A DNA stretch of 64,000 bases, from the sequence record NC_019503.1, one strand, 5' to 3'. This stretch comes from Escherichia phage ime09. Position numbers and translations under genes: made by a program. This document shows, piece by piece, positions 1-64,000 of this stretch (positions within the stretch are counted from its first letter, which is position 1; the number at the start of each line of letters is the position of its first letter). A model generated the notes under the pieces. That model worked only from the letters and a program-made list of their open reading frames with translations. It searched no databases and was not told where the DNA came from.

Positions 1-1631
1 ACAGTAAACCGACCAACTTTCTTCATTTGGAGATGCTGACCATATGCTTGTGGGTCATGGTCTCTATGCGAAATAACAAAAACGTTAGTATTTTTTAAAC
101 TATCTAAAATAGTTGAAATAGCTTTTACACCTTCAACATCAGTTGCTGAATCAAAAACTTCATCGAGAATTAGTGTGTTTATTTTAACACCTGAAACTTT
201 TTCAGCAATATCACGCCAAGTAAATAAAAGAGCAATATCAATTCGTGCTTTTTCACCTTGACTAAATGAAGCATAACTAAAATCTTCACGACCACGGGAT
301 TTAATTGTTTCATTAAATTCTTCATCTAATGTAAACACATAATCCGCTTCCATTATTTTAAGATAATGGTTAATTTGCTTATTAAATAATGGAATGTACT
401 TTTTAATAATAGCACCTTTAATACCAGAATCTTTGAGCATATCAGTCAAAATTCCTCTGTGGTATTTTTCCATTACTAAATTAGTTTTTGTCTTAACAAT
501 TTTATCAAGTTCTTCTTGAAGCAGTGCTATTTCATCAGCATGGTCAATAAACTCGGATGATGCTTTTTCTATAGCTGCTTTAACTTTTTTAGCTTTATCT
601 ACAGTCGTGATTAGAGATTGCTTTTTATTGCGAATATCATTCGCCAGCGTCTGCTGGGTTTTAATATTATCTCGGTATTCATCAACGAGAACTTTTAAAT
701 TATCACGATGTGTTGAAAGCTGTTCAAACGAATGCGTGCATTCAGAAACTTTATCTTTAATTTTAGAAACAACTTTATCACCGGAACTTAATTGTGACAA
801 ACAGGTTGGACATAATCCACCTTCGTGATACATATTAATGACTTTATTATACGAGTCAATTTTTGATTTAATTAAAAATGCTTCTTGACCGATTTTATTA
901 AATGCATCAGTCGGGTCTTCATCCAAAACAATATTAACTAATCTTTCATTAGCTTCTTCTATTTCCGATTTTAGCGTTCTAGCTTCTTTTGCCAAATCAT
1001 CATACATATTCTGTAGACGAGTAAGGTTGTCACCAGTTAATTTTTTCTGGCGTTCAACGTTATCATTATATATTTTAATTTGCTGGATAATACTATCTTT
1101 TTTAACATCAAGCACTTGGTTTTGTGAATTTAATTCACGTATTAGTGCTTTATTAAGCTTATCCATTTCAGCTAATGTTCCTACCTCAAGCAGGTCTTCG
1201 ACGAGTTTTCTTCTTGCAGGAGTGGATAGGCCCATAAAAGGGGTATATCCAGCCGTGCCGAGTACGACGATCTGTTTGAAACTGGCGTATGACATTCCGA
1301 TAAGCTGTTCAAATTCTGCTTGGAAATCTTTACTGCTGGCAGATTCATTAAGACGTGTACCGTTAACGGTGATTTCGAAAACGTTTGGTTTTTGTCCTCT
1401 TTTGATGTAGTACTTTTTCTCATCATATTCCATCCACAGTTCAACTAAAAGTTCTTTCTTATTTGTGCTGTTTATTAATTGACCTTTCTTTACATCACGA
1501 AATGGCTTGCCAAAAAGCCCAAATGTGATGGCTTCTAACATAGTAGACTTACCACCGCCATTTCGCCCGGTAATAAGAGTTTTTTGAACCTTATCTAGTT
1601 GAATGTCAATAGGATTTCCACCTACTGACAT
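1..1631 (-). CDS. 46: Recombination endonuclease ATPase subunit gp46 (SbcC/Rad50-like); C-terminal end cut by window edge
   Basis: Minus-strand ORF starting ATG at 1629-1631 (MSVGGNPIDIQ...), Walker A GRNGGGKST, ABC signature SQGEKARIDIALLF, Walker B LILDEVFDS; sits downstream of 47 as in T4. Confidence 0.9.
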   Translation of the reverse strand, partial: MSVGGNPIDIQLDKVQKTLITGRNGGGKSTMLEAITFGLFGKPFRDVKKGQLINSTNKKELLVELWMEYDEKKYYIKRGQKPNVFEITVNGTRLNESASSKDFQAEFEQLIGMSYASFKQIVVLGTAGYTPFMGLSTPARRKLVEDLLEVGTLAEMDKLNKALIRELNSQNQVLDVKKDSIIQQIKIYNDNVERQKKLTGDNLTRLQNMYDDLAKEARTLKSEIEEANERLVNIVLDEDPTDAFNKIGQEAFLIKSKIDSYNKVINMYHEGGLCPTCLSQLSSGDKVVSKIKDKVSECTHSFEQLSTHRDNLKVLVDEYRDNIKTQQTLANDIRNKKQSLITTVDKAKKVKAAIEKASSEFIDHADEIALLQEELDKIVKTKTNLVMEKYHRGILTDMLKDSGIKGAIIKKYIPLFNKQINHYLKIMEADYVFTLDEEFNETIKSRGREDFSYASFSQGEKARIDIALLFTWRDIAEKVSGVKINTLILDEVFDSATDVEGVKAISTILDSLKNTNVFVISHRDHDPQAYGQHLQMKKVGRFT

Positions 1632-1669
1632 TATATTTTGATACCTAACTCGGTTTAGTTTAAAATTCT

Positions 1670-1933
1670 TCACAAAAGATTCCTTTTAATGTATCTTTTA
1701 GACCATTCTATCATATCATCATAATCTAAAAAGTATTCATCAAATTCAGCCATGCAAACAACACCTTGTGCTGCCTTTGATGTGATATAAATTATTCCAA
1801 CATATCTAGAATCTTCTTCGGTGTAATCAATATTTGCTATGAATTCATCGTTAATGTCAAATGTCGAAAACTTCACAGTATGCATCCTTAATGCAAGATA
1901 CAGCCATATCTTGTAATGATTTAGGTGTGTCAT
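1670..1933 (-). CDS. Hypothetical small protein (46.x position); likely starts at an internal Met
   Basis: ORF track 87 aa; overlaps next ORF by 77 bp in a different frame, so true start probably downstream (e.g. MHTVKF...). Confidence 0.4.
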   Translation of the reverse strand: MTHLNHYKIWLYLALRMHTVKFSTFDINDEFIANIDYTEEDSRYVGIIYITSKAAQGVVCMAEFDEYFLDYDDMIEWSKRYIKRNLL

Positions 1934-2120
1934 TATCTAAAATGTTGAAGTTAAAAGATACAGCCCAGTCAGTGCAGACCGTAACCTTTTTAATACAATT
2001 ATCTTCAACCTCTAGCGGTTCAAACCAATATTCAATAATTTCTTTATGCCCAATATCATCTTTTACTTCGCATTCAAAATGCTGACTCATCATAACATTT
2101 TTAAATTCATCAAAAGTCAT
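1857..2120 (-). CDS. Hypothetical small protein (46.x position)
   Basis: ORF track 87 aa; ATG overlaps stop of gene 47 (2117-2120). Confidence 0.45.
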   Translation of the reverse strand: MTFDEFKNVMMSQHFECEVKDDIGHKEIIEYWFEPLEVEDNCIKKVTVCTDWAVSFNFNILDNDTPKSLQDMAVSCIKDAYCEVFDI

Positions 2121-3136
2121 TGTGTTGCCTCTACATATAACTGATTTGCATATTGAATAAGTGCTTCGCGATCAGAATCAGTGATGTCTGGAATTGCATT
2201 AATGTATTCTTCCATCAACGTCTGAAGAGATTGAACTTCAACTTCTTCGCTATCATCTGACTCGACAGAGTTATCAATCTTTGACACAACTCGTAATGAA
2301 TGCACAACTTTTTCTAGTTCAGATTCGAACTTCGTTAGATTTTTGTCTACTTCGGTTACTATAACACGTACTGATAGATTTGTAAAATCTTTATAGTCAA
2401 TTTTTCCCTTAAATGGATATTGAATTCGACGATGCCAGGTGGTGTTGTTTGGAATAAATTCCATTCGTTCTGTTTCTGTATCAAACATCCAGAACCCACG
2501 AGGGTCATTCTCGTCACCTGCAGTTAGTGTCCATGGTGTCCCAATATATCTGACGTTAGCAGCCTCAGAGATAGTATGGAAGTGACCAGACCACACCTCT
2601 TTATAAGTCTTAAGGAAATCAGGTTCAAGACCGTGAGATTTCATTCCTTTATAAAAATAAAATCCATTCAGTTCCCAGTGACCGACACAAAAAGAAGCAG
2701 ATGAAGTTTTGATGTGTTCAAGAATTTCACCAGTATTTTCTTCGCACATCCAAGGAATTAAATCAATCAAACATCCGTCAAAATCTACTGTAGTAGGCTT
2801 ATCATATACTTTAACATTAGGATATTTAGCCAAAAGCTCAGTAGAAGCATTTGGAGTTAAAGTATTTTTAAAGTGCATATCATGGTTTCCTACAACAGTA
2901 TGTAGGGTAATACCAGCATCATCAAGCATTTGAACTATTTCACGGGCGAACTCCATAGTTTTATGTGTGATTGCTTTTCGCACATCAAAAATATCGCCAT
3001 ATTGAATCCATATAGTAATTCCGTTTTTCTTAGAATATTCTATTGCTTGTTTAATTCCATCCAACTGAATGGATTGAACCCACTCATCATCGGCTTTAAC
3101 ACCTAAATGCCAATCACCTAAATTTAAAATTTTCAT
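2117..3136 (-). CDS. 47: Recombination nuclease subunit gp47 (SbcD/Mre11-like phosphoesterase)
   Basis: 339 aa, MKILNLGDWHLG start, phosphoesterase motifs GDWHLG / GDIFD / GNHD; length and position match T4 gp47. Confidence 0.93.
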   Translation of the reverse strand: MKILNLGDWHLGVKADDEWVQSIQLDGIKQAIEYSKKNGITIWIQYGDIFDVRKAITHKTMEFAREIVQMLDDAGITLHTVVGNHDMHFKNTLTPNASTELLAKYPNVKVYDKPTTVDFDGCLIDLIPWMCEENTGEILEHIKTSSASFCVGHWELNGFYFYKGMKSHGLEPDFLKTYKEVWSGHFHTISEAANVRYIGTPWTLTAGDENDPRGFWMFDTETERMEFIPNNTTWHRRIQYPFKGKIDYKDFTNLSVRVIVTEVDKNLTKFESELEKVVHSLRVVSKIDNSVESDDSEEVEVQSLQTLMEEYINAIPDITDSDREALIQYANQLYVEATQ

Positions 3137-3296
3137 ATGTCAAGAACCGCCATTGAAATGCAAAATAAAATTATTGAAATAAATCCATCTGGAGTACTAA
3201 AGAACCCAATCCAACATGCTCTGGTGAACAAATAAAACGCTAGAAAAAGTATCACATATCCAAGAAATATCATTATATCAAACTCCGTATAAAGCT

Positions 3297-3319
3297 AAAG
3301 GGCCGAAGCCCTTTATTTT
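3297..3319 (-). terminator. Terminator-like hairpin overlapping a-gt stop
   Basis: AAAGGGCcgaaGCCCTTT stem-loop with flanking A/T runs. Confidence 0.45.
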
Positions 3320-4515
3320 GTAATAATGTCAAACTGTTCTTTAAAGCAGAAGCTTGAATCTTGATGCTGATACAAAAATTCATAAGCTTTTTCGCGTTCA
3401 CGGTCATAAAGAGCTCGGTCAGATGACAGTTCTTTAATACGTTCAAATGTTGATTCCATGTCATTTTCATCAAACCAAACGATACCACTATCATGAGAAA
3501 TTAACGGAGTATTATCAACACGGAATTTTAAATTTTCGCCAGTAGATTTCCAAAATACTGGAATTGTTCCGCACGCACCAAGCTCGAGATGAGTATATTC
3601 TAAAGAACGTTGTAGATATTTTTTATCCAACTTACTCAACTGATAACCAAATCCGGATTTACTCATGCGTTCAAGCATTTCGCTATTTACATAACGGTCG
3701 AGAATTTGCGTTGGCAAATTAGGAGCAATTTTAATTTGGTCTACTTGATGAAGACGATAATACTCGTATGGAATTCCTTTTTCTTTAATAGGAATGAACG
3801 CTGGAGAACGTTCCAGACCTTCCATAATAGTACTTAGTCCTGCAGGTTTAAGATGTTTTTCGTGAAAATCAAACATCTGATAAAAACCTTTCCATGTAGT
3901 CGTACGACCAATCCAGCGGTTGACATTCATGTTAATTTCAGAAACATCTTTCCAGTAGGTTGATCGAACCTTCGCAATATCCATAGGAGGCTGAAAGTTG
4001 TATACGGTCGGTGCTTCTTCAATATCATCAAACAGAGAAACTGTTTCTGGATACCATTCTTTCATCAGAACTTTATTAAAATCACCATTATCAGAATGAC
4101 TAAAAATAACATCAGCTCGACGAACAGTTTCTTCTAATCCCAAATTTCGGCGCAAAGAAAGAGAAGAATGGTCATGTTGATAAACTACAACACGAACTGA
4201 AGGTTTAATGTTATCAATAATTTTTTTATAGTTATTAATAGTGTCTTCTTCTACTGAAGTAGCAGGAACTGAATTGATAATTAGAATATCACAATCATTT
4301 ACCAGCTTAAGTGTTTTATCGTATTCTTTTGCCAATAAAACCGGAATTGAAAATGATTTATAATCATGCGCGCAATTACGAGTAAATGATTTATCTTTAG
4401 CATAAACCAAAGTTACTTCATGACCATTTTTAATAAACCAATCACGCTGCTCGAGAGAAAATTTAGTTACGCCGCAACCTTCAAGACCTCGAGCCATAAA
4501 AATACATACTTTCAT
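3313..4515 (-). CDS. agt: DNA alpha-glucosyltransferase
   Basis: 400 aa, same length and position (between 47 and 55) as T4 a-gt; N-terminus MKVCIFMARGLEGCGVTKFSLEQ. Confidence 0.88.
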   Translation of the reverse strand: MKVCIFMARGLEGCGVTKFSLEQRDWFIKNGHEVTLVYAKDKSFTRNCAHDYKSFSIPVLLAKEYDKTLKLVNDCDILIINSVPATSVEEDTINNYKKIIDNIKPSVRVVVYQHDHSSLSLRRNLGLEETVRRADVIFSHSDNGDFNKVLMKEWYPETVSLFDDIEEAPTVYNFQPPMDIAKVRSTYWKDVSEINMNVNRWIGRTTTWKGFYQMFDFHEKHLKPAGLSTIMEGLERSPAFIPIKEKGIPYEYYRLHQVDQIKIAPNLPTQILDRYVNSEMLERMSKSGFGYQLSKLDKKYLQRSLEYTHLELGACGTIPVFWKSTGENLKFRVDNTPLISHDSGIVWFDENDMESTFERIKELSSDRALYDREREKAYEFLYQHQDSSFCFKEQFDIITK

Positions 4516-4565
4516 TTAATATCCTCATTGTTTTGGTTTATTTTACCAAAAATTTATAAAGCAAT

Positions 4566-4584
4566 ATAGGAGCCGAAGCTCCTA
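4566..4584 (-). terminator. Terminator-like hairpin upstream of a-gt
   Basis: TAGGAGCcgaaGCTCCTA stem-loop followed by U-rich sequence on minus RNA. Confidence 0.45.
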
Positions 4585-4758
4585 TCCGCATAATACACCA
4601 TACAGAGGCTCATTAGAGCTTCTAAATTTTATACGCTTATATGTTATAGTTCCTTCTGCTTTAGCTTTATCATGAGACTCTTTAAAGCGTCTCATCATTT
4701 CTACTTTAGAGGAACGAATTTTATTATAATCTATTTCAGAAGTCTGGGTGTTCATCTT

Positions 4759-4965
4759 TCACAGTTGCCACCATTTTTTGACTTGATAGGAATCAACCCA
4801 CACTTTCATATTAGGGTCTGCTCTTACAATAGGAGGATTAACTTCTTTAATTGAACTATCATGGTATTCTTTTTCAGAAATTTTCACGCAAAGATGACCA
4901 TTCAAAGATTCAGTAAATCCTGCATTAATTTTAAGACGCTTGAATTTTACGTGTGTAAGCATCAA
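4759..4965 (-). CDS. Hypothetical small protein
   Basis: ORF track 68 aa in minus-strand gene train; start may be internal. Confidence 0.35.
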   Translation of the reverse strand: MMLTHVKFKRLKINAGFTESLNGHLCVKISEKEYHDSSIKEVNPPIVRADPNMKVWVDSYQVKKWWQL

Positions 4966-5248
4966 TCATATCCTCAATCTGCGATCTAGTAGTCTTCCAA
5001 AGAATACTAATAAGTTCATCGTTATATGGCTGTTTTAGAATATCCCGACTTTTCTTGATAGCATATTCGTATTGAGCAAAATTATTGTTTTCAGCTGCAA
5101 TCTGAGCGTGCTTATAAAGACGGTTCAGTTCGCGTTTGTTTTTAGACAATAACTTATTTGCTTTTCTTTCTGCTTCAAGACGGTTCTTTTCTTCAATAGA
5201 AGAAATAAGCTTTTCCACTTCATCATTAATTTCGGGTTTATCAGTCAT
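4931..5248 (-). CDS. Hypothetical coiled-coil protein
   Basis: ORF track 105 aa, charged helical sequence. Confidence 0.5.
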   Translation of the reverse strand: MTDKPEINDEVEKLISSIEEKNRLEAERKANKLLSKNKRELNRLYKHAQIAAENNNFAQYEYAIKKSRDILKQPYNDELISILWKTTRSQIEDMIDAYTRKIQAS

Positions 5249-5249
5249 A

Positions 5250-5468
5250 TTATTTCTCTAATATAAAATAAAAATCATCATCTGTTAAATGATACCGATA
5301 GTTTAATTCTACACCATTAGATTTAAAAGCGGTATCATACGGATTTTCTGGATCAATATCAATGTCAAGAGCTAAAACTTCCCTGAGATACATTTTAAGT
5401 AAATAGGGAATAGCTTCAACTTCAGGTATTTCTTCCAAGAATCCGGAGAGGTTAATCGTTAGCCTCAT
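5250..5468 (-). CDS. Hypothetical small protein
   Basis: ORF track 72 aa; start overlaps gp55 stop region. Confidence 0.45.
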
Positions 5469-6015
5469 ATAAAAAATCCAAACTAGGAGAATCGTCTACA
5501 ACACTTTTCTTTTCAGCCCCCGGTGTTCTATAGGTTGATTCTTCGTAATGCGTCATTTTATCGTAGATGTCTTGAATAAAAGTTTCATCTACTAACGCAA
5601 CCATATCGTCGTCACGACTGTCATAGACATTGTGAACGAAGTAACTGTATTTCTTTGCAACTTCCTTACGTTCTTTTTTAATACGTTGGACGAATGCATT
5701 AAAACAAGCTTGAGTTATATATGCATGTGGGTTTTTATATTTCGTTTCATCAAAATTATGAAGCCCCTTAATAGAAGCTTCTATACCATCTGCAATCATT
5801 TCTTGTTTCCAGGATTGGGTGTATCCTGAAAAGTTGAAACGTTTAGATAAGCCTTCTGCAATAAGCATAATGGCTAATCCGATAGTATCATTCTGACGAA
5901 CTACTTTATTTGGGTCTTTATTATTTGCTAATTCTGTTTTCCAATCAATAATAGCTTGTAAAAGCTCTTTATTGTTTACGTAATTATATTTAGGCTTAGT
6001 TTCTGACATTTTCAC
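5452..6015 (-). CDS. 55: Late-transcription sigma factor gp55
   Basis: 187 aa, [26 protein letters not shown]... matches recalled T4 gp55 sequence and position. Confidence 0.92.
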
Positions 6016-6087
6016 CTCTTAGCTCAATTCATAGATCTATTATATCATAATATTTGAAGATCTATCTTAAAGCATAGAGGATATCAG

Positions 6088-6357
6088 TTATCTAAGTAAG
6101 CAGTATGCTTGGAATACTTTCTCCATCATCTTTTTAAATTCATGAATATCTATATAATGACTAGTTAAATCAGCATGATATAAAAAGTCTAAAAACTTTT
6201 CATGTGTGCTAACATATTCACTTTCATTTAATTCAGAAACATGGCTTTCCCAATATCCAACACCAGTCTTATTTGGGAAAAATGAAATTTTCATGTATTG
6301 GTCAACATAGAAAATGCCATAATTTTCAATAGTAATAGAAATATTAATAAATTTCAT
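6088..6357 (-). CDS. Hypothetical protein (55.x)
   Basis: ORF track 89 aa, tightly packed with neighbours. Confidence 0.5.
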   Translation of the reverse strand: MKFINISITIENYGIFYVDQYMKISFFPNKTGVGYWESHVSELNESEYVSTHEKFLDFLYHADLTSHYIDIHEFKKMMEKVFQAYCLLR

Positions 6358-6575
6358 ACATTCATCAACTTAGCCGCTTCAAGAGCTGCATCTAACGAAT
6401 CAAACTGGTCAACGTATTCAATCAATTCGCCATAATTAGCGTATAACCACCATTGGCTAAATTCATACTCAAGGATGAATCCATTTCCTTCAATTTGAGT
6501 TAAACCAATGCCATTTGTATTTACTTCATATCCGGCAAGACGTAAATCGTTAATAAGAGCTTCGTTCATATTCAT
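6354..6575 (-). CDS. Hypothetical protein (55.x)
   Basis: ORF track 73 aa, 4-bp start/stop overlaps with both neighbours. Confidence 0.5.
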   Translation of the reverse strand: MNMNEALINDLRLAGYEVNTNGIGLTQIEGNGFILEYEFSQWWLYANYGELIEYVDQFDSLDAALEAAKLMNV

Positions 6576-6898
6576 ACCTTAGCAATTTTCAGGTCAGCAA
6601 ATTTTTTCTTGCGTTGATTTTTCATACGACGAATAGTTTTATCGGAAATTTCATGCTTTTGATAAGCTTTAGATTCTACACCAAAAGCTTTAACATCAAA
6701 TTCTGACAAGATATATTGAACCAACAATTCGCGGACAGTATTGCGTCCAATCTTCTGATCATTCTGTTTCATCGTCTGATGAAGCTCTTTTTCCCATTTA
6801 TCCAAAATTTGAGGAGTTACAATATCGCCTTTTTCTAGCAAAGAAACTACTTTATCATATGCGTAAGAATTGATGGCGTTTTTAATTTGAATAGTCAT
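6572..6898 (-). CDS. Hypothetical protein (55.x)
   Basis: ORF track 108 aa. Confidence 0.55.
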   Translation of the reverse strand: MTIQIKNAINSYAYDKVVSLLEKGDIVTPQILDKWEKELHQTMKQNDQKIGRNTVRELLVQYILSEFDVKAFGVESKAYQKHEISDKTIRRMKNQRKKKFADLKIAKV

Positions 6899-6937
6899 AC
6901 ATTATCCTCAATTGCATTAAAATTTTATTATCCAAAA

Positions 6938-6951
6938 AGGGCCGAAGCCCT
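6938..6951 (-). terminator. Rho-independent terminator
   Basis: GGGCcgaaGCCC hairpin followed by UUUUUGG on minus RNA. Confidence 0.6.
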
Positions 6952-7151
6952 TAGCTAAACTGTTTGGCACCCTTCCAGCCTTCGTACATCATTGCGGCTG
7001 ATATTAATATTGCTCCTGCGCATTTTGAATATTTGTGATTCCAAAACCAGTTTAGAAAAACTTCGTCATCAATACCTTGGGCTATCATATTTTCAAAGAA
7101 CTGACGACGAGCTTCAGCAATTCGTTGCGATAATTTAGATTCAGGATTCAT
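6951..7151 (-). CDS. Hypothetical small protein
   Basis: ORF track 66 aa; followed by terminator-like hairpin. Confidence 0.45.
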   Translation of the reverse strand: MNPESKLSQRIAEARRQFFENMIAQGIDDEVFLNWFWNHKYSKCAGAILISAAMMYEGWKGAKQFS

Positions 7152-7367
7152 TTAAATTTTCCAGTTACCATTTTCATCAATAAATTTAATCCAGTCATTT
7201 ACTGACCACCTGGTCGTATCGCCTTTTGGAGCAACATTTAAAGTGTATAATCCTTGTTTAAAAAGCATGCGTTTGATATTCATATTTTCCTCAGCTGTAA
7301 CGATAGCACTCGTTTGATTTACGCTTAGCAACTCGTTGAGAAGTATTGTAATCAAAATCATCGTCAA
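7152..7367 (-). CDS. Hypothetical small protein; true start possibly internal Met (MNIKRMLF..., 7283)
   Basis: ORF track 71 aa; N-terminal part overlaps upstream ORF end. Confidence 0.4.
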   Translation of the reverse strand: MTMILITILLNELLSVNQTSAIVTAEENMNIKRMLFKQGLYTLNVAPKGDTTRWSVNDWIKFIDENGNWKI

Positions 7368-7623
7368 TGTAAACTGATTTTTTCAACTTTCTTACTTCAC
7401 CACGTAATTGACGATTTAGCTCATCTTTAACTTCTGAATCGATGCCTTTCATTCTACGCCATTTATCTGAGCGAAAAATGTTTTCGACCATATCTTTATG
7501 ACTTACACCATCAGGAGCTTTACGCTTTCCGAAATAGTCATAATCACGAACTTTTAAGTCTTTACGACGATACGTTTTACCCATGGAGTTTAATTTCCTT
7601 AGCAACTGAACTAAATACAGCAC
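7291..7623 (-). CDS. Hypothetical basic protein; probable true start MGKTYRRK at 7584
   Basis: ORF track 110 aa; internal ATG overlaps stop of upstream 58-aa ORF in ATGGGTAA arrangement. Confidence 0.45.
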   Translation of the reverse strand: MLYLVQLLRKLNSMGKTYRRKDLKVRDYDYFGKRKAPDGVSHKDMVENIFRSDKWRRMKGIDSEVKDELNRQLRGEVRKLKKSVYIDDDFDYNTSQRVAKRKSNECYRYS

Positions 7624-7753
7624 GATCGCAAATCATCTGTTTATTCCATTTAAGTACAGTATAATGAACATCTAGATCATCTACTGCTGTAACAATAACA
7701 ATATGTCCGTTAACACGATAATACTGATCCCTTTTAATCTCTTTATCAACCAT
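7577..7753 (-). CDS. Small ORF (58 aa, MVDKEIKRDQYYRVNGH...) missed by the 60-aa ORF cutoff
   Basis: Hand translation of minus strand; GAGG Shine-Dalgarno upstream; lies downstream of an early promoter. Confidence 0.3.
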   Translation of the reverse strand: MVDKEIKRDQYYRVNGHIVIVTAVDDLDVHYTVLKWNKQMICDRAVFSSVAKEIKLHG

Positions 7754-7783
7754 ATCAAATCCTCAAAGGCAATTCATATGTTA

Positions 7784-7835
7784 ATAATACCACAGTTTGA
7801 ACTTCTTGTAAACAACTTTGTGAAAATTATTTTAG
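7784..7835 (-). promoter_or_regulatory. T4-type early promoter (minus strand): -35 GTTTACA, -10 TATTAT, AT-rich UP element
   Basis: Plus strand shows tgtaaac (7808-7814) and ataata (7784-7789) plus the recurring gtgaaaattatttt cassette. Confidence 0.55.
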
Positions 7836-7884
7836 GGAATGATAAGAAGGGAACGATAGCTTAGAATGGTAATATACAGAATGT

Positions 7885-7898
7885 GAGAAAGAAAGGCC
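7885..7898 (-). terminator. Rho-independent terminator-like hairpin after nrdH
   Basis: GGCCCagagGGGCC stem-loop followed by U-rich run on minus-strand transcript. Confidence 0.5.
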
Positions 7899-7911
7899 CA
7901 GAGGGCCCGTC

Positions 7912-8220
7912 TTAATCTTCTATGATATCTCTATCATATCCAAGTGAAATGAGAGTTTCTTTGAAGTGTTTAATGTTCTTTTGTCTAGAATCATTGATGA
8001 AAATGACTGGATAACGAATGTTAAGAGATGTGAATCCAGCGCGTTTAGCAAGAGATACAATCAGTGGACGATCATACTCAATCTTACCATTATTTGTAAG
8101 AACTTTATAGAAAGTAAAAGGAGCATTGAGCTCCTTTAGAAGTTTTGTAACTGATTGACATCCAGGACAACGACCTACTTCATCTGGAATTCCATAGATT
8201 TCAATCTTGTTTTGTTTCAC
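7912..8220 (-). CDS. nrdH: Glutaredoxin-like redoxin
   Basis: 102 aa, CPGC redox motif near N-terminus, located just downstream of nrdG as in T4. Confidence 0.75.
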   Translation of the reverse strand: MKQNKIEIYGIPDEVGRCPGCQSVTKLLKELNAPFTFYKVLTNNGKIEYDRPLIVSLAKRAGFTSLNIRYPVIFINDSRQKNIKHFKETLISLGYDRDIIED

Positions 8221-8222
8221 AA

Positions 8223-8459
8223 CTATTCCTTACTAAGAGCAGCATTCAGCTTGTTAGTAATTTTATCCAGACGCTCATTGAATTCGCTAGAAGATAGTCC
8301 TTTTTCTGGAGAAATCAAACTAATTACGAAAAATATAGCAATAAAAGGAATAAGGAAAATAGCTCCAACTGCCATAAACAGAAAGAATGTTACAGTTGTA
8401 AGAAAATCAGCTAAACCTTTGCGAAATTTATACATATTTACCCTTAATTGATTAACCAA
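8223..8459 (-). CDS. Small membrane protein
   Basis: 78 aa with a long hydrophobic helix (FFLFMAVGAIFLIPFIAIFFVISLI). Confidence 0.5.
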   Translation of the reverse strand: MVNQLRVNMYKFRKGLADFLTTVTFFLFMAVGAIFLIPFIAIFFVISLISPEKGLSSSEFNERLDKITNKLNAALSKE

Positions 8460-8549
8460 GCATTGATAAGCACTAAACTATATTGCGAATAAAATTCTGG
8501 ACCAAAATGAAAAATCATATCATTTATAGTGTCCATAATATAATTCAAT

Positions 8550-9020
8550 TTAATCATGTTTCCACACCCCATCGGTATTTGACCAAAGTCGCTGATTATC
8601 TGATCCTCGCCACAGCTTTTTGGTCGGAAGATTTTTCTCATACTTCCCATCAATAATAACATCAACATATTTAAGCATTTCTAGTTGTTTAATATCTTCA
8701 AACTTATATCCTGTCCACAACCAAATGCTTTTATTGGGATAAAGATTTTTTACTGTTTGAACAATGCAATGAACAACATCTCTATTATCAGGATAAAGAG
8801 GGTCTCCTCCGGTTATAGTTAATCCTTCTATATAATCATTATTCAAACATTCAATTAATTGTTCTAGTGTTTCACCAGTGAATGGAACGCCATTTCTAGC
8901 GTTCCATGTTGATTTATTATAACACCCTTCGCATTTATGCAAACAGCCTGTGACGAAAAGAACGACCCTGCATCCAGGGCCATTCACAAAATCGCAAGGA
9001 TAAAATCTATCATAATTCAT
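8550..9020 (-). CDS. nrdG: Anaerobic ribonucleotide reductase activating protein (radical SAM)
   Basis: 156 aa, CxxxCxxC cluster (CLHKCEGC), start overlaps nrdD stop. Confidence 0.9.
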   Translation of the reverse strand: MNYDRFYPCDFVNGPGCRVVLFVTGCLHKCEGCYNKSTWNARNGVPFTGETLEQLIECLNNDYIEGLTITGGDPLYPDNRDVVHCIVQTVKNLYPNKSIWLWTGYKFEDIKQLEMLKYVDVIIDGKYEKNLPTKKLWRGSDNQRLWSNTDGVWKHD

Positions 9021-10834
9021 TGGTGTTTAACCCTATGCATGATTTCTTTATTTTTGCCGAGATTAAATCCGCGTTCATTCGGATTTCCCAAATAACCACA
9101 AGTTCTTCTTATTGTGTTCATCTTTTTAGGATCAGTTTCTCCACAAATAGAACAAACAAACCCGTTTTCAGTAGGAGTCATTTCATGGGTACTTCCACAC
9201 GTAAAACATTTATCTACTGGCATGTTAACACCAAAATAATCTAAATGTTGTGCAGCATAATCCCATACAGCCTCAAGACCCTTTAGGTTATTTTTCATAT
9301 CAGGAAGTTCAACATAAGAAATGTGACCACCTGTCGCAATGAAATGATATGGTGCTTCGCGAGAAATCTTTTCAAACGGAGTGATATTTTCTTCTACTGA
9401 AACATGGAAACTATTAGTGTACCAGCCTTTATCAGTAACATCCTTTACACTTCCATATTTTTCAGTATCAAGTTTACAGAAGCGATAACAAAGGTTTTCA
9501 GCAGGAGTAGAATACAAGCTAAAAGCAAAACCGGTTCTTTCAGTCCACTGCTTAAGACGAGCATTCATTTTAGTTAAAATTTCCTGTCCAATATCACGAC
9601 CAACAAGAATATTCAATTCGTGAATACCAATGTATCCTAGGGACACTGAACTTCTACCGTTTTTAAATAACTCAATTATGTCATCATCAGGTTTAAGACG
9701 AACCCCGAATGCACCTTCTTGGTAAAGAATAGGAGCAACAGTCGCTTTAACTCCTTTTAAGGAACTGATTCTACACATCAAAGCTTCAAAACACAAATCC
9801 ATTCGTTCGTTGAACAATTCGGCAAATTTCTGTTCATTGAATTGTGTTCCAATATAAGAATCTAACGCAATGCGAGGAAGATTCAGTGTTACAACGCCAA
9901 GATTATTACGTCCATCAAGAATTTCATTACCAGTCGAATCTTTCCATACGCTCAAGAAACTACGGCAACCCATTGGAGAAACAGGAATAGATGAACCGGT
10001 GATAGCTTTATTGTTCTTAGCTGAAATAATATCAGGATACATTCTTTTGCTTGCACACTCTAGAGCAAGCTGCTTAATATCATAGTTCGGATCGTCTTTA
10101 TAAAGATTAACGCCTTCTTCAACGAACATAACAAGCTTAGGGAAAATAGGAGTTATCCCATCGCGACCAAGACCTTTAATGCGATTTTTCAGAATTGCTT
10201 TCTGAATCATTCGTTCAGTCCAGTCAGTTCCCGTACCAAATGTAATTGTTACAAAAGGCGTTTGTCCATTTGAACTAAAGAGAGTATTTACTTCATATTC
10301 ATAAGCTTGGAATGCATCATATACATCTTTTTCTGTTTTAGATTGGGCATAATTCAACGCATCAGCGATTTGCCATTTTTCTGCATCCTCAATATGTTTT
10401 GCATAGGTGCGTTTAACATAAGGAGAAAGTACTTTATCTACATTCGCAAAAGTCGTTCCGCCATATTGATGAGAAGCAACCTGTGCAGTAATTTGTGCCA
10501 TAATTGCAGTAGCAACGCCGATTGATTTAGGAGTTTCAATCTGTGCATTACCAAGCTTAAATCCGTTTTCAAGCATTCCTTTTAAATCTACTAAACAGCA
10601 ATTAGTAAATGGAAGAGCAGGGGAATAATCAATATCATGGAAATGGATAATTCCGCTTTCATGCGCTTTCATAATAAAAGACGGGACCATATTTTTGGCA
10701 ATGTGTTTAGACACAATACCAGCCATAAGGTCCCGTTGAGTTGGAAAAACACGAGAATCTTTATTGGCATTCTCGTTTAAAAGGTCTTTATTAGTTTTAT
10801 GAATCAATCCTTCAATTTCTTTTTCAATTGTCAT
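9017..10834 (-). CDS. nrdD: Anaerobic ribonucleoside-triphosphate reductase, uninterrupted (no intron)
   Basis: 605 aa, C-terminal glycyl radical motif RTCGYLG and Zn-ribbon CxxC...CxxC; single continuous ORF. Confidence 0.95.
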   Translation of the reverse strand: MTIEKEIEGLIHKTNKDLLNENANKDSRVFPTQRDLMAGIVSKHIAKNMVPSFIMKAHESGIIHFHDIDYSPALPFTNCCLVDLKGMLENGFKLGNAQIETPKSIGVATAIMAQITAQVASHQYGGTTFANVDKVLSPYVKRTYAKHIEDAEKWQIADALNYAQSKTEKDVYDAFQAYEYEVNTLFSSNGQTPFVTITFGTGTDWTERMIQKAILKNRIKGLGRDGITPIFPKLVMFVEEGVNLYKDDPNYDIKQLALECASKRMYPDIISAKNNKAITGSSIPVSPMGCRSFLSVWKDSTGNEILDGRNNLGVVTLNLPRIALDSYIGTQFNEQKFAELFNERMDLCFEALMCRISSLKGVKATVAPILYQEGAFGVRLKPDDDIIELFKNGRSSVSLGYIGIHELNILVGRDIGQEILTKMNARLKQWTERTGFAFSLYSTPAENLCYRFCKLDTEKYGSVKDVTDKGWYTNSFHVSVEENITPFEKISREAPYHFIATGGHISYVELPDMKNNLKGLEAVWDYAAQHLDYFGVNMPVDKCFTCGSTHEMTPTENGFVCSICGETDPKKMNTIRRTCGYLGNPNERGFNLGKNKEIMHRVKHQ

Positions 10835-11304
10835 TTTAAACTCTTTCTAAGCTGCTTCTTAAATGAAGCTATTAATTGTGTTTTAGTGTCAGATTCATTA
10901 TATTCAAATCCTCTTTGAAGCATCTCAGCCATCATTTCCTCTTTTCCTAAACGAGAAAATTCCTTTGATTTATCTCCAACGAAGTTAGGGTGAATATTAT
11001 TTTGGGTGTAATCGGATTTTAAATAAGTAAGTAAATTTTCCAACCATTCAAGATAATCAACACCTTGTCCCTTTAAGCCAGAACGATTAAATTTATGCTT
11101 CATTTGACCTTCCGCAGCATTGCAAAGATTACAGAGCAATCCACGCACCTTTCCTGCTTTTGGTCCATTTAATTCATGGTCATGGTCGAGGTGATTAGCT
11201 TGAACATCAGGATTTAGTTCTCGTTGGCAAATTAAGCATTTACCATTTTGCGCATTATAAAATTTTTGTTTTTCTTCTTTGTATAATTTGCCAGTCAATA
11301 ACAT
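10831..11304 (-). CDS. 49: Endonuclease VII (Holliday junction resolvase)
   Basis: 157 aa, MLLTGKLYKEEKQKFY..., His/Cys box HLDHDHELNG; matches recalled T4 gp49. Confidence 0.92.
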   Translation of the reverse strand: MLLTGKLYKEEKQKFYNAQNGKCLICQRELNPDVQANHLDHDHELNGPKAGKVRGLLCNLCNAAEGQMKHKFNRSGLKGQGVDYLEWLENLLTYLKSDYTQNNIHPNFVGDKSKEFSRLGKEEMMAEMLQRGFEYNESDTKTQLIASFKKQLRKSLK

Positions 11305-11353
11305 AATAAAAACCCTTACCTTGAATAGATAAGGGTATTTATTATTTCAAGTA

Positions 11354-11818
11354 TTAAAACGCTCGGTCAGAAAAAGAAATTTGAGTTTCAAGCCATTCAA
11401 TATATTCTGCCGCGGCTTGCATTAAATTTCCTTCGTAATCATCAATATCTTTTTTCAACGCCGATTTAGATAATGCATATGAAATTCGTTCACCCTGAAA
11501 TCCAGCTTTAGGTTTATGAAGAACTTGATCAATTCGTTCTACAACTTCTTCAATTTCGCCATTTTCTGCGGATTCAGTATTCCACAAGCACCAATACGTA
11601 ATTGGCTTATCATAGATGTTAATAATCTTTCCATCAGAAAGTTCAATTTCAATAATTCCAGTATCAGGTTCTATATCATCTTCGCATTCTTTTGCAAGTT
11701 CACGAACTTTAAAGACAGTACCTGCACTAAGTTCCGGCCAGTAATTACACAGCCCTTTATCAGCACGATTAATTCTAAACCACTTATCTACTGTAATCAT
11801 GTCCCATCTCCATATCAA
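11354..11818 (-). CDS. Hypothetical protein (pin/49.x position)
   Basis: ORF track 154 aa; position corresponds to pin/49.x in T4 but sequence not recognised. Confidence 0.5.
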   Translation of the reverse strand: MIWRWDMITVDKWFRINRADKGLCNYWPELSAGTVFKVRELAKECEDDIEPDTGIIEIELSDGKIINIYDKPITYWCLWNTESAENGEIEEVVERIDQVLHKPKAGFQGERISYALSKSALKKDIDDYEGNLMQAAAEYIEWLETQISFSDRAF

Positions 11819-11923
11819 TTAAGTCATTTATTGTTGGTTCATTATATACTGTTTCTTCATCAGTGTAAACCGGTTCTTCCGGCTCTGGCTCTACAGTTTC
11901 CCATCTAGCCGCCCACCAAGGTT

Positions 11924-12244
11924 TTATAGCGTAATCCATTCTCGTACTGTCTGAGTTATTACACGTTCACGGGGCTCGACTAGTTCAACAGTCGGAACTG
12001 CATAATACCAGTCAGAATGATAAGAACCTGAGCGAGTTTCATTTACGGAAACATGTACATTGTGTTTTGGACTAAAATAAACACACTGACGATATTGGCA
12101 TTTACCATCTTGCACCCAGTCTTCTATTTCGATAGGTTTAAGATAATCCGAAAAATCAAAATCATAATTTTCTGAAAATGCATCATGGTCTTCGATAATT
12201 TCACTCAGAACTGCATCAACATCTAATTTATTTTCAATAGTCAT
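11924..12244 (-). CDS. Hypothetical protein
   Basis: ORF track 106 aa. Confidence 0.5.
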   Translation of the reverse strand: MTIENKLDVDAVLSEIIEDHDAFSENYDFDFSDYLKPIEIEDWVQDGKCQYRQCVYFSPKHNVHVSVNETRSGSYHSDWYYAVPTVELVEPRERVITQTVREWITL

Positions 12245-12254
12245 TTTTCACCAA

Positions 12255-12464
12255 TTAATTTCGCAATTTATTAAGTTCTTCATAATCAATCCAGGATTCT
12301 AGTCCTGATGGCAAATCAGATTCAATTTCCCAAAGAAGCTCTTCAATTTTCTGAAGACGATCTAATTCTTCAGCTGGAATAGTAACCATTGACGGAGTTC
12401 TTGATACACTAATATCGTAAATCATATTTACCCCAGTTTGACCATACAATCGCCGTATTTCCAT
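12255..12464 (-). CDS. Hypothetical small protein
   Basis: ORF track 69 aa. Confidence 0.45.
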   Translation of the reverse strand: MEIRRLYGQTGVNMIYDISVSRTPSMVTIPAEELDRLQKIEELLWEIESDLPSGLESWIDYEELNKLRN

Positions 12465-12643
12465 TTAGAAATAGACTTTTCACCGTTAGAATAATAAACT
12501 TCGAGTTTAACACGATTATTTTTAATTTGAATAACCTTTGCTGTCATCAAAGTTCCATACCCGTAATAAACTGCAACCTCATCACCTACATATACCGCGC
12601 TTCCGCGGTAGTCATGGATATAATCAGTTCCTTCGAGCATCAT
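12428..12643 (-). CDS. Hypothetical small protein
   Basis: ORF track 71 aa; 4-bp overlap with nrdC start. Confidence 0.45.
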   Translation of the reverse strand: MMLEGTDYIHDYRGSAVYVGDEVAVYYGYGTLMTAKVIQIKNNRVKLEVYYSNGEKSISKWKYGDCMVKLG

Positions 12644-12903
12644 TTAAAGTATTCCCGCAATTGGTCAAATCCACCAATATGACTTCCATCAGGAGCAAAT
12701 ACTTGTGGCATTGTCAAACCAATTTGAGTATCACGACCCAGTTTAGTTAGAAGCTCAGCGATTTTCTCATCATCAAAAACACCTTTTTCCGGCATAATGT
12801 TGATAAATTCAAACGGCTGTTTCTTCACGGTCAAAAGACGTTTTGCATTATCGCAATACACACATTTATGGATGCTGCTATCATAACCATATACTTTAAA
12901 CAT
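12640..12903 (-). CDS. nrdC: Phage thioredoxin/glutaredoxin
   Basis: 87 aa, CVYC active site, MFKVYGYDSSIHKCVYCDNAKRLL matches recalled T4 thioredoxin. Confidence 0.88.
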   Translation of the reverse strand: MFKVYGYDSSIHKCVYCDNAKRLLTVKKQPFEFINIMPEKGVFDDEKIAELLTKLGRDTQIGLTMPQVFAPDGSHIGGFDQLREYFK

Positions 12904-12904
12904 A

Positions 12905-13162
12905 TTATTCCTTAATTCCTAGTACTTGTTTAAAAGTCTCGTCGTAATCAAGACTTTGGCCCGTTTGTTCTTTATGTTTGTATATAATATCACTTACTTC
13001 TGATAGCATATTTTTATATGAACGAGTTAAAGCAGATTTAAGCACGCTATATCTATCAGGAAATTTACCATGTTCATTATAATAAGCTATTGCTAATTCA
13101 CGGACTGCCTTTTCAGCAGTCTCCATATATTCTTTACGCTTTGTCATTTTCTTCTCGGTCAA
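12905..13162 (-). CDS. Hypothetical protein
   Basis: ORF track 85 aa. Confidence 0.5.
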
Positions 13163-13415
13163 ATCGGTGTTTACAACGACGACATTTATAGCGAAGATTA
13201 CTAGTCTGCCAATGAACTAATTGTACCTGTTCAGTACCGCATTCAGGACAATTAGGAACGTTTTTAGAAGCCCTTTCGCGACGTTCAACCATAGCCATAA
13301 TAGCATCCCATGCTGGAGGTTTAAAATCTAAATCGTCACAACCATGAATCTTTCCACGCATTTCTAAATCATCTTCTTCACCAGCCATAATAATTTTAAT
13401 TAGATGAAGCTGCAA
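13134..13415 (-). CDS. Zinc-ribbon protein
   Basis: 93 aa, CPECG...CRRC four-Cys ribbon. Confidence 0.5.
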
Positions 13416-13436
13416 TATCTTCTAATAAGCGCTTTT

Positions 13437-14366
13437 TCATTTCAATACCTCAATAGCATTACGTAAACCATTTGCTTTTGCATTAAGATCTTTTAACAAT
13501 TTGGTGTGTTCGGCAATCTGGGCTTCAACTTCAATCAAACGAGCATTGAGATATTCACGTTCTTCGCTCAAGTTATCAATCTTTTCTACTTTAGGCTCTT
13601 TTACAACTGTCTTATATGTATTAGGGTTCTTCAGTTTAATTAGAATGCGTGAACTGTATAACATTGAACCATTATCTTCGATTTCGTCATACATTTCTAC
13701 TACGTCCATGATTTTTAACATCATGCGAAGTTTATAAGACAACGAACGAATAGTTTTGTTGTGCTTATTAATTTCTCTAGAGTTCATGGTGCCGAGATTA
13801 CGTGAGTAATAATAAGGAACCTGGATATTAATTAACACTGATGAACCACCTGGCTTGTGTGTTACTTCATCAGCAATAACCCAATCCTTAACATGAACTG
13901 TATTTGTACGGTCATCACCCGCGGCAAACAGTTTGCGAGCATGCTTAAAAAGCATATTCACTTGGTCATTGAATTGACAAGCAAATTTATCAGCAAATTT
14001 AGTTTCAGGAATGGTAGATAACCAATCAGCCAAATGAGTCTTTTTAACATCGTTAACAATAGTAAATTCAACCAAATCAGTTATAGATGTCTCAGATTTA
14101 ATAAAGCTCGGCTTCATAAAGTTTTTAATGTTATCGCGAGCTACAGTAGAAGATAACATACGAGAACGTTTAAACCATTGAAGCAAATTGCCCAACGAAT
14201 GAGAATAAGCGTTTTGAGTATCTTTACAGATATGATTTTCCTGGCCAACATATTGAAGGAAATCACGAAGAATATTATTGATTACTGCTCTGTGTCCGAT
14301 CTGATAATTACGGTGTTTAGTAATAAGACTGTCAAAATAATCAATATAATGTTTACGAGTTTTCAT
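13437..14366 (-). CDS. Hypothetical protein with C-terminal coiled coil (array member 1)
   Basis: 309 aa; C-terminal ~50 aa heptad-like charged helix. Confidence 0.6.
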   Translation of the reverse strand: MKTRKHYIDYFDSLITKHRNYQIGHRAVINNILRDFLQYVGQENHICKDTQNAYSHSLGNLLQWFKRSRMLSSTVARDNIKNFMKPSFIKSETSITDLVEFTIVNDVKKTHLADWLSTIPETKFADKFACQFNDQVNMLFKHARKLFAAGDDRTNTVHVKDWVIADEVTHKPGGSSVLINIQVPYYYSRNLGTMNSREINKHNKTIRSLSYKLRMMLKIMDVVEMYDEIEDNGSMLYSSRILIKLKNPNTYKTVVKEPKVEKIDNLSEEREYLNARLIEVEAQIAEHTKLLKDLNAKANGLRNAIEVLK

Positions 14367-14418
14367 GTTCTTCTCACTTGGTTAATGGCTTATACTCCGA
14401 GCCATCCTTGGCTTTAAA

Positions 14419-15471
14419 TTACTTAATTAACTGTAAAGCTTGTTCCAAACGATCAAGGCGATTAACAGATTCTTCCCAAATCCTTTTAGCCTTCTCATAT
14501 TCTTTCTGCGCTTTATTAGAAATTTCTAGAACTTCTTTATAAGCTTTTTCTAGTGCAATAACTTCTGGACGAATTTCTACCGATTCAGGCGAATCATCAA
14601 GATTATCCATTAGTTCCTCAAGTGTAGTTTCTTCTTTAGGAGTATTCACAATTTCATCACATTTTTGTTGGTAAATTTCTTTATCAGTCGGTGAATAAGC
14701 ACATTTCACTTCACGAAGACTAACTACAATTTTGTATCCTTCCCAACCGCATATATTCTTAAAAGGATACGTATGAATATTTTCTACTGTTTCCATACAA
14801 AGTAATGCGGTTTCTAATTGACGAGTTATAGTGCTAGCAATTGAGAAAAATTTATTAATATTCCTTTGGTTAGTTTCTGGTGTAAAAAATCCATAATTCA
14901 CAAAAATAGATACTTTATTTTTATCAAGTTCATATTCTTTTATGATAATCATATCAGAAGCCAAAGGATGAATTTGACGATAATCGCCATAACATAATTT
15001 AGAAGCTGATTTTAGAATCTGTCCTTTGAAAAGCCTGAAATTACTAATCCAACGACGAGTAAAAATATTCTCAGGGTCTTCTTTATTATTAAGATGATAA
15101 GAATTAACATCACCGAACCAATTATATCCTACTACATCTTTGGTTCGTTTAATTTCTTTCCCAAAATTACCAAGAATATCTCGATTAACCAAATATGAAA
15201 GAAGACGAGACTCTTTAAAGGTTTTCTTGATAACATCTTTATCTACACGGCTAGAAATTTTACGAATTTCATGAATAAATTTAACAGAAGAAACAATACT
15301 TGCATCAACACTATTGAGCCATTGATTGATAATGGAAATAACGCTATTTTGGCCAAACATCGGTATAGCTTTATCATCAATAACGCTGTTGAATGATTTG
15401 ATATATTCGTTACGAGTCATATTAATCTCCTCAGTAGAAAGTAAGAACATTATACCACATCCTTGTGGCAA
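14419..15471 (-). CDS. Hypothetical protein with C-terminal coiled coil (array member 2); start may be internal Met
   Basis: 350 aa ORF; C-terminal coiled coil. Confidence 0.6.
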   Translation of the reverse strand: MPQGCGIMFLLSTEEINMTRNEYIKSFNSVIDDKAIPMFGQNSVISIINQWLNSVDASIVSSVKFIHEIRKISSRVDKDVIKKTFKESRLLSYLVNRDILGNFGKEIKRTKDVVGYNWFGDVNSYHLNNKEDPENIFTRRWISNFRLFKGQILKSASKLCYGDYRQIHPLASDMIIIKEYELDKNKVSIFVNYGFFTPETNQRNINKFFSIASTITRQLETALLCMETVENIHTYPFKNICGWEGYKIVVSLREVKCAYSPTDKEIYQQKCDEIVNTPKEETTLEELMDNLDDSPESVEIRPEVIALEKAYKEVLEISNKAQKEYEKAKRIWEESVNRLDRLEQALQLIK

Positions 15472-15477
15472 AGTAAA

Positions 15478-16506
15478 CTAGTTTAGTGCATTTAGTGCAT
15501 TGTTCAGTTTAGAACGTTGCTTCGTGAGATTTTTGACTTTTTCTTGAGCTTTTTCTAGCATCTTTTCAGCTTCTAACACCTCATTAGTTGCTTTAACGAG
15601 TTCATCATCTACTGCCTTTATAGACTTCTCAATCGCATCTGCATGCCATTTTTCAACAGGTTTAAGACTCGGATTTTCATCAGGAAGAAAATTCACTTTA
15701 TTGAATTTCCATGCATCCTTATTACCTGAACTATACATCCAAAATTTAGGATCGTTTGATGAGTAATTAGATAAATTTAAATTTAAGTTATCTTGCACTT
15801 CTTGCTTTTTCTCTTGTGTAACTTCGTCCTTTCTCAAAAATTCATATTTAAATGAAACGATCATATCAAGTTCATATGTTGTTGTGTCTAATTTAAATCG
15901 CTCAAAACGAGGTAAAATCTTAGACTGAACAGCGGCAACAACATCCATATACTTAAATGCTTCTGTCAACTGCGATTTAAGGCATTCGCAAATTGAAAGA
16001 GAATTTTTTGTATTAGGTTTAAAGCTAATTCGTGCAGTTCTGTTATTTTCTTTTAATGGTCTTACTTCCATCTGAAGAGTATAACCATCAAATTTCAGGT
16101 TCTTTAAGTTAATGTCAGAACCTTTTAATCGACTAGCCGTGGACAAAATTTGCTTTAATTGTTTACGGAATAGAGCAATAAATCTCCATTCAATACGATA
16201 ATGATTTGGATTGAAAAATCCAGATGATAAATCGACCTTACTTTGACCAACGCCTTGAACAAATAAAGGATTTTTATAATCAATAGTTTTACAGAAATCG
16301 GTGAGCTGCTCACGGGCCGTCATTTGTGTAATATATCCTGCTTTACTAAAATTACGCACCCATTCACTGCTATTCGTATACTTAAAGTGATGAATAACAC
16401 GATTAACTTTATCAGGGTCTAAATTATTTTCACACAAAAATGTCATAGCATCACGAGTATAGCTGGCATTACGAACCATATCTTCAATTTGAGAACGAGT
16501 TTTCAT
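15478..16506 (-). CDS. Hypothetical protein with C-terminal coiled coil (array member 3)
   Basis: 342 aa; C-terminal coiled coil. Confidence 0.6.
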   Translation of the reverse strand: MKTRSQIEDMVRNASYTRDAMTFLCENNLDPDKVNRVIHHFKYTNSSEWVRNFSKAGYITQMTAREQLTDFCKTIDYKNPLFVQGVGQSKVDLSSGFFNPNHYRIEWRFIALFRKQLKQILSTASRLKGSDINLKNLKFDGYTLQMEVRPLKENNRTARISFKPNTKNSLSICECLKSQLTEAFKYMDVVAAVQSKILPRFERFKLDTTTYELDMIVSFKYEFLRKDEVTQEKKQEVQDNLNLNLSNYSSNDPKFWMYSSGNKDAWKFNKVNFLPDENPSLKPVEKWHADAIEKSIKAVDDELVKATNEVLEAEKMLEKAQEKVKNLTKQRSKLNNALNALN

Positions 16507-16514
16507 GGTGTTCC

Positions 16515-17441
16515 TTAAGATTTAAGTAAATCAACAATTTTAATTAATTTTTCACGCTCAGATTTAGCTTTACTACTCAGTCCAGATAGTCTGAAAATTT
16601 CATCATCATATTGTTGAATAGAAATATTCAGCTCTTCAATCTGTTTATTAAAATAATCAATTTGTTCAGAATGTTTTTCGTTACTACGAACTGGTACAGG
16701 TTTCGTAGGCAATGTAGTTGAACTGGATTCATCCGGGCGATAAATTAAAATACAACTTGAACCAATAGGGCATTTTGCTCCAGATGAATATTCTAATGTT
16801 CCAGCTTCTTTTAAAACTTCAAAAGCTAAACAGAGATGATGCCCCATATTAACATAATCTGTAGAGCGAGCTCTGATGTAATAATCATCGCCGCGAATAC
16901 TAAATTTAAAACATTTAAGGTCTTCTGTATTATTGGTCTTAAAAATCATTTGTTTATCTAGACCTTTAGCTAATCGAGCGCCCAATGCTAATAATCGGCG
17001 TTGATTTTCCCACAAATCCGCAATCATTTGATCGAATGATAATTTTGGCATCAGTCGACCATAAAGGTCATATCCTTTATTATAATTACGAAGAATTTCA
17101 CTCGCATTAATACGAGACAACGCTCCAATTTTATTAAGGGCTTTCATAATACGATTAGATAAACTCATTCCAGACCCATTTGTTCGCTGTAGATGTTTTT
17201 CTAATCCAAATCCAATATCAACTTTAAACTTATCTAAAATTTCTGCATGAACATCTCTGTCGATAACATTCAAATCCAAAGTTGAGTTAAATCTATGAAA
17301 AAATTTATCTGGCTCTGCACTGCGAAATACAGTCCATTCATTCATCATTTTTTTATTAACTAAAGATTTAATTACTGCATTGACATTATTAATTACTACT
17401 GACATATTTTCCTCACTCAATTTCAATTTTACTAAATACAC
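16515..17441 (-). CDS. Hypothetical protein with C-terminal coiled coil (array member 4)
   Basis: 308 aa; C-terminal coiled coil. Confidence 0.6.
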   Translation of the reverse strand: MYLVKLKLSEENMSVVINNVNAVIKSLVNKKMMNEWTVFRSAEPDKFFHRFNSTLDLNVIDRDVHAEILDKFKVDIGFGLEKHLQRTNGSGMSLSNRIMKALNKIGALSRINASEILRNYNKGYDLYGRLMPKLSFDQMIADLWENQRRLLALGARLAKGLDKQMIFKTNNTEDLKCFKFSIRGDDYYIRARSTDYVNMGHHLCLAFEVLKEAGTLEYSSGAKCPIGSSCILIYRPDESSSTTLPTKPVPVRSNEKHSEQIDYFNKQIEELNISIQQYDDEIFRLSGLSSKAKSEREKLIKIVDLLKS

Positions 17442-17820
17442 AGAATATGATTGAACAGACTACATAAGCACCACACACAGATTGAACTAATACCATCCCA
17501 AAGAACCAAACAATATTATCAAACAGTGTCTGTTTTACGTCGAAAGGACGTAAACTTACAGTAATATTATCACCTTTTTCTATTGAAGAATACATCTCTG
17601 GGGAAATATATTCACTAAATCTATAACCGTCTTTGAGTTCATATACGGCAATAAACGATAAACTAGACCCTTTTCCTTGTGTTCCTGTAATGGTATTAAC
17701 TACAGTAACATTATAATCTTTATAATGCATATAATCATTAATTGCGTAATAACCGTATGCAACTACTACACATAAACAACATATCAATAAATTCAATCTT
17801 TTAATTATCAACTGTTTCAT
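17413..17820 (-). CDS. Membrane protein, N- and C-terminal transmembrane helices
   Basis: 135 aa, hydrophobic segments LLICCLCVVVAYGYY and FFGMVLVQSVCGAYVVCSIIFCVF. Confidence 0.5.
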   Translation of the reverse strand: MKQLIIKRLNLLICCLCVVVAYGYYAINDYMHYKDYNVTVVNTITGTQGKGSSLSFIAVYELKDGYRFSEYISPEMYSSIEKGDNITVSLRPFDVKQTLFDNIVWFFGMVLVQSVCGAYVVCSIIFCVFSKIEIE

Positions 17821-17875
17821 AATAATCTCAATTAAAAGGGCTTAGAACCATTATACCATCCTTGGTATAAAGCGG

Positions 17876-18403
17876 TTATGCGAGTACCGTCTTTAACCGT
17901 TCTTCAAACTTCCGAAGAGTATTTTGGCGTTCAGCTCTTTGCTTTTTGTAAGTTTCAATACGCTCTGAAATGAGAGTGTATCGTTCATTTACTGATTCTT
18001 TCATAAAATCAGGAATTTCACGAGAAGCTTTAATCTCGTCAAATTTATCAATAACAGCTTGCTCTTCAGCAATTAAGTTATCATACATTAAAATATCTTT
18101 CTTGATGAACTCAATATCTTCTTGAGTTACACGAGATAATTTAGATGCTTTATCCTTTTTGTACTGTTCGTTAGTATCACGAGACCAGTGTAATGTACGA
18201 TTTTTATTCGTATTTTTGTAAATTTCTACAATACCAATCTCATCAATAATAACGATCCAATTCCAACGGGATTTGTAAATTTGTCCTCCATCAACAGTGA
18301 TTTCACCTCCGATTGAGATGTCGTTAAAGAACTTGCTTTGTGCTTCAGATTTAAATTTACCATCGTTGTAATTTACCAAGTTGAAAATATCTTTAGCGTT
18401 CAT
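17876..18403 (-). CDS. Hypothetical protein
   Basis: ORF track 175 aa, preceded by early promoter. Confidence 0.55.
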   Translation of the reverse strand: MNAKDIFNLVNYNDGKFKSEAQSKFFNDISIGGEITVDGGQIYKSRWNWIVIIDEIGIVEIYKNTNKNRTLHWSRDTNEQYKKDKASKLSRVTQEDIEFIKKDILMYDNLIAEEQAVIDKFDEIKASREIPDFMKESVNERYTLISERIETYKKQRAERQNTLRKFEERLKTVLA

Positions 18404-18427
18404 TTTCTGTTCCTCCGTAGTTGATAG

Positions 18428-18470
18428 TTGTATAGTACCACAGAGGAACAGTCTTGTAAACCACTAAAAG
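18428..18470 (-). promoter_or_regulatory. T4-type early promoter (minus strand)
   Basis: plus-strand tatagtacc (18431-18439, -10 on minus) and tgtaaac (18455-18461, -35). Confidence 0.5.
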
Positions 18471-18778
18471 AAACTTCTTTCACAATTTTTTCCACTGAAC
18501 CATGCGCTCACTGCTTTCTTAGTCTCGGGAGCAGTGTTATCCATAAACCATTCAAAGGCAGCCTTTTTATGATTCTGGAGGGCTTCTCGGGCTTTAATCT
18601 GCTCACGGTCTATTAACACTAACATATGAGCCTTTCTTGTCACCATGGGCTTCTTATGATTTTTTGAATACTCCCAGTCATTTGTCCATCGCATTGTCGT
18701 TGCGAACTGAAATACTGCTTCTTTAATTTTAGTTTCGTAAATTTCACGAGCCTTTGAGTATAACATCATTACCTCCAT
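18464..18778 (-). CDS. Hypothetical protein
   Basis: ORF track 104 aa. Confidence 0.45.
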   Translation of the reverse strand: MEVMMLYSKAREIYETKIKEAVFQFATTMRWTNDWEYSKNHKKPMVTRKAHMLVLIDREQIKAREALQNHKKAAFEWFMDNTAPETKKAVSAWFSGKNCERSFF

Positions 18779-18867
18779 TCACCAGTTTAATTCTAGTCAT
18801 CTTTTTAATGGCAGTCCATATAATCTATTTCTGAACTGCCTTTTTGTCATAGAAGTCCTCTTATGAA

Positions 18868-19848
18868 TTATTTCAGAAGAGTAACCTCAGCGATTTCTTC
18901 CCAACCGTTTTTATCGGTCATAATAAAGTCAGCAAGATAAAGAGCAGTACGCAGTGAAACATTGCGTAAACGATTAACATTAACTTTCATCCATGATAAT
19001 GCTTTATAAGTTTCTTCATCAGAAAGACCGCGCTTTTGCATCATGTCAGTTGAAAGAATAACATCTTCAACCCTGACCATAATTTCTTCATTAGTGTGAA
19101 CACCCAAATCCAAATAAACCGAGCGGGACACTAATGCTTGTAAATGTGGAGCAAGTTTAGTACCACGGTCTAATTCGCGGTCAATGTCAACGTTTGTGAT
19201 AAAAACAATCGTTCCTTTAAATTCAAACTCACGGTCAATGCCTTTTTCTTCTAAGTAAGAAGATGCAGTGCTCCAGCAGACTTTACGGGTCTCTCCGGTG
19301 TCCAGAGCGGCTTTTAGAAGATTAAGAATGTCCATATCAGAGAAAACATCCACATCATCAATCAAAAGGACAGAATTCTCTTCACGATTATTCCAAAGCT
19401 GCTCATAAAGACCAATACCAGAGATTTTACCATTAATGCTTTTATATTCAATGTATCCAATATCATTTGCTTTATTTAAAGCTTTATCTAAAGAATACGT
19501 TTTACCAATACCTGCTGCGCCAGAGATAATCAATGAACGAATATTTCCGTTAATAATACCATTCGTCATCATTCCCATAACATTAAATCTTTTATTAATG
19601 CGGGTTTTCATATCTTCATACGATTCTTTAACTTCTTCAACTTTTACACCATCATATGAAATATCTGATTTGTAAACCCAAACACCGCGACGTTTACCGT
19701 CAATTTCAACAAAAACTTTACCATCTCCTTGTGCATCTACCGGAGCATTATCTGGGAACCATTCGCCTAAGAGCTCAAAAGTTCCAGAGATTTCTTTACC
19801 GAAGTAGATACCCTTATTGATAGTTACAGTTTTCATTTTATTCTCCAA
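18868..19848 (-). CDS. P-loop NTPase (AAA-like) with ~110-aa N-terminal domain
   Basis: 326 aa, Walker A GAAGIGKT, Walker B VLLIDDVD; own early promoter upstream. Confidence 0.6.
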   Translation of the reverse strand: MENKMKTVTINKGIYFGKEISGTFELLGEWFPDNAPVDAQGDGKVFVEIDGKRRGVWVYKSDISYDGVKVEEVKESYEDMKTRINKRFNVMGMMTNGIINGNIRSLIISGAAGIGKTYSLDKALNKANDIGYIEYKSINGKISGIGLYEQLWNNREENSVLLIDDVDVFSDMDILNLLKAALDTGETRKVCWSTASSYLEEKGIDREFEFKGTIVFITNVDIDRELDRGTKLAPHLQALVSRSVYLDLGVHTNEEIMVRVEDVILSTDMMQKRGLSDEETYKALSWMKVNVNRLRNVSLRTALYLADFIMTDKNGWEEIAEVTLLK

Positions 19849-19867
19849 ATCCGTATCAGTTGATAGT

Positions 19868-19920
19868 TGTATAGTACCATAAAGCTTTATGCTTGTAAAC
19901 TGTTTTGTGAAAATTTTTTG
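19868..19920 (-). promoter_or_regulatory. T4-type early promoter (minus strand) for the ATPase gene
   Basis: plus-strand tatagtacc (19871-19879), tgtaaac (19894-19900), gtgaaaatttttt UP element. Confidence 0.55.
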
Positions 19921-19932
19921 AAATAAAAAAAA

Positions 19933-19950
19933 AGGGAGCCCGAAGGCTCC
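19933..19950 (-). terminator. Rho-independent terminator after the NTase gene
   Basis: GGGAGCCcgaaGGCTCCC hairpin followed by a 9-U run on minus-strand RNA. Confidence 0.7.
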
Positions 19951-19953
19951 CTA

Positions 19954-20967
19954 TCATTTATAATAACTTCGGTGGTTTTCAAGATAAACCCTCTCAAGGA
20001 AGTCATCCCAAAAACCCATGTCTACTTTTTGCTGCATACCGTTCTTAGAAGCTTCAATAGATGCTGCTTCTACTTGATCGACCACATCTTCCAAAAACTC
20101 TTGAACAGTTTTAAATGGGTGTTTACCCAGCTTCACGTCGAGAATAAATGGAGCGTCTTGAAGTGGATAGACTAAGTCACCAGTTTTGTAAATTTCCAAT
20201 AGTTGGAGTCCACCACGACAAGCATGACTCAGTGCTTTCCAGTCAATGCCCTCATTCGCTTCAGCCTTACGAGCACGTTCACCGTATTCGGCATCAAGTT
20301 TATTCAAAGACTGCTTAAGCTCAATAAGAGAAAGTGTTGTCTGATATTTACGACCCAACACAGTGTAGAACGTTTGTGGACCGGTTTTCTCATGATTATG
20401 GAATACCCATTCACAAAACTCGTTTTCAGGGAGTCGGTGTTTGATATCTTCTACCTTAGTTCGGCGTAAACGATCTGGAATTCCCTCTTGGTAATCAACC
20501 CACTGGTCAGGGATTTGATTAACTACTTTCAATACATCACGTAATGCGGCCAAACGAGAACCCTTGACACCGTATTTAGAAGCTTGCTTGCGAACATATC
20601 CTAAATAGGATTTCATGTTAGTCGTATAAAAACGAGAACGATTGTCTTGAATAAACTTCCATACATCAGGCAAATCAGATTTAACTACCAGTTCAGGTGG
20701 AGTGTGGAGCATATCCAATGCTACGGTTTCACCATCTGCTGCTAATTTAAAGAAATACTTAAGACTGTATAGTTCATGGTCAATATCATCTTTGGTGTTT
20801 TTAGATGATGTGTTGTTAGTGTTTTTACTCATATGCTCTTTAACATTTCCAATAAGAATATCGCGAGCAGGAGGAACAAAGATTTCTTTAAAATCTACAT
20901 CAGATTCTGGAGTAGAAGTTCCATAAAGATGACTACCAAAATAGCTTTTCATTACTGTTTTCATCAT
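19954..20967 (-). CDS. Pol-beta-superfamily nucleotidyltransferase-fold protein
   Basis: 337 aa, N-terminal hG[S]x9-13DxD signature (FGSHLYGTSTPESDVDFKEIF) plus downstream acidic residue (ALDML); 4-bp overlap with upstream membrane protein gene. Confidence 0.6.
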   Translation of the reverse strand: MMKTVMKSYFGSHLYGTSTPESDVDFKEIFVPPARDILIGNVKEHMSKNTNNTSSKNTKDDIDHELYSLKYFFKLAADGETVALDMLHTPPELVVKSDLPDVWKFIQDNRSRFYTTNMKSYLGYVRKQASKYGVKGSRLAALRDVLKVVNQIPDQWVDYQEGIPDRLRRTKVEDIKHRLPENEFCEWVFHNHEKTGPQTFYTVLGRKYQTTLSLIELKQSLNKLDAEYGERARKAEANEGIDWKALSHACRGGLQLLEIYKTGDLVYPLQDAPFILDVKLGKHPFKTVQEFLEDVVDQVEAASIEASKNGMQQKVDMGFWDDFLERVYLENHRSYYK

Positions 20968-21425
20968 TCAGCCTTATATTCAATAACAGGACATACTTTA
21001 GCTTTACGCGCTTTTAAAAATTCGACGATAATAGATTTCTTTGGTTGAATAGGAGGTAAACCTTTATACGCCCTATCAATATTTTCTACATGTAAAGCAT
21101 AATCCTTTTTCCATTTATAATCTTTATATTTTTCATGCAGTTGTGCAGGAATAACAAATGAACCAATAATAAGTAAAACAAGCAAAATAGCAAGTATAAA
21201 TGCTGATGGAATAAGAGTCCATAAACTACCAAAAATAAGCCATTTCTGCATGATTTCTGCGCAGATGATAGTTAGACCTGCGAGTATAGTACATCCGAAA
21301 AAAGAAACGAAAAATGTAGGAATAACAATAGACCAAAAATACGCGCACAGTGTCTTAGGTCGTTTCCATTCGTCGTTAAACATTTTGAATAATTTATAAT
21401 GCCAAGAGTTTTCATTAATAATCAT
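20964..21425 (-). CDS. Integral membrane protein (about three transmembrane helices)
   Basis: 153 aa, hydrophobic segments; stop overlaps NTase start (translational coupling). Confidence 0.55.
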   Translation of the reverse strand: MIINENSWHYKLFKMFNDEWKRPKTLCAYFWSIVIPTFFVSFFGCTILAGLTIICAEIMQKWLIFGSLWTLIPSAFILAILLVLLIIGSFVIPAQLHEKYKDYKWKKDYALHVENIDRAYKGLPPIQPKKSIIVEFLKARKAKVCPVIEYKAE

Positions 21426-21427
21426 AA

Positions 21428-21949
21428 TTATCCTTTCATTGAAGGTGTAACAGTTGTTAAATACTTAATCATAGCTTCAGCTTCTGATTTTGATAATGAA
21501 ATTTCTCCATTGTTTTGACGAATAGAAATAAAATCCGGATGACGGTCACCACCAGCTTTCAAAACACACATATAAGTATCAGTTTCATCTTCAATATCTG
21601 AAATGATTGAAGCAGTTCCGCATGAATGTGGTTTTTGATAAATCAATGCAGCTTTTCTTCCACCGTTTGACTGTTCATAAACTTTTAACACATCAAACAA
21701 ATCACTTCTTTTATCAATAGCTAAGATGTTGTTTTCATCTTCAATGTTAAATCCTTCGGATACTTCATAAAGTGTCACCCATAAATCGCCAATATCAATG
21801 ACAGCATTCACCTTTCCATGATTTTCAAGAGCATTACAAATTTTCTTAATTTCATCATAACTCATTTTAATAATATCATCTCCTTGAATAAAGAAGATGT
21901 CATTTTTAAATTCAACGCGAATTAAACCACTTTCACTTGAAATAAACAT
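21428..21949 (-). CDS. Hypothetical protein (paralog pair member)
   Basis: 173 aa; C-terminus ...SKSEAEAMIKYLTTVTPSMKG resembles C-terminus of next gene. Confidence 0.5.
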   Translation of the reverse strand: MFISSESGLIRVEFKNDIFFIQGDDIIKMSYDEIKKICNALENHGKVNAVIDIGDLWVTLYEVSEGFNIEDENNILAIDKRSDLFDVLKVYEQSNGGRKAALIYQKPHSCGTASIISDIEDETDTYMCVLKAGGDRHPDFISIRQNNGEISLSKSEAEAMIKYLTTVTPSMKG

Positions 21950-21955
21950 ATTTCC

Positions 21956-22513
21956 TCACTTTGAAATCATAGTTGGAATGACAGAATCAAGATAAGTCTT
22001 TAGCGCAATAGCTTCGTCTTTGGTAAATGTGACAATATGCGATCGAAAATCATCAATTTGACGAATAGTTAAGACATCTCCATCTTCATAGCATTTTGAC
22101 ACATTTAAAACAGTTTCATCATTCTGATTGCAAGCGTTAGTAATAATAGCATTGCAATTTTTGAGCCATTTTAAACTATGTTTTCTTTCATTAGAATAAT
22201 AAAAATATTTAATCTTATCTATAAAACTATCCCAATGGATAACTGATAAGCACATTGACTCACTTTTAATATTAAATCCTGGGCATGAAGAATAAAAATG
22301 AATTTTGTGCTCATCATTGATGCTTACTATTTTATCAGTATAAGGATATTCAATTTGGGTTAAATGAATGATTTCACTAGGCGTAAAATATAGCATATCG
22401 TCTTCTTGCGTCAAACGATACATGTTATTTACTTTTTCTATAGCCAATTCGCCAAAAAGCGGACTAACTTCTAATACTAATCGTTTCATATTGATTCTCT
22501 TCGACTCACTCAC
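21956..22513 (-). CDS. Hypothetical protein (paralog pair member)
   Basis: 185 aa; C-terminus ...TKDEAIALKTYLDSVIPTMISK. Confidence 0.5.
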   Translation of the reverse strand: MSESKRINMKRLVLEVSPLFGELAIEKVNNMYRLTQEDDMLYFTPSEIIHLTQIEYPYTDKIVSINDEHKIHFYSSCPGFNIKSESMCLSVIHWDSFIDKIKYFYYSNERKHSLKWLKNCNAIITNACNQNDETVLNVSKCYEDGDVLTIRQIDDFRSHIVTFTKDEAIALKTYLDSVIPTMISK

Positions 22514-22644
22514 AATTACATACTCCTTTGAATAATATCAATAATGTTGTTCACCAGATTATAAGTAAACATTGGGTAATTATATTGAATCATCACATAC
22601 ACAACAAACAAAACTTTCATTCTCTTCTCCTTGGCAGTTGACAA

Positions 22645-22680
22645 GATTACTATACCATAACCTTGCCAACTTGTAAACCA
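22645..22680 (-). promoter_or_regulatory. T4-type early promoter (minus strand)
   Basis: plus-strand actatacc (-10 on minus) and tgtaaac (22672-22678). Confidence 0.45.
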
Positions 22681-22853
22681 TTAAATGACGTTTTCAATAA
22701 AATTCTGAAGCTTTGTGTGAGCATCAACCATGATTTTCATTTCTTCCTTTGCGAAAGCTGTACCTCTTTCACGAGAAGAATACTCATAGTCAGAAACTGC
22801 ATTAGCATATTCTTCAATTAGCTTCATTAAAAACATCTGCTTTTCAGTTTTCA
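22681..22853 (-). CDS. Small ORF (57 aa, MKTEKQMFLMKLIEEY...) below the ORF-track cutoff
   Basis: Hand translation of minus strand in otherwise ORF-free gap. Confidence 0.25.
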
Positions 22854-23038
22854 TTATTCCACCTAATCATTTCAAGATATTGAACTAACTTAGCTTTAGA
22901 TTTATCCAAATCCTTTTTAGCTGCTTCTATACCATCGTACGAATATCCTTCACAATGCTCAACTGCCAATTGGTATGAATCTATTTCAATATCACGTGCT
23001 AATTTAATGATTTTTTCAAACTGTTCACGTGTTAGCAT
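22844..23038 (-). CDS. Hypothetical small protein
   Basis: ORF track 64 aa. Confidence 0.4.
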   Translation of the reverse strand: MLTREQFEKIIKLARDIEIDSYQLAVEHCEGYSYDGIEAAKKDLDKSKAKLVQYLEMIRWNNEN

Positions 23039-23040
23039 AC

Positions 23041-23280
23041 TTAAACTCTCGTATTATGATCGATAATTTCATCAAGAAACATATCTAAAGCTTCTACAGC
23101 ATTATCAACTTTAGCTTCAAGTTCTTCAGCGCCTTTATTTGCAATGCCTGACGAAAACCAAGCAAAGTCACTAAGTTCCTCATCTGCTTTGCGAATTAAA
23201 GCCACCAATTCTTTAATTTTATCTGCTTGTTCAATACTAATCATTATTCCACCACATATGAAAGAGAGAATATTGCACAC
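23041..23280 (-). CDS. Hypothetical small protein
   Basis: ORF track 79 aa. Confidence 0.45.
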
Positions 23281-23432
23281 GCCATATGAGTTGCAGCTTC
23301 ATCACACATATCATAACGTTTCTTAAGAAGTTCTACAAGTTCTTCACTAGTAACTTCATCCATGTCGACGAAAAAATCACCATTAATAATGACGTAGATA
23401 TTTCCTTCTTGATTAAGTGCTTCAATTTTCAT
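23244..23432 (-). CDS. Hypothetical small protein (start trimmed to MKIEALNQ because a promoter -10 lies inside the longer ORF)
   Basis: ORF track 23244..23477; early promoter at 23456-23492 places the TSS inside the long version. Confidence 0.4.
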
Positions 23433-23455
23433 GATGTTCTCCTCTTTATCCGATG

Positions 23456-23492
23456 GTTGTATAGTATCACAGCTCAAATGGAAAGTAAACCG
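23456..23492 (-). promoter_or_regulatory. T4-type early promoter (minus strand)
   Basis: plus-strand tatagtatc (23459-23467) and gtaaac (-35). Confidence 0.45.
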
Positions 23493-23506
23493 GTAAAATG
23501 AAAAAA

Positions 23507-23522
23507 GTCTCCCGAAGGAGAC
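23507..23522 (-). terminator. Rho-independent terminator after rI.-1
   Basis: GTCTCCcgaaGGAGAC hairpin followed by UUUUUU on minus-strand RNA. Confidence 0.7.
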
Positions 23523-23527
23523 TAATG

Positions 23528-23914
23528 TTATTCGAGGGAAAGAAGATATTTACTCTGGTAAAACATCCCAGTAATATCATCTATCGTGCTTTGAATGGCT
23601 GGAGGCATTTCTTTATAAATGCTGTTAGATTGGTCTAGTATGCGATCAATCATTTTAATTGTGTCGGTAGGAAGTTTACTGGCATCTGGAATAGAAGGCG
23701 TGTATTTTCTACCAGAATACCCCAAATATTGCTCACCAAATTTATCAATCAAATCTGGCAACTCAGAGAAAATAAAATCGTATGCTTTGTGTCTAGCATA
23801 ACTTTTAGTTTCAAAATGTGCAGAATGAAAATAAGCTTGTGCAGCCATTAATAAACCTAAGTATTCATCTGCCTTTGAAGGTTTTCCACTTTGTGAAAAG
23901 TCGCTGAATTTCAT
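23528..23914 (-). CDS. Hypothetical protein at the rI.-1 position
   Basis: 128 aa, immediately downstream of rI with 4-bp overlap. Confidence 0.6.
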
Positions 23915-24204
23915 TCAGTCTCCAATTTAATGTTCATAATTCTAGCGTATGATTGTGCCATCTCCGCGCCTCGTTCTATACATTCAAAATCGGAAGAGCA
24001 CGGGTCATTTTTATAAGTCGTTCGCATAAAACTATAGAACTGTTCAGATGATTCTACGCTTTTATTTTCAAAAAGCATATAAACGTGTCTAATACCAGAT
24101 TCCATAAATTTATCAAAATGAGGATCGACATTCGCTTCAATTGGTGGAGATAAAGCAAACGCTAATCCTAGCATGGCAAATAGTGCCGTTGCTTTTAAGG
24201 CCAT
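23911..24204 (-). CDS. rI: Lysis-inhibition regulator rI (periplasmic antiholin-binding protein)
   Basis: 97 aa, MALKATALFAMLGLAFALSP signal-anchor, near-identical to recalled T4 RI. Confidence 0.9.
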   Translation of the reverse strand: MALKATALFAMLGLAFALSPPIEANVDPHFDKFMESGIRHVYMLFENKSVESSEQFYSFMRTTYKNDPCSSDFECIERGAEMAQSYARIMNIKLETE

Positions 24205-24216
24205 AAAGGCCTCCTA

Positions 24217-24429
24217 TCATTTTTGTCCTGTATTTACTTTATGCCGATGCACGGCCTTAACTTTATCAAGGTATTTTTCAAAATTTCGCAATCTAGTATA
24301 GTCTGCCGGAGATTGGTTGAGTGATACTTCTCGACGCAAAGCTGAAATGATATTTCCAACTTCCCTACGAATTTCATCTAATTGAAGAACAGTAAGATTG
24401 CGAAGTTGCTTTTCAGTTAATTGTAGCAT
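24217..24429 (-). CDS. Hypothetical protein (rI.1 position)
   Basis: ORF track 70 aa. Confidence 0.5.
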
Positions 24430-24471
24430 ATATACCCCTTTAGTTAGATAAACCTATTTATAACTTTTGCA

Positions 24472-25053
24472 CTAACCGAGCTTTTTAGTTAATTCATTCC
24501 AATGTTTTCTGCACAAAGAAACATAAATTTCATCACCAATACAGATTTGATTACCTTCTTTAACTGGTGTTCCATCTTCCATTAATCGAGCTGTCATAAT
24601 AGCTTTTTTACCACAATGACAAACTGCTTTTAGTTCAATAAGTTTATCTGCAATCGCCAAAAGTTCTTTAGAACCTTCAAATAATTTTCCAGCGAAATCA
24701 GTCCTTAGTCCATAAGCCATAACAGGAACATTATATGTATCAACAATTCGGCTTAATTGATGAACCTGTTCAGTTTTTAAAAACTGAGCTTCATCTACAA
24801 ATACACAATGAATATCTTTTTGTGCTTCAGCCCATTTATAGAACTCAAAAATATCCATATCATCCGTAATAATATTCGCTTCCTGTTTAATTCCAATGCG
24901 AGAAACGACTTCACAGACAGAATCGCGAGTATCAATAGCAGGTTTAAGAACTAATACACCCATTCCGCGTTCTTTATAATTATGCGCAGCAGTCAAAAGA
25001 GAAGCAGATTTTCCAGCATTCATTGCTGCATAAGTAAAAATTAAACTCGCCAT
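24472..25053 (-). CDS. tk: Thymidine kinase
   Basis: 193 aa, P-loop MNAGKSASLL, C-terminal Zn-binding Cys pairs; matches T4 tk length. Confidence 0.93.
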   Translation of the reverse strand: MASLIFTYAAMNAGKSASLLTAAHNYKERGMGVLVLKPAIDTRDSVCEVVSRIGIKQEANIITDDMDIFEFYKWAEAQKDIHCVFVDEAQFLKTEQVHQLSRIVDTYNVPVMAYGLRTDFAGKLFEGSKELLAIADKLIELKAVCHCGKKAIMTARLMEDGTPVKEGNQICIGDEIYVSLCRKHWNELTKKLG

Positions 25054-25062
25054 ATCACCTTC

Positions 25063-25269
25063 TTAAAGCGTATTCACATAAGCTATTAATTCGTTTTCTT
25101 TCTTATCAAACCGGTCAGCAAATTCTTCTTGCTGTTCGGGAGATAGCGGGCCGTATTCATCATAAAAGGTGTTTGCTTCTGTATGCTCATCTAGAAGTTC
25201 ATGGATAAGCTTAAACAATTTATCTTTTTGTTCTTTACTCAAACTCATAACCATGTAACCTTTAAGCAA
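25063..25269 (-). CDS. Hypothetical small protein
   Basis: ORF track 68 aa. Confidence 0.45.
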   Translation of the reverse strand: MLKGYMVMSLSKEQKDKLFKLIHELLDEHTEANTFYDEYGPLSPEQQEEFADRFDKKENELIAYVNTL

Positions 25270-25457
25270 TATTCTTCTACATGTTGTTTACGACCTTTCC
25301 TATCAATAAAGGTATATTCAACGAATGTTCCAATATAATCTTTATCTACATCATGAGAACTATTAATTGGGCATTTAGTACGGCAAATGCGTTCCCATTG
25401 ACGAATAATTTCTGCTTTGTTTTTAGGATCAAACGGATGCGGGTAATGTGCTTTCAT
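25245..25457 (-). CDS. Hypothetical small protein
   Basis: ORF track 70 aa. Confidence 0.45.
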   Translation of the reverse strand: MKAHYPHPFDPKNKAEIIRQWERICRTKCPINSSHDVDKDYIGTFVEYTFIDRKGRKQHVEEYCLKVTWL

Positions 25458-25908
25458 AATCCACCACTATTAAATCAATATCAGGAGTAAACATGTCGAT
25501 TAATTTAGAAACCTTATCCCAATCACCGCCAGCAATACCACAACCTATGCGTGGGATGTAAATTACTGGTTTAAACAAAAGGGTCTCTGCCTGTAGATTT
25601 AATTCTATCATGCAGTTTACTAAAGCACCATAATCAAGATTAGGACCTGGTTCGTATTGTGTATACAGATTATAGCATATACCAAATCCCGTAGGACTAT
25701 GTTTAAAAACAATAGACATATCGCCTAATTTATCGCGAGAACCGTACTCGGTAGTAGTTTTATCTATTTCTAAAATTTTGGGATAGGCTCTTGCTAATTG
25801 ACCCGCTACACCTGAACCCATAGTATGAAAACAATTGCACCCGTGCGCAATAATATTACCTTGAAGAAATAGGGCGACAATATCGCCCTTGATATATTTT
25901 ACAATCAT
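25429..25908 (-). CDS. Macro-domain-like protein (putative ADP-ribose binding/hydrolase)
   Basis: 159 aa; N-terminal GDI...AHGCNC...MGSGVAGQLARAYP resembles the macro-domain ligand-binding motifs. Confidence 0.55.
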   Translation of the reverse strand: MIVKYIKGDIVALFLQGNIIAHGCNCFHTMGSGVAGQLARAYPKILEIDKTTTEYGSRDKLGDMSIVFKHSPTGFGICYNLYTQYEPGPNLDYGALVNCMIELNLQAETLLFKPVIYIPRIGCGIAGGDWDKVSKLIDMFTPDIDLIVVDYESTLPASV

Positions 25909-26246
25909 CTAGTACTCAATCCTCGATTATAAGAATCTACTAAACGGTCAACCATTGAATGACAAGCGGCTTTATCTTTCTCCTCCGCAACTGAACATTC
26001 TAAGGTATTCCACTTTTTAGCATATCGTTTTAACAATGTATCATTTTTATATCTACTTGATTTATCTCTTTCTCCGTCTTTATATGCATATATTAATTTC
26101 TGCGCAAATTCAGCTTGGCATGCTTTATTTTTCCCGCAATAATCCGCGGCAGTACGGTTTACATACTCTCTAATTTCAGTATATGATGTATTTGCTAACG
26201 CAGAAAATGAAATTAATCCTATACATAAAACCAAAATTTTAGTCAT
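25905..26246 (-). CDS. Secreted small Cys-containing protein
   Basis: 113 aa with N-terminal signal peptide MTKILVLCIGLISFSALA. Confidence 0.5.
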   Translation of the reverse strand: MTKILVLCIGLISFSALANTSYTEIREYVNRTAADYCGKNKACQAEFAQKLIYAYKDGERDKSSRYKNDTLLKRYAKKWNTLECSVAEEKDKAACHSMVDRLVDSYNRGLSTR

Positions 26247-26784
26247 TTACTATTTCCAAAAGTTTATTATTTTTAAGGTAGTTAGCCTTTTCTAGGACTT
26301 CAGAAGCATATTTAGAACCTGCTTTAACATTCCATCCCGAATTATAAGAGGATATAGCCTTTCTTATATCGCCCTTATGTATATTTAACCAATAAGAAAG
26401 TTCAATGTACGCCCAGGAAGCTGAATTGGACCGTTTATTCAACATTCTTTTTATTTCAGTATCGGTCATATTATAACCAAGTTCCTTGACTCTCGCTCGC
26501 ATAGTAGGCAAATAATTTTGGAACATTCCATAGGCATGATGCTTTGGTTTAGATTTTAAATTAACTCCGGCAGAGCTTTCTTGCCATAAAATAGCAGCCA
26601 TTATATGACCCAATCCGCTCTTGTGGATATTTTTGTGTGTTTTATATTTTCCATCCTTAGAAAATTGTTCCCCGAATTGATACGCGTAACGCATGTTATC
26701 GAGTTGGACATTACTGAAAGTATGCTCGGAGCTATGTGCCATCATAGAAATGGCCAATAGACCAGCGAGTAGTGCTTTTCTCAT
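26239..26784 (-). CDS. Secreted lytic transglycosylase-like protein (SLT domain)
   Basis: 181 aa, signal peptide MRKALLAGLLAISMMAHS, SLT-like motifs WQESS (catalytic Glu), GMFQ, SYNSG. Confidence 0.6.
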   Translation of the reverse strand: MRKALLAGLLAISMMAHSSEHTFSNVQLDNMRYAYQFGEQFSKDGKYKTHKNIHKSGLGHIMAAILWQESSAGVNLKSKPKHHAYGMFQNYLPTMRARVKELGYNMTDTEIKRMLNKRSNSASWAYIELSYWLNIHKGDIRKAISSYNSGWNVKAGSKYASEVLEKANYLKNNKLLEIVND

Positions 26785-26791
26785 GCTTACC

Positions 26792-27253
26792 TCATTGAGT
26801 TTTAATTACTGCTTTAGAAGCCTTTCCTGGTAAACGACGACTGTTGATAATTGCCATCCTACACTGAAGTGACGGGTCTTTGAACTTCGCATTAGGTTTA
26901 CAAACTGTAAATCCAAGCCAAAGATTTCCATCTGTGATTTCTAAACGCCCAGGACGATATTCAACCCCATCAATAAAATCCTCGTCAATGTCAGGACGCG
27001 GAGGCATACTCAGGAATTCATTAACTTCTAAAACATGGTCTTTTATTTTATGGAATAATTCAAAAACATATGTCTCATCAATCTCCCGCTGAATTGCACG
27101 ATCAAGAAGATGCTGAGAATATTTTAGATGAAACGATGAGACTCCTGCTGCTTTTGATGCCTCACGAATCTCATTGTTAATTTGACGAAACTCCGACTCA
27201 AAGTGACGACGGAGCTTATTTCGACGGATAAAAACTTCTGTGTTGATAGTCAT
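26792..27253 (-). CDS. regB: Sequence-specific endoribonuclease RegB
   Basis: 153 aa, same length and position as T4 RegB; own early promoter upstream. Confidence 0.8.
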   Translation of the reverse strand: MTINTEVFIRRNKLRRHFESEFRQINNEIREASKAAGVSSFHLKYSQHLLDRAIQREIDETYVFELFHKIKDHVLEVNEFLSMPPRPDIDEDFIDGVEYRPGRLEITDGNLWLGFTVCKPNAKFKDPSLQCRMAIINSRRLPGKASKAVIKTQ

Positions 27254-27279
27254 GTTATTCTCCTCTTAACTGATAGAAA

Positions 27280-27312
27280 AATTATACCACAGTCAAGAGG
27301 AAAAGTAAACAG
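27280..27312 (-). promoter_or_regulatory. T4-type early promoter (minus strand) for regB
   Basis: plus-strand attataccac (-10 on minus) and gtaaac (27305-27310). Confidence 0.5.
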
Positions 27313-27633
27313 TTATTCTTTAAATCTAATCAATTTATTCATAGACTTTGAAACTTCTGCACGAACCTCATGTAGGTTTTTGAGCTGTTCAAGACGTTGC
27401 TCATAGTAAGCAATTTCATCTTCTTCGAGACAGTCCTGTGAATCTTCTTTAAGATATCGTGCATAGTCCTGGAAAGCTTTACGGACTACTTCCTGGAAGT
27501 CATCAAGACTTTGAATTTTCTTAGGAGCAGCAGATACACGACGAGGGGCAGTATAATACTCATAACCAAACCCTGCGCTTAATTGAGCCATTAATATTTT
27601 TCCTCTGGTTGAAACACTGCGCGACAAGCCCAC
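27313..27633 (-). CDS. Hypothetical protein (vs.3 position)
   Basis: ORF track 106 aa. Confidence 0.5.
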
Positions 27634-27893
27634 ATACTGGCTTCTTTGAGCTTCGTTTTAGCAATAGTTAACTGATCGATGCTTTCAGCATAATTCTTCG
27701 CGAATTCATAGTCTTCGCAATTATTTAGCACTTCCCAGAATTCGTCATATAAAGCATCAAAAATAAGTCCTAAACGAACTTCAGCATCTTTGATAGCATT
27801 CACTTTACCGATTTTCTCTTCAGTATGTGGCTTATAACCCTTAATATCTTCAATCATATTTGACTTCCTCACCAGTACATAAATCATATTCAA
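27591..27893 (-). CDS. Hypothetical protein at the vs.4 position; candidate Acb2-like anti-CBASS sponge by synteny only
   Basis: ~100 aa ORF two genes past regB; start may be internal (MIEDIKGYK). Confidence 0.45.
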
Positions 27894-28071
27894 CTAAACG
27901 AATAGGTTCATGAATGCCATATCCTTGAACAGAAATTTCTGTCGTAGGATAAATTCCATCAATATCACCCATGGTCCACGCTTCATTAAATTGCTGTTCG
28001 CCTGAATTACTAAACCATTCTGCGAAAGCATTTAACACATCTTTAGAACCTTCAATAATTATCTTTGCCAT
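27850..28071 (-). CDS. Hypothetical small protein
   Basis: ORF track 73 aa. Confidence 0.45.
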   Translation of the reverse strand: MAKIIIEGSKDVLNAFAEWFSNSGEQQFNEAWTMGDIDGIYPTTEISVQGYGIHEPIRLVEYDLCTGEEVKYD

Positions 28072-28433
28072 TACAAGCTCTCAGTAAAGGTACGAGCGAT
28101 AACGTCGCGCTGCTGTTCCGGAGTCAGAGAGTTAAAGCGAACTGCATAACCGGATACACGGATGGTCAGCTGCGGATATTTTTCCGGATGCTTAACTGCA
28201 TCTTCCAGAGTTTCACGACGCAGAACGTTAACGTTCAGGTGTTGACCACCTTCAATTTTAACCGCAGGTTGTGGTTCAATTTCAATTTCACGGGTATGCA
28301 AACCGTAGAAAATTTCTGGGTCTACAAAAGAGTCCTCTTTAAAAGTTTTAGAGACAATAATTCGTGCTTGAATACCATCTTCAAAATAAATAGTACCTTT
28401 ATGTGTGCCTTCAAGAATTTGATATGCTTTCAT
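28071..28433 (-). CDS. Autonomous glycyl-radical cofactor (GrcA/YfiD-like), host-like C-terminal half
   Basis: 120 aa; C-terminal ~60 aa carry the RVSGYAVRF glycyl-radical motif and appear identical to recalled E. coli GrcA; 3' half of gene is visibly GC-richer than surrounding phage DNA. Confidence 0.85.
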
Positions 28434-28440
28434 ATAAACC

Positions 28441-28821
28441 TCAATTAGAAAATAAATTTATCCAAGATTGCTCTTTAATTAAAAATGGCTCAGAATCATA
28501 TGCCATTAAACTTTGGGTGATTAGTCCTTTAAAAGGTCCATCAATAAATTCCATGGTAAAATATGGAATTTTATTCATTAATCTTGCATTAGGAGCAGTA
28601 CACAAAACTCTGCATCCTTTGAATACACCTTTTTGTAATTTATATTGCTTAGGATAAAATTCGCTCAAGACGTTATTATTTGCCAAAATTTCAAAATGAT
28701 TCACCAATTTATTTTTAATAGTTTTTGGCGAAAAATAAAGATATTCGAAAAGCTGTGTGTCTGTCATCATTGCATTCCGATTACGAAAAACTGCGGACGA
28801 GTAATACCACCAATGCAACAT
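28441..28821 (-). CDS. Hypothetical protein; probable start at MMTDTQ (28770), coupled to upstream gene
   Basis: ORF track 126 aa; internal ATG overlaps upstream stop in ATGA. Confidence 0.45.
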
Positions 28822-29354
28822 TTAATATTACAGCAGTAGTGTACAGTGTCAATATGGACGCTATAAATCTTATCCATATCAGGAGATTTAACAGGCTCAT
28901 CAATTATATACAAAATTCGCGAAAGCGATAAACCTCTGAACTTGCTTCCTTTATTACCGATAAAACTACGGACAGAATCGGTAAATAAGCGGAATCGAAT
29001 ATCATCGCCAGAATAACGAGAAAATTCTTTTTTAATGTGGCCCGCAGAAATTTTAGCGTAAGCTGAAGTATTAGAAAGAACAATAACTGTTCCACCATCA
29101 TACAGCCAATTAGCAGCAAAGTTAGTCACAGCAGTTGATTTACCGGATTGTCTGCCACCATCTAATCGAAGTGTGCAATACTGCTTGAGTAAGTCTTCAA
29201 ATGGTGGGATATAATCGTTTTTACAAATTTCTTCTACTCTAGCATCAGAATGGTGTGTAAAAGCATTCATCAGGGATAGATAAGGACCAGTTAAAAATGT
29301 TCTCATTTTGTTATCTCTAAATTTGGGCCATTCCATGGCGCATGAATTTTCCAT
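28767..29354 (-). CDS. P-loop protein with Cys-rich C-terminal tail
   Basis: 195 aa, Walker A GGRQSGKST, C-terminus [12 protein letters not shown]. Confidence 0.5.
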   Translation of the reverse strand: MENSCAMEWPKFRDNKMRTFLTGPYLSLMNAFTHHSDARVEEICKNDYIPPFEDLLKQYCTLRLDGGRQSGKSTAVTNFAANWLYDGGTVIVLSNTSAYAKISAGHIKKEFSRYSGDDIRFRLFTDSVRSFIGNKGSKFRGLSLSRILYIIDEPVKSPDMDKIYSVHIDTVHYCCNIKCCIGGITRPQFFVIGMQ

Positions 29355-29459
29355 TTCTGTATTTACCCATTACCGCACTTGGGCTCGACCTTATTACAGG
29401 TTGGCGGGAATCCCTCATAGAATCATGAGGTCCAGCTTGTTCCCATATTTCTTATTTGC

Positions 29460-29933
29460 TTATTTGAATGATTTGACGTACTGAACAGAACCTTTGCTAT
29501 TCACGAAAGCGATTTTACCATTTTTGTTATACATGGTAGCAGTACGCTGATAGCCATAAGTTTGCTTACCAGATTGATAACCAACTAATGCGAAATTATC
29601 TTCGCCCATTTTATTCTGCTTAGCGCGAATGCGTTCATGGCCGTGTGCCATAAGAACCTTAGCATCACCAGTTGAAATTGATCTACGAGTTTTTTCATCT
29701 TCAACTGTATTAACAAAGTCGTCAAATGAATCAAATTTAGCATGGGATTTATTATACAGTTTTCCATCTACTGCATAATTATATCCCTGTACATCCATCT
29801 CAACTTCTGTACCATCATCCAATACAGCAGTGATTTTTTGACCTTTTTTAAATTTCAAAAGATCAGTAAAAGATTCAGCAATAATTTGAGAATTAATAGC
29901 TGCTTCAGTGATAAATTCTTGATATGTTTTCAT
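29460..29933 (-). CDS. Internal-protein-like (capsid targeting sequence) protein
   Basis: 157 aa beginning MKTYQEFITEA, the T4 internal-protein capsid-targeting motif; directly downstream of denV. Confidence 0.6.
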   Translation of the reverse strand: MKTYQEFITEAAINSQIIAESFTDLLKFKKGQKITAVLDDGTEVEMDVQGYNYAVDGKLYNKSHAKFDSFDDFVNTVEDEKTRRSISTGDAKVLMAHGHERIRAKQNKMGEDNFALVGYQSGKQTYGYQRTATMYNKNGKIAFVNSKGSVQYVKSFK

Positions 29934-29942
29934 ATGTTTCCT

Positions 29943-30359
29943 TTAAATGTAAATATTTTTGCCGTAATACTTGTACCAGTGTGGCTTCATTAAAATTTTT
30001 TCATCGAGTCGTTGTTGACTCAATTTAATAGCTGATTTGCATGGATTATAATCATTTTTCCATTCTGCTGGAATATCGCTGATGTCAGGAACTTCAGTAT
30101 CTTTTATACTAAACTCACGTTTTAAGCATTCCGTTATAATGTCTGATTGACGCTTTCGCAAAAATTCTAACTTATCGTAAAAGAACGTAACATGACCAGA
30201 GCCTAAAATAAACTCGGAAGATATTTTAAAATCTTTAACCCGCTTACCATTTGCCACATGTTTACGAACTATACCAAAAACACGCGGCAATTCACGATAC
30301 TCAGCCATAAGATGTTGGTCGGTCAGTTCAGAAACAAGTGTTAAATTGATGCGAGTCAT
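29943..30359 (-). CDS. denV: Pyrimidine-dimer DNA glycosylase / endonuclease V
   Basis: 138 aa from [12 protein letters not shown] (ORF track extends 4 codons further); near-identical to recalled T4 endo V. Confidence 0.93.
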
Positions 30360-30382
30360 AATTTCCTCCAAGTAGTTGATGA

Positions 30383-30417
30383 ATGTATAGTATCAAAGTC
30401 CTTGGAGGAAGTAAACA

Positions 30418-30418
<1 letters not shown>
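30383..30418 (-). promoter_or_regulatory. T4-type early promoter (minus strand) for denV
   Basis: plus-strand tatagtatc (30386-30394) and gtaaac (30411-30416). Confidence 0.5.
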
Positions 30419-31220
<802 letters not shown>

Positions 31221-31676
31221 TTAAAAGAGGCTGTTCATTATTCGGTAAAGTGAAGGACCCATCACATATTGCCACTGAGTACGAGGAATAAGAGCAAAAG
31301 CATCCATCTCTGGAATCATAACACCATCTTTATTTTCAAAATAAGACTCACAACGGCAATTTCTGAACATCTCATGCTCTACTGGAATCGTATAATAAAA
31401 TAACTGTAAGTCTTTATTACTAGAATATTTAAATACACCTAGGTCTTCTAGAAGGTCTGGATTATAATTGCTAAAGCCAGTCTCTTCTAAGCATTCTCTT
31501 CGTGCTGCATCTAGTGCGCTTAAATCAGAACTTTCTACACGCCCCTTTGGAATATCCCAGCGGTGTGCCATCATTCCGGGCTTACGAGAACCAGTAACTC
31601 GTCCCATAAATAAATCTTTATCTTCTGTCATAAAGATAATACCAGCTGATAGTGTTTTCATTTTAATTTCCTGCAT
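31221..31676 (-). CDS. nudE: Nudix hydrolase
   Basis: 151 aa, Nudix box GRVESSDLSALDAARRECLEETGF. Confidence 0.8.
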   Translation of the reverse strand: MQEIKMKTLSAGIIFMTEDKDLFMGRVTGSRKPGMMAHRWDIPKGRVESSDLSALDAARRECLEETGFSNYNPDLLEDLGVFKYSSNKDLQLFYYTIPVEHEMFRNCRCESYFENKDGVMIPEMDAFALIPRTQWQYVMGPSLYRIMNSLF

Positions 31677-32146
31677 TCAGTGATAAAGTTATTTAAATTT
31701 TGAGTATATTTCTTTTCATCAAAAATCTTTTGCTGCCTACGTAACCGCCATGGCATTTCAATGAACATGCACCATATTCCTGATAGTACTGCTGCTGTAA
31801 AAATATTAACAAGTATAATTAAAAGAATCCAATCTTCCGTTCTGCCTACTGGACTTTCTCCAAAGAAGCAAAATACAAATGATGTCACAGGAAAACTAAT
31901 AATATACCACAGAATAACCTTCTTATCTGTAAACCAATCAGCGTTCGTTAACTTAGCACGACCATTTTGAATACACACGAATTTATCATCTGTTACAGTA
32001 GATGGCTTAACTGCTTGATATCCCATTCTAAACTCCCTAATTAATCGTTTCTTTGTATCTTCAGAACAACCACTCCAATCAACTCTATCGACTGAAATGC
32101 CATCGTCCCCATCGTCTAAATCATACCAGCGAGTTTTTAAAATCAT
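31658..32146 (-). CDS. Small two-TM membrane protein (tandem paralog 1)
   Basis: 162 aa, two hydrophobic helices, C-terminal ...FITECRKLK. Confidence 0.5.
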   Translation of the reverse strand: MILKTRWYDLDDGDDGISVDRVDWSGCSEDTKKRLIREFRMGYQAVKPSTVTDDKFVCIQNGRAKLTNADWFTDKKVILWYIISFPVTSFVFCFFGESPVGRTEDWILLIILVNIFTAAVLSGIWCMFIEMPWRLRRQQKIFDEKKYTQNLNNFITECRKLK

Positions 32147-32517
32147 TTGATTTTCCTACAATCATTCACGAATTCTTTCATTGATTCATTTTCAATATAA
32201 GACATGTAGTTATTATATTCTTTTAATTGTATTTTGTAATCCTTTTTTCTTTGCCAATTTATTTTAAAATTATCATAATGAAAATATAAAATGATACTAA
32301 AGAATGAAAATAATGAAATTGCTATAGTATAATGAAGTTCACTCCAAACTTCTATTATATCTACTATACCGCTGACGTTACTGCGGATGTTTAAAATAAT
32401 ACAGTCAATCGTTAATCCAATAAGACTACCAGCAAGAGCTGCAGCCAACGCCACAGCAAAAATTAAAAATGACTCAGAAAAAGAATATTTAACTTTATTT
32501 AGTTTTGGCTTTTGCAT
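32143..32517 (-). CDS. Small two-TM membrane protein (tandem paralog 2)
   Basis: 124 aa, two hydrophobic helices, C-terminal ...FVNDCRKIK. Confidence 0.55.
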   Translation of the reverse strand: MQKPKLNKVKYSFSESFLIFAVALAAALAGSLIGLTIDCIILNIRSNVSGIVDIIEVWSELHYTIAISLFSFFSIILYFHYDNFKINWQRKKDYKIQLKEYNNYMSYIENESMKEFVNDCRKIK

Positions 32518-32912
32518 CGTGATTCCTTAACAAATTTCATAATTTCATTAAATTCATACATATTTAGTTTAAGCTGGTGTTCCTTTTTAATCTTTTTACA
32601 CTGAGCTTTCCATTCACGTACACGTTTACGATAATGCCTTCCTTGATACCAATATCCTACCCAATTTACAGGTACCAATAAAAATGGAACTACTAATGGA
32701 AGAATTAATACTAACAAAAATATTACGCCAGATTCAATATCAGTCATAAAGTCTATAACCATTCCAACAATCAATAGAATTACAAATGATATAGCTGTCA
32801 CAGGACCTATTAATACATCAGTAGGAATTAGCTGACGCTTTAGTTCATACTTCACAGGTTTACTTGGAAGGTATAGTGATGGCTTTGACATATTCTCTAC
32901 ATTCCTTAACAA
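32499..32912 (-). CDS. Small two-TM membrane protein (tandem paralog 3)
   Basis: 137 aa, two hydrophobic helices, C-terminal ...FVKESRCKSQN. Confidence 0.55.
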   Translation of the reverse strand: MLRNVENMSKPSLYLPSKPVKYELKRQLIPTDVLIGPVTAISFVILLIVGMVIDFMTDIESGVIFLLVLILPLVVPFLLVPVNWVGYWYQGRHYRKRVREWKAQCKKIKKEHQLKLNMYEFNEIMKFVKESRCKSQN

Positions 32913-33465
32913 ATTTTTCTAATAATAAATCGCTTTCAAAATTAGGATTTTCTACGAATTTATCAAAAAGATCATCAACAATAGTCAAGATATTCTTTTT
33001 ACTAAGAATACGTTTATTTTCATGTTTTGTTTCAGAATCAACTATAAGAGTAAAGAAATATTTCTTTCCCTGAAATTTTACCGTAGTATCAATATAAAAT
33101 AAATTTGACTTTTGTAAATTACGTTTAAACCATGCGTCACTTAAACTATAAACGCCAAGATAATCATAATCGTCATTTAAATAACAAACTGTCCATTCAG
33201 GAGAAATGAAATCTGTAAATTCAACATCAAAATCACATGTCAATGAATGAATTGATTCAATACTTTTAATGAGTATTCCAGGACGTATTAAAGACTTTTT
33301 ACCTTTATAAAATCCAGAAAGACTTTCATCAGTTTCATATGAAGAGCTCCAATAGTAATTACGTCCTTCTGCCATGTGTTTAAGAGCATTTAGTAATTGG
33401 TCTGGAACATCAACTTGTCTTTGGAACTCTTCAAACATTGAATTGAAATCACTTTGCATTTTCAT
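32860..33465 (-). CDS. Hypothetical protein
   Basis: ORF track 201 aa. Confidence 0.55.
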   Translation of the reverse strand: MKMQSDFNSMFEEFQRQVDVPDQLLNALKHMAEGRNYYWSSSYETDESLSGFYKGKKSLIRPGILIKSIESIHSLTCDFDVEFTDFISPEWTVCYLNDDYDYLGVYSLSDAWFKRNLQKSNLFYIDTTVKFQGKKYFFTLIVDSETKHENKRILSKKNILTIVDDLFDKFVENPNFESDLLLEKFVKECREYVKAITIPSK

Positions 33466-33486
33466 TCCTATTTACTCCAAGTAATA

Positions 33487-33500
33487 GGGGCCGAAGCCCC
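33487..33500 (-). terminator. GC-rich intergenic stem-loop (terminator-like / RNA stability element)
   Basis: GGGGCcgaaGCCCC hairpin; weak U-run. Confidence 0.35.
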
Positions 33501-33506
33501 TTATCA

Positions 33507-34100
33507 TTATTTCAGAGAATTAATATATTCCTGAACATCGGCAGAGGTAGTTTCAACCCCAGAAATATTACCATTAAAGGTTTCAACTCGAGCAAGGGTA
33601 TCTTCAATATCAACCTTAGTCAGTGCTGCAATTTCAACTACATCATCTGCAGTACTAATTCCAAGGGCATTTGCCGCACGAGTTTCACGGATATATTCCA
33701 ATTTAACTGCAAGTTCTTGACGAGCATCATCTAACTCAACTACTTTCTTGGCGATTTCAATTCGCATTTCAGCATAACCGTCAGCTTTAGTAGTCAATTG
33801 CTCAGCTGTTCGACGATATAGTAAACCGAGTTTAGCATGCATTGTTACATCTTGACCTTCGGAAAGAAGTTTACGAATTTCGCGTTCTTTTGATTCGGCC
33901 TGTCGATTCTTTTCGATAACAAGTTCACGAATACGTTTTTCTTCATTAATAGATTTAATAGAAGCAGTTTTTAGATCTTTAATTTTATCAAGTAGTTTTG
34001 CTGCTGCAACGGTATACTGTTCTTCGACAGATAGATTTTTAGCCATAGCAGAACCAAGTTTAGTGCGAATAAACTCAACAATTTTCTTCAGTGTGTTCAT
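33507..34100 (-). CDS. Charged coiled-coil protein (weak PspA/IM30-like resemblance)
   Basis: 197 aa, almost entirely helical/charged; resemblance to PspA is compositional only. Confidence 0.5.
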
Positions 34101-34174
34101 AATATTTCCTTAGGTTGATTAAGATTTAAAATCCGTGTAGAATTATATCCTGTTATTTGAGAAATGTAAACGTG

Positions 34175-34573
34175 TTATTTCATTTTTGCGAGACAGATTT
34201 CATTGGCTTCCCATTGAGCTTGCTTAATAATAGCTTTGGATACAGGAACCTTTTGACCATAAGTTTTTGACGTTGAGAGAACAATATATTTGTTTGCCTC
34301 ATTATGCCAGCCCCATGATTCTTCGCCATGAGTACCTTTAACTACAGCTGACACCTCAACAGAGCAGCCATCAGAACTAATCTTGGTGTTTACAATCCAT
34401 TCATTTCTCTCGATAGCTTCATTTTCAGACCTCATTTTTTCTTCATACACGGCGGCCCAATCAGTTTTTGTCAAGCTTAAACTAAGAGCTTTCTCTAATT
34501 CTTTGGCAGCTTTTTGTTGTTCGGGTGTTAATGAATTATATAACTCTCGCATTTCTTTATCTTCAATATTCAT
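34175..34573 (-). CDS. Hypothetical protein
   Basis: ORF track 132 aa. Confidence 0.5.
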   Translation of the reverse strand: MNIEDKEMRELYNSLTPEQQKAAKELEKALSLSLTKTDWAAVYEEKMRSENEAIERNEWIVNTKISSDGCSVEVSAVVKGTHGEESWGWHNEANKYIVLSTSKTYGQKVPVSKAIIKQAQWEANEICLAKMK

Positions 34574-34628
34574 TATGTTCTCCTCAAGTTACAGGCTCAT
34601 AATATCTCAATCATGAGCCTGTGTAAAC

Positions 34629-34958
34629 TTATTTCATATTATTGAAATATTCTTCTGCGATTTCGTCGTTATCATGGTAAACTTTAGAAGACAGTTTAAC
34701 ATAACCTTCTGCTGTAAACATGTTAATCACAACCTTTACAGTATACCACTGACCATCTTCATTACCCATTACTGCGTAAGTTTCAAACATCGGATGATCA
34801 GGACCGATAACTTTAATATCATTCACTGTACGACCGAAATCTTCTGAAACGCATTTCATAAAGAAGTTGAACAGTTCGCCGTAATTATCCATTTCATTCT
34901 CCAAGTGTTGTTTTTCTGTATCAGTAGTTGATAGTTGTATAGTACCATGGAAGAACAT
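34629..34958 (-). CDS. Hypothetical protein; true start probably internal (MDNYGELF, 34892) because promoter -10 lies inside the long ORF
   Basis: ORF track 109 aa; early promoter at 34934-34985. Confidence 0.45.
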   Translation of the reverse strand: MFFHGTIQLSTTDTEKQHLENEMDNYGELFNFFMKCVSEDFGRTVNDIKVIGPDHPMFETYAVMGNEDGQWYTVKVVINMFTAEGYVKLSSKVYHDNDEIAEEYFNNMK

Positions 34959-34985
34959 GGATGTAAACAGTTTTGTGAAAAAAGT
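34934..34985 (-). promoter_or_regulatory. T4-type early promoter (minus strand)
   Basis: plus-strand tatagtacc (34937-34945), tgtaaac (34961-34967), gttttgtgaaaa UP element. Confidence 0.55.
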
Positions 34986-35092
34986 TTTAGTGAATTCTAG
35001 GGCAGGGAGGGGCAGTTAAAGGATAGGATAATATATTATAAAGGGTAGAAACTAAATGATGCCTAGAGAGGTCCAGAAAGGCCTAGATGCCA

Positions 35093-35121
35093 AAAAGCCC
35101 TATCATTTAGATAGGGATTTA
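35093..35121 (-). terminator. Rho-independent terminator after IP-like gene 35125..35688
   Basis: CCCTATCtaaatGATAGGG hairpin followed by CUUUUU on minus RNA. Confidence 0.55.
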
Positions 35122-35124
35122 AAA

Positions 35125-35688
35125 TTATTTATCTAGTTTAGTTATTATAGCTTCTGCGGCAGCTTTTAGCTTAGATGCGGTGTTAATACGATTTTTAATT
35201 TCAGTATAAGCGTCGCCAAGAACATCAAGGCTATCAGAATAAACACTTACACTATTGCGTTCGCTATTTGAAATAGAACCTTTAGTTTTACGATCAAAAT
35301 CGGTGTACACGTCTTGAAGATCACGGGCTGCCTTCTTTGCATCATCCAATGCATCAAGAGCTTTATTCAAAGCATTAACGTATTTTTTAGTGTCGAACAT
35401 ATTCTTAGAAATTTTAACAGGTGCGCGTTCAGGAGTAGCTAACACAGATTTAGGAACCTGAGCGCCAGATGCCAATTTCTTAGAAATTTTGAAAAATGCT
35501 TTGTTGAATTTATTTTCTTGACTCATTGTAAAAGAACTATTATCGATGTTGTACATTTCAATAGCTTTAGCTTTCCACTTAAGAAAATCGCCGCGGTCTT
35601 TTGGGTCCAAGTGGAAAAATACTTTAGTAAGATCTGCTTCAGATGGTAATTTTGCTGCTTCGGTTAAAAATTCGGCATAGGTTTTCAT
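35125..35688 (-). CDS. Internal-protein-like (capsid targeting sequence) protein
   Basis: 187 aa beginning MKTYAEFLTEA; own terminator. Confidence 0.6.
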   Translation of the reverse strand: MKTYAEFLTEAAKLPSEADLTKVFFHLDPKDRGDFLKWKAKAIEMYNIDNSSFTMSQENKFNKAFFKISKKLASGAQVPKSVLATPERAPVKISKNMFDTKKYVNALNKALDALDDAKKAARDLQDVYTDFDRKTKGSISNSERNSVSVYSDSLDVLGDAYTEIKNRINTASKLKAAAEAIITKLDK

Positions 35689-35778
35689 TTAAAATCCTTG
35701 AAATAATTTATCGGTTGGTTATTAATTATTTATTACTTTGTTATTATCCGTAACAGCATTCTATATGTGATTCAAACT

Positions 35779-35806
35779 AAAAAGCCCCAACCTTTTGGTC
35801 GGGGCT
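35779..35806 (-). terminator. Rho-independent terminator after IP-like gene 35814..36287 (copy A)
   Basis: GCCCCGACCaaaaGGTTGGGGC hairpin followed by UUUUU on minus RNA. Confidence 0.7.
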
Positions 35807-35813
35807 AAGAATG

Positions 35814-36287
35814 TTATTTGATTTGTTTAGCAGACCAAATGCGGTCTTTAATAATTTTTTGGATGTCTTCAACATACTCAAGAGAGTGAACATGTGGGTT
35901 ATCTTTGAAACTATAAGCACGGGCTAACTTTTGGCCTTCGGTTTTGATTACTAAAAGCTCTTTAAGGATAGCTTCATATTTAGCGATAATTCCTTTAACG
36001 ATATTTTTTTCTTGTGCAGCTTTAGGATCTGCTTTAGGAGCAGGTTTACCCGAAGCCTTTGCAAAAGCAGCGCCAGTAGCAACTAAACTTTTCCAGGCCA
36101 TACTAACTGCATTTCCCGTAAATCCTTCTGCTTTCATGTCGCGAGCAAATTGGAATCGTGATTCGTCAGAAGCATCTTTATAGGAATATTTACCCGCTGC
36201 AATGGCTGCTTTTGCGACAGCTTGAATTTCGGTGCTAGATGCTTCATTTAACACCGCTTCATTTAAAAATTGAGCATATGATTTCAT
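35814..36287 (-). CDS. Internal-protein-like (capsid targeting sequence) protein
   Basis: 157 aa beginning MKSYAQFLNEA; late-promoter motif ~40 nt upstream; own terminator. Confidence 0.6.
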   Translation of the reverse strand: MKSYAQFLNEAVLNEASSTEIQAVAKAAIAAGKYSYKDASDESRFQFARDMKAEGFTGNAVSMAWKSLVATGAAFAKASGKPAPKADPKAAQEKNIVKGIIAKYEAILKELLVIKTEGQKLARAYSFKDNPHVHSLEYVEDIQKIIKDRIWSAKQIK

Positions 36288-36327
36288 CTTATTTCCTGTT
36301 TTAATTCGTGGATTTAATATACTACTA

Positions 36328-36335
36328 TATTTATA
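36328..36335 (-). promoter_or_regulatory. T4 late-promoter motif (TATAAATA on minus strand) upstream of IP-like gene
   Basis: plus-strand tatttata at 36328-36335. Confidence 0.5.
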
Positions 36336-36345
36336 CTAAAAAGCC

Positions 36346-36365
36346 CCAACCTTTCGGTCGGGGCT
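36346..36365 (-). terminator. Rho-independent terminator (copy B, near-identical to 35779-35806) ending the GC-rich noncoding segment
   Basis: GCCCCGACCgaaaGGTTGGGGC hairpin followed by UUUUU on minus RNA. Confidence 0.7.
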
Positions 36366-36369
36366 AAGC

Positions 36370-36676
36370 CTTGCGGCAACCTTGTCGGGGTTCCACCTGC
36401 TAAGGCAAGTGTTTGTACGAAACGCCGGGATTCGAACCCGGTTATTAAGCAGTTGACGCTACTCAATATTTTTAAAAGGCCATATCTCGACCATATCCGA
36501 ACGTTCCGTCAAAAACGCTACTCGGCTTACGGCAAAGATATTTCCTCGAATCGATAATTCTGTGCGCCGTTTCTGCTGTGATGTAAGGGGACATTAACAG
36601 ATCGTAAAGATTTGTTAATGCCAGTCCTTACCCAGGGAACATCAGTCCGACGACTTACCGGTAGCGACCCGGTTTC
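36370..36676 (-). ncRNA. Candidate stable structured RNA(s) adjacent to the tRNA cluster (possibly species-1/2-like)
   Basis: ~300 bp without any ORF of 60 aa or more, GC-richer than flanks, contains tRNA T-arm-like element CCGGG-TTCGAAT-CCCGG (plus 36424-36442) and ends at a strong terminator. Confidence 0.3.
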
Positions 36677-37027
36677 TTAATATTCTTTTAAAGCATCAAT
36701 CTGTTCACGGCGTTTACGCCATAAATCAATTACTTCATACGCAGATTCAGCATTTCGAATTGGACGGCATTTATATAAAGACTTGTGATTTTGATATTGC
36801 GTAGATAACGGAATTTTATCTAAAAGGTCTTTACGTTCAAAGTATTCGTAACCATCTAAGCCAAATGAACGATTTTTGAGAAATTGCCAATGACCATATT
36901 CGTTTTCGACATAAACATAATCCGCGTGTTGATAAAGCAAATTAATTACACGTTCAGAAATAACAGTGTCATTGTGATTAAAATAGAATGTCAAATCATG
37001 GACTACTAAATAAACATTACCTTTCAT
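36677..37027 (-). CDS. Hypothetical protein between tRNA-Arg and the candidate RNA region
   Basis: ORF track 116 aa; no recognisable motif. Confidence 0.5.
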   Translation of the reverse strand: MKGNVYLVVHDLTFYFNHNDTVISERVINLLYQHADYVYVENEYGHWQFLKNRSFGLDGYEYFERKDLLDKIPLSTQYQNHKSLYKCRPIRNAESAYEVIDLWRKRREQIDALKEY

Positions 37028-37043
37028 ATTTTCCTCACTTAAT

Positions 37044-37119
37044 TGGTCGAGGCAGTAGGGATCGAACCTACGACCTAGGACTTAGAAGGTCCTTGCTCTT
37101 CCTTCTGAGCTATGCCTCG
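37044..37119 (-). tRNA. tRNA-Arg (anticodon TCT)
   Basis: Hand-folded cloverleaf on minus strand; anticodon loop CTTCTAA; CCA encoded. Confidence 0.85.
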
Positions 37120-37123
37120 TATT

Positions 37124-37198
37124 TGGCGGACGTGATAGGATTCGAACCTATAACCAATCGCTTAACAGGCGATCGCTCTGCCATTGAGCTACACATCC
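37124..37198 (-). tRNA. tRNA-Asn (anticodon GTT)
   Basis: Hand-folded cloverleaf; anticodon stem ATCGC/GCGAT, loop CTGTTAA; T-loop TTCGAAT; CCA encoded. Confidence 0.8.
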
Positions 37199-37202
37199 AA
37201 AT

Positions 37203-37289
37203 TGGTGGGGAGTGATGGAGTCGAACCACCCGAGTCGCAATGACAATGGATTTACAGTCCACACCGCTACCTCTACGGGATAACTCCCC
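37203..37289 (-). tRNA. tRNA-Tyr (anticodon GTA), long variable arm
   Basis: Hand-folded; acceptor GGGGAGT/ACTCCCC, anticodon loop CTGTAAA, long extra arm; CCA encoded. Confidence 0.8.
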
Positions 37290-37302
37290 TTAATTCTTAA
37301 TT

Positions 37303-37377
37303 TGGTGGCCCTGGGTGGAATTGAACCACCATCTGGCGATTATGAGTCGCTTGCTTGAACCTTCCAGCTACAGGGCC
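37303..37377 (-). tRNA. tRNA with CAT anticodon (Met, or Ile if lysidine-modified as for T4 tRNA-Ile)
   Basis: Hand-folded; acceptor GGCCCTG/CAGGGCC, anticodon loop CTCATAA, T-loop TTCAATT. Confidence 0.75.
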
Positions 37378-37378
37378 T

Positions 37379-37454
37379 TGGTGCTGATTGACGGAATCGA
37401 ACCGCCGACCTTCTCATTACAAGTGAGTTGCTCTACCTACTGAGCTAAATCAGC
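37379..37454 (-). tRNA. tRNA-Thr (anticodon TGT)
   Basis: Hand-folded; acceptor GCTGATT/AATCAGC, anticodon loop CTTGTAA, T-loop TTCGATT. Confidence 0.85.
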
Positions 37455-37459
37455 AAAAC

Positions 37460-37549
37460 TGGCGGAGGCGATAGGATTTGAACCTATGAGTCGCCGGAGC
37501 GACTGCCGGTTTTCAAGACCGGTGCATTAAACCACTCTGCCACGCCTCC
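37460..37549 (-). tRNA. tRNA-Ser (anticodon TGA), long variable arm
   Basis: Hand-folded; acceptor GGAGGCG/CGCCTCC, anticodon loop CTTGAAA, long extra arm. Confidence 0.85.
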
Positions 37550-37551
37550 AG

Positions 37552-37625
37552 TCTCCATACAAGGATTTGAACCTTGGACCTCCTGATCCCAAATCAGGCG
37601 CTCTACCAAACTGAGCTACACGGAG
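37552..37625 (-). tRNA. tRNA-Pro (anticodon TGG), CCA not encoded
   Basis: Hand-folded; anticodon loop TTTGGGA, T-loop TTCAAAT; abuts tRNA-Ser. Confidence 0.85.
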
Positions 37626-37635
37626 TAAATTAAAT

Positions 37636-37709
<74 letters not shown>

Positions 37710-37714
37710 AAATT

Positions 37715-37801
37715 TGGTGCGAGAAGTGGGACTCGAACCCACAAGGAAATCATTCCGCAGCATTTTAAGTGCTGTGCCTTTACCAATTTGGCCATTCTCG
37801 C
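37715..37801 (-). tRNA. tRNA-Leu (anticodon TAA), long variable arm
   Basis: Hand-folded; acceptor GCGAGAA/TTCTCGC, anticodon loop CTTAAAA, T-loop TTCGAGT. Confidence 0.85.
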
Positions 37802-37802
37802 G

Positions 37803-37875
37803 CTGGGAATAAAGGACTCGAACCTTTGCATCCTGGAATCAAAATCCAGTGCCTTACCAACTTGGCTAATTCCCA
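37803..37875 (-). tRNA. tRNA-Gln (anticodon TTG), CCA not fully encoded
   Basis: Hand-folded; acceptor TGGGAAT/ATTCCCA, anticodon loop TTTTGAT, T-loop TTCGAGT. Confidence 0.85.
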
Positions 37876-37972
37876 ATTATTAACAAAGGCTCTTAAGCAA
37901 GAACCCTTGATGATAGAGGGTATTAATCAGTGCGATATGAGTTAATAATAACAAATAATTCTTAAAGCATAT

Positions 37973-38266
37973 TTACCATTTATGATAATACATATTTACG
38001 ATGCATTCAAGACCCAAAGGATTCTTGAAAATATCATATTCAAGAGGACCTTTTTCTGTTTCAATAAAGAAATCAAAATTTACTGTATTAAATTTACGGT
38101 CTTCCTTCACTAATTTAACTTGTGAAGATGAACGGTCAATGTAAACCTTTTCAACTTCAAAATATGTTAAAATGCCATAATCATCAATCAAGGCTTTAGC
38201 CGCGTCTTGATCATATTTATATCCATTTTCAATGGATGATACTTTCGCATAAAGAATCATTATCAA
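37973..38266 (-). CDS. Hypothetical protein
   Basis: ORF track 97 aa. Confidence 0.5.
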   Translation of the reverse strand: MIMILYAKVSSIENGYKYDQDAAKALIDDYGILTYFEVEKVYIDRSSSQVKLVKEDRKFNTVNFDFFIETEKGPLEYDIFKNPLGLECIVNMYYHKW

Positions 38267-38685
38267 CCTTCATCAACAATAGTGTGCGTATTGGCATTTA
38301 CAATTTGCCACCAATCAAAGCGATTAGAACCATAATCTGGTTTGTTTTCATTTTCTTTGATAATGTCACGGAGTTCATCTTCGGTAGCGGCTTTCGCTAT
38401 TAAATCAGCATATCCACCACGAGGATAATAATTATCACCTGCAAAAAGTAAAAAGTTTGGTTTAATGTTATTGAACTCTTCAAGAGTAATAACTTTTCCT
38501 GATGGTAGTTGAACAATCTCTACATATTTATATCCTAATTTTTGAGCAGCATCTACTGCTTCAAGCAAAGTATCATGAGCCCATCCAATTTGACAACCTG
38601 GCTTTTCCGATGGATTAGCCTGATAATCCGCATACACTTTGTACATTCTATTCACCTTTAGAAATTTTATCCATAACGATAGCAA
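38263..38685 (-). CDS. Hypothetical protein (start possibly internal MYKVYADYQ)
   Basis: ORF track 140 aa. Confidence 0.5.
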   Translation of the reverse strand: MLSLWIKFLKVNRMYKVYADYQANPSEKPGCQIGWAHDTLLEAVDAAQKLGYKYVEIVQLPSGKVITLEEFNNIKPNFLLFAGDNYYPRGGYADLIAKAATEDELRDIIKENENKPDYGSNRFDWWQIVNANTHTIVDEG

Positions 38686-38833
38686 TTAAACCAATTAAAA
38701 ATGCTACTACAAGTGAAAACACATTTTCTGCTGTAGTCAATAATCCGCATATAAATCCAACAAACATTGAAAAACTAAAAGCAGAAGCAGAAATTGCAAT
38801 AGCAACATTTCGAATTAATTCACAGCGTTTCAT
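38648..38833 (-). CDS. Small membrane protein
   Basis: 61 aa, two hydrophobic helices. Confidence 0.4.
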   Translation of the reverse strand: MKRCELIRNVAIAISASAFSFSMFVGFICGLLTTAENVFSLVVAFLIGLIAIVMDKISKGE

Positions 38834-38857
38834 TTTATTCTCCTCAGTAGTTGATAG

Positions 38858-38910
38858 GGTAATAGTATCACAACTAAAACCCTATGTAAACAACTTTGTG
38901 AAATTATTTT
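38858..38910 (-). promoter_or_regulatory. T4-type early promoter (minus strand)
   Basis: plus-strand aatagtatc (38861-38869), tgtaaac (38885-38891), UP cassette identical to the one at 39215-39240. Confidence 0.55.
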
Positions 38911-39161
38911 AAATCTTCTAATCGTTTCTTCATCTTAGAACCATTTTTAGCAATTTCTCCTGCATCGGAGCATAACGCTAAAAGTGCTTTAACTTTAGTT
39001 TGGTCTCCTTTAAAAGACGAAGGATCGACTGCAGCAGCAAGTTCTTTAATACGAGAGAAAAGACGCTCAGCTTCAGCTAAAGCCATTCCAAGCTTTACTT
39101 CCATACCGTGAGAAGATTCAGTGATAGTAGTTTTTGTAGCAAACTCTTTGAAAGTTTTCAT
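38904..39161 (-). CDS. Internal-protein-like small protein (ipI-position), paralog of 30418..30699
   Basis: 85 aa beginning MKTFKEFATK (CTS-like); located just downstream of 57B as ipI is in T4. Confidence 0.65.
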   Translation of the reverse strand: MKTFKEFATKTTITESSHGMEVKLGMALAEAERLFSRIKELAAAVDPSSFKGDQTKVKALLALCSDAGEIAKNGSKMKKRLEDLK

Positions 39162-39187
39162 TTTATTTTCCTAATTAATTTTGATGA

Positions 39188-39930
<743 letters not shown>

Positions 39931-39931
<1 letters not shown>

Positions 39932-40644
39932 TATAGTACCTTTAGTGTATTTTTAATTTTAGAAAAAAGTTCTTCAAGAGAACCATCGTTTGTAATTACT
40001 AAATCGCCATCACGAATTGGCAATCCAGCTTCTGTAATATGAGTATCATTGGATTTTTGACCAGGACGAACTACATGAATTACTGTAGCACCCATCGCCC
40101 TAGCCGCATCCATTTCATGATCTTGACGAGTATCAGGAACGATATAATAATCATAACCTGAGTTAAATTTATCAAGATAATCTAAAGCAAATAATTTTAC
40201 CCAATACATGCGGTCGAAGTTATTAACAATCAAATCCGTACCTAGGGCTTGCATCAGACGACGGACTGACCATTGATCTTCAATATTATTTATAACGTCA
40301 GCAATCTTGTTAAATGCTACGAAATTAACTGCGTCATCAAAAACAAACACACCCTTAATTGGGCTTTTACTATTAAGATAGCAAAATGCTTGTTCCATAA
40401 TCGTGATTACTTCTGATTTAGTCAGATTTAAAATAGTCTCACGATCATAGTCAATTCCTTCAAACTCTTTACGAGTTAAGCAAGGATAGTCAGTGTTTGC
40501 TGCAAATACACCCCATGCATAAGCCAATGCATCCTTAATAGGACCAGCAAGTTGATATTTAACTGCAGAATAATTATTCATGATAAAATCTGCAGTAGTA
40601 TCTTTTCCACTACGCTTTACACCACTTAAAAAGATTAGTTTCAT
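39931..40644 (-). CDS. 1: dNMP (deoxynucleoside monophosphate) kinase
   Basis: 237 aa, P-loop LSGVKRSGKDT, MKLIFLSGVKRSGKDTTADF. Confidence 0.92.
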
Positions 40645-40693
40645 ATGTTTCTCCTCAAATTTAGTTAAGATTATAACACATGAAACTGAAGCA

Positions 40694-41224
40694 TTAAACT
40701 TCTGCTATAATTTTGCCATCTTTTTCTACTTGAAAATACGTATAAGGAATCGTTGCTGTGCATACTAAGGCTGGGTCTGAATCTTCTGTGTAGCTAAATT
40801 CTACTTCAGAGAGGTCAGAAACCCAAGGCTTATAAAAATTTATTGACATCACGATTTCAGTTTTACTATTATCTAAAATGTAAAGCGTAATGTATTCAGG
40901 ACCTGTTTTTTGGGCAGTATTTTCGCCTGTAAGATAGTTACTAGTTCCTAGCATCCATTCATACATTCCTATCCACGACTTAAGCTCTTCATCAACTATA
41001 AATCTCACGATGAGTGGATCGTACTCAAATGTAACTCCTGGACGCTGTGCTCTACCTAGTCCAAACGGCCCAGTCACGGTATCAGTAACAGGTATTCTAA
41101 TTCCCGGAATAGGAACTGACTGAGCATTTAAAGTAAAAGCAGATGTAGTACTACTATGCGGTATTGATACTACAAAGTTAGTTGTATTTGCTTGGTTAAA
41201 AATTTGTTGCAGTGCTTGCGACAT
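40694..41224 (-). CDS. 3: Tail completion / sheath stabiliser gp3 (start set at MSQALQQ, 176 aa)
   Basis: ORF track gives 203 aa; internal Met yields the 176-aa T4 gp3 length. Confidence 0.8.
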   Translation of the reverse strand: MSQALQQIFNQANTTNFVVSIPHSSTTSAFTLNAQSVPIPGIRIPVTDTVTGPFGLGRAQRPGVTFEYDPLIVRFIVDEELKSWIGMYEWMLGTSNYLTGENTAQKTGPEYITLYILDNSKTEIVMSINFYKPWVSDLSEVEFSYTEDSDPALVCTATIPYTYFQVEKDGKIIAEV

Positions 41225-41330
41225 ATATTCCTCATAATGCTTTATAAATGTTGGTGGTATAATGGGTCTAAGTCCCTTCCATTCAATTCCAATTAGAACA
41301 AACAATAGAAAAGAATGGAAGATAATAGAA

Positions 41331-42155
41331 TTAAATATTTGACCAGACTTTGTTTGCAGAGAAACGTTTTCCTTTTGAAACGAACTGCTGAAGTGGCATT
41401 AATACAACGTTCGCCCAGTCTTTCGGGGCGATTTCAACAAGGCTACCCATAATATTACCGGGTATATATGCCTTAATCATTTGGTCTGCACCCCTAAATC
41501 CTTTCACTTGACTCCAATCAATTTTTAATTTCGTTTTATTAGTAATAGTAGGTGTATTTGAATATTGCTTTAAAAGCTCTTCTAGAAATTGCTGACGAGC
41601 TTTAGGCGGAATATAGTGCAAGTTCAATCCGTACATTAAATTATGTTTACCTAAACCAAGGTAAATTATCAAAGGAAATTTATCCCAGTAAGGAAGAGTT
41701 TCCTTGTGTTTAGCATCATAAGCAAAAGCATATATTCGTCCCGGCTGAGGGCGAACAACTTTATGTCCTTTTACTTGCTTAATAGTTTCAGCAAACCACT
41801 TTCTGGTTTTATTATTAATTGCTGCACCTTCATTACGAATTTTATCACGCAATGTTTGCCTGAATGAATTTATCATAAGCAGTTGTCTTTCTTGCTTATT
41901 GAGTTTATTCATTGGTTTTGATTCAAGCTTTTGAATCTTTTCAGCCGTTTTAATTCCTGAAGCATATTTTGACATTGCCGAAGTAAACGTAGAGTATTTG
42001 ATTCCTCTTTCTTCGGCAAATTGCTTTCCTGTCATTCCTTTTGCTTTGGCCTTTTTGTATTCAAGACCTATCTGAATCCATTTCTTTTCGTTTAATGATT
42101 GCTTAACCTTTGGAACTTGGGGAGTGCTTTCATTAATTATTTGAAAAATAGCCAT
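41331..42155 (-). CDS. 2: DNA end protector protein gp2
   Basis: 274 aa, same length and position as T4 gp2. Confidence 0.88.
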
Positions 42156-42607
42156 TATGCCCCCTTAAAGCCAAGAGCTCGTAATCCATCTTCTGTTAGA
42201 ATTCTAAATTTTATTCCACGCTTTTCAGCTAAAGCTTGCGCTGCTTTCCATTTGTCAGTATTAACGGAATATGTATAAATTTCATTCATAAATCTTTTCT
42301 TCGCTGCAGTTGTTAGATGTGCTGGTTTAACTGGTGGTTGTGTTTCTTTTTTAGGTTTTATTTCAATAAAAAATTCTTGCCCAGAAGAATCTTTCATCCA
42401 AATATCCATGAAGTATCTACGTTTTTTCCCTTCTGCATTACAAAAATAAGGAATTACTGCTGTTTCACTACCCCATGCAATAATTTCTGGATTTTTATCT
42501 AACCATTCAAAAAAGAATTTTTCCCAATTTGATCTATACGTAATTTTTTTAGGGTCACCTCTATATTTTGATATATTTTTAGGAACCCATTTTCCAGAAT
42601 ATGCCAT
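42155..42607 (-). CDS. 4: Head completion protein gp4
   Basis: 150 aa, same length and position as T4 gp4; late promoter upstream. Confidence 0.88.
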
Positions 42608-42618
42608 TGGATTCTCCT

Positions 42619-42626
42619 TATAAATA
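42619..42626 (+). promoter_or_regulatory. T4 late promoter TATAAATA for gene 53 operon
   Basis: exact TATAAATA 29 nt upstream of gene 53 ATG, AGGAGG Shine-Dalgarno between. Confidence 0.7.
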
Positions 42627-42633
42627 GATAATA

Positions 42634-42641
42634 TATTTATA
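42634..42641 (-). promoter_or_regulatory. T4 late promoter TATAAATA (minus strand) for gene 4
   Basis: plus-strand tatttata; divergent from the gene 53 promoter. Confidence 0.65.
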
Positions 42642-42654
42642 AACAGGAGGGCCC

Positions 42655-43245
42655 ATGCTCTTTACATTTTTTGATCCGATTGAATATGCGGCCAAAACGG
42701 TGAATAAAAACGCGCCGACTATTCCTATGACAGATATTTTTAGAAACTATAAAGACTATTTCAAACGTGCTCTTGCGGGATACCGTTTACGCACTTATTA
42801 TATTAAAGGTTCACCACGCCCGGAAGAATTAGCAAATGCTATATATGGAAATCCGCAGTTGTATTGGGTTTTATTGATGTGTAATGATAATTATGATCCG
42901 TATTATGGATGGATTACTTCGCAAGAAGCTGCTTATCAAGCATCTATACAAAAATACAAAAATGTAGGTGGAGACCAAATAGTATATCATGTGAATGAGA
43001 ACGGTGAAAAATTTTATAATTTAATATCATACGATGATAATCCATATGTTTGGTATGACAAAGGCGATAAAGCTAGAAAATATCCTCAATATGAAGGAGC
43101 ACTTGCTGCGGTCGATACGTATGAAGCTGCTGTTCTTGAAAATGAAAAACTTCGTCAAATAAAAATAATAGCAAAATCAGACATCAATTCATTTATGAAC
43201 GACCTTATACGTATAATGGAGAAATCTTATGGAAATGATAAGTAA
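42655..43245 (+). CDS. 53: Baseplate wedge protein gp53
   Basis: 196 aa, same length and position as T4 gp53. Confidence 0.9.
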   Translation: MLFTFFDPIEYAAKTVNKNAPTIPMTDIFRNYKDYFKRALAGYRLRTYYIKGSPRPEELANAIYGNPQLYWVLLMCNDNYDPYYGWITSQEAAYQASIQKYKNVGGDQIVYHVNENGEKFYNLISYDDNPYVWYDKGDKARKYPQYEGALAAVDTYEAAVLENEKLRQIKIIAKSDINSFMNDLIRIMEKSYGNDK

Positions 43246-44956
43246 TAACCTTAATTGGTTTGTTGGTGTTGTTGAAGATAGAATGGACCCATTAAAATTA
43301 GGTCGTGTTCGTGTTCGTGTAGTTGGTCTGCATCCACCTCAAAGAGCACAAGGCGACGTAATGGGTATTCCAACTGATAAATTACCATGGATGTCAGTTA
43401 TTCAACCTATAACTTCTGCAGCAATGTCTGGAATTGGAGGCTCCGTTACTGGTCCGGTAGAAGGAACTAGAGTTTATGGTCATTTTTTAGACAAATGGAA
43501 AACTAACGGAATTGTCCTTGGCACGTATGGTGGAATAGTTCGCGAAAAGCCTAATAGACTTGAAGGATTTTCTGACCCGACTGGACAGTATCCTAGACGT
43601 CTAGGAAATGATACTAACGTATTAAACCAAGGCGGAGAAGTAGGATATGATTCGTCTTCTAATATTATCCAAGATAGTAATCTAGACACTGCGATAAATC
43701 CTGATGATAGACCGCTATCAGAAATTCCAACTGATGATAATCCAAATATGTCAATGGCTGAAATGCTTCGCCGTGATGAAGGATTAAGACTAAAAGTTTA
43801 TTGGGATACTGAAGGATATCCGACAATTGGCATTGGTCATCTTATCATGAAGCAGCCAGTTCGTGATATGACTCAAATTAATAAAGTTTTATCAAAACAA
43901 GTTGGTCGTGAAATTACCGGAAATCCAGGTTCTATTACAATGGAAGAAGCGGTAACTTTATTTGAACGTGATTTAGCTGATATGCAACGTGACATTAAAT
44001 CACATTCTAAAGTTGGCCCAGTTTGGCAAGCAGTTAATCGTTCTCGTCAAATGGCATTAGAAAATATGGCATTTCAGATGGGTGTTGGCGGTGTAGCTAA
44101 ATTTAACACAATGTTAACTGCTATGTTAGCCGGAGATTGGGAAAAAGCATATAAAGCTGGTCGTGATTCATTGTGGTATCAACAAACAAAAGGCCGTGCA
44201 TCTCGTGTTACCATGATTATTCTTACAGGGAATTTGGAATCATACGGTATTGAAGTGAAAACACCGGCTAGGTCTTTGTCTGCAATGGCTGCTACTGTAG
44301 CAAAGTCTTCTGATCCAGCTGACCCTCCTATTCCGAATGATTCGAGAATTTTATTTAAAGAACCTGTTTCTTCATATAAAGGCGAATATCCGTATGTTCA
44401 TACAATGGAAACTGAAAGCGGTCATATTCAGGAATTTGACGATACCCCGGGACAAGAACGATACAGATTAGTTCATCCGACTGGAACATATGAGGAAGTA
44501 TCACCGTCAGGAAGAAGAACAAGAAAAACTGTTGATAATTTGTATGATATAACAAATGCTGATGGTAATTTTTTGGTAGCTGGCGATAAAAAGACTAACG
44601 TCGGTGGATCAGAAATTTATTACAACATGGATAATCGTCTCCACCAAATAGATGGAAGCAATACAATATTTGTACGTGGCGATGAAACTAAGACGGTTGA
44701 AGGTAATGGAACTATCCTAGTCAAAGGTAATGTTACTATTGTAGTTGAAGGTAATGCTGACATTACAGTTAAAGGGGATGCTACCACTTTAGTTGAAGGA
44801 AATCAGACTAATACAGTAAATGGAAATCTTTCTTGGAAAGTTGCTGGGACGGTTGATTGGGACGTTGGTGGTGATTGGACAGAAAAAATGGCATCTATGA
44901 GTTCTATTTCATCTGGTCAATACACAATTGATGGATCGAGGATTGACATTGGCTAA
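43229..44956 (+). CDS. 5: Baseplate hub / tail lysozyme gp5
   Basis: 575 aa, MEMISNNLNWFVGVVED, lysozyme domain (MAEMLRRDEGLRLKVYWDTEGYPTIGIGH), C-terminal beta-helix repeats. Confidence 0.97.
   Translation: MEMISNNLNWFVGVVEDRMDPLKLGRVRVRVVGLHPPQRAQGDVMGIPTDKLPWMSVIQPITSAAMSGIGGSVTGPVEGTRVYGHFLDKWKTNGIVLGTYGGIVREKPNRLEGFSDPTGQYPRRLGNDTNVLNQGGEVGYDSSSNIIQDSNLDTAINPDDRPLSEIPTDDNPNMSMAEMLRRDEGLRLKVYWDTEGYPTIGIGHLIMKQPVRDMTQINKVLSKQVGREITGNPGSITMEEAVTLFERDLADMQRDIKSHSKVGPVWQAVNRSRQMALENMAFQMGVGGVAKFNTMLTAMLAGDWEKAYKAGRDSLWYQQTKGRASRVTMIILTGNLESYGIEVKTPARSLSAMAATVAKSSDPADPPIPNDSRILFKEPVSSYKGEYPYVHTMETESGHIQEFDDTPGQERYRLVHPTGTYEEVSPSGRRTRKTVDNLYDITNADGNFLVAGDKKTNVGGSEIYYNMDNRLHQIDGSNTIFVRGDETKTVEGNGTILVKGNVTIVVEGNADITVKGDATTLVEGNQTNTVNGNLSWKVAGTVDWDVGGDWTEKMASMSSISSGQYTIDGSRIDIG
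44690..44890 (+). repeat. Octapeptide VxGxxxxx beta-helix repeat coding tract inside gene 5
   Basis: translated VEGNGTILVKGNVTIVVEGNADITVKGDATTLVEGNQTNTVNGN periodicity. Confidence 0.8.
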
Positions 44957-45485
44957 TATACTTCCAATGAGCGCTGATTTAGGAGAATCCATGGAAGGTT
45001 CTTCTATCGACGTCACCTTTACCGCTCAATTAGAAACAGGTGAAACGTTAGTATCTATAAATATAACTAGTTACGAAGAAACTCCTGGGGTTTTAGTAGA
45101 AGAAAATCGTTTATATGGAACGTATGAATCTGTATTTGGATTTGGAAATGATGCGTTGAAATATCGTTTAGATAATGAATTTAAAACCGCTGCTTCATGG
45201 GAAGACCTTCCAACTGATTCTAATACTCAGTTATATTTATGGAAAGCTCCTCAAAACCTCCAGAAGACATTCACTTACGAAGTAACATTAATATATGACT
45301 ACCAAGAACAAAGTGAATCTGGAGGTTCTGGCAGTAATTCTAGGTCATCTTCTGATACTACTGAACCAACGAATCCTCCAGCTCCAATAAGAAAAACTCT
45401 TGTTAAAAATTATACAAAAACTATAGTTGGAAATTGGAGTCGTTGGGCTAATAAATTGAGAAGCTACGTGTATGAGAGGCCATAA
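44928..45485 (+). CDS. gp5.1-position protein (start may be internal)
   Basis: ORF track 185 aa overlapping gene 5 end. Confidence 0.6.
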
Positions 45486-45779
45486 ATGTCAGGATTAAGT
45501 TATGATAAGTGTGTTACTGCCGGCCATGAAGCATGGCCTCCAACAGTTGTGAATGCTACACAAAGTAAAGTATTCACTGGAGGAATTGCTGTTCTCGTAG
45601 CAGGTGATCCAATTACAGAACATACAGAAATTAAAAAGCCATATGAAACACATGGCGGAGTGACACAACCTAGAACTTCTAAGGTATATGTCACTGGAAA
45701 GAAAGCTGTTCAAATGGCTGATCCAATATCATGCGGTGATACTGTGGCTCAGGCATCATCTAAAGTATTCATTAAATAG
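45486..45779 (+). CDS. 5.4: PAAR-repeat spike tip protein gp5.4
   Basis: 97 aa, same length and position as T4 gp5.4. Confidence 0.85.
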
Positions 45780-45787
45780 GATTTAAA

Positions 45788-47770
45788 ATGGCAAATACCC
45801 CTGTAAATTATCAATTAACAAGAACAGCAAATGCTATTCCCGAGATATTCGTCGGGGGTACATTTGCTGAAATAAAACAAAACCTCATTGAATGGCTTAA
45901 TGGCCAAAATGAATTTTTGGATTATGATTTTGAAGGCTCAAGATTAAACGTTCTGTGCGACCTTTTGGCTTATAATACATTGTACATTCAACAGTTTGGT
46001 AATGCTGCCTTGTATGAAAGCTTTATGCGTACTGCTAATTTGCGTAGTTCAGTAGTTCAAGCTGCACAAGATAATGGATATTTACCTACTTCAAAATCAG
46101 CTGCTCAAACTGAAATTATGCTAACTTGTACAGATGCATTGAATAGAAATTACATTACTATTCCTCGTGGTACTCGCTTTTTAGCATATGCAAAGGATAC
46201 TTCCGTTAATCCTTATAACTTTGTATCTACCGAAGATGTTATTGCTATTCGCGATAAAAATAACCAATATTTTCCGCGTTTAAAATTAGCCCAGGGGCGT
46301 ATAGTAAGAACTGAAATCATTTATGATAAATTAACACCTATTATCATTTATGACAAAAATATAGATAGAAACCAAGTTAAACTATACGTTGATGGAGCAG
46401 AATGGATTAACTGGACAAGAAAGTCAATGGTTCATGCTGGTTCTACATCAACAATTTACTACATGCGTGAAACTATTGATGGAAATACCGAGTTTTATTT
46501 TGGTGAAGGTGAGATTTCTGTTAATGCGGCAGAAGGAGCATTGACTGCTAATTATATTGGAGGTCTTAAGCCTACCCAGAACTCTACAATTGTTATTGAG
46601 TACATCAGTACTAACGGTGCAGATGCGAATGGCGCAGTCGGATTTTCATACGCAGATACATTGACAAATATAACTGTCATCAATATTAATGAAAATCCAA
46701 ACGATGACCCAGATTTTGTTGGGGCAGATGGCGGCGGTGATCCAGAAGATATTGAACGTATTCGTGAATTGGGTACTATTAAACGTGAAACCCAGCAACG
46801 CTGCGTAACTGCAACTGACTATGATACATTTGTTTCAGAGAGATTTGGTTCTATTATTCAAGCAGTTCAGACTTTCACTGATTCTACTAAACCTGGTTAT
46901 GCATTTATTGCTGCTAAACCTAAATCAGGACTATATTTAACTACTGTACAGCGCGAAGATATTAAAAATTATCTCAAAGACTATAATTTAGCTCCTATTA
47001 CGCCATCAATTATTTCTCCTAATTATCTTTTTATTAAGACTAATTTAAAAGTCACATATGCTTTAAATAAGCTGCAAGAATCCGAACAGTGGCTTGAAGG
47101 TCAAATAATTGATAAAATTGATCGTTATTATACCGAAGACGTAGAAATTTTTAACTCATCTTTCGCTAAATCTAAGATGTTGACATATGTAGATGATGCA
47201 GATCATTCTATCATTGGTTCATCAGCGACAATTCAAATTGTTCGTGAAGTACAAAACTTCTATAAAACGCCTGAAGCAGGTATTAAATACAATAATCAAA
47301 TAAAAGATCGTTCTATGGAATCTAATACATTTTCATTTAATTCTGGACGAAAGGTTGTAAATCCTGATACTGGTTTAGAAGAAGATGTATTATATGACGT
47401 TCGCATAGTATCAACAGACCGAGATTCTAAAGGAATTGGTAAAGTTATTATTGGTCCATTTGCTTCTGGCGATGTTACAGAAAATGAAAACATTCAGCCA
47501 TATACAGGCAACGATTTTAACAAATTAGCAAATTCTGATGGACGCGACAAATACTATGTTATCGGTGAAATAAATTATCCAGCTGATGTGATTTATTGGA
47601 ATATCGCTAAAATTAATTTAACATCTGAAAAATTTGAAGTTCAGACTATTGAATTATATTCTGACCCAACCGATGATGTTATCTTTACTCGCGATGGTTC
47701 ACTGATTGTATTTGAAAATGACTTACGTCCACAATACTTAACTATCGATTTGGAGCCTATATCACAATGA
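45788..47770 (+). CDS. 6: Baseplate wedge protein gp6
   Basis: 660 aa, length and synteny. Confidence 0.95.
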   Translation: MANTPVNYQLTRTANAIPEIFVGGTFAEIKQNLIEWLNGQNEFLDYDFEGSRLNVLCDLLAYNTLYIQQFGNAALYESFMRTANLRSSVVQAAQDNGYLPTSKSAAQTEIMLTCTDALNRNYITIPRGTRFLAYAKDTSVNPYNFVSTEDVIAIRDKNNQYFPRLKLAQGRIVRTEIIYDKLTPIIIYDKNIDRNQVKLYVDGAEWINWTRKSMVHAGSTSTIYYMRETIDGNTEFYFGEGEISVNAAEGALTANYIGGLKPTQNSTIVIEYISTNGADANGAVGFSYADTLTNITVININENPNDDPDFVGADGGGDPEDIERIRELGTIKRETQQRCVTATDYDTFVSERFGSIIQAVQTFTDSTKPGYAFIAAKPKSGLYLTTVQREDIKNYLKDYNLAPITPSIISPNYLFIKTNLKVTYALNKLQESEQWLEGQIIDKIDRYYTEDVEIFNSSFAKSKMLTYVDDADHSIIGSSATIQIVREVQNFYKTPEAGIKYNNQIKDRSMESNTFSFNSGRKVVNPDTGLEEDVLYDVRIVSTDRDSKGIGKVIIGPFASGDVTENENIQPYTGNDFNKLANSDGRDKYYVIGEINYPADVIYWNIAKINLTSEKFEVQTIELYSDPTDDVIFTRDGSLIVFENDLRPQYLTIDLEPISQ

Positions 47771-50700
47771 CAGTAAAAGCACCTTCAGTCACTAGTCTCA
47801 GAATTTCCAAGTTATCCGCAAATCAGGTGCAAGTACGCTGGGATGACGTTGGTGCTAATTTCTACTATTTTGTAGAAATCGCTGAGACAAAAACAAACTC
47901 GGGGGAAAATCTCCCGAGTAATCAATACAGATGGATTAACTTGGGATATACTGCAAATAACAGCTTCTTTTTTGATGATGCTGACCCATTGACATCATAC
48001 GTTATTAGAGTAGCTACAGCTGCACAAGATTTTGAGCAGTCTGATTGGATTTATACCGAAGAGTTTGAAACTTTTGGTACAAATGCTTATACATTTCAAA
48101 ACATGATTGAAATGCAATTAGCCAATAAATTCATTCAGGAAAAATTTACTCTTAATAATTCTGATTATGTTAATTTTAATAATGACACTATAATGGCTGC
48201 ATTGATGAATGAATCATTTCAATTCAGCCCATCGTATGTTGACGTTTCATCAATAAGCAATTTTATTATTGGTGAAAATGAGTATCATGAAATACAAGGT
48301 TCTATTCAGCAAGTATGTAAGGATATTAACCGAGTTTATTTGATGGAATCAGAAGGGATTCTATACCTTTTTGAGCGTTATCAACCTGTAGTTAAAGTAT
48401 CCAATGATAAAGGACAAACTTGGAAAGCTGTAAAGCTCTTCAATGACCGCGTAGGATATCCTTTATCTAAGACAGTATATTACCAATCTGCGAACACAAC
48501 ATACGTTCTAGGATACGACAAGATTTTCTATGGCCGCAAATCGACTGATGTTAGATGGTCAGCTGATGATGTCAGATTTAGTTCTCAGGATATAACATTC
48601 GCTAAACTTGGCGACCAATTACATTTAGGATTTGATGTAGAAATTTTTGCCACTTACGCAACTTTGCCAGCGAATGTATATCGCATTGCAGAAGCTATTA
48701 CTTGCACCGATGATTACATTTACGTTGTCGCCAGAGACAAAGTTAGATACATAAAAACGAGTAATGCACCTATAGATTCTGATCCATTATCTCCAACATA
48801 TTCGGAAAGGCTTTTTGAACCTGATACAATGACTATAACCGGAAATCCTAAAGCAGTATGCTATAAAATGGATTCTATCGGTGATAAAGTTTTTGCTCTT
48901 ATTATTGGTGAAGTTGAAACATTAAATGCTAATCCTAGAACATCAAAAATAATTGATTCTGCTGATAAAGGAATATATGTTTTAAATCATGACACAAAAA
49001 CGTGGAAAAGAGTTTTTGGCAATACTGAAGAAGAAAGAAGACGTATTCAACCAGGGTATGCGAATATGTCAACTGATGGTAAATTAGTTTCTCTATCATC
49101 GAGCAATTTTAAATTTTTAAGTGATAATGTTGTTAATGACCCTGAAACTGCAGCAAAATATCAGTTAATCGGTGCTGTTAAATATGAATTTCCTCGTGAA
49201 TGGTTAGCTGATAAGCATTATCATATGATGGCATTTATAGCAGATGAAAAGTCTGATTGGGAAACTTTTACTCCTCAGCCGATGAAATACTATGCAGAAC
49301 CATTCTTTAACTGGTCTAAAAAATCTAACACACGTTGTTGGATAAACAACTCTGATAGGGTTGTAGTAGTTTATGCTGATTTAAAATACACTAAAGTTAT
49401 AGAAAATATTCCTGAAACATCACCAGATAGATTAGTTCATGAATACTGGGATGATGGCGATTGCACTATAGTAATGCCAAATGTTAAATTCACTGGATTT
49501 AAAAAATATGCATCTGGGATGCTTTTCTATAAAGCTTCTGGTGAAATAATTTCTTACTATGATTTTAACTATCGTGTTAGAGACACTGTCGAAATTATTT
49601 GGAAGCCAACTGAAGTATTTTTAAAAGCATTTTTACAAAACCAAGAGCATGAAACTCCTTGGTCGCCTGAAGAAGAGCGTGGATTAGCTGACCCTGATTT
49701 AAGACCGTTGATTGGCACAATGATGCCTGATTCTTATTTGTTACAGGATTCGAATTTTGAGGCATTTTGCGAAGCATATATTCAATATCTTTCTGATGGA
49801 TATGGAACCCAGTATAACAATTTACGAAATTTAATTCGTAACAAATATCCACGAGAAGAGCATGCATGGGAATATTTGTGGTCAGAGATATATAAAAGAA
49901 ACATTTATTTAAATGCTGACAAACGTGATGCTGTTACAAGATTTTTCGAATCACGTAGCTATGATTTTTATTCTACTAAAGGAATTGAAGCATCATACAA
50001 ATTTCTTTTTAAAGTTCTTTATAATGAAGAGGTTGAAATTGAAATTGAATCTGGAGCTGGTACTGAATATGATATAATCGTTCAATCTGATTCTTTAACT
50101 GAAGATTTAGTAGGACAAACGATTTATACAGCTACAGGAAGATGTAATGTTACTTATATAGAAAGAAGTTATTCTAACGGTAAATTGCAATGGACCGTAA
50201 CTATTCATAATCTTTTGGGAAGATTAATTACCGGTCAAGAAGTTAAAGCAGAAAGACTCCCTAGTTTTGAAGGCGAAATTATTCGCGGGGTTAAAGGGAA
50301 GGATTTGCTTCAAAATAATATAGACTATATTAATAGAAGTCGATCATATTATGTAATGAAAATTAAATCCAATTTACCTTCTTCCCGCTGGAAATCTGAC
50401 GTTATTCGTTTTGTTCATCCAGTAGGATTTGGATTTATAGCAATTACCCTTTTAACAATGTTTATTAATGTTGGTTTAACTCTTAAACATACAGAGACTA
50501 TAATTAATAAATACAAAAACTACAAATGGGATTCTGGATTGCCTACTGAATATGCTGATAGAGTAGCTAAATTAACTCCAACCGGTGAAATTGAGCATGA
50601 TTCGGTAACAGGCGAAGCAATTTATGAGCCTGGCCCAATGGCTGGCGTAGAATATCCTCTTCCTGATGACTATAATGCTGAAAATAACAATTCAATATTT

Positions 50701-50865
50701 CAAGGTCAATTGCCGTCTGAACGACGCAAATTAATGAGTCCTTTATTTGATGCATCTGGAACAACATTTGCACAATTTAGGGATTTAGTTAATAAACGTC
50801 TAAAAGATAATATAGGAAATCCAAGAGACCCTGAAAATCCAACACAGGTTAAAATAGATGAATGA
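47767..50865 (+). CDS. 7: Baseplate wedge protein gp7
   Basis: 1032 aa, length and synteny. Confidence 0.95.
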   Translation: MTVKAPSVTSLRISKLSANQVQVRWDDVGANFYYFVEIAETKTNSGENLPSNQYRWINLGYTANNSFFFDDADPLTSYVIRVATAAQDFEQSDWIYTEEFETFGTNAYTFQNMIEMQLANKFIQEKFTLNNSDYVNFNNDTIMAALMNESFQFSPSYVDVSSISNFIIGENEYHEIQGSIQQVCKDINRVYLMESEGILYLFERYQPVVKVSNDKGQTWKAVKLFNDRVGYPLSKTVYYQSANTTYVLGYDKIFYGRKSTDVRWSADDVRFSSQDITFAKLGDQLHLGFDVEIFATYATLPANVYRIAEAITCTDDYIYVVARDKVRYIKTSNAPIDSDPLSPTYSERLFEPDTMTITGNPKAVCYKMDSIGDKVFALIIGEVETLNANPRTSKIIDSADKGIYVLNHDTKTWKRVFGNTEEERRRIQPGYANMSTDGKLVSLSSSNFKFLSDNVVNDPETAAKYQLIGAVKYEFPREWLADKHYHMMAFIADEKSDWETFTPQPMKYYAEPFFNWSKKSNTRCWINNSDRVVVVYADLKYTKVIENIPETSPDRLVHEYWDDGDCTIVMPNVKFTGFKKYASGMLFYKASGEIISYYDFNYRVRDTVEIIWKPTEVFLKAFLQNQEHETPWSPEEERGLADPDLRPLIGTMMPDSYLLQDSNFEAFCEAYIQYLSDGYGTQYNNLRNLIRNKYPREEHAWEYLWSEIYKRNIYLNADKRDAVTRFFESRSYDFYSTKGIEASYKFLFKVLYNEEVEIEIESGAGTEYDIIVQSDSLTEDLVGQTIYTATGRCNVTYIERSYSNGKLQWTVTIHNLLGRLITGQEVKAERLPSFEGEIIRGVKGKDLLQNNIDYINRSRSYYVMKIKSNLPSSRWKSDVIRFVHPVGFGFIAITLLTMFINVGLTLKHTETIINKYKNYKWDSGLPTEYADRVAKLTPTGEIEHDSVTGEAIYEPGPMAGVEYPLPDDYNAENNNSIFQGQLPSERRKLMSPLFDASGTTFAQFRDLVNKRLKDNIGNPRDPENPTQVKIDE

Positions 50866-51862
50866 TTCAAGTGTTATCTATCGTGCGATAGTTACTTCAA
50901 AATTTAGAACAGAAAAAATGTTGAATTTTTATAATTCAATTGGAAGTGGTCCGGATAAAAACACTATCTTTATCACATTTGGAAGATCAGAACCGTGGTC
51001 ATCAAATGAAAATGAGGTGGGCTTTGCTCCACCTTATCCTACTGATTCTGTATTAGGCGTAACTGACATGTGGACGCATATGATGGGAACCGTAAAGGTT
51101 CTTCCATCTATGCTTGATGCAGTTATTCCTCGTCGAGATTGGGGAGATACTAGATATCCGGATCCATACACATTTAGAATTAACGATATTGTAGTGTGTA
51201 ACTCAGCTCCTTACAATGCTACTGAATCAGGTGCAGGCTGGTTAGTATATCGTTGTTTAGATGTTCCTGACACAGGAATGTGTTCAATTGAGTCTTTAAC
51301 TAATAAGGATGAATGCCTTAAGTTAGGTGGAAAATGGACTCCTTCTGTTAGGTCAATGACTCCTCCTGAAGGTCGAGGAGACGCGGAAGGAACAATCGAA
51401 CCCGGCGACGGATATGTTTGGGAATATCTTTTTGAAATTCCGCCTGATGTATCTATAAATAGATGCACGAATGAATATATCGTGGTTCCTTGGCCTGAGG
51501 AATTAAAAGAAGACCCGGCTAGATGGGGATATGAAGATAATCTCACTTGGCAACAAGATGATTTTGGATTAATTTACCGTGTTAAGGCAAATACTATCCG
51601 TTTTAAAGCATATTTAGATTCAGTTTATTTTCCTGAAGCTGCATTGCCGGGAAATAAAGGATTTAGACAAATATCAATAATCACGAATCCTCTTGAAGCT
51701 AAAGCTCATCCAAATGACCCAAACGTTAAAGCTGAAAAGGATTATTATGATCCGGAAGATTTAATGAGGCATTCGGGCGAAATGATTTATATGGAAAATA
51801 GGCCACCTATTATTATGGCAATGGATCAAACAGAAGAAATCAATATTCTGTTTACATTTTAA
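50858..51862 (+). CDS. 8: Baseplate wedge protein gp8
   Basis: 334 aa, length and synteny. Confidence 0.95.
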   Translation: MNDSSVIYRAIVTSKFRTEKMLNFYNSIGSGPDKNTIFITFGRSEPWSSNENEVGFAPPYPTDSVLGVTDMWTHMMGTVKVLPSMLDAVIPRRDWGDTRYPDPYTFRINDIVVCNSAPYNATESGAGWLVYRCLDVPDTGMCSIESLTNKDECLKLGGKWTPSVRSMTPPEGRGDAEGTIEPGDGYVWEYLFEIPPDVSINRCTNEYIVVPWPEELKEDPARWGYEDNLTWQQDDFGLIYRVKANTIRFKAYLDSVYFPEAALPGNKGFRQISIITNPLEAKAHPNDPNVKAEKDYYDPEDLMRHSGEMIYMENRPPIIMAMDQTEEINILFTF

Positions 51863-51867
51863 CTTAA

Positions 51868-51890
51868 GGGAGCCCATGGGCTCCCTTTTT
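51868..51890 (+). terminator. Rho-independent terminator after gene 8
   Basis: GGGAGCCCATGGGCTCCC hairpin followed by TTTTTCTTT. Confidence 0.75.
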
Positions 51891-51893
51891 CTT

Positions 51894-51901
51894 TATAAAT
51901 A
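51894..51901 (+). promoter_or_regulatory. T4 late promoter TATAAATA for gene 9
   Basis: exact TATAAATA ~25 nt upstream of gene 9 ATG. Confidence 0.7.
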
Positions 51902-51925
51902 CTATAAACTCATAAGGAAACCGCT

Positions 51926-52792
51926 ATGTTCATTCAAGAACCAAAGAAATTGATTGATACCGGCGAAATTGGTAACGCTTCTACTGGTGATATCTTATTC
52001 GACGGTGGTAATAAAATTAATAGTGATTTTAACGCAATTTATAATGCGTTTGGCGATCAACGTAAAATGGCAGTAGCAAATGGCACTGGAGCAGATGGCC
52101 AAATTATCCATGCTACTGGATATTATCAAAAACACTCTATTGCAGAGTACGCAACTCCAGTAAAAGTTGGCACTAGGCATGATATTGATACCTCTACTGT
52201 AGGTGTTAAAGTTATCATTGAAAGAGGCGAACTTGGCGACTGCGTTGAATTTATTAACTCAAATGGATCTATATCAGTTACTAATCCTTTAACAATTCAA
52301 GCCATTGATTCAATTAAAGGTGTTTCGGGTAATTTAGTAGTAACTAGCCCATATAGTAAAGTAACTTTACGTTGTATTTCATCTGATAATTCTACATCGG
52401 TTTGGAATTATTCTATTGAAAGCATGTTTGGACAAAAGGAATCACCAGCTGAAGGTACATGGAATATTTCTACATCCGGATCAGTTGATATTCCACTATT
52501 TCATCGTACTGAATATAACATGGCTAAATTGCTAGTTACATGTCAATCAGTAGATGGAAGAAAAATTAAAACAGCAGAAATAAATATTCTTGTGGATACT
52601 GTTAATTCAGAGGTCATTTCTTCTGAATATGCTGTCATGCGGGTTGGGAATGAAACCGAAGAAGACGAAATCGCTAATATTGCATTTAGTATTAAAGAAA
52701 ATTATGTAACGGCGACTATAAGTTCTTCAACTGTCGGTATGAGAGCAGCAGTTAAAGTTATCGCTACGCAGAAAATCGGGGTGGCTCAATAA
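51926..52792 (+). CDS. 9: Baseplate wedge / long-tail-fibre socket protein gp9
   Basis: 288 aa, MFIQEPKKLIDTGEIGNASTGDILFDGG. Confidence 0.95.
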   Translation: MFIQEPKKLIDTGEIGNASTGDILFDGGNKINSDFNAIYNAFGDQRKMAVANGTGADGQIIHATGYYQKHSIAEYATPVKVGTRHDIDTSTVGVKVIIERGELGDCVEFINSNGSISVTNPLTIQAIDSIKGVSGNLVVTSPYSKVTLRCISSDNSTSVWNYSIESMFGQKESPAEGTWNISTSGSVDIPLFHRTEYNMAKLLVTCQSVDGRKIKTAEINILVDTVNSEVISSEYAVMRVGNETEEDEIANIAFSIKENYVTATISSSTVGMRAAVKVIATQKIGVAQ

Positions 52793-54600
52793 TGAAACAA
52801 AATATTAATATCGGTAATGTTGTTGATGATGGTACCGGTGACTACCTGCGTAAAGGTGGTATAAAAATAAATGAAAACTTTGATGAGCTTTATTACGAGC
52901 TTGGTGATGGAGATGTTCCATATTCAGCCGGTGCCTGGAAAACTTATGATGCTTCATCTGGTCAAACACTAAAAGCCGAATGGGGAAAATCATACGCTAT
53001 TAATACCTCTTCTGGAAGAGTAACTATAAATCTTCCAAAAGGAACTGTCAATGATTACAATAAGGTAATTAAAGCTAGAGACGTATTTGCTACATGGAAC
53101 GTCAACCCAGTTACACTAGTAGCTGCTTCCGGCGATACGATTAAAGGGTCTGCAGTACCAGTTGAAATTAATGTTCAATTCAGTGATTTGGAATTGGTGT
53201 ATTGCGCCCCAGGACGTTGGGAATATGTCAAAAATAAGCAAATTGACAAAATTACCAGTTCAGACATCAGTAATGTAGCTCGTAAAGAATTTTTAGTCGA
53301 AGTCCAAGGACAAACTGACTTTTTAGATGTTTTCCGTGGAACTAGTTATAACGTCAATAACATCAGAGTAAAACATCGTGGTAACGAATTGTATTACGGC
53401 GATGTATTTAGTGAAAACAGCGATTTTGGCTCTCCGGGCGAAAACGAAGGTGAATTAGTTCCTCTTGATGGATTTAATATTCGATTAAGACAGCCTTGTA
53501 ATATTGGTGATACTGTTCAAATTGAAACATTTATGGATGGCGTATCACAGTGGAGAAGTTCATATACAAGACGTCAAATTAGAGTGTTAGATTCAAAATT
53601 AACGTCAAAAACTTCTTTAGAAGGAAGCATTTACGTTACTGATTTATCAACAATGAAATCAATTCCGTTTTCAGCTTTTGGATTAATTCCAGGTGAACCT
53701 ATTAATCCTAATTCTCTTGAGGTCCGTTTTAATGGAATTTTACAAGAATTGGCTGGAACAGTTGGAATGCCATTATTTCATTGTGTTGGTGCCGATTCAG
53801 ATGATGAAGTAGAATGCTCTGTTTTAGGTGGAACTTGGGAACAGTCTCATACAGACTATTCAGTTGAAACTGATGAAAACGGCATACCAGAAACATTGCA
53901 CTTCGATAGAGTATTTGAACATGGCGACATTATCAATATCACCTGGTTTAATAATGATTTAGGTACATTATTAACAAAAGATGAGATTATTGATGAAACT
54001 GATAATCTCTATGTATCGCAAGGACCAGGAGTAGATATTTCCGGTGATGTAAATTTAACAGACTTCGATAAAATTGGTTGGCCAAATGTAGAAGCAGTTC
54101 AATCCTATCAACGTGAATTTAATGCTGTTTCAAATATCTTTGATACGATTTATCCTATTGGAACTATATATGAAAACGCTGTTAATCCAAATAACCCTGT
54201 TACATATATGGGATTCGGCTCATGGAAATTATTTGGGCAAGGAAAAGTTTTAGTTGGATGGAATGAAGATATTTCGGACCCTAACTTTGCTCTAAATAAC
54301 AACGATTTAGATTCGGGTGGAAATCCTTCACATACTGCAGGCGGAACAGGTGGTTCTACTTCTGTTACATTGGAAAATGCTAATCTTCCTGCAACTGAGA
54401 CAGATGAAGAAGTTCTAATAGTTGATGAAAATGGATCAGTCATTGTTGGTGGATGTCAATACGATCCAGATGAATCCGGTCCAGTTTACACGAAATACCG
54501 TGAAGCTAAAGCATCTACTAACTCTACTCACACTCCGCCAACATCAATAACTAACATTCAACCATATATTACAGTTTATCGTTGGATAAGGATTGCATAA
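52792..54600 (+). CDS. 10: Baseplate wedge protein gp10
   Basis: 602 aa, length and synteny. Confidence 0.95.
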
Positions 54601-55259
54601 TGAGTTTACTTAATAATAAAGCGGGAGTTATTTCCCGCTTAGCCGATTTTCTTGGTTTTAGACCTAAAACTGGCGACATCGATGTAATGAATCGTCAATC
54701 AGTTGGGTCAGTGACAATTTCTCAACTAGCGAAAGGATTTTATGAACCAAACGTAGAATCAGCTATTAATGATGTTCATAATTTTTCTATAAAAGACGTT
54801 GGTACAATTATTACTAATAAAACTGGTGTTTCTCCTGAGGGTGTTTCTCAAACTGATTATTGGGCGTTTTCGGGAACTGTAACAGATGATTCGCTTCCTC
54901 CTGGTTCTCCTGTTACTGTATTAGTATTTGGTCTTCCAGTTTCAGCAACAACCGGAATGACAGCTATCGAGTTTGTTGCCAAAGTTCGTGTTGCGCTACA
55001 AGAAGCTATTGCGTCATTTACTGCTATCAATTCATATAAAGACCATCCAACAGATGGTAGTAAATTAGAAGTTACTTATTTAGATAATCAAAAACATGTA
55101 TTAAGCACATATTCTACATATGGAATAACTATTTCCCAAGAAATTATTTCAGAATCTAAGCCTGGATATGGCACATGGAATTTGCTTGGTGCACAAACTG
55201 TAACTTTAGATAATCAGCAAACTCCAATAGTACTTTATCATTTTGAGAGAACAGCATGA
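54600..55259 (+). CDS. 11: Baseplate wedge / short-tail-fibre attachment protein gp11 (start at MSLLNNKAG)
   Basis: 219 aa from ATG overlapping gene 10 stop (TAATG); ORF track extends 6 codons upstream without a start. Confidence 0.95.
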
Positions 55260-56839
55260 GTAATAATACATATCAACACGTTTCTAATGAATCTCGCTAT
55301 GTAAAATTTGATCCAACTGGTACAAATTTTCCGGCAGAGATTACTGATGTTCAGGCTGCTATAGCAGCCATTTCTCCTGCTGGTGTAAATGGAGTTCCTG
55401 ATGCATCATCAACAACAAAGGGAATTTTATTTCTTGCCACTGAACAGGAAGTTATCGACGGAACTGATAATACCAAAGCAGTTACACCAGCAACGTTGGC
55501 AACAAGATTATCTTATCCAAACGCAACTGAAACTGTTTATGGATTAACAAGATATTCAACCAATGATGAAGCAATTGCCGGAGTTAATAATGAATCTTCT
55601 ATAACTCCTGCTAAATTTACTGTTGCCCTTAATAATGCCTTTGAAACTCGTGTTTCAACTGAATCATCAAATGGAGTTATTAAAATTTCATCTCTACCGC
55701 AAGCATTAGCTGGCGCAGATGATACTACTGCGATGACTCCATTAAAAACACAGCAGTTAGCTATTAAACTAATTGCGCAAATCGCTCCTTCTGAAACCAC
55801 AGCTACCGAATCAGACCAAGGTGTTGTTCAATTAGCGACAGTAGCTCAAGTTCGTCAAGGAACCTTAAGAGAAGGCTATGCAATTTCTCCTTATACGCTA
55901 ATGAATTCTACTGCTACTGAAGAATATAAAGGCGTAATTAAATTAGGAACACAATCAGAAGTTAACTCGAATAATGCTTCTGTTGCGGTTACTGGCGCAA
56001 CTCTTAATGGTCGTGGTTCTACAACGTCAATGAGAGGCGTAGTTAAATTAACTACAACCGCCGGCTCACAGAGTGGAGGTGATGCTTCAACGGCATTAGC
56101 TTGGAATGCTGACGTTATCCACCAAAGAGGTGGTCAAACGATTAATGGAACACTTCGCATTAATAATACGCTCACAATAGCTTCAGGCGGAGCAAATATT
56201 ACCGGAACAGTTAACATGACTGGTGGTTATATTCAGGGTAAGCGTGTTGTAACGCAGAATGAAATAGATAGAACTATTCCTGTCGGAGCTATTATGATGT
56301 GGGCGGCTGATAGCCTTCCTAGTGATGCTTGGCGCTTCTGTCATGGCGGAACTGTTTCAGCATCAGATTGTCCATTATATGCTTCTAGAATTGGAACAAG
56401 ATACGGCGGAAGCTCATCAAATCCTGGATTACCTGATATGCGTGGTCTTTTTGTTCGTGGCTCTGGTCGTGGCTCTCACTTAACAAATCCAAATGTTAAT
56501 GGTAATGACCAATTTGGTAAGCCTAGATTAGGTGTAGGTTGTACTGGTGGATATGTTGGCGAAGTGCAAAAACAGCAGATGTCTTATCATAAACACGCTG
56601 GCGGATTCGGTGAGCATGATGATTCTGGAGCATTCGGTAATACCCGTAGATCAAATTTTGTTGGTACACGTAAAGGACTTGACTGGGATAACCGTTCATA
56701 TTTCACCAATGACGGATATGAAATTGACCCAGCATCACAACGAAATTCCAAATATACACTAAATCGTCCTGAATTAATTGGAAATGAAACACGTCCATGG
56801 AACATTTCTTTAAACTACATAATTAAGGTAAAAGAATGA
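55256..56839 (+). CDS. 12: Short tail fibre protein gp12
   Basis: 527 aa, length and synteny. Confidence 0.95.
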
Positions 56840-58299
56840 CAGATATTGTACTGAATGACTTACCATTCGTTGACGGCCCTCCTGCAGAGGGCCAGAGCCG
56901 CATTTCCTGGATTAAAAACGGCGAAGAAATATTAGGAGCTGACACGCAGTATGGAAGTGAAGGTTCAATGAATAGACCTACAGTTTCTGTACTAAGAAAT
57001 GTTGAAGTTCTTGATAAAAACATTGGAATACTTAAAACATCTTTAGAAACCGCAAATAGTGATATTAAAACAATTCAGGGCATCTTAGATGTATCTGGTG
57101 ATATTGAAGCTTTGGCCCAAATAAGTATCAATAAAAAGGATATTTCTGACCTTAAAACGCTAACCAGTGAACATACAGAAATATTAAATGGAACTAATAG
57201 TACAGTTGACAGCATTCTTGCTGATATTGGTCCATTTAACTCCGAGGCTAACTCTGTATACAGAACGATCAGAAATGATTTACTGTGGATAAAGCGTGAA
57301 CTTGGACAATACACAGGCCAAGATATTAATGGTCTTCCTGTTGTAGGAAATCCTAGCACAGGAATGAAGCATCGCATTATTAATAATACTGATGTCATCA
57401 CTTCACAGGGAATACGTTTAAGCGAATTAGAAACAAAATTTATTGAATCTGATGTAGGTTCTTTAACTATTGAAGTTGGTAATCTCCGTGAAGAGCTTGG
57501 ACCTAAACCACCGTCATTTTCACAAAACGTTTACAGCCGCTTAAATGAAATTGACACTAAACAGACAACAGTTGAGTCTGACATTAGCGCTATTAAGACC
57601 TCAATAGGATATCCAGGAAATAATTCGATTATTACGAGTGTTAATACAAACACTGATAATATTGCATCTATTAATTTAGAGCTAAATCAAAGTGGAGGTA
57701 TTAAACAGCGTTTAACCGTTATTGAAACTTCTATTGGTTCAGATGATATTCCTTCGAGTATTAAAGGCCAAATCAAAGATAATACAACTTCAATCGAAGC
57801 TCTAAATGGAATCGTTGGTGAAAACACTTCATCTGGTTTAAGAGCGAATGTTTCGTGGTTAAACCAAATTGTTGGAACTGATTCTAGCGGTGGACAACCT
57901 TCTCCTCCTGGGTCTCTTTTAAACCGAGTTTCTACAATTGAAACTTCTGTTTCAGGCTTGAATAACGATGTTCAAAACCTACAAGTAGAGATTGGTAATA
58001 ACAGCGCAGGAATTAAAGGGCAAGTTGTAGCGTTAAATACTTTAGTAAATGGAACTAATCCAAATGGTTCAACTGTCGAAGAACGTGGATTAACCAATTC
58101 AATAAAAGCTAACGAAACCAACATTGCATCAGTTACACAAGAAGTGAATACAGCCAAAGGTAGTATATCTTCTCTGCAAGGTGATGTTCAAGCTCTACAA
58201 GAAGCAGGTTATATTCCTGAAGCTCCAAAAGATGGTCAAGCTTACGTTCGTAAAGACGGCGAATGGGTATTACTTTCTACCTTTTTATCACCAGCATAA
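56836..58299 (+). CDS. wac: Fibritin (whisker antigen control)
   Basis: 487 aa, extended coiled-coil segments, C-terminal foldon-like [27 protein letters not shown]. Confidence 0.95.
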
Positions 58300-58302
58300 C
58301 AT

Positions 58303-58318
58303 GGGGCCGCAAGGCCCC
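58303..58318 (+). terminator. Terminator-like hairpin after wac
   Basis: GGGGCCgcaaGGCCCC stem-loop; weak T-run. Confidence 0.4.
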
Positions 58319-58331
58319 AAAGGATTTTTAA

Positions 58332-60033
<1,702 letters not shown>

Positions 60034-60074
60034 TAAATATTATAAACTAATTAAAGCCCAGATTAGGAGAAATC

Positions 60075-63215
<3,141 letters not shown>

Positions 63216-63243
63216 TATTAAAGCATATTAAAGAGGATTAAAA

Positions 63244-64000
63244 ATGACTTTATTATCTCCGGGCATTGAGCTCAAAGAAACTACGGTTCAAAGCACCGTG
63301 GTTAATAACTCTACTGGTACAGCAGCTTTGGCCGGTAAATTCCAGTGGGGTCCTGCTTTTCAAATTAAACAGGTTACAAACGAAGTAGATTTAGTTAATA
63401 CTTTTGGTCAACCTACAGCTGAAACTGCTGACTATTTTATGTCTGCAATGAATTTCTTACAATACGGAAATGATTTGCGAGTTGTGCGTGCTGTCGATAG
63501 AGATACCGCTAAAAACTCATCTCCGATTGCCGGTAATATTGAATACACTATTTCTACCCCAGGTAGTAACTACGCGGTTGGAGATAAAATCACGGTTAAG
63601 TATGTTTCAGAAGACATTGAAACAGAATGTAAAGTTACCGAAGTAGATGCTGATGGAAAAATTAAGAAAATTAATATTCCTACCGCAAAAATTATCGCTA
63701 AAGCGAAAGAAGTAGGCGAATATCCAGCACTAGGTTCTAACTGGACCGCGGAAATTTCTTCGTCTTCCTCTGGTTTAGCTGCAGTAATAACTCTTGGAAA
63801 AATTATTACTGATTCTGGTATTTTATTAGCTGAAATTGAAAATGCCGAAGCTGCCATGACAGCTGTTGACTTTCAAGCAAATCTCGAAAAATATGGAATT
63901 CCAGGAGTAGTAGCTCTTTATCCAGGCGAGTTGGGCGATAAAATTGAAATTGAAATCGTATCTAAAGCTGATTACGCAAAAGGTGCTTCTGCATTACTTC
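63244..64000 (+). CDS. 18: Tail sheath protein gp18, 5' part (runs off window end)
   Basis: ATG at 63244, MTLLSPGIELKETTVQSTVVNNSTGTAALAGKFQWGPAFQIKQV; open to the window edge. Confidence 0.95.
   Translation, partial: MTLLSPGIELKETTVQSTVVNNSTGTAALAGKFQWGPAFQIKQVTNEVDLVNTFGQPTAETADYFMSAMNFLQYGNDLRVVRAVDRDTAKNSSPIAGNIEYTISTPGSNYAVGDKITVKYVSEDIETECKVTEVDADGKIKKINIPTAKIIAKAKEVGEYPALGSNWTAEISSSSSGLAAVITLGKIITDSGILLAEIENAEAAMTAVDFQANLEKYGIPGVVALYPGELGDKIEIEIVSKADYAKGASALL

What the first reader, a model, noticed from the sequence alone, without database searches (positions are those of the whole stretch)
18868..21425. Membrane protein + Pol-beta nucleotidyltransferase operon with adjacent P-loop ATPase inside the phage early region
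A ~3-TM membrane protein gene (20964-21425) is translationally coupled (4-bp overlap) to a 337-aa protein with the Pol-beta nucleotidyltransferase signature (GS...DxD, then a third acidic residue). The pair ends in a strong terminator (19933-19950). A P-loop ATPase with an extra N-terminal domain follows, on its own early promoter. An NTase plus membrane partner resembles signalling/effector modules such as minimal CBASS or MNT-type systems. In a lytic phage it could be a counter-defence, a superinfection-exclusion module or a host-takeover nucleotide modifier. I do not recognise a characterised T4 function for these genes.
Basis: partly seen in the sequence, partly recalled or inferred. Interest (0 to 1): 0.65.

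Follow-up and report, generated by a model that had tools for sequence, protein, structure and literature searches.

The report
T4 NrdC.11-type RNA-repair nucleotidyltransferase (RlaP)

Summary

The window is a Tequatrovirus. The genes are orthologues of T4 nrdC.11 (nucleotidyltransferase) and nrdC.10 (AAA+ ATPase), plus a membrane gene that T4 lacks.

NrdC.11 passes Pfam's cut-off for RlaP (PF10127). A 2025 preprint names T4 NrdC.11 as RlaP and shows that Pseudomonas RlaPs add 1-2 NMP to RNA 3'-OH ends. The predicted fold is a kanamycin-NTase/HalB-type core plus a HEPN-like bundle, not cGAS/CD-NTase, and PADLOC finds nothing. Distant clade members lie next to RtcB, Rnl1, Rnl2, Rnl5 or Pnkp, never next to the membrane or ATPase gene.

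The CBASS/MNT signalling reading is not supported; "counter-defence" survives as RNA repair. Four-bp overlaps are common here (10 of 77 gene pairs). NrdC.10 is its own early transcription unit and sits among replication genes in distant phages.

One new lead: the membrane protein family lies directly upstream of an RNA-repair enzyme in three phage lineages (RlaP, Rnl5 ligase, Rnl1 ligase).

Verdict: already known, interest about 0.36.

The parts
19954..20967 (-). nrdC.11 orthologue: 337-aa RlaP-family (PF10127) Pol-beta nucleotidyltransferase. It has an N-terminal NTase core, a variable beta-rich insert (about residues 155-209) and a C-terminal HEPN-like helical domain.
   Evidence: PF10127 43.8 bits, cut-off 23; 96% identical to T4 NrdC.11; phrog_388; conserved motifs; AF2 pLDDT 86.8; fold neighbours.
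20932..20937 (-). hG[GS] motif (G11-S12) of the NTase.
   Evidence: Invariant in 73 of 73 sequences.
20893..20901 (-). Catalytic D23-x-D25 of the NTase.
   Evidence: Invariant in 73 of 73 sequences. It lies on strand 24-31 of the model.
20779..20787 (-). D61-x-D63. D63, on beta-strand 62-68, is the best candidate for the third catalytic carboxylate. D85 (20713-20715) is also invariant.
   Evidence: The assignment of the third carboxylate is an inference from the model's secondary structure.
20964..21425 (-). 153-aa membrane protein (PHROG 944; no Pfam family). It has a conserved N-terminal MxINxNSWHYKL...LCxYFW motif and a C-terminal KARKxKxCP motif. It overlaps the NTase start by ATGA.
   Evidence: Invariant residues: W8, H9, C27, Y29, K143, C145.
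19933..19952 (-). Intrinsic terminator-like hairpin (8-bp stem, UUCG loop) followed by T9. It closes the unit that ends with the NTase.
19871..19899 (-). T4 early-type sigma-70 promoter-like site (TTTACA, 17 nt, TACTAT with an upstream TG) in front of nrdC.10.
   Evidence: This is a consensus match only.
18868..19836 (-). nrdC.10 orthologue: 322-aa AAA+ ATPase with an N-terminal beta domain, the AAA+ core (Walker A at 19498-19521) and a helical lid/C-terminal domain. It is a separate transcription unit and not part of the NTase function.
   Evidence: phrog_1250; pLDDT 89.3; NorQ/MoxR, Hda, ORC, RFC, NtrC-type folds; replication-gene context, no RlaP nearby.
21428..22513 (-). Two tandem y05I-like paralogues (173 and 185 aa; PF24449 + PF24448), packed directly upstream of the membrane gene in the same unit.
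22649..22677 (-). Nearest upstream promoter-like site (TTTACA, 17 nt, TATAGT with TG). It is the probable start of the y05I-y05I-TM-NTase unit.
   Evidence: Consensus match only.

Best explanation

Most likely mechanism, inferred from the characterised Pseudomonas enzymes: it is a template-independent, metal-dependent (probably Mn2+) nucleotidyltransferase. It adds one or two NMPs to the 3'-OH of broken RNA, above all tRNA halves. The phage's own healing and sealing enzymes (Pnkp, Rnl1 and Rnl2, encoded elsewhere in T4-type genomes) can then rebuild a functional tRNA after a host anticodon nuclease has both cut it and removed a nucleotide, as RloC does. On this reading it is an early-expressed, dispensable counter-defence enzyme.

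The 153-aa membrane protein and the AAA+ ATPase (nrdC.10) are not its obligate partners. The ATPase is a separately transcribed early gene of an AAA+ type that sits among replication genes in distant phages. The membrane protein is an accessory gene of unknown activity, whose family nevertheless turns up next to RNA-repair enzymes in several phage lineages.

Shown here: family membership, conserved catalytic residues, the fold, the transcription signals and the gene-neighbourhood statistics.
Inferred: the substrate, the chemistry in this phage, and the RloC-type target.
For: Family and identity:
- PF10127 RlaP scores 43.8 bits against a cut-off of 23. Every listed homologue carries PF10127.
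- The protein is 96% identical to T4 NrdC.11.
- PMC12776372 places T4 NrdC.11 in RlaP SSN cluster 5. It shows that PfRlaP and PaRlaP add 1-2 NMP to RNA 3'-OH, prefer cleaved-tRNA mimics, prefer Mn2+, and do not act on DNA or protein.
- PMC7824862 reports that RlaP is the most prevalent end-restoring NTase in jumbo phages and that its distribution tracks RNA ligases.

Conservation and fold:
- G11, S12, D23, D25, D61, D63 and D85 are invariant in 73 sequences, as are the basic and aromatic C-terminal residues K131, K135, R138, R231, W243, K244, H248 and R251.
- The AF2 model has pLDDT 86.8.

Context of this clade:
- L033: NTase, then an ATP-dependent ligase, then RtcB. L036: RtcB 4.3 kb downstream.
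- Of 49 non-T4-like metagenome loci with at least 3 kb of flank, 10 carry Rnl1, Rnl2, Rnl5, RtcB, Pnkp or a metallophosphoesterase within about 6 kb, and 5 within 1.2 kb.
- T4 is annotated with rnlA, pseT and rnlB.
- A nrdC.11-mobD.3 deletion is viable in T4 (PMC9825161).

Independence of the neighbours.
Against: - No enzyme of the T4 clade has been assayed. The characterised proteins are from a different SSN cluster.
- Only the N-terminal half (residues 7-136) aligns to the Pfam model. The C-terminal half gives no Pfam match, and the clade has a beta-rich insert that the preprint text I read does not describe for PfRlaP.
- PfRlaP is not in the PDB copy, so no direct superposition was possible.
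- No RNA ligase or Pnkp gene lies in this 64-kb window.
- My neighbourhood enrichment for the clade is modest (crude p about 0.012) and uses a rough null model.
- No phenotype on RloC-type hosts is known.
Confidence: 0.7

Rival explanations
1. Same chemistry, different purpose. NrdC.11 adds nucleotides to RNA 3' ends, but not to rebuild nuclease-damaged anticodon loops. It could instead mend or tail tRNA 3'-CCA ends, or tail host or phage transcripts to change their stability during takeover.
For: - RlaP labels rRNA-sized, tRNA-sized and fragment-sized RNAs and uses all four NTPs and dATP, so it is not very specific.
- The preprint's authors themselves list unresolved problems with the repair model.
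- The phage carries its own 10 tRNA genes.
- No RNA ligase gene is adjacent in T4-type phages.
Against: - PfRlaP prefers the 3' end of the 5' half in a cleaved-tRNA mimic over a free tRNA-like 3' end.
- Clade members recur next to ligases, Pnkp and RtcB.
- Addition stops after 1-2 nt, which is poor for tailing.
Confidence: 0.15
2. A signalling or guard module made of an NTase plus a membrane effector, as in minimal CBASS or Hailong (HalB makes oligo-dA that keeps the HalA channel shut). The phage version would act as superinfection exclusion or as a decoy that silences such a host system.
For: - Hailong is a two-gene operon of a TM protein plus an NTase (PMC13434031).
- The TM and NTase genes overlap by ATGA in 11 of 25 loci, even where the TM protein is only about 31-34% identical to the window's.
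Against: - Neither the single sequence nor a 43-sequence profile finds HalB or any other PDB NTase.
- The TM protein matches no solved chain and is only 153 aa.
- PADLOC finds nothing for any of the three proteins.
- CD-NTases are not among the fold neighbours.
- T4 and L007 keep the NTase without the TM gene.
- Aeromonas and Pseudomonas phages carry the TM gene next to RNA ligases instead of the NTase.
- No distant NTase locus has the TM gene.
- The family is RlaP, whose tested members do not act on DNA.
Confidence: 0.04
3. An MNT/KNTase-like enzyme that nucleotidylylates a protein or small molecule, for example by AMPylating a host toxin or target as MntA does to HEPN toxins.
For: - The MNT antitoxin, DrrA, GlnE and aminoglycoside NTases appear among weaker structural matches.
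- The C-terminal domain is a HEPN-like bundle, as in kanamycin NTase.
Against: - MntA NCBIfam scores 13.2 bits against a cut-off of 60.
- No HEPN partner gene is adjacent, and there is no conserved Rx4-6H motif.
- RlaP enzymes did not label E. coli proteins.
- The family context is RNA ligases.
Confidence: 0.05

Closest known systems
RlaP family (PF10127): Pseudomonas fluorescens and P. aeruginosa RlaP (PMC12776372); T4 NrdC.11
   Same: - Pfam family match above the curated cut-off.
- Same catalytic signature.
- An NTase domain followed by a helical domain.
- Relatives of this clade lie beside RtcB, Rnl and Pnkp genes.
- T4 NrdC.11, 96% identical to this protein, is named as a member.
   Different: - It belongs to a different sequence cluster (cluster 5 against cluster 1a).
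- Only the N-terminal half aligns to the Pfam model.
- The clade has a variable beta-rich insert (about residues 155-209).
- In T4-type phages the gene is not next to a ligase.
- Activity has never been measured for this clade.
Hailong HalB/HalA (PDB 9dbh)
   Same: - Hailong is also an NTase gene paired with a membrane-protein gene.
   Different: - No sequence or profile similarity.
- HalB makes protein-primed oligo-dA, while tested RlaPs do not act on DNA.
- The membrane protein here is small and unrelated by sequence.
- The pair here is not obligate.
Kanamycin nucleotidyltransferase / 3c18 NTase-like protein
   Same: Two-domain layout: a minimal NTase followed by a HEPN-like helical bundle. 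Foldseek aligns about 311-318 alignment columns (gaps included) of the 337-aa query to these 252-290-residue chains.
   Different: - 8-10% identity and low TM-scores (0.27-0.34).
- Small-molecule substrates, as opposed to RNA.
CBASS CD-NTases (cGAS/DncV-like)
   Same: Pol-beta superfamily catalytic triad only.
   Different: - No PADLOC or Pfam hit.
- No recognisable effector.
AAA+ ATPases of the MoxR/NorQ, Hda/DnaA-ORC, RFC and NtrC types (for NrdC.10)
   Same: AAA+ core with Walker A and B motifs and a lid. Foldseek probability 1.0, E about 1e-5.
   Different: - About 13% identity.
- Every Pfam AAA model scores below its cut-off.
- A unique N-terminal beta domain.
- No assignable subfamily.

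Membership tests
RlaP (PF10127) | Match to the curated family model above its gathering score | tested here: met
   43.8 bits against 23, E = 3.3e-11. Every listed homologue carries a precomputed PF10127 assignment. L033's homologue scores 55.6 bits.
RlaP (PF10127) | Pol-beta catalytic signature hG[GS] ... [DE]x[DE] ... third carboxylate, strictly conserved | tested here: met
   G11, S12, D23, D25, D61, D63 and D85 are invariant in 73 of 73 sequences and in 43 more diverse sequences (D61 and D85 nearly invariant there).
RlaP (PF10127) | N-terminal NTase domain plus C-terminal helical domain forming a cleft, with the last helix packing back (PfRlaP crystal structure) | tested here: inconclusive
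   The AF2 model has an NTase core and a helical C-terminal domain with conserved basic residues. Against that, the Pfam model aligns only to residues 7-136, there is an extra beta insert, and PfRlaP is not in the PDB copy for superposition.
RlaP (PF10127) | Gene neighbourhood with RNA ligases or other RNA-repair genes | tested here: met
   Met for relatives of the same clade: L033 (ligase + RtcB), L036, L112, L113, L124, L136, L147, L161, L168 and L175. Not met in this window, which holds no RNA-repair gene; T4 encodes rnlA, pseT and rnlB elsewhere.
RlaP (PF10127) | Adds 1-2 NMP to RNA 3'-OH and does not act on DNA or protein | not testable with these tools
   Biochemistry exists only for the Pseudomonas enzymes.
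CBASS (CD-NTase + effector) | cGAS/DncV-like CD-NTase fold or HMM | tested here: not met
   [not shown]
CBASS (CD-NTase + effector) | Adjacent effector of a known CBASS type | tested here: not met
   The TM protein and the ATPase have no PADLOC hit. The TM protein has no Pfam family.
MNT-HEPN type VII toxin-antitoxin | MntA-type minimal NTase model | tested here: not met
   NF047752 scores 13.2 bits against a cut-off of 60.
MNT-HEPN type VII toxin-antitoxin | Partner HEPN toxin with an Rx4-6H motif | tested here: not met
   No neighbouring gene has a HEPN hit. The fused HEPN-like domain has no conserved Rx4-6H motif.
Hailong (HalA + HalB) | HalB-type NTase | tested here: inconclusive
   [not shown]
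Hailong (HalA + HalB) | HalA-type tetrameric membrane channel partner | tested here: not met
   The 153-aa TM protein matches no PDB chain at E up to 10 apart from an irrelevant hit. This is a sequence-level test only; its fold was not modelled.
Hailong (HalA + HalB) | Obligate two-gene co-occurrence | tested here: not met
   The NTase occurs without the TM gene in T4, L007 and all distant loci. The TM gene occurs without an adjacent NTase in Aeromonas and Pakpunavirus phages.
AAA+ ATPases (NrdC.10) | Walker A and B motifs and an AAA+ fold with a lid domain | tested here: met
   GAAGIGKT and LLIDDVD are invariant. Model pLDDT 89.3. 146 PDB matches at E <= 1e-3, the top 50 all AAA+ proteins.
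AAA+ ATPases (NrdC.10) | Membership of a specific curated AAA+ subfamily | tested here: not met
   All Pfam AAA and STAND models score below their cut-offs. Hda NCBIfam scores 14.6 against 194.8.

The most novel reading that the evidence does not exclude
The 153-aa membrane protein belongs to an unrecognised family (PHROG 944; invariant W8, H9, C27, Y29, K143, C145) that is a membrane-bound accessory of phage RNA repair. Its gene lies immediately upstream of a different RNA-repair enzyme in three lineages:
- the RlaP NTase in T-even-like coliphages;
- an Rnl5/NgrRnl-type ligase in Aeromonas phages;
- an Rnl1-type ligase in Pseudomonas Pakpunaviruses, inside a phosphoesterase-ligase-kinase cassette.

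It could tether or regulate the repair enzymes at the membrane, or sense or inhibit a membrane-associated anticodon-nuclease defence.
Probability: 0.25. Interest if true: 0.6.

Novelty: already known. Interest (0 to 1): 0.36.

Why it matters
Filing this gene correctly removes a tempting but wrong "phage CBASS-like module" reading. It also points to a concrete experiment. T4-type phages are the classical RNA-repair model (Pnkp + Rnl1 against PrrC), and RloC-type nucleases were proposed to defeat that repair by excising a nucleotide. NrdC.11 is the obvious candidate for the phage's answer, and it has never been tested in T4.

The side observation would add a new component to phage RNA repair if it held up: one small membrane protein family sits next to RlaP, Rnl5 or Rnl1 in unrelated phages. 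Phage RNA repair has so far been described as purely soluble enzymology.

Tried and rejected
Searches that found nothing:
- phmmer and a 43-sequence profile of the NTase against all PDB sequences: no NTase hit, so PfRlaP is not deposited in this copy.
- The C-terminal half of the NTase alone against Pfam: nothing.
- PADLOC and NCBIfam on all three proteins: nothing meaningful.

Resources not available:
- The afdb50 fold library was not installed.
- The preprint's supplement, Burroughs & Aravind 2016 and the Hailong paper are not held. I therefore could not check whether the membrane partner was already noted in the founding comparative paper.

Leads that went nowhere:
- The roughly 400-aa gene overlapping the RlaP start in L036 and L041 has no Pfam or PDB match.
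- The roughly 175-aa family that precedes the NTase in Karamvirus-like and Aeromonas phages has no Pfam match.
- The L086 membrane homologue finds nothing in the phage records.

Readings considered and rejected:
- Translational coupling as evidence of a functional pair, because the base rate of overlaps is high.
- The ATPase as a partner of the NTase, because it has its own promoter behind a terminator and keeps different company in distant phages.
Full report
**What is there.** The window is a Tequatrovirus (T4-like phage). The region 18400-22000 matches 680 phage records, the best at 97.6% identity. On the - strand, in order of transcription, lie:
- two y05I-like paralogues (21956-22513 and 21428-21949);
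- a 153-aa membrane protein (20964-21425);
- a 337-aa protein (19954-20967) whose start shares ATGA with the membrane gene's stop;
- a hairpin AGGGAGCC-UUCG-GGCUCCCU followed by T9 (19952-19933);
- a T4 early-type promoter-like site (19899-19871);
- a P-loop protein, most likely starting at the ATG at 19836 (322 aa).

There are three corrections. The hydropathy profile fits two long transmembrane segments with both basic termini inside at least as well as three. The unit upstream of the terminator holds four tightly packed genes, not two. Four-bp overlaps are common in this genome: 10 of 77 adjacent gene pairs have exactly -4, and 24 of 77 overlap in some way. The overlap by itself says little about function.

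**Identity of the genes.** In T4 the 337-aa and 322-aa proteins are NrdC.11 (annotated nucleotidyltransferase) and NrdC.10. They are 96% and 99% identical to the window's proteins. T4 has the HNH homing endonuclease mobD directly upstream of nrdC.11 and lacks the membrane gene and one y05I paralogue. A comparative paper of 2006 already matched nrdC.11 to COG3541 nucleotidyltransferase and nrdC.10 to AAA ATPases (PMC1524935). A deletion spanning nrdC.11 to mobD.3 is viable in T4 (PMC9825161).

**The nucleotidyltransferase.** It passes Pfam's curated cut-off for RlaP, PF10127 (43.8 bits against 23), and matches phrog_388 "nucleotidyltransferase". An exhaustive search finds 3,426 representative clusters at E <= 1e-3, with full-length relatives down to 34% identity. 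Every listed homologue carries PF10127.

In 73 sequences at 38-97% identity, G11, S12, D23, D25, D61, D63 and D85 are invariant. So is a set of C-terminal basic and aromatic residues: K131, K135, R138, R231, D242-W243-K244, H248, R251 and K279.

The AlphaFold model (pLDDT 86.8) shows an N-terminal minimal NTase core, a variable beta-rich insert (about residues 155-209) and a helical C-terminal domain. From the model, D63 on strand 62-68 is the likeliest third catalytic carboxylate. This is an inference.

Fold searches agree on the neighbourhood:

| Search | Top NTase matches | CD-NTase/cGAS |
|---|---|---|
| Foldseek vs PDB | 3c18 NTase-like protein, kanamycin NTase, Hailong HalB at probability 0.97-0.99; MNT antitoxin lower, at 0.77 | best at rank 34, probability 0.14 |

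**What the family does.** A December 2025 preprint (PMC12776372) characterised two Pseudomonas RlaPs encoded between rtcB and rtcA.
- They add one or two NMPs (or dNMPs) to the 3'-OH of RNA.
- They do not act on DNA or protein.
- They work best with Mn2+.
- They prefer the broken end of a cleaved-tRNA mimic.
- They raise the aminoacylation of a tRNA repaired after loss of one anticodon-loop nucleotide.

The authors propose that RlaP counters nucleases such as RloC that cut a tRNA and then excise a nucleotide. They explicitly place T4 NrdC.11 in the family (SSN cluster 5), but they did not assay it. A comparative study of jumbo phages reports RlaP as the most prevalent end-restoring NTase, with a distribution that mirrors RNA ligases (PMC7824862).

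**Context test for this clade.** In an IMG/VR contig a 43%-identical homologue is followed by an ATP-dependent ligase and RtcB (L033). Another homologue has RtcB 4.3 kb downstream (L036).

I also scanned 80 metagenome loci of the clade. The membrane family occurs only in the 8 T4-like loci, and the NrdC.10-type gene in 7 of those 8. Of the 49 other loci with at least 3 kb of flank, 10 carry Rnl1, Rnl2, Rnl5, RtcB, Pnkp or a metallophosphoesterase within about 6 kb, and 5 within 1.2 kb. Under a rough null model this gives p of about 0.012.

The window itself has no RNA-repair gene. T4 encodes rnlA, pseT and rnlB elsewhere.

The recurrent partners of this NTase are therefore RNA-repair enzymes, not a membrane protein or an ATPase.

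**The ATPase.** NrdC.10 has invariant Walker A and B motifs and a confident AAA+ model with an N-terminal beta domain (pLDDT 89.3). Its generic AAA+ neighbours are NorQ/MoxR, Hda, ORC/Cdc6, RFC, RuvB and NtrC-type activators, all at about 13% identity. No curated subfamily model reaches its cut-off.

It sits behind the terminator and has its own promoter. Several phages have the NTase without it within 6-7 kb. In Vibrio phages its homologues sit among replication and nucleotide-metabolism genes (between nrdB and a topoisomerase subunit; between dUTPase and a helicase next to clamp-loader genes), and in an Asteriusvirus among uncharacterised genes. No RlaP gene is nearby in any of the three. 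It is an independent gene, and my best guess is a DNA-transaction role.

**The membrane protein.** It has no Pfam family, belongs to PHROG 944 and matches no solved chain. The family has a conserved N-terminal motif MxINxNSWHYKL...LCxYFW, a variable hydrophobic core and a basic C-terminal motif KARKxKxCP. W8, H9, C27, Y29, K143 and C145 are invariant.

Across T-even-like genera it lies upstream of the NTase. It overlaps by ATGA in 11 of 25 loci (one more overlaps by 1 bp). In the other 13 it is separated by 0.4-1.7 kb holding a mobD-type endonuclease or a conserved protein of about 175 aa with no known family. T4 and L007 have lost it and kept the NTase.

Of 49 loci selected on the membrane protein, 33 have the NTase within 7 kb. 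Its other neighbours were unexpected:
- In Aeromonas phages (L073, L074, L076; 44RR2.8t) it sits just upstream of an NgrRnl/Rnl5-type RNA ligase (PF21189 + PF09414; E = 5e-54 to PDB 5cot). The NTase of the same genomes is about 70-90 kb away.
- In Pseudomonas Pakpunaviruses, which are not T4-like (123 Pseudomonas phage records match), it keeps all invariant residues and overlaps the start of an Rnl1-type ligase (PF09511). That ligase lies inside a cassette of metallophosphoesterase, ligase and AAA_33 kinase-like protein.
- In L086 an Rnl5 ligase plus a metallophosphoesterase lies 3.8 kb downstream.
- About ten further divergent loci show no repair gene nearby.

Three lineages with three different repair enzymes immediately downstream is unlikely by chance. 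A crude, post hoc estimate gives 3e-4 to 2e-3 for 8-14 lineages. This is a lead, not a result. The two held papers on RlaP do not mention such a partner, and the founding 2016 paper could not be read.

The NTase call, the ATPase description and the transcription signals are right. The CBASS/MNT-like signalling reading is not supported, for the reasons given above. Hailong (HalA channel + HalB NTase; PMC13434031) is the closest known system with that layout, and HalB is the nearest solved NTase core. Against a Hailong-like reading:
- there is no sequence-level relation;
- the membrane protein is unrelated by sequence and small;
- the pair is not obligate;
- the family is RlaP.

I put this reading at about 4%. 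"Counter-defence" survives, but as RNA repair.

**Verdict.** This is the orthologue of T4 nrdC.11/nrdC.10. The NTase's family and probable function are already published, although no phage member has been tested. The pairing with the ATPase is positional only. The pairing with the membrane gene is not obligate, but the membrane family's recurrent position beside RNA-repair enzymes deserves a systematic test.

Noticed in passing
window 20964-21425; L073 7001-8612; L095 4001-5945; L094 3924-6764; L086 7001-13000: The membrane protein family lies immediately upstream of three different RNA-repair enzymes in three phage lineages: the RlaP NTase, an Rnl5/NgrRnl-type ligase, and an Rnl1-type ligase inside a phosphoesterase-ligase-kinase cassette. 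A fourth case lies 3.8 kb from an Rnl5 ligase plus a metallophosphoesterase.
   Followed up: partly
window 37044-37875 (- strand): A cluster of 10 tRNA genes (Arg, Asn, Tyr, Met-CAT, Thr, Ser, Pro, Gly, Leu, Gln). It explains the G+C peak at 36-38 kb. From memory, T4 has eight, so Asn and Tyr would be extra.
   Followed up: no
window 19953-20967 flanks; T4 L003 2430-3209; L012 5240-6004; L001 4564-5049: Both junctions of the NTase gene are hot spots for insertions. A mobD-type HNH endonuclease sits between the TM and NTase genes in T4 and in L012/L057 (79% identical copies). Genes of 0.5-2.3 kb lie between the NTase and the ATPase in many relatives. L007 has lost the whole y05I-y05I-TM block.
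   Followed up: partly
L019 5483-6004; L022 5471-6004; L028 5487-5990; L031 5485-5991: A conserved protein of about 175 aa, with no Pfam family, is the immediate upstream neighbour of the NTase in Karamvirus-like and Aeromonas phages, usually ending in a short overlap with its start. It is another possible partner of unknown function.
   Followed up: partly
L028 4382-5440 and 9701-11179; L004 4998-6056; L094 6774-10293: NAD+ salvage genes lie close to the RlaP gene or to the RNA-repair cassette in several phages: NMNAT-Nudix fusions, nicotinamide phosphoribosyltransferase, PRPP synthetase and a Macro-domain protein.
   Followed up: no
L036 5787-7001; L041 5854-7008: In two marine phage-like contigs a gene of about 400 aa, with no Pfam or PDB match, overlaps the start of the RlaP gene. 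In L040 the same gene appears to be disrupted.
   Followed up: partly
L004 9033-12446: A contig labelled as a Bacilli MAG but phage-like in content carries at least seven tandem paralogues that start MKTRNGFVSNSSSSSFI, just downstream of its RlaP gene.
   Followed up: no
L038 5350-10698: An IS605-type OrfB/TnpB gene lies next to the RlaP gene, and the DNMK-SSB-142-aa gene block is duplicated on both sides of that pair.
   Followed up: no
window 21428-22513; L094 4729-5004: The membrane gene is preceded by putative DNA-binding proteins in two unrelated contexts: two y05I-like "putative transcription factor" paralogues here, and an HTH_37 protein that overlaps it by ATGA in Pakpunavirus.
   Followed up: no

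Follow-up and report, generated by a model that had tools for sequence, protein, structure and literature searches.

The interval between tk and regB in Escherichia phage ime09 holds a small open reading frame that raises two questions: whether it encodes a genuine macrodomain and, if so, on which ADP-ribosylated substrate the protein would act. The preliminary description of this DNA (sequence record NC_019503.1; 64,000 nucleotides, here called the window) had read the frame as a macro-domain-like protein that could reverse either the ADP-ribosylation of host proteins by T4-like phages or host defenses based on ADP-ribosylation, such as DarT.

The gene and its neighborhood

The frame runs from ATG to stop on the minus strand, a detail on which the preliminary description was silent, and the ORF list and translation give a protein of 159 residues (17.5 kDa, pI 5.0). 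Its placement in the tk-regB interval was correct, as Pfam identifies tk downstream and regB upstream on the same strand (Table 1). The motif strings quoted for it are likewise present in the translation (GDI at residues 8-10, AHGCNC at 21-26, and MGSGVAGQLARAYP at 30-43). The window comes from a T4-like Tequatrovirus, and many T4-like Escherichia and Shigella phages match the 12-kb stretch around the frame at 95-97% identity. The matching place in T4, between vs and tk.3, is occupied by tk.4, which carries the annotation "phosphatase; contains A1pp phosphatase motif." Over 155 amino acids, the window protein and T4 Tk.4 share 58% identity (E 1e-70); their lengths are similar (159 versus 155 residues), and all family-invariant residues are common to both. 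The two alleles have the same upstream region and do not differ over their first 13 codons. The window gene is the Tequatrovirus ortholog of T4 tk.4, also named adfM, and we refer to its product as Tk.4.

Table 1. Features of the tk.4 region, in window coordinates, with protein identity to the T4 counterparts
Feature	Coordinates	Strand	Protein identity to T4	Basis and remarks
tk	24472-25053	-	99.0%	Pfam TK, E 1.7e-60; downstream of tk.4
tk.2-like ORF	25063-25269	-	54% (Tk.2)	68 aa; Pfam DUF7438
tk.3	25245-25457	-	91.4%	Identity with T4 Tk.3
tk.4 / adfM coding sequence	25429-25908	-		ORF and Pfam Macro; single macrodomain, 159 aa
tk.4 3' end / tk.3 start overlap	25429-25457	-		29 nt, from ORF coordinates; 4-nt ATGA in T4
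Low-identity patch versus T4	about 25430-25800	-		48-76% nucleotide identity in binned global alignment; flanks at least about 86-90% identical; allele-replacement segment
Second glycine-rich (phosphate-binding) loop, residues 119-130, PRIGCGIAGGDW	25519-25554	-		Translation and conservation
NLYTQ, residues 80-84	25657-25671	-		Gln84 at the position of the catalytic Lys (DarG K80, TARG1 K84)
First ligand-binding loop, residues 21-35, AHGCNCFHTMGSGVA	25804-25848	-		His22, Asn25, Gly31, Gly33; translation and conservation
vs stop / tk.4 start ATGA overlap	25905-25908	-		Read from the sequence
vs	25905-26246	-	96.5%	Between tk.4 and regB
vs.1	26239-26784	-	98.9%	Pfam SLT domain; between tk.4 and regB
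regB	26792-27253	-	99.3%	Pfam REGB_T4, E 1.4e-68; upstream of tk.4
rI.-1			100%	
rI			96.9%	
rI.1			100%	

T4 has the same ATGA arrangement of vs and tk.4, at 61386-61389. In a bioRxiv preprint (10.1101/2025.11.20.689424), no T4 gene was depleted more strongly than vs in minimal medium, and vs and tk.4, both conditionally required, are probably translationally coupled through this overlap. At the other end of the gene, the window protein has a C terminus four residues longer than that of T4 (…STLPASV), an extension common to some other alleles.

A promoter and terminator scan of positions 24400 to 28200 returned 15 promoter-like sites, compared with 15.1 expected from shuffled sequence, and is therefore uninformative on expression. 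One of these sites, at 27281-27309 on the minus strand just upstream of regB, has TTTACT and TATAAT separated by a 17-nt spacer, with an upstream TG; it could drive the regB-vs.1-vs-tk.4 string, in a region where promoter-like sites are no commoner than in shuffles. Within codons 7-13 of tk.4, at 25871-25889 (minus strand), sits a terminator-like element on the sense strand: an 8-bp GC-rich hairpin, AGGGCGAUAUUGUCGCCCU, with a U-rich tail behind it. T4 matches the hairpin and the 32 nt preceding the start codon at 100% identity, and the match decays just downstream. The element could be an RNA structure or merely the edge of the recombination patch.

The window protein has a macrodomain fold. 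It matches the Pfam Macro profile (PF01661) with 32 bits against a gathering cutoff of 22 (E 1.3e-7), over profile positions 2-117 of 118, and 794 homologs were found in the protein database at E ≤ 1e-3. By tblastn, relatives are present in 2,788 of 50,697 phage records; these include T-even relatives infecting Escherichia, Klebsiella, Acinetobacter, and Vibrio, together with other phages whose genomes span roughly 78-250 kb, and Escherichia phage PBM-1 encodes an identical protein. Together, the Pfam score, the homologs, and the phage relatives place the ORF far beyond chance. A sequence search of the PDB with Tk.4 returned solely macrodomains of a single subclass: Bacteroides BT1257 (E 4e-10), yeast Poa1p (E 1.6e-9), Streptomyces SCO6735 (E 8.5e-8), Mycobacterium tuberculosis DarG (E 4.9e-5), and human TARG1 (E 0.01). 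An AlphaFold2 model built with 45 homologs (mean pLDDT 94.2, pTM 0.89) shows the mixed alpha/beta macrodomain fold, and Foldseek matched it best to TARG1, BT1257, Poa1p, and DarG in the PDB, at a TM score of about 0.73. The preliminary description had named structure prediction and conservation of the glycine-rich loop as the points on which its macrodomain reading would stand or fall; the fold was recovered, and alignments of 32 and 45 homologs show both loops to be invariant or nearly so. Structurally, Tk.4 lies nearer the ALC1-like class (TARG1, DarG, SCO6735, and Poa1p) than the MacroD, viral, PARG, or macroH2A types. Tk.4 is thus a stand-alone macrodomain of the TARG1/DarG/SCO6735 class.

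Active-site residues and catalytic type

Invariant positions in the 45-homolog alignment are G8, H22, G23, N25, C26, G33, A35, D49, N80, Y82, Q84, P119, G122, G124, and W130, and at least 90% of the homologs also have G31, G127, and G128. To relate these residues to characterized enzymes, we used profile-profile alignment with hhalign and the PDB profile search, with an M. tuberculosis DarG sequence checked to be identical to PDB 5M3I, a TARG1 sequence that was also verified, and an SCO6735 sequence recovered via its close homolog BT1257 (E 1e-53). The Tk.4 family aligns with the DarG macrodomain at a probability of 97.8%, pairing Asn25 with DarG Asn22 and Thr83-Gln84 with DarG Thr79-Lys80. 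In the PDB profile search, in which BT1257 was also aligned, Gln84 and Ala126 stand opposite TARG1/OARD1 Lys84 and Asp125, the catalytic pair of that enzyme. DarG Lys80 and TARG1 Lys84 are catalytic residues (PMC9411070), and Tk.4 has Gln84 in their place.

This replacement is no sign of a dead enzyme, since SCO6735, which carries Gln85 at the same position, is active. SCO6735 is an efficient hydrolase of thymidine-linked ADP-ribose on DNA and protects Streptomyces from DarT; its Q85A and Q85E mutations abolish activity and N27S nearly does so, and a water-mediated mechanism has been proposed in which Gln85 positions the distal ribose (PMC9411070). Its activity has been confirmed with synthetic substrates (PMC12879935). 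The Tk.4 profile aligns with SCO6735 at a probability of 98.6%, such that H22, N25, and Q84 correspond to H24, N27, and Q85, and the glycine loops to SCO6735 G126 and G128; Tk.4 therefore has a Gln at the Lys position together with the conserved Asn and the neighboring His. Its second loop is almost identical to those of SCO6735 (PRIGCGLAGGTW) and BT1257 (PRIGCGLAGGKW). In the PhiKZ macrodomain AdfM, the N23A mutation, equivalent to Tk.4 N25, lowers activity (PMC13309987). Because the Gln/Asn/His arrangement is that of SCO6735, catalysis is most likely of the Gln-positioned, water-mediated type, and by analogy with SCO6735, Tk.4 would with reasonable probability hydrolyze thymidine-linked ADP-ribose by this mechanism.

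Several features of Tk.4 differ from those of SCO6735 (PDB 5E3B) and BT1257 (PDB 2AFC/2FG1), to which it is about 26-29% identical. In the hhalign alignment, Tk.4 lacks both of the residues with which SCO6735 positions DNA (Lys34 and Lys89), as well as the extended mobile loop: Ser32 takes the place of Lys34, and the SCO6735 loop that bears Lys89 is five residues longer. Tk.4 also has Thr83-Gln84 where SCO6735 has Gly84-Gln85, and it is phage encoded and acidic. The Ser32 substitution, the shorter loop without Lys89, and the absence of the catalytic Lys of DarG and TARG1 all count against a hydrolase acting on DarTG2-modified DNA, as does the pI of 5.0, an unusual value for an enzyme that binds DNA.

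The possibility that Tk.4 is an orphan DarG was considered and rejected. In comparison with DarG (PDB 5M3I, 5M31, and 7OMU), the catalytic Lys80 is replaced by Gln84 and the C-terminal DarT-binding domain is absent (159 residues, against a DarG model of about 330). The scores also fall far below the DarG cutoffs: Tk.4 reaches 27.5 bits on the PADLOC DarG model, covering only the macrodomain part (positions 3-144 of 329), and 27.7 bits on the NCBIfam antitoxin_DarG model, which has a cutoff of 250. There is no darT beside tk.4 in the window, and Pfam finds no DarT domain in tk, the tk.2-like ORF, tk.3, vs, vs.1, or regB.

A functional parallel is offered by PhiKZ gp104, also named AdfM, which removes DarT2-made ADP-ribose from DNA in vitro (Cell Rep 2026, PMC13309987) and, like Tk.4, is a phage-encoded stand-alone macrodomain countering DarTG2. 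In contrast to Tk.4, gp104 is of the DarG type, with the motif FPTKDNW including the Lys, reaches 132.9 bits with the PADLOC model of DarG, and falls in a separate clade; BLASTP between gp104 and the window Tk.4 yields short weak segments only. The name AdfM has thus been given independently to two macrodomain branches, those of PhiKZ gp104 and T4 Tk.4, which annotation pipelines may conflate. On a more speculative view, the AdfM of the Tk.4 type may be a DNA de-ADP-ribosylase of the lysine-free Gln type that was acquired independently of the DarG-type PhiKZ protein.

The DarTG2 phenotype and candidate substrates

The counter-defense role of tk.4 has been published for T4. That tk.4 orthologs match A1pp/macro was recognized in 2006 (PMC1524935), and published work showed that T4 lacking adfA and adfN is still DarTG2 resistant, implying a further anti-DarTG factor. 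In the HIDEN-SEQ preprint of November 2025, in which a T4 transposon library was grown on a DarTG2 host, tk.4 is the sole DarTG2-specific hit and is otherwise dispensable, and a clean T4 tk.4 knockout became DarTG2 sensitive (10.1101/2025.11.20.689424). Its authors describe T4 Tk.4 as structurally similar to M. tuberculosis DarG, rename the gene adfM (anti-DarT factor, macrodomain), and say that enzymatic removal of ADP-ribose from DNA "seems likely"; the preprint text, as far as examined, reports no complementation, catalytic-mutant phage, or enzymatic assay of Tk.4. Our literature searches found no functional study of Tk.4 beyond this preprint and no biochemical activity for any Tk.4. The plating of a knockout on a DarTG-carrying host, which the preliminary description had proposed, has therefore already been done for T4, and the outcome supports the anti-DarT reading.

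Extending these genetic results from the literature to the window, we consider it likely that the window allele also protects against DarTG2, a phenotype demonstrated with the T4 allele, from which the window allele differs at 42% of positions, the second loop included. Expression of the gene is probably early, within the regB-vs.1-vs-tk.4-tk.3 string, and its job would most likely be to shield replicating phage DNA from the DarTG2 toxin-antitoxin defense of the host. In the proposed sequence of events, the DarT2 toxin places ADP-ribose on thymidines of single-stranded DNA and blocks replication; the Tk.4 macrodomain would hold the ADP-ribose by means of its two glycine loops and cleave the ribose-thymine bond, restoring normal DNA. 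By analogy with SCO6735, the window protein would act as a hydrolase rather than a binder.

It is improbable that Tk.4 neutralizes DarT2 mainly by binding the toxin, as an antitoxin mimic, instead of by cleavage. In favor of binding, inhibition of DarT in vitro persists in the catalytically dead mutants SCO6735 Q85A, DarG K80A, and TARG1 K84A and is strongest with SCO6735 (PMC9411070), the phage anti-DarT factors AdfA and AdfB appear from published work to bind the toxin, and deep divergence of the alleles, concentrated outside the active-site motifs, is what co-evolution with a protein partner would be expected to produce. Against this, the residues needed for SCO6735 catalysis are all invariant across the phage and bacterial homologs, which argues for a retained enzymatic function, and the domain with which DarG binds DarT is missing from Tk.4. 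The two mechanisms are compatible, and toxin binding and catalysis may coexist.

There is likewise little probability that the substrates are small ADP-ribose metabolites and not DNA, whether through dephosphorylation of ADP-ribose-1''-phosphate or deacetylation of O-acetyl-ADP-ribose, as for Poa1p, or through degradation of an ADP-ribose-derived immune signal. The "phosphatase" label of tk.4, to which such a reading could appeal, comes from a domain-name match with no assay behind it (PMC1524935), and the sole phenotype reported for T4 tk.4 is specific to DarTG2, a DNA modifier (10.1101/2025.11.20.689424). Yeast Poa1p is an ADP-ribose-1''-phosphate phosphatase, unlike the role proposed for Tk.4; Tk.4 His22 and Thr29 align in the PDB search with Poa1p H23 and S30, residues whose importance is taken from mutant-structure titles only. 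After the conserved Thr, Poa1p has a Ser and not a Gln, as read from the sequence, the alignment ending just before this residue. This Gln never varies within the Tk.4 family, and the DNA-active SCO6735 depends on it.

We think reversal of protein ADP-ribosylation highly unlikely, be it of host proteins modified by Alt, ModA, and ModB or of phage proteins modified by the host, because Alt, ModA, and ModB modify arginine, and cleavage of arginine-linked ADP-ribose by a macrodomain of the TARG1/DarG class is not reported in the macrodomain literature examined. SCO6735 and TARG1 do also strip Glu/Asp-linked ADP-ribose from proteins (PMC9411070), and the reference list of PMC12879935 includes a macrodomain specific for arginine, Legionella MavL; in the T4 screen, tk.4 was dispensable save on DarTG2 hosts (10.1101/2025.11.20.689424). 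We regard as highly unlikely, too, that ADP-ribosylated RNA (uracil bases or RNA ends) is the main substrate and DNA a secondary one: published work shows that TARG1 and TARG1-like macrodomains, bacterial ones included, efficiently reverse uracil-base ADP-ribosylation and that host mRNA ADP-ribosylating systems such as CmdTAC target T-even phages, but CmdTAC is described as a robust defense against these phages, so that they have no obvious counter to it, and the known phenotype involves DarTG2, which blocks DNA replication. Taken individually, each of these four alternatives is less likely than hydrolysis of DarTG2-modified DNA.

Relatives, alleles, and significance

A scan of one genome per species (185,579 bacterial genomes) returned 80 loci with relatives 33-44% identical to Tk.4, in Rhodobacterales, Desulfobacterales, Verrucomicrobia, and other groups. 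ORFs could be called at 71 of these loci, for the most part about 150-190 residues long (range, 146-244), and none approaches the length of DarG. We took the nearest ORF on each side of these 71, by crude picking, and passed the 120 neighbors of up to 520 residues through Pfam, leaving out 23 long ones. No recurrent DarT was seen among the 25 most frequent families of these 120 neighbors, a view that a single DarT could escape. These lengths and the lack of a recurrent DarT liken the Tk.4 family to the stand-alone SCO6735 and not to a toxin-antitoxin pair. The same features mean that genomic context gives no independent support for the link to DarT. The neighbor families are heterogeneous; they include Exo_endo_phos nucleases/phosphatases at 6 loci, EamA at 5, the NAD-salvage families NAPRTase and NAMPT at 3 and 2, and NADAR at 2. 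At about 14 bacterial loci, mostly in Rhodobacterales and Hyphomicrobiaceae, an ORF of 980-1290 residues lies directly upstream.

Within otherwise nearly identical surroundings (Table 1), tk.4 itself is a divergent allele. Nucleotide identity to T4 is 63% within the gene, and protein identity falls from 87% over the first 31 residues to 29% over the last 31, the C-terminal fifth. Catalytic-site residues are intact in both alleles. The second loop reads IGCGIAGGDW in the window protein, the canonical form, and IGAGIGKGNW in T4, at variance with the family consensus; experiments have thus been done on the less canonical of the two alleles. Alleles of the window type (at least 90% identity) occur in at least 311 phage records, and T4, T2, and RB32 carry the other type. 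Between the window and T4 genes, dS is about 1.4 (saturated) and dN about 0.38, for a dN/dS of about 0.27. These values give no support to rapid diversification between the alleles and point, not to recent hypermutation, but to old alleles, kept under purifying selection and exchanged by recombination as a cassette. A second patch that diverges from T4 lies at 25050-25270, where T4 tk.1 is absent (177 gap columns) and the adjoining tk is 99% identical.

One tentative and rather doubtful idea is that the two old, deeply diverged alleles are not interchangeable, each acting against different DarT2 variants or forms of nucleic-acid ADP-ribosylation. Such specificity would perhaps arise from the macrodomain contacting the toxin or a particular sequence context. 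If the alleles did differ in this way, the gene-sized replacement patch would be an arms-race cassette.

DarTG is a widespread bacterial defense, and the counters that phages carry shape host range, which is relevant to therapy with T4-like phages. To this, tk.4 adds no new kind of system, its role having been assigned in T4 in 2025. Many GenBank records still say "phosphatase" or "hypothetical protein," and AdfM-type macrodomain is a better annotation. What sequence comparison may add is the assignment of Tk.4 to the Gln type, SCO6735-like and not DarG-like, and the dimorphism of its alleles. Membership of the T4-type AdfM in the lysine-free SCO6735-like branch, and not the DarG branch, predicts a different mechanism and a different inhibitor sensitivity, and the presence of sharply distinct tk.4 alleles in near-identical genomes offers a natural experiment on specificity.

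Follow-up and report, generated by a model that had tools for sequence, protein, structure and literature searches.

The 3′ half of the vs.6 gene in the T4-type phage DNA analyzed here is identical over 175 nt to grcA of Escherichia coli, the gene for the host's autonomous glycyl-radical cofactor, and the same gene in Klebsiella phages carries the corresponding segment of Klebsiella pneumoniae grcA. From the comparisons described below, phage vs.6 has probably been patch-converted repeatedly by grcA DNA of the matching host through homologous recombination.

The window, by which we mean the entire 64-kb stretch of DNA under study, is T4-type phage DNA, in which 10 clustered tRNA genes accompany ORFs that are denV-like or belong to the vs region. 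T4 itself has 8 tRNA genes. The ORF of interest lies at 28071–28433 on the minus strand, encodes 120 amino acids, and is flanked by ORFs at 28441–28821 and 27850–28071. Records of phages T2 and PP01 annotate vs.7 and vs.5 beside vs.6, and the order vs.7-vs.6-vs.5 is kept in the window. Over its 363 nt the gene is 97.8% identical to T4 vs.6, with two amino acid differences, both in the N-terminal half. The Pfam model Gly_radical (PF01228) matches residues 61–101 of the product with 66.8 bits (cut-off 22.2), and the NCBIfam GrcA model TIGR04365 matches residues 20–120 with 152.9 bits, which falls below the equivalog cut-off of 170 because the N-terminal half has diverged. The best solved structure for the product is that of E. 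coli YfiD (PDB ID 6OWR, E 8.5e-42), followed by residues 697–759 of pyruvate formate-lyase (E 4.7e-26). Judged by these matches, the ORF is the orthologue of T4 vs.6 (protein Y06I), an autonomous glycyl-radical cofactor of the TIGR04365/IPR011140 family. The predicted protein of ~14 kDa stands alone and is essentially one glycyl-radical domain. Its glycyl-radical motif RVSGYAV (residues 92–98; 28140–28160, minus strand) was located by translation and by alignment to YfiD and PFL chains, and the codon of Gly-95 (28149–28151) aligns with Gly-102 of GrcA and Gly-734 of PflB. A GAGG ribosome-binding site, predicted by reading the sequence at 28439–28442 on the minus strand, is positioned 6–9 nt 5′ of the vs.6 ATG and overlaps the vs.7 stop codon, so that vs.6 and vs.7 are probably carried on one transcript. 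The vs.6 stop codon in turn overlaps the vs.5 ATG by a single base (TAATG). A scan for promoters and terminators gave nothing beyond the expectation from shuffled sequence. A σ70-like site is present 5′ of vs.7 (28852–28825, minus strand), and such sites are no commoner in the window than in shuffled sequence.

According to the account given in PMC8683613, which cites Wagner et al. (2001), two "spare part" proteins of PFL have been validated biochemically, Y06I of T4 and YfiD of E. coli, and the radical-bearing forms of both, generated via PflA, restore PFL that has been cleaved by O2. The vs.6 product is ~98% identical to T4 Y06I, whose function is reported. By analogy, the host activase PflA would place the radical on Gly-95 of the vs.6 product, which would then dock onto PflB cut by oxygen at Gly-734 and revive its activity. 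This would sustain the fermentative output of acetyl-CoA and formate during infection under fluctuating oxygen. The function of vs.6 is thus already known from T4, and the mosaic structure described here leaves the expected role of the protein unchanged.

Alignment to PDB ID 6OWR shows that residues Glu-61 to Leu-120 of the vs.6 product, 60 in all, are identical to residues 68–127 of E. coli GrcA/YfiD. At the DNA level, blastn matched gene nt 179–363 to chromosomal grcA in all 5426 complete E. coli genomes with 98.4–98.9% identity, and returned zero matches for the first 178 nt of vs.6 across the same genomes. The host-derived conversion tract itself (28081–28255, minus strand; gene nt 179–353, codons ~60–118) is 175 nt long, matches the commonest allele of E. 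coli grcA at every position (100%), and is at least 99% identical to grcA in 5156 of the 5426 genomes; its minimal informative extent is gene nt 189–351. Just two mismatches to the commonest allele follow, both in the final 10 nt of the gene (GAG AGC TTG TAA versus host GAA AGC CTG TAA). The 3′ segment has a GC content of 0.49 and a GC3 of 0.44, compared with 0.33 and 0.18 for the phage-type 5′ half (28256–28433, minus strand), and the GC content of the tract falls in the top 0.8% of 175-nt segments across the 64 kb, where the mean is 0.353. The rest of the window gave no megablast match to E. coli chromosomes, leaving the tract as the sole matching stretch. pflB and tdcE were ruled out as donors of the tract, as they are just 76–80% identical to it. 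The degree of identity at synonymous positions is most clearly seen by comparison with phages L094–L096, which encode the identical 60-residue C terminus with 29 synonymous codon differences from E. coli (83% nucleotide identity). In the window tract, 0 of 57 codons carry a synonymous difference, and this identity therefore exceeds what chance or protein constraint would give. These results bear out much of a first-pass annotation made from the window sequence alone, which had held that the last ~60 residues, including the radical motif, equal those of E. coli GrcA, that the 3′ half is GC-richer with E. coli-like codons, that the GC-rich segment lies at about 28081–28260 (right to within a few bases), that it is of recent host origin, and that the gene encodes the YfiD-like cofactor known from T4. 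The same annotation had proposed a nucleotide comparison with grcA and a plot of composition, and these gave an identity far above that of an anciently diverged homologue and a non-uniform composition along the gene, differing between its 5′ half and its 3′ segment.

The remainder of the gene is best described as an existing phage gene that received a patch. When the N-terminal halves of the phage and bacterial proteins were compared alone, hhalign gave a probability of 92.5% (E 5e-7) over 47 columns with ~30% identity, identifying the 5′ half as a diverged GrcA N-domain. The N-terminal half by itself had no match in NCBIfam, and the homology emerged just in this profile-profile comparison. 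Translation of 80 viral loci revealed full-length vs.6 homologues in many T4-like, T5-like, and jumbo phages, and full-length homologues without host-identical DNA are common in the T4-like and T5-like phages. Other T4-like phages encode the same C-terminal protein as the window with ~80–84% nucleotide identity, and some viral homologues bridge the phage and bacterial N termini (IQI...SIWLIE..KARCLVAK..ED.V...EYREVE). Alignment with flanks shows that on the 5′ side identity to the host begins at TTGAAGGTGG, the EGGQH codons, immediately after gene nt 175–178, where the phage-type AAAA is retained (host CGCG). On the 3′ side similarity to the host ends wholly at the stop codon, which overlaps the ATG of the next phage gene. 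The last 10 nt, including the stop codon (28071–28080, minus strand; G AGC TTG TAA), form a junction zone in which phage-ancestral and host bases are mixed. Distant T4-like phages and Mosigvirus end in GAG AGT CTA TAA and the host in GAA AGC CTG TAA, and mixed phage/host ends are seen in the window (GAG AGC TTG), in T4 (GAA AGT TTG), and in OES_C-3 (GAG AGC CTG). Comparison thus places both junctions within the gene, at the edges of the similarity over which phage and host DNA could pair. The homology of the N-terminal half, the unconverted homologues, and the phage bases retained at the 3′ end together indicate that the phage gene already existed when a patch of host DNA took the place of part of it, in our interpretation by homologous recombination, and that nothing was newly fused. 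The first-pass annotation had described a host segment fused to a phage-specific N terminus. The fusion is contradicted by the widespread unconverted full-length homologues and by the last ~10 nt, which keep phage-type bases; the N-terminal half is phage-like in composition as that annotation stated, but its sequence is not phage-specific. That annotation also made no mention of the recurrence of the event or of its match to the host.

To place the tract among related phages, the available records were compared. Phage records are bimodal for the tract, with 644 at ≥94% identity and the next best at 87%. The 5′ halves of these 644 records are 88–97% identical to the window. Seven sequences form the class at 88–90%: the Mosigvirus phages APCEc01, SSE1, LF82-3, and p000y, the unclassified viral contigs L087 and L088, and F2, which is classed as Tequatrovirus yet carries a Mosigvirus-type vs.6 allele. 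The two types, represented by 16 Tequatrovirus-type and 7 Mosigvirus-type sequences, differ in the 178 nt of the 5′ half by a mean of 19.1 positions, 9 of them fixed, with within-type means of 5.0 and 5.7. In the 175 nt of the tract the between-type mean is 3.5, no difference is fixed, and the within-type means are 1.9 and 4.4. The contrast in fixed differences, 9 against 0, is significant (Fisher p = 0.0035). Overall the alleles of the two genera are ~11% apart in the 5′ half and ~30% apart in the downstream gene, and the sliding identity of the window to Mosigvirus runs at 70–73% in the downstream gene, 87–91% in the 5′ half, and 98–100% in the tract. In control lineages that lack host identity, divergence of the 3′ segment matches or exceeds that of the 5′ half, with 5′/3′ identities of 0.94/0.87 for L089 versus L090 and 0.88/0.85 for L094 versus L097, and the island of identity is therefore not explained as a slowly evolving region. 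The last fixed type marker is at nt 170, 9 nt from the start of the tract, and lineage-specific bases appear again from nt 354. An exchange bounded so tightly fits the limits of homology to the host, and not those of homology between phages, which extends further on the 5′ side. The patterns at the 3′ end also vary among lineages. By these comparisons the tract postdates the separation of Tequatrovirus and Mosigvirus, and at least two independent host-to-phage conversions, one in each of these lineages, are shown among the E. coli phages.

Polymorphism within the host tract suggests additional exchange. At least four alleles of the tract occur in E. coli: the major one (A12, T39, C102), C39 (K-12-type), A102 (485 genomes), and G12 (e.g. 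O157:H7). Base-by-base reading of 27 of the ~640 E. coli-phage records showed C39 in phages L085, Lv5cm, SH-1, and Nami, A102 in L086 and PP01, and G12 in L085, ECp13, and SSE1; the tract of the Mosigvirus SSE1 is 100% identical to the O157-type grcA allele. Such matches account for 3 of ~20 distinct phage variants, with a rough chance probability of ~0.0003–0.014 in what is a small phage sample, and as all of the shared polymorphisms are synonymous third-position changes, recurrent mutation is possible. The occurrence of host alleles on different phage backgrounds suggests further events or a continuing exchange. The five differences in the APCEc01 tract were considered as host alleles and rejected, the best E. 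coli match remaining at 97.1%, which indicates that tracts also age by mutation. Within-group diversity in the tract (1.9–4.4) is not much below that in the 5′ half (5.0–5.7), a pattern equally compatible with a few discrete events and with continual conversion. Unconverted genes are found in other E. coli-infecting phages, namely Krischvirus GEC-3S (75.7%) and T5-like phages, whose genes are just 70–76% identical. Their non-conversion is consistent with a homology threshold.

A second phage-host pair is provided by the Klebsiella phages. In the Jiaodavirus phages JEC and L110 (KPV15-like) the 3′ segment has a GC content of 0.55 compared with 0.36 for the 5′ half. A 54-nt exact pattern from JEC had no match in metagenomes, and a 26-nt pattern from the Jiaodavirus 3′ segment retrieved 24 metagenome contigs, of which 23 are bacterial and one is from a T4-like phage. 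The bacterial contigs span 1.3–620 kb and encode a GrcA protein that is exactly GRCA_KLEP7 of K. pneumoniae; the GC content of the single bacterial locus measured (L183) is 56%. In L187, a 166-kb metagenomic T4-like phage, vs.6 and K. pneumoniae grcA share 100% identity over ~155 nt that start at GAAGGCGG, and L110 and JEC differ from the K. pneumoniae tract by one and seven nucleotides, respectively. The 5′ junction in these phages is at the T4-type codon, and the 3′ junction lies ~15 nt earlier. A K. pneumoniae-type tract at ≥90% identity is present in 134 phage records, nearly all of named Klebsiella phages, followed by a gap to 89%. The conversion changes the protein from LEDAVKH to the host-type LLDAVEH, whereas the conversion in E. 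coli phages is protein-silent. An old event had been considered for the Klebsiella tract, with best matches of 88–89% among 80 bacterial grcA loci; this was rejected, as that panel did not contain K. pneumoniae. At least one independent conversion of Klebsiella Jiaodavirus by K. pneumoniae grcA is thus shown by comparison, which brings the number of independent events to at least three (Tequatrovirus-type, Mosigvirus-type, and Jiaodavirus), with the phage tract matching the host species in each.

An alternative history would need only one conversion, followed by spread of the patch among phages through recombination during co-infection, with the host polymorphisms arising as coincidental mutations. 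T-even phages do recombine avidly, and F2 is a case of phage-phage exchange at the vs.6 locus. To produce the observed pattern, however, the 5′ boundary of a patch transferred between phages would need to fall in an interval of ~9 nt, between the marker at nt 170 and the tract start at nt 179, and its 3′ boundary within a few nucleotides, limits that follow homology to the host and not homology between phages. Three host alleles are found in the phages, and the host-specific event in the Klebsiella phages is independent. Taken together, spread from one conversion is unlikely. Alternatively, a single capture may have taken place in the common ancestor of Tequatrovirus and Mosigvirus and been followed by very slow evolution of the tract, the Klebsiella case being one further event. 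In keeping with this, the tract is present in every one of the ~644 records whose 5′ half is T4-type, and its diversity within groups is similar to the diversity of the 5′ half. A single ancestral tract is difficult to reconcile with 0 fixed differences in 175 nt beside 9 in the adjoining 178 nt and a downstream gene that is ~30% diverged, particularly as the 3′ segment of the control lineages is not slow at synonymous sites and E. coli and Salmonella grcA are 16% apart in the tract. Each phage group moreover matches the host itself, beyond matching the other group, the 3′ junction patterns of the two groups differ, and already in a small sample the tract dS between the genera is significantly lower than the genome-wide dS. 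We therefore regard a single ancient capture as distinctly unlikely, and repeated conversion by host DNA as the better account.

The direction of transfer was assessed from the bacterial genes. The tract of the window phage is 100% identical to grcA of E. coli, compared with 92% for Citrobacter and 84% for Salmonella. The tract of E. coli grcA is 98% identical to that of the cryptic Escherichia clade, 92% to Citrobacter, and 84% to Salmonella, and the 5′ part of the gene gives 98, 89, and 85% for the same three. The two parts of bacterial grcA diverge in parallel, indicating that the bacterial tract was inherited vertically. Congruence of the grcA phylogeny and the host-like codon usage of the tract support E. 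coli as the donor and a flow from host to phage, as shown by these comparisons. Shared polymorphism is symmetric evidence, and two-way exchange has been inferred for cyanophage psbA (PMC1484495), so transfer of the tract from phage to E. coli, or in both directions, has also to be weighed. The tract is host-like in composition, however, E. coli grcA diverges from Citrobacter and Salmonella equally in the tract and in the 5′ part, and phage-type 3′ ends are absent from the three E. coli alleles examined, making reverse or two-way flow very improbable.

Convergence of the 3′ half on grcA through selection for codons or mRNA features in a highly expressed gene would account for the host-like GC3 of the tract, and E. 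coli grcA is in general strongly expressed and codon-biased, but 175 of 175 identical bases are unattainable by this route and neutral host polymorphisms would not be reproduced by it; with the 5′ half of the same mRNA at a GC3 of just 0.18, relatives with an identical protein retaining 29 synonymous differences, and Klebsiella phages following Klebsiella and not E. coli codons, this explanation is effectively refuted. An assembly artefact, either host contamination or a chimeric contig, is likewise refuted, for although host DNA is a common contaminant in phage sequencing, nothing specific points to it here, and the tract is in frame, with the same junctions, in >640 independent phage records, including T4 with the early GenBank accession X04567, T2, RB51, and PP01, with phage genes flanking it on both sides.

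The sequence properties of vs.6 suggest how conversion of the phage gene by the host may come about. The C-terminal domain must fit both PflA and PflB of the host, and its protein sequence would therefore be almost frozen. Unconverted phage genes are ~80–87% identical in DNA to host grcA over ~180 nt, and it would be the constraint on the PflA/PflB-fitting domain that keeps the DNA similar enough to recombine. Host DNA fragments with grcA would pair with replicating phage DNA and replace the tract, leaving a homologous or homeologous patch, a reaction presumably driven by the T4 UvsX/UvsY machinery. The longest identical runs in unconverted or otherwise-converted relatives are 17–32 nt, and after a first conversion the 175 nt of perfect identity would ease re-conversion. 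The limits of the patch coincide with the limits of homology, at the start of the EGGQH codons on the 5′ side and a few bases before the stop codon on the 3′ side. T4 degrades host DNA and contains modified cytosine, and both should lower the rate of conversion. The evidence for recombination with host DNA comes from sequence comparison. Phage-phage exchange is also present at the locus, as the allele of F2 illustrates. A stronger form of the proposal, that across several T-even genera the 3′ half of vs.6 continually evolves in concert with grcA of the current host, is put forward tentatively, and we rate its chance at slightly short of even.

The window gene can be compared with several known systems. 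It is the orthologue of T4 vs.6/Y06I and has the same neighborhood, with no functional difference; the two differ at the 3′ end (GAA AGT TTG in T4, GAG AGC TTG in the window). With E. coli GrcA/YfiD it shares an identical C-terminal 60 residues, 175 nt of DNA, and the radical motif, together with a distantly homologous N-domain. It differs from it in being 7 residues shorter, with an N-terminal half that is ~30% identical, and in its location, the window gene being part of a phage operon and E. coli grcA adjoining ung and eamB. T4 marker rescue and plasmid-phage recombination have established that T4 proteins can swap short homologous stretches with non-phage DNA in the cell. The vs.6 case departs from marker rescue in two respects: the donor DNA comes from the chromosome of the natural host, and the recombination product has gone to fixation in phage populations in the wild. 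Intragenic recombination between host and phage in cyanophage psbA and psbD was reportedly described by Zeidner et al. in 2005. As with psbA, a T4-like lytic phage carries a constrained host-derived metabolic gene with patchy GC content and host-exchanged segments. For psbA and psbD, patchy GC content and statistical tests indicate that T4-like cyanophages and their hosts have exchanged gene segments (PMC1484495, Sullivan et al. 2006). The signals in psbA are statistical and mosaic along the gene, whereas vs.6 has one tract with sharp limits that is 100% identical to the DNA of a known, cultured host species, the same junction recurs in two phage-host pairs, and the exchange is protein-silent in the E. 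coli phages. In the searchable literature, which did not include the T4 genome review (PMC150520), no paper was found that ties vs.6/grcA of T4-like phages to host identity or recombination. As far as sequence comparison can tell, the recurrent, host-matched conversion of vs.6 is a new example of psbA-type exchange, in enteric T-even phages.

T4 is the textbook virulent phage and is usually thought to be genetically isolated, as it destroys host DNA and uses modified cytosine. The host-identical tract in two genera of E. coli phages, mirrored in the Klebsiella phages, offers a natural demonstration of fixed exchange with the host chromosome, and indicates that strictly lytic phages still exchange DNA with it. 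Extreme protein constraint on a host-mimicking domain, which would keep the DNA recombinable, shows how such exchange can arise, and vs.6/grcA may serve as an experimentally tractable system for measuring gene flow from host to lytic phage. If conversion is indeed continual, older conversions would fade toward phage base composition (amelioration), which would explain the series of identities from 100% through 95% to ~83%, and the vs.6 tract would be a natural recorder of the recent host species of a phage, and even of the host allele. Virulent phages that degrade host DNA and modify their cytosine would then routinely recombine with the host wherever constraint preserves homology.

The phage copies of vs.6, the gene for a GrcA-like autonomous glycyl-radical cofactor, vary in individual phages, both within the tract shared with E. 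coli grcA and in the phage-type sequence upstream of it. The most host-like 3′ end among those seen belongs to phage OES_C-3 (L171, 401–757), in which the last 183 nucleotides differ from E. coli by only 1 base; in this copy, 6 nucleotides are deleted just upstream of the tract, shortening EIEIE to EIE. Escherichia phage Nami (L164, 221–583) carries 9 tract differences relative to E. coli, among them two amino acid changes, N67H and I91S, the latter adjoining the radical motif, and its tract is either a decaying copy or the product of sequencing error. In Salmonella phage Lv5cm (L172) the 5′ part of vs.6 is partly duplicated in tandem, giving two overlapping coding sequences (238–423 and 401–763) that are each annotated as an autonomous glycyl radical cofactor.

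Among the Klebsiella-type copies, the tract of a 167-kb viral contig (L110) matches K. pneumoniae grcA at 99.4% identity. The sole open reading frame found there (approximately 1620–1862) comprises 80 amino acids of the C-terminal part, and this vs.6 may be frameshifted or truncated. On the bacterial side of the panel, loci L025 and L033 include a grcA carried by a Klebsiella sp. WOUb02 "plasmid" 276 kb in length, as well as an enterobacterial grcA in an assembly labeled Vagococcus sp. WN89Y, the latter probably arising from contamination or mislabeling.

Seven T4-like phages of 142–181 kb (L094–L100) encode C-terminal protein sequences of host type, with the E. coli residues LEDAVKH in L094–L098 and the Klebsiella/Salmonella residues LLDAVEH in L099–L100. 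Their DNA reaches only about 83% identity to any host, and these loci may represent old conversions that later drifted toward phage composition. Unrelated phage groups have GrcA-like genes of their own, namely the T5-like phages (L124–L150, 104–122 kb) and the jumbo phages (L107–L109, 346–357 kb). The encoded proteins are 120–122 amino acids long, or up to 151 when counted from the first in-frame ATG, and their 3′ segments match no bacterial grcA of the panel at better than 70–79% identity. In L109 and L130, which are jumbo-phage loci, the sole open reading frame bearing the radical motif is NrdD-like.

Elsewhere in the ime09 window, some other place besides grcA within 25001–50000 is matched by 258 E. 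coli plasmid records at 80–90% identity. A cluster of 10 tRNA genes on the minus strand (37044–37875), specific for Arg, Asn, Tyr, Met, Thr, Ser, Pro, Gly, Leu, and Gln, accounts for the highest GC peak in the window. This set differs from that of T4, which has 8 tRNAs.

The vs.6 gene of Escherichia phage F2 (L168) has a 5′ half and 3′ end of the Mosigvirus type, although the phage is classified as a Tequatrovirus. The presence of this allele in F2 indicates that exchange between phages occurs at the vs.6 locus.

Follow-up and report, generated by a model that had tools for sequence, protein, structure and literature searches.

The 157-residue open reading frame (ORF) that lies directly downstream of denV in Escherichia phage ime09 is, by its sequence, the known internal head protein Ip4 (IpIV), an ordinary gene. 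Positions below refer to the window, the whole 64,000-nucleotide stretch of record NC_019503.1 that was analysed. The gene was already known and named, since it falls in established Pfam and PHROG families and has named copies in T2, RB14, AR1 and K3; the ime09 copy is unusual only in its upstream neighbour, the denV allele. The overall explanation that we favour, with a probability of about 0.78, is that Ip4 is an internal protein (IP) that would be packaged, trimmed and injected, and that would have a counter-defence role.

Identity of the ORF and its leader

The ip4 coding sequence occupies 29460..29933 on the minus strand, running from an ATG start to a TAA stop at 29460-29462, and encodes 157 aa including the propeptide; the protein opens MKTYQEFITEAAINSQ. 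The first-pass annotation of this DNA had placed a 157-aa ORF just downstream of denV with exactly these coordinates, leaving the strand unstated, and its placement is borne out. The 138-aa ORF upstream is denV, matching both Pfam Pyr_excise and the endonuclease V PHROG, and the junction between the two genes reads TAA-aggaaacat-ATG, such that the ip4 ATG lies 9 nt past the denV stop.

The ip4 product matches Pfam DUF7412 (PF24183) over residues 1-157 of the 158-position model (2.6e-95; 317.3 bits, cut-off 27) and PHROG 3155, 'internal virion protein' (1.9e-101). Its identity is 98.7% to T2 ipIV and RB14 Ip4 and 97% to Ip4 of K3 (UniProt Q38388), and the named copies (K3, T2, RB14, RB32, AR1 and Kha5h) are 97-100% identical across the full 157 aa. 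In Kha5h, the counterpart is annotated as 'ipIV, internal virion protein; similar to RB51, RB70, RB32, RB14 and T2L IpIV'. Going by the old accession Q38388, the name Ip4 probably originates with Repoila et al. 1994.

By tblastn, ip4 is present in 469 phage records, in 467 of them near full length and intact. Identity to the ime09 gene product reaches 95% or more in approximately 305 of these records, which come from phages of Escherichia, Shigella, Yersinia and Citrobacter, and is 60-80% in approximately 160, from Klebsiella, Raoultella, Salmonella and Serratia phages. A 1.5-kb query spanning the locus (window 29300-30800) is 99% identical to Tequatrovirus genomes, for example vB_Eco_Geo, slur07 and Kha5h. 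An HMM search of 1.84 billion cluster representatives returned 7 matches only, all of them phage-like; three are metagenomic proteins that are 35-39% identical to the Ip4 proteins of isolated phages. These metagenomic relatives keep an L-N-E/S leader (here and below, a slash marks the predicted cleavage point), because their starts read MNFEQFLNES or MNFKDFLNES (MNFxxFLNES) or contain ...SLNES. Two exceptional copies were also seen: Ip4 of Klebsiella phage vB_Kpn_AM_K5 is disrupted by an insertion and has a diverged C-terminus (184 aa), and one cluster representative of the family is a 39-aa truncation after the leader.

Ip4 is a conserved protein-coding gene under purifying selection. The dN/dS ratio is 0.025 relative to T2 and 0.08-0.14 relative to the Salmonella and Klebsiella phage orthologues; relative to Serratia phage SP1, synonymous sites are saturated. 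Between genera, Ip4 retains 68-71% identity versus 65-70% for the e lysozyme. Forty-nine columns are invariant among 15 cluster representatives and are concentrated in residues 46-67, 89-123 and 127-133; the most conserved segments, 46-67 and 107-133, are loops rich in Gly, Tyr, Asn and His. From the alignment of the 15 family sequences, AlphaFold2 gave a model with a pLDDT of 76 and a pTM of 0.71; pLDDT falls below 50 at 106-111 and 123-128, within the conserved loops. Searched with this model, Foldseek returned nothing below E = 0.1 from the PDB and only Ip4 of K3 from BFVD, and neither a profile search of PDB sequences nor PADLOC gave a match to Ip4. As modelled, the Ip4 fold has no detectable relatives and is an orphan.

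The N-terminus of Ip4 is a near-exact copy of the capsid-targeting sequence (CTS) of T4 internal proteins, as the first-pass annotation had noticed: 10 of the 11 residues of MKTYQEFITEAA agree with MKTYQEFIAEA of T4 IPIII and IPII. The CTS itself, MKTYQEFITE (residues 1-10; 29904..29933, minus strand), departs from MKTYQEFIAE of IPIII and IPII only by A9T and shares with it the targeting residues Y4 and F7. In IPIII, the first 10 residues are enough for entry into the prohead core, with residues 4 and 7 serving in targeting and residues 8 and 10 in processing; the gp21 protease cuts after L/I-x-E, and IP propeptides are 10-19 residues long (PMC9026906). Since Ip4 has Y4, F7, I8 and E10, its I-T-E/A is a canonical gp21 site, and cleavage is predicted at I8-T9-E10/A11. 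The linker that follows (29874..29903, minus strand) contains a second candidate gp21 site in the family alignment, I18-A19-E20/S21, where [ILM]-x-E-[SA] is kept in the 13 family members that cover the position. These are the only two L/I-x-E sites in Ip4, and from its conservation E20/S21 is probably also used by gp21; a cut after E20 recalls T4 IPI, in which the sole I-T-E site ends at residue 19. The computed mature protein is 137-147 aa long with a pI of 9.1-9.3 and 22 Lys+Arg (137 aa and pI 9.3 if cut after E20). M1, K2, F7 and E10 are each at least 90% conserved in the family alignment.

For the pattern MK[TS][YF]x[ED]F[ILM]xE, the expected count over all six translated frames of the window is 6e-5, and none of 200 shuffles contained it. 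The real sequence has three occurrences, all on the same strand and each coinciding with the start codon of an ORF of 93 aa or longer, and for this reason we regard the CTS as real rather than a product of chance. That the CTS-like start is fortuitous, or that the ORF is not expressed or not packaged, could draw on the lack of a promoter dedicated to ip4 in ime09 and on the fact that we retrieved no direct proteomic evidence, but such a reading is exceedingly improbable given how rarely the motif is expected in the window, an ORF intact in 467 of 469 phage records with dN/dS far below 1, a strong Shine-Dalgarno sequence, and a leader that is kept even in relatives of 35% identity. By every sequence criterion, Ip4 is a CTS-bearing T-even internal protein.

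The likeness to IPIII and IPII is largely one of the leader. The first-pass annotation had proposed that the ORF might be a relocated IPIII-like gene, and this is refuted: BLASTP against T4 IPIII aligns residues 1-13 alone, and IPIII orthologues coexist with ip4. In phage ECO07P2, an orthologue 91% identical to T4 IPIII adjoins an Ip4 that is 98.7% identical to that of ime09, and in Klebsiella phage KP182, e is followed by ip4 and then by an IPIII 89% identical to that of T4. Against T4 IPII, BLASTP gives 31% identity, yet 10 of the 24 identities in 77 columns fall in the first 11 residues, so that the leader accounts for the match. A relocated or diverged copy of IPIII or IPII would account for the near-identical CTS, for a 25-nt translation-initiation region identical to that of T4 ipII, and for a length of 157 aa that falls between those of IPII and IPIII; nevertheless, with no significant similarity to IPIII past the leader, a separate Pfam/PHROG family, and true IPIII orthologues beside Ip4 in ECO07P2 and KP182, we consider this origin barely credible. 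No similarity of mature Ip4 to Ip1, Ip2 or Ip3 was found. The other possibility raised by the first-pass annotation, a distinct injected protein, was right in kind but not in its novelty, the gene being ip4/ipIV of T2, RB14, AR1, Kha5h and K3. It had further held that full-length orthology to T4 IPIII with conserved synteny would make the gene ordinary; orthology and synteny are indeed what we found, although the orthologue is Ip4 and not IPIII.

Comparison with the three characterized T4 proteins is instructive nonetheless. T4 IPIII (193 aa; inhibits the two-gene GmrSD of ECOR17) shares with Ip4 a CTS identical at 9 of 10 positions, a gp21 site, the same locus and a basic character, and the packaging and injection route is presumably common to both; the two differ in that their mature parts are without similarity, they belong to different families, and their genes coexist in some phages. 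T4 IPII (100 aa; inhibits the GmrSD of ECOR21) has the same CTS, and the 25 nt upstream and first 23 coding nt of its gene are identical to those of ip4, whereas the mature sequences are unrelated. T4 IPI/IPI* (95 aa processed to 76 aa; inhibits the GmrSD of CT596) is a small, basic, injected protein of orphan fold; Ip4 is likewise small, basic and of orphan fold, and would likewise be injected. Cleavage of IPI follows E19, and the conserved I-A-E of Ip4 ends at residue 20, such that, with a cut there, the propeptides of both would end in I-x-E some 19-20 residues in.

The locus between e and vs.8

At the ip4 loci inspected, the gene lies between e, with or without denV, and either vs.8 or other IP genes, and placement in the e-to-vs.8 interval is found in Tequatrovirus, Gelderlandvirus, Jiaodavirus and Muldoonvirus. 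T4 has the order e, ipIII, ipII, denV, vs.8, with no ip4. The order is e, ip4, vs.8 in T2 and RB14; e, denV, ip4, vs.8 in HY01; and e, IP93 (a 93-aa IP), denV, ip4, vs.8 in the ime09 window and Kha5h. ECO07P2 has e, IP93, an ORF, ipIII, ip4 and a vs.8-like ORF; Salmonella phage STP4-a has e, an ORF, denV, ip4 and two further IP genes; KP182 has e, ip4, ipIII; and Serratia phage SP1 has e, ip4. Judging by these gene orders, the locus is shuffled by cassettes, and ip4 is a stable occupant of its vs.8-proximal end. Ip4 of T2 and RB14 and that of ime09 are alike in protein, leader and position at the vs.8 side of the locus. In T2 and RB14, however, ip4 directly follows e and has its own early promoter and stem-loop, whereas in ime09 the block of IP93 and denV stands between e and ip4, and ip4 is joined to the 3' end of denV by a shared leader block. 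The T2 locus (1442-3650) consists of e, ipIV and a shortened vs.8; because it holds neither denV nor another IP, T2 would be the simplest background for an ip4 knockout.

Alignment with T4 and RB14 delimits the shared IP leader block to approximately 50 nt (AAAAATATTTACATTTAAAGGAAACAT and ATGAAAACATATCAAGAATTTAT; 29911..29960, minus strand), which take in the stop and final five codons of denV, the Shine-Dalgarno sequence and CTS codons. T4 has an identical block that runs up to and into ipII, and near-identical ones precede T4 ipIII and RB14 ip4; the block is likely to be a substrate for recombination in cassette shuffling. At the other end, in the non-coding spacer between ip4 and vs.8 (29355..29459, minus strand), the sequence from GGGAACAA (29444; ...TTCCC) on is the same as what comes immediately after the denV stop in T4, and GGGAACAA therefore marks the 3' boundary of the ip4 cassette. 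Promoter-early stem-loop cassettes undergoing recombination-driven exchange have been described in T4-type phages (PMC2839356), and the ip4 junctions, as aligned, fit such an exchange. T4 ipII and ipIII and RB14 ip4 each have an early-type promoter with a AATTGTGA...TCACAATT inverted repeat.

Several features of these junctions were seen in passing. The denV gene of ime09 (29943-30371, minus strand) is 77% identical to that of T4, against 94-98% for the flanking e, nudE, vs.6, vs.7 and vs.8, a sequence difference that indicates a mosaic replacement of the denV allele. Its last five codons and stop, AAAAATATTTACATTTAA (K-N-I-Y-I-stop), fall within the shared IP leader block, and T4 ipII is preceded by the same block without denV before it. 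Between ip4 and the IPIII orthologue of KP182 (locus positions 3033-3065) is a 10-codon mini-ORF, ATGACACGTATTAACTTAAAG... (MTRINLKDIK), that reproduces the first six denV codons (MTRINL) and is apparently what remains of a denV deleted at a junction of IP cassettes.

Just after ip4, a nested inverted repeat, GGGAA...CCTCAT-gattct-ATGAGG...TTCCC (29406-29444, minus strand), is present and is also found in T4 and RB14. Shuffled sequence folds just as well as the 105-nt spacer that holds the repeat (z = -0.18), no T-run follows, and on account of that stability we dropped the hairpin as a structured RNA or terminator. Rfam over 28000-32000 gave only a sub-threshold snoRNA chance match and none in the spacer; a terminator scan found no terminator-like site on the minus strand of the spacer, and generic sigma-70 and terminator scans were at background. 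We also considered the element as a degenerate direct repeat of the IP leader, which would have explained the T4 arrangement lacking ip4; about half the positions agree by eye, and we make no claim for it.

On the vs.8 side, the 30 N-terminal residues annotated for T4 vs.8 (MRDSRQPVIRS...; T4 locus 3800-3913) correspond to the conserved spacer after denV. In ime09, that frame makes up a 33-aa ORF of its own (29317-29418, minus strand), which a length difference of 8 nt puts out of frame with vs.8. On this alignment, the start of T4 vs.8 may be mis-annotated, the conserved protein starting at MRTFLTGPY. Further along, the vs.6 orthologue (28071-28433, minus strand) has a C-terminal glycyl-radical domain (Pfam Gly_radical, 2.9e-18), a phage GrcA-like spare part already known in T4.

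The whole window contains five CTS-bearing ORFs, counting ip4, IP93 and ORFs of 85, 187 and 157 aa, and therefore encodes five CTS proteins. IP93 (30418-30699, minus strand) is, as the first-pass annotation stated, the one small IP-like gene between denV and e. It is a 48%-identical paralogue of the 85-aa CTS protein at the ipI locus and is neither IPII nor IPIII; relatives approximately 47% identical to it are annotated 'ip5' in another phage. The gene for the 85-aa protein (38904-39161, minus strand), which has an IPI-type leader (MKTFKEFATKTTITE/SS), lies beyond the tRNA cluster at about the position of T4 ipI. The 187-aa ORF (MKTYAEFLTEAA; 35125-35688, minus strand) and the second 157-aa ORF (MKSYAQFLNEAV; 35814-36287, minus strand) form a tandem pair in the interval from the e.x genes to the tRNA cluster and both match phrog_2280, labelled 'unknown function'; by sequence they look like unannotated paralogous internal proteins.

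Expression, and proposed packaging and injection

By pattern scan, ip4 has no promoter of its own in ime09. An early-type promoter-like site, GTTTAC ... GATACTATAC (30385..30416, minus strand), lies upstream of denV, and T4 has the same early-type element at the same place before its own denV; from this consensus match only, the site is a likely source of early denV-ip4 transcripts. Upstream of e are two tandem T4 late promoters, TATAAATA (31218 and 31205, within 31198..31218, minus strand). No TATAAATA lies between e and ip4, the tandem pair being the sole late promoters upstream of ip4 in the transcription unit, and late Ip4 synthesis would consequently need read-through across e, IP93, denV and ip4. 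The lack of its own late promoter counts against our preferred explanation. A strong Shine-Dalgarno sequence, AAGGAAA, is present at the denV-ip4 junction, and Ip4 is probably made from read-through transcripts that are translated from this site.

In the pathway that we propose, the Ip4 precursor would be made mainly from read-through transcripts initiated at the early promoter before denV and at the late promoters before e. The CTS would then dock the precursor into the gp22 scaffolding core of the prohead, and gp21 would remove the leader after E10 and probably also after E20. The basic mature protein, of approximately 15.5 kDa, would remain in the head with the DNA and be ejected with it into the cell, where it would act before any phage gene expression. 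Each step from docking onward is inferred from analogy with the characterized internal proteins. The window ends in gene 17 and does not include the scaffold and protease genes; Kha5h, which is 98.9% identical over the 1.5-kb locus query, encodes gp20, gp67, gp68, gp21, gp22 and gp23. The searchable literature yielded nothing on Ip4, IpIV or DUF7412 by name and no virion proteomics or injection data for Ip4, a paper on a Yersinia Tequatrovirus being without virion proteomics. Taken as a pathway of packaging, processing and injection, this part of our explanation is very probable, and we hold it more firmly than the explanation as a whole.

Possible role in the host cell

T4 Ip1, Ip2 and Ip3 each inhibit one distinct GmrSD-type restriction enzyme (PMC12373910), and IPIII is active in the host cytoplasm without its CTS (PMC9391042). 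Because of these two findings, an anti-defence role is the best guess for Ip4. More specifically, Ip4 could act as a stoichiometric inhibitor against a first-response defence of the host, with a modification-dependent (type IV) nuclease as the probable target; by analogy with Ip1-Ip3, we put this proposal forward tentatively and at somewhat less than even odds.

A simple extension of GmrSD inhibition to Ip4 meets three difficulties. Firstly, in the screen of Silas et al. 2025 (PMC12373910; Supplementary Fig. 9), 'ip4-10' showed no reproducible inhibition when assayed against GmrSD variants. We infer from the name only that the 'ip4' of that screen is the Ip4 family; the target of Ip4 would then not be among the GmrSD variants screened so far. 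Secondly, T2 is restricted by GmrSD-ECOR17 and GmrSD-ECOR21 (PMC12373910) even though it carries ipIV: in T2, Ip4 is present while Ip3 and Ip2 are absent, and the two systems that restrict it are the Ip3 target (GmrSD-ECOR17) and the Ip2 target (GmrSD-ECOR21). Thirdly, the slow, lysozyme-like divergence of Ip4 (68-71% versus 65-70% for e) is unlike the signature of an arms-race inhibitor. The negative screen, the restriction of T2 and the slow evolution together count against that extension.

It is possible, though with a lower probability than an inhibitor of a first-response defence, that Ip4 is a slow-evolving internal protein that acts, by binding or by catalysis, on a conserved host factor or on a widespread defence other than GmrSD. 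The basis for this is an identity of 61-71% and a dN/dS of approximately 0.1 from Escherichia phages to those of Klebsiella, Salmonella and Serratia, together with an orphan fold and invariant loops rich in His, Asp and Tyr. On this reading, Ip4 would not be another strain-specific GmrSD inhibitor.

The same strong purifying selection, and divergence in step with the e lysozyme across four genera, would also suit a protein that is mainly structural or DNA-associated, helping to assemble the core, neutralise charge or eject DNA and having no specific target in the host. Mature Ip4 is basic (pI 9.1-9.3, 22 Lys+Arg), IP lysines contact DNA phosphates (PMC9026906; PMC3012670), IPIII mutants have slower head assembly and a smaller burst (PMC9026906), and no GmrSD target was found for 'ip4'. 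However, T4 and many other Tequatrovirus genomes without ip4 assemble normally, and the T4 IP genes are dispensable on laboratory hosts (PMC9026906). All three internal proteins of known function are, moreover, anti-restriction proteins, and the conserved loops at 46-67 and 107-133 look like a specific binding surface, not generic basic patches. We therefore regard a mainly structural role as unlikely.

Less likely again is an enzyme or effector role, in which injected Ip4 would modify a conserved component of the host instead of serving as a stoichiometric inhibitor. There is a precedent in Alt, which is packaged and ejected (PMC9026906) and ADP-ribosylates RNA polymerase; the 49 columns that are invariant in 15 sequences include H64, H99, D47, D79, D90, E111 and D112 in conserved loops, and conservation across Escherichia, Klebsiella, Salmonella and Serratia phages suggests a conserved target. 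Yet Ip4 matches no enzyme family either by sequence (Pfam, PDB profile, PADLOC) or by fold, the mature protein is small at 137-147 aa, and model confidence is low in the very loops that are conserved (pLDDT falls below 50 at 106-111 and 123-128).

As annotation, the value of this work is small, given that ip4 already has a name, Pfam and PHROG families, and a presence in 469 sequenced phages. As a lead, Ip4 is an internal protein that occurs in the classical phage T2, that is conserved over phages of several host genera, and for which one published screen returned no target. The target of Ip4, if found, would add a new defence and counter-defence pair, or a new kind of injected effector.

Follow-up and report, generated by a model that had tools for sequence, protein, structure and literature searches.

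We analysed a window of 64,000 nucleotides from Escherichia phage ime09 (NC_019503.1), a T4-like phage (Tequatrovirus). Two open reading frames (ORFs) lie in tandem on the minus strand: P1 (36287..35814; 157 aa, beginning MKSYAQFLNEAVLNEA...) and P2 (35688..35125; 187 aa, beginning MKTYAEFLTEAAKL...). Both are candidate internal proteins (IPs) of the phage head. An initial annotation had called the two frames with these same boundaries, and their N-termini are exactly as it quoted them. Over the 1.8 kb around the pair, Shigella phage ESh26, Escherichia phages UGKSEcP2 and PBM-1, and many others match at 96-98% identity. In the order of transcription, the region begins with a cluster of ten tRNA genes (37875-37044), followed by a small ORF (37027-36677), the rnaD/rnaC homologues with their trailer (about 36419-36680), a terminator, P1 with its terminator, P2 with its terminator, and then e.8 (34958-34629). 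Rfam has no models of rnaC or rnaD, and we used alignment to T4 to place these two instead. The genes had been described as lying next to the tRNA cluster, but the rnaD/rnaC homologues and the ORF at 36677-37027 intervene before tRNA-Arg at 37044. P1 and P2 sit in the interval that separates rnaC from e.8, inserted at the terminator of rnaC.

P1 and P2 each form an independent cassette: a late promoter motif and a Shine-Dalgarno sequence precede the gene, and a terminator of its own follows it. A perfect copy of the canonical T4 late promoter motif, TATAAATA (36328..36335, minus strand), stands 40 nt before the P1 ATG and overlaps the T-tail of the rnaC terminator, directly after the hairpin. 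The late-promoter motif that had been noted upstream of the second ORF is also there: the late-promoter-like AATAAATA (35727..35734, minus strand), a 7/8 match, lies 38 nt before the P2 ATG. RB69 likewise has AATAAATA ahead of P2, as does RPN187 ahead of a P1-like gene, and the P2 promoter site of RB14 reads GATAAATA, with G at the first position. According to Nolan et al., T4-like phages frequently have A in place of T at position -13 of the late promoter (PMC1524935). Since TATAAATA by itself is not enriched in the window (13 versus 10 expected), only its position carries weight. The early-type GTTTAC promoter of T4 ipI, ipII, and ipIII is absent from both P1 and P2, which have the late-promoter motif instead. 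For P2, a sigma-70-like promoter (9/12 match) and a MotA box were also considered and rejected; neither is better than chance or kept in RB14. The Shine-Dalgarno sequences, read from the minus strand, are AGGAAA (36292..36297) for P1 and AAGGA (35695..35699) for P2.

Three terminators are predicted on the minus strand, versus 1.7 expected in shuffles. The terminator of the rnaC trailer (36342..36365; 10-bp GC-rich stem, -20.3 kcal/mol, z -4.3) forms the upstream boundary of the P1 cassette, the P1 terminator (35783..35806; -19.5 kcal/mol, z -4.9) closes it, and the P2 terminator (35098..35116; 7-bp stem, -10.5 kcal/mol, z -2.2) follows the second gene. The rnaC and P1 terminators belong to the two copies of a 40-nt repeat, 93% identical, that flanks P1 (36329-36368 on the left and 35770-35809 on the right); the GenBank note on the RB51 copy of P1 describes it as "flanked by 34 bp imperfect direct repeat." The bases after the second copy that are equivalent to TATAAATA have decayed to TTTGAATC. 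It had been proposed that both ORFs end in strong, partly duplicated terminators. Each ORF does have its own, but the duplicated pair is that of rnaC and P1, and the P2 hairpin is a different and weaker one. Cassette ends made of GC-rich terminators set P1 and P2 apart from the T4 ip genes.

Both proteins begin with the capsid-targeting sequence (CTS) of T4 internal proteins. The P2 CTS (35659..35688, minus strand) reads MKTYAEFLTE/A, where the slash marks the putative cleavage site, and 7 of its 10 residues are those of the T4 IPII/IPIII CTS, MKTYQEFIAE. In T4, the N-termini are MKTYQEFIAE/A for IPII and IPIII and MKTFKEF...ITE/A for IPI. The P1 propeptide (36243..36287, minus strand), MKSYAQFLNE/AVLNE/A, carries two tandem L-x-E-Ala sites, after E10 and E15. 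The sequence motif of the prohead protease, gp21, accordingly occurs as LNE/A at residues 8-11 and 13-16 of P1 and as LTE/A at residues 8-11 of P2. Mutants of the IPIII CTS show that targeting depends mainly on residues 4 and 7, and processing on residues 8 and 10 (Mullaney and Black, summarised in PMC9026906). Y4, F7, L8, and E10, and then Ala, are present in P1 and P2 alike. Of 589 frames in the window that start with ATG and reach at least 40 aa, 5 begin with MK[ST][YF]x[EQ]F, whereas 0.002 are expected from composition; the N-terminal motif of P1 and P2 is not due to chance. The three further ORFs that bear it (29933..29460, Ip4-like; 30699..30418; and 39161..38904, Ip5-like and assigned to phrog_3499, "internal head protein") lie within or beside the two classical ip loci. 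The signal is also kept in remote relatives. P0027, which is 31% identical to P2, begins MITFNEFLNE/SEMINE/A, and the P1 relatives in Klebsiella (Jiaodavirus) and Yersinia phages begin MKFKEFLAE/A and MLEYSEFLKE..., respectively. An (L/M/F)xE ahead of "ASS.D" is retained across the P1 family, including these Klebsiella and Yersinia phage homologues. With positions 4, 7, 8, and 10 kept and the motif so far above expectation, the claim that both ORFs start with a T4 internal-protein CTS is borne out. Alignment to T4 IPI, IPII, and IPIII shows similarity within the first 10-11 residues and none beyond.

Past the CTS, the two proteins have the properties of internal proteins. Mature P1 would be about 15.5-16 kDa and mature P2 19.7 kDa (177 aa, close to the 183 aa of T4 IPIII*). 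Their pI is 9.5-9.6 and their net charge +7 to +8, with 20-26 Lys and no Cys; the pI of T4 IPI*, IPII*, and IPIII* is 9.0-9.65. Like the T4 proteins, then, they are small, basic, Lys-rich, and Cys-free. The AlphaFold2 model of P1 (pLDDT 73) predicts a three-helix N-domain (residues 18-71) after the CTS/propeptide, a Lys/Pro/Ala linker (76-87), and a helical hairpin (88-154). The P2 model (pLDDT 61) predicts the CTS, a small helical N-domain (17-73), a disordered linker (79-98), and a helical hairpin (100-186). In phage CT01, a deletion between two 23-nt direct repeats, 75 nt apart, has removed precisely residues 71-95 of P2, which indicates that the linker is dispensable. These predicted all-helical, two-domain proteins differ from IPI*, in whose NMR structure helices at the N- and C-terminus flank two beta sheets (PMC3012670).

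The cargo of the two proteins had been called unrelated. By BLASTP and in the first hhalign comparison, nothing significant was found between P1 and P2 past the first 10-11 residues, and to that extent the description stands. On the other hand, both match phrog_2280 over their full length (1.7e-60 for P1 and 9.7e-54 for P2), a family whose function is listed as unknown, without a category, in PHROGs v4. With P0027 added, hhalign aligned their last helices, IKDRIWSAKQIK and IKNRINTASKLK, at a probability of 62% and E = 7.6e-5, which is a weak match. The shared PHROG, the same AlphaFold2 layout, in which a CTS helix comes before the N-domain and a Pro/Lys/Ala-rich linker before a long hairpin, and this weak profile match suggest that the cargos are probably distant paralogues rather than unrelated sequences; we do not treat their homology as established. 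Within the P1 family, the N-domain is common across genera, whereas the Klebsiella and Yersinia phage versions carry another C-terminal part in its place. A phmmer search with P2 against 1.84 billion representatives returned one distant relative, P0027, and otherwise fragments. Pfam and NCBIfam scans gave only sub-threshold noise, sequence-profile searches of the PDB with the P1 and P2 families gave no match, and Foldseek with the P1 model against the PDB and BFVD found its own family only; at its pLDDT, the P2 model did not seem to us reliable enough to be searched in this way. Pfam, NCBIfam, and PDB sequences for P1 and P2, and PDB folds and BFVD for P1, thus gave no link by homology or fold to characterised anti-restriction proteins.

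The site between rnaC and e.8 is polymorphic among close relatives. It is empty in T4 and T2, holds P2 only in RB14 and P1 only in RB51, and contains both genes in the ime09 window. Beyond Tequatrovirus, P2 of RB69 (Mosigvirus) is frameshifted into ORF149c and ORF148c, RPN187 (Mosigvirus) has a P1-like gene between terminator copies, and Klebsiella phage KpV477 has a P1 relative immediately downstream of its tRNAs. The junctions are informative. In RB14, the single terminator takes its loop from the left copy of the repeat and its tail from the right copy. In T2, the bases directly after the rnaC terminator of the empty site are the T-tail and next bases of the P2 terminator (GGGCTTTTTGGCATCTAGGCC), and the T2 sequence past its rnaC terminator, TTTTTGGTATCTAGGCC..., is the sequence past the P2 terminator in the window. 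As read from these sequences, the junctions fit recombination at the hairpins. A segment comprising rnaC/D, P2, and e.8 is 94-96% identical to RB69, whereas identity falls to 75-80% in e.6, ORF150c, and 57B on its flanks, which points to a recent exchange between genera. P1 and P2 cassettes would be gained, lost, and exchanged, even across genera, through recombination at GC-rich terminator hairpins.

This arrangement resembles the PeSL cassettes of RB49/phi1 and the PeSL-like elements in T-even IP loci, where one accessory gene lies between repeated promoter/stem-loop elements and is transcriptionally insulated (Arbiol et al. 2010, PMC2839356). There, too, the empty site carries a single chimeric element (PMC2839356), as at the RB14 junction. 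Here, the gene is bounded by repeats in the window, RB51, and RPN187, and a single chimeric element marks the empty site in RB14 and T2. PeSL promoters are, however, sigma-70-like or early, whereas those of P1 and P2 are of the late (gp55) type, and the PeSL-like stem-loops of IP loci are AT-rich (PMC2839356), whereas the stem-loop here is the GC-rich rnaC terminator. Since the repeat holds a late-promoter motif in place of an early promoter, we regard the P1 cassette as an analogue of PeSL and not as a member.

Evidence from virions concerns one P1 homologue, g140 of Yersinia phage fD1/phiD1, which is 97.5% identical to P1. Among the proteins identified by LC-MS/MS in purified fD1 virions, g140 is listed as particle-associated, in a list that also holds non-structural proteins (PMC8309999, Table S3). 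The specificity of this dataset is low: 113-137 of 277 gene products are classed so, including DenV, lysozyme e, and NudE (PMC8309999). Because so many products, clearly non-structural ones among them, were flagged, we count the detection of g140 as weak evidence.

IP genes have been placed in two hyperplastic loci, beside 57B/ipI or e/ipII-ipIII (PMC2839356, PMC12373910), and Silas et al. 2025 write of "the two Ip loci" (PMC12373910). T4 IPs adjoin 57B or e; P1 and P2, between rnaC and e.8, are encoded in neither locus. Membership in an IP locus is a positional habit of the family and not a mechanistic requirement, and the rnaC-e.8 site is most likely a third IP locus, outside both published ones. 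A literature search under ORF names (RB32ORF132c and others) found nothing. In 2007, Comeau reportedly put the known IP variants at "more than 30." P1 and P2 may be new, or at least unrecognised, IPs, and may have been listed earlier among those variants.

These data suggest that P1 and P2 add two members to the T4-type internal head proteins, encoded at a third ip site that lies after the rnaC terminator and ahead of e.8; we put the probability of this reading at roughly 0.75. The earlier view of them as CTS-bearing internal-protein candidates is upheld by the CTS residues, the LxE-Ala motif, composition, promoters, polymorphism, and the detection of fD1 g140 in virions. In T4, the CTS attaches to the scaffolding core and is cut off behind Glu by gp21; the mature protein remains with the DNA and is injected along with it (PMC3012670, PMC9026906). 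Since the critical CTS residues are conserved, it is quite likely that P1 and P2 follow this route of scaffold binding, gp21 processing, and injection. Each gene would be transcribed late from its own gp55-type promoter, and the 10-residue N-terminal CTS would bind the scaffolding core of the assembling prohead. The protease would then cut behind the L-x-E motif: both proteins would be cleaved at E10, and P1 probably at E15 as well. The N-terminal peptide expected of the cleaved P1 homologue is AVLNEASSTEIQAVAK or ASSTEIQAVAK, and the expected N-terminus of cleaved P2 is AAKLPSEADLTK. The basic mature proteins would stay in the head with the DNA and enter the host by injection, where they may neutralise a first-response defence, by analogy with known IPs probably a type IV restriction enzyme subtype.

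Would these be genes at all? Public annotations are nearly all "hypothetical," and P2 is broken by a frameshift in RB69, both of which would suit chance open frames. For each gene, the 60 records listed are all annotated "hypothetical protein," as are nearly all cluster members; only two depart from this, a P1 relative in Klebsiella phage KPKp that carries the name "Internal head protein" and an entry with a spurious JGI name. Against chance frames, dN/dS is 0.076 for P1 versus the copy in Mosigvirus RPN187, where synonymous sites are near saturation, and for P2 it is 0.04 versus RB14 and 0.03 versus CT01, with 14-66 synonymous differences behind these values. By tblastn, P1 is found in 510 phage records, intact in at least 466, and P2, intact, in 163; about 126 records have the two in tandem (for scale, e.6 is found in 1098 records, 500 of them at at least 95% identity). 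A Shine-Dalgarno sequence, a promoter motif, and a terminator at each gene, together with the MS peptides of the P1 homologue, argue the same way. P1 and P2 are real genes under purifying selection, and the notion of chance frames, to which we give next to no credence, is already effectively refuted. It is also improbable, if distinctly less so, that the genes encode cytoplasmic accessory proteins that are not packaged, their 5′ ends and ribosome-binding regions having been copied from ip genes with the CTS-like start as a by-product. Such copying would account for the 76% identity of P1 and P2 over a 42-nt direct repeat made up of the CTS-coding DNA and leader; T-even ip loci are known to shuffle via conserved flanks (PMC2839356), and the site lies outside the two recognised IP loci. 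Yet the CTS is conserved at the protein level in spite of divergence to 31% identity, and across genera, with all four functionally critical positions retained. Moreover, foreign proteins such as GFP are packaged when given nothing more than the 10-residue CTS of IPIII (PMC9026906). The late-type promoter motifs and the P1 homologue found in virions also speak for packaging.

If P1 and P2 are packaged and processed, their role could still be a generic one, such as charge neutralisation, condensation of packed DNA, or an aid to ejection, with no specific host target. Their basic, Lys-rich mature forms suit this, as does the observation that Lys was the only residue of internal proteins seen in contact with DNA phosphates in T4 heads (PMC3012670). 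Strong purifying selection and a conserved helical hairpin would likewise befit a housekeeping function, and ip4-10 are without a partner among 15 GmrSD groups (Silas et al., PMC12373910), so that an IP need not be a type IV inhibitor. P1 and P2 are dispensable, though, and patchy in distribution, both being absent from T4 and T2, as is typical of host-range accessory genes, and the predicted folded two-domain architecture suggests specific binding. All four CTS proteins of known function are specific defence inhibitors: Ip1 blocks GmrSD-CT596, Ip2 GmrSD-ECOR21, and Ip3 GmrSD-ECOR17, without cross-protection (PMC12373910), growth on ECOR17 requires Ip3 (eLife/bioRxiv 10.1101/2022.04.14.488369), and Bas37_0260 blocks McrBC (bioRxiv 10.1101/2025.11.20.689424). 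We therefore consider a generic role rather unlikely. Because every CTS protein of known function inhibits type IV restriction, anti-defence is our best guess for P1 and P2; resting on that analogy, it has a little less than an even chance. The very low dN/dS is at odds with a point-mutational arms race and counts against this explanation. So does the failure of the searches above to link either protein to a known anti-restriction protein, and the 7/8 promoter match of P2 and the missing early-type promoters count against the internal-protein reading. A more specific version of the internal-protein reading holds that P1 and P2 form a third IP locus, terminator-bounded and late-promoter-driven, that they represent one two-domain helical superfamily (phrog_2280) mobile between Tequatrovirus, Mosigvirus, and Jiaodavirus, and that their defence target is other than GmrSD or McrBC. 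Taken as a whole, this is doubtful, and we offer it tentatively.

Among known systems, T4 IPI, IPII, and IPIII are the closest counterparts in the N-terminal CTS with L/I-x-E-Ala, and they are likewise non-essential and variably present among T-even phages. Bas37_0260 is similar as well, a previously unannotated T-even accessory protein with the same N-terminal signal and a sequence unrelated to Ip1-3, but its gene occupies the classical ipI locus in phage Bas37, and its target, McrBC, has been demonstrated (bioRxiv 10.1101/2025.11.20.689424). Injected internal proteins are a phage's first countermeasure inside the cell, and between 2022 and 2025, Ip2, Ip3, and Bas37_0260 were each paired with a specific type IV restriction system. 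P1, in about 500 phage genomes, and P2, in about 160, are common, intact, and "hypothetical," and lie outside the loci that have been searched for ip genes. If true, a third, late-promoter IP locus would contradict the published confinement of IP genes to two loci, and the site shows a GC-rich terminator to be a possible insertion point for IP cassettes. Recognising P1 and P2, a pair of widespread, testable anti-defence candidates, widens the list that is available both for anti-defence screening and for predicting the host range of therapeutic T4-like phages.

We compared the surroundings of P1 and P2, the two candidate internal-protein genes, with the corresponding locus of RB69 (L005), a Mosigvirus. 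Despite the different genus, P2 of RB69 is 94.7% identical in nucleotide sequence to that of the window. This similarity extends over the entire rnaC/rnaD-P2-e.8 block (window 34629-36676), at 94-96% identity to L005, whereas the flanking genes (e.6, the ORF150c-like gene, and 57B) are only 75-80% identical to those of RB69. This contrast marks the block as a mosaic patch, recently exchanged between genera. In RB69, ORF149c and ORF148c (L005 11429-11991) are a single P2 gene broken by a frameshift; either the gene has become a pseudogene or the break stems from a sequencing error.

The homologues of rnaD and rnaC, the T4 small stable RNAs, lie on the minus strand at about 36419-36680. The region is nearly identical to that of T4, with a column identity of 88% over the whole alignment, which includes flanks past the end of the T4 slice. 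There are no rnaC or rnaD models in Rfam 15. A tRNA-like T-arm, GGTTCGAATCC, can be seen in the rnaC portion. In T4, tRNA-Arg adjoins rnaD directly, while in the window they are separated by a 116-aa RB69ORF150c-like ORF (phrog_3355; 36677-37027, minus strand). The tRNA cluster itself (37044-37875, minus strand) has no segB insertion and encodes 10 tRNAs, for Gln, Leu, Gly, Pro, Ser, Thr, Met/Ile-CAU, Tyr, Asn, and Arg, compared to 8 in T4. The two extra tRNAs, Asn and Tyr, are also present in RB14 and T2.

Besides P1 and P2, the window has three further ORFs with the N-terminal capsid-targeting sequence (CTS), all on the minus strand. One is a 157-aa Ip4-like ORF, MKTYQEFITEAA (29460-29933), whose counterpart in Yersinia phage fD1, g129, is listed as particle-associated, "Head protein." The other two, a 93-aa ORF (30418-30699) overlapping the end of the lysozyme e gene (30696-31184) and an 85-aa Ip5-like ORF (38904-39161), are found one per classical ip locus and look like paralogues, judging from a common pattern that includes IAKNGS.MK.RLE. 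Immediately upstream of e, two TATAAATA motifs, 13 nt apart, occupy 31198-31218 on the minus strand.

By pairwise methods, the P1 and P2 families show no alignment past the CTS. PHROGs nevertheless combines them in phrog_2280, of function unknown, and naming pipelines based on PHROGs are therefore expected to label both proteins unknown function. The sole distant relative of P2, P0027, comes from a metagenomic contig (L010 1419-2526; Logan SRR28624380) with T4-like surroundings, including a Phage_30_3 neighbour. P0027 has a doubled LxE site, and directly downstream is a gene with ART-PolyVal/DUF3990 (ADP-ribosyltransferase-like) domains. Within P2 of the window, 23-nt direct repeats (35402-35424 and 35477-35499), 75 nt apart, enclose a linker. 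The P2 gene of Shigella phage CT01 (L008 901-1389) carries an in-frame deletion of 25 codons exactly between the positions of these repeats, and the P2 linker is therefore dispensable.
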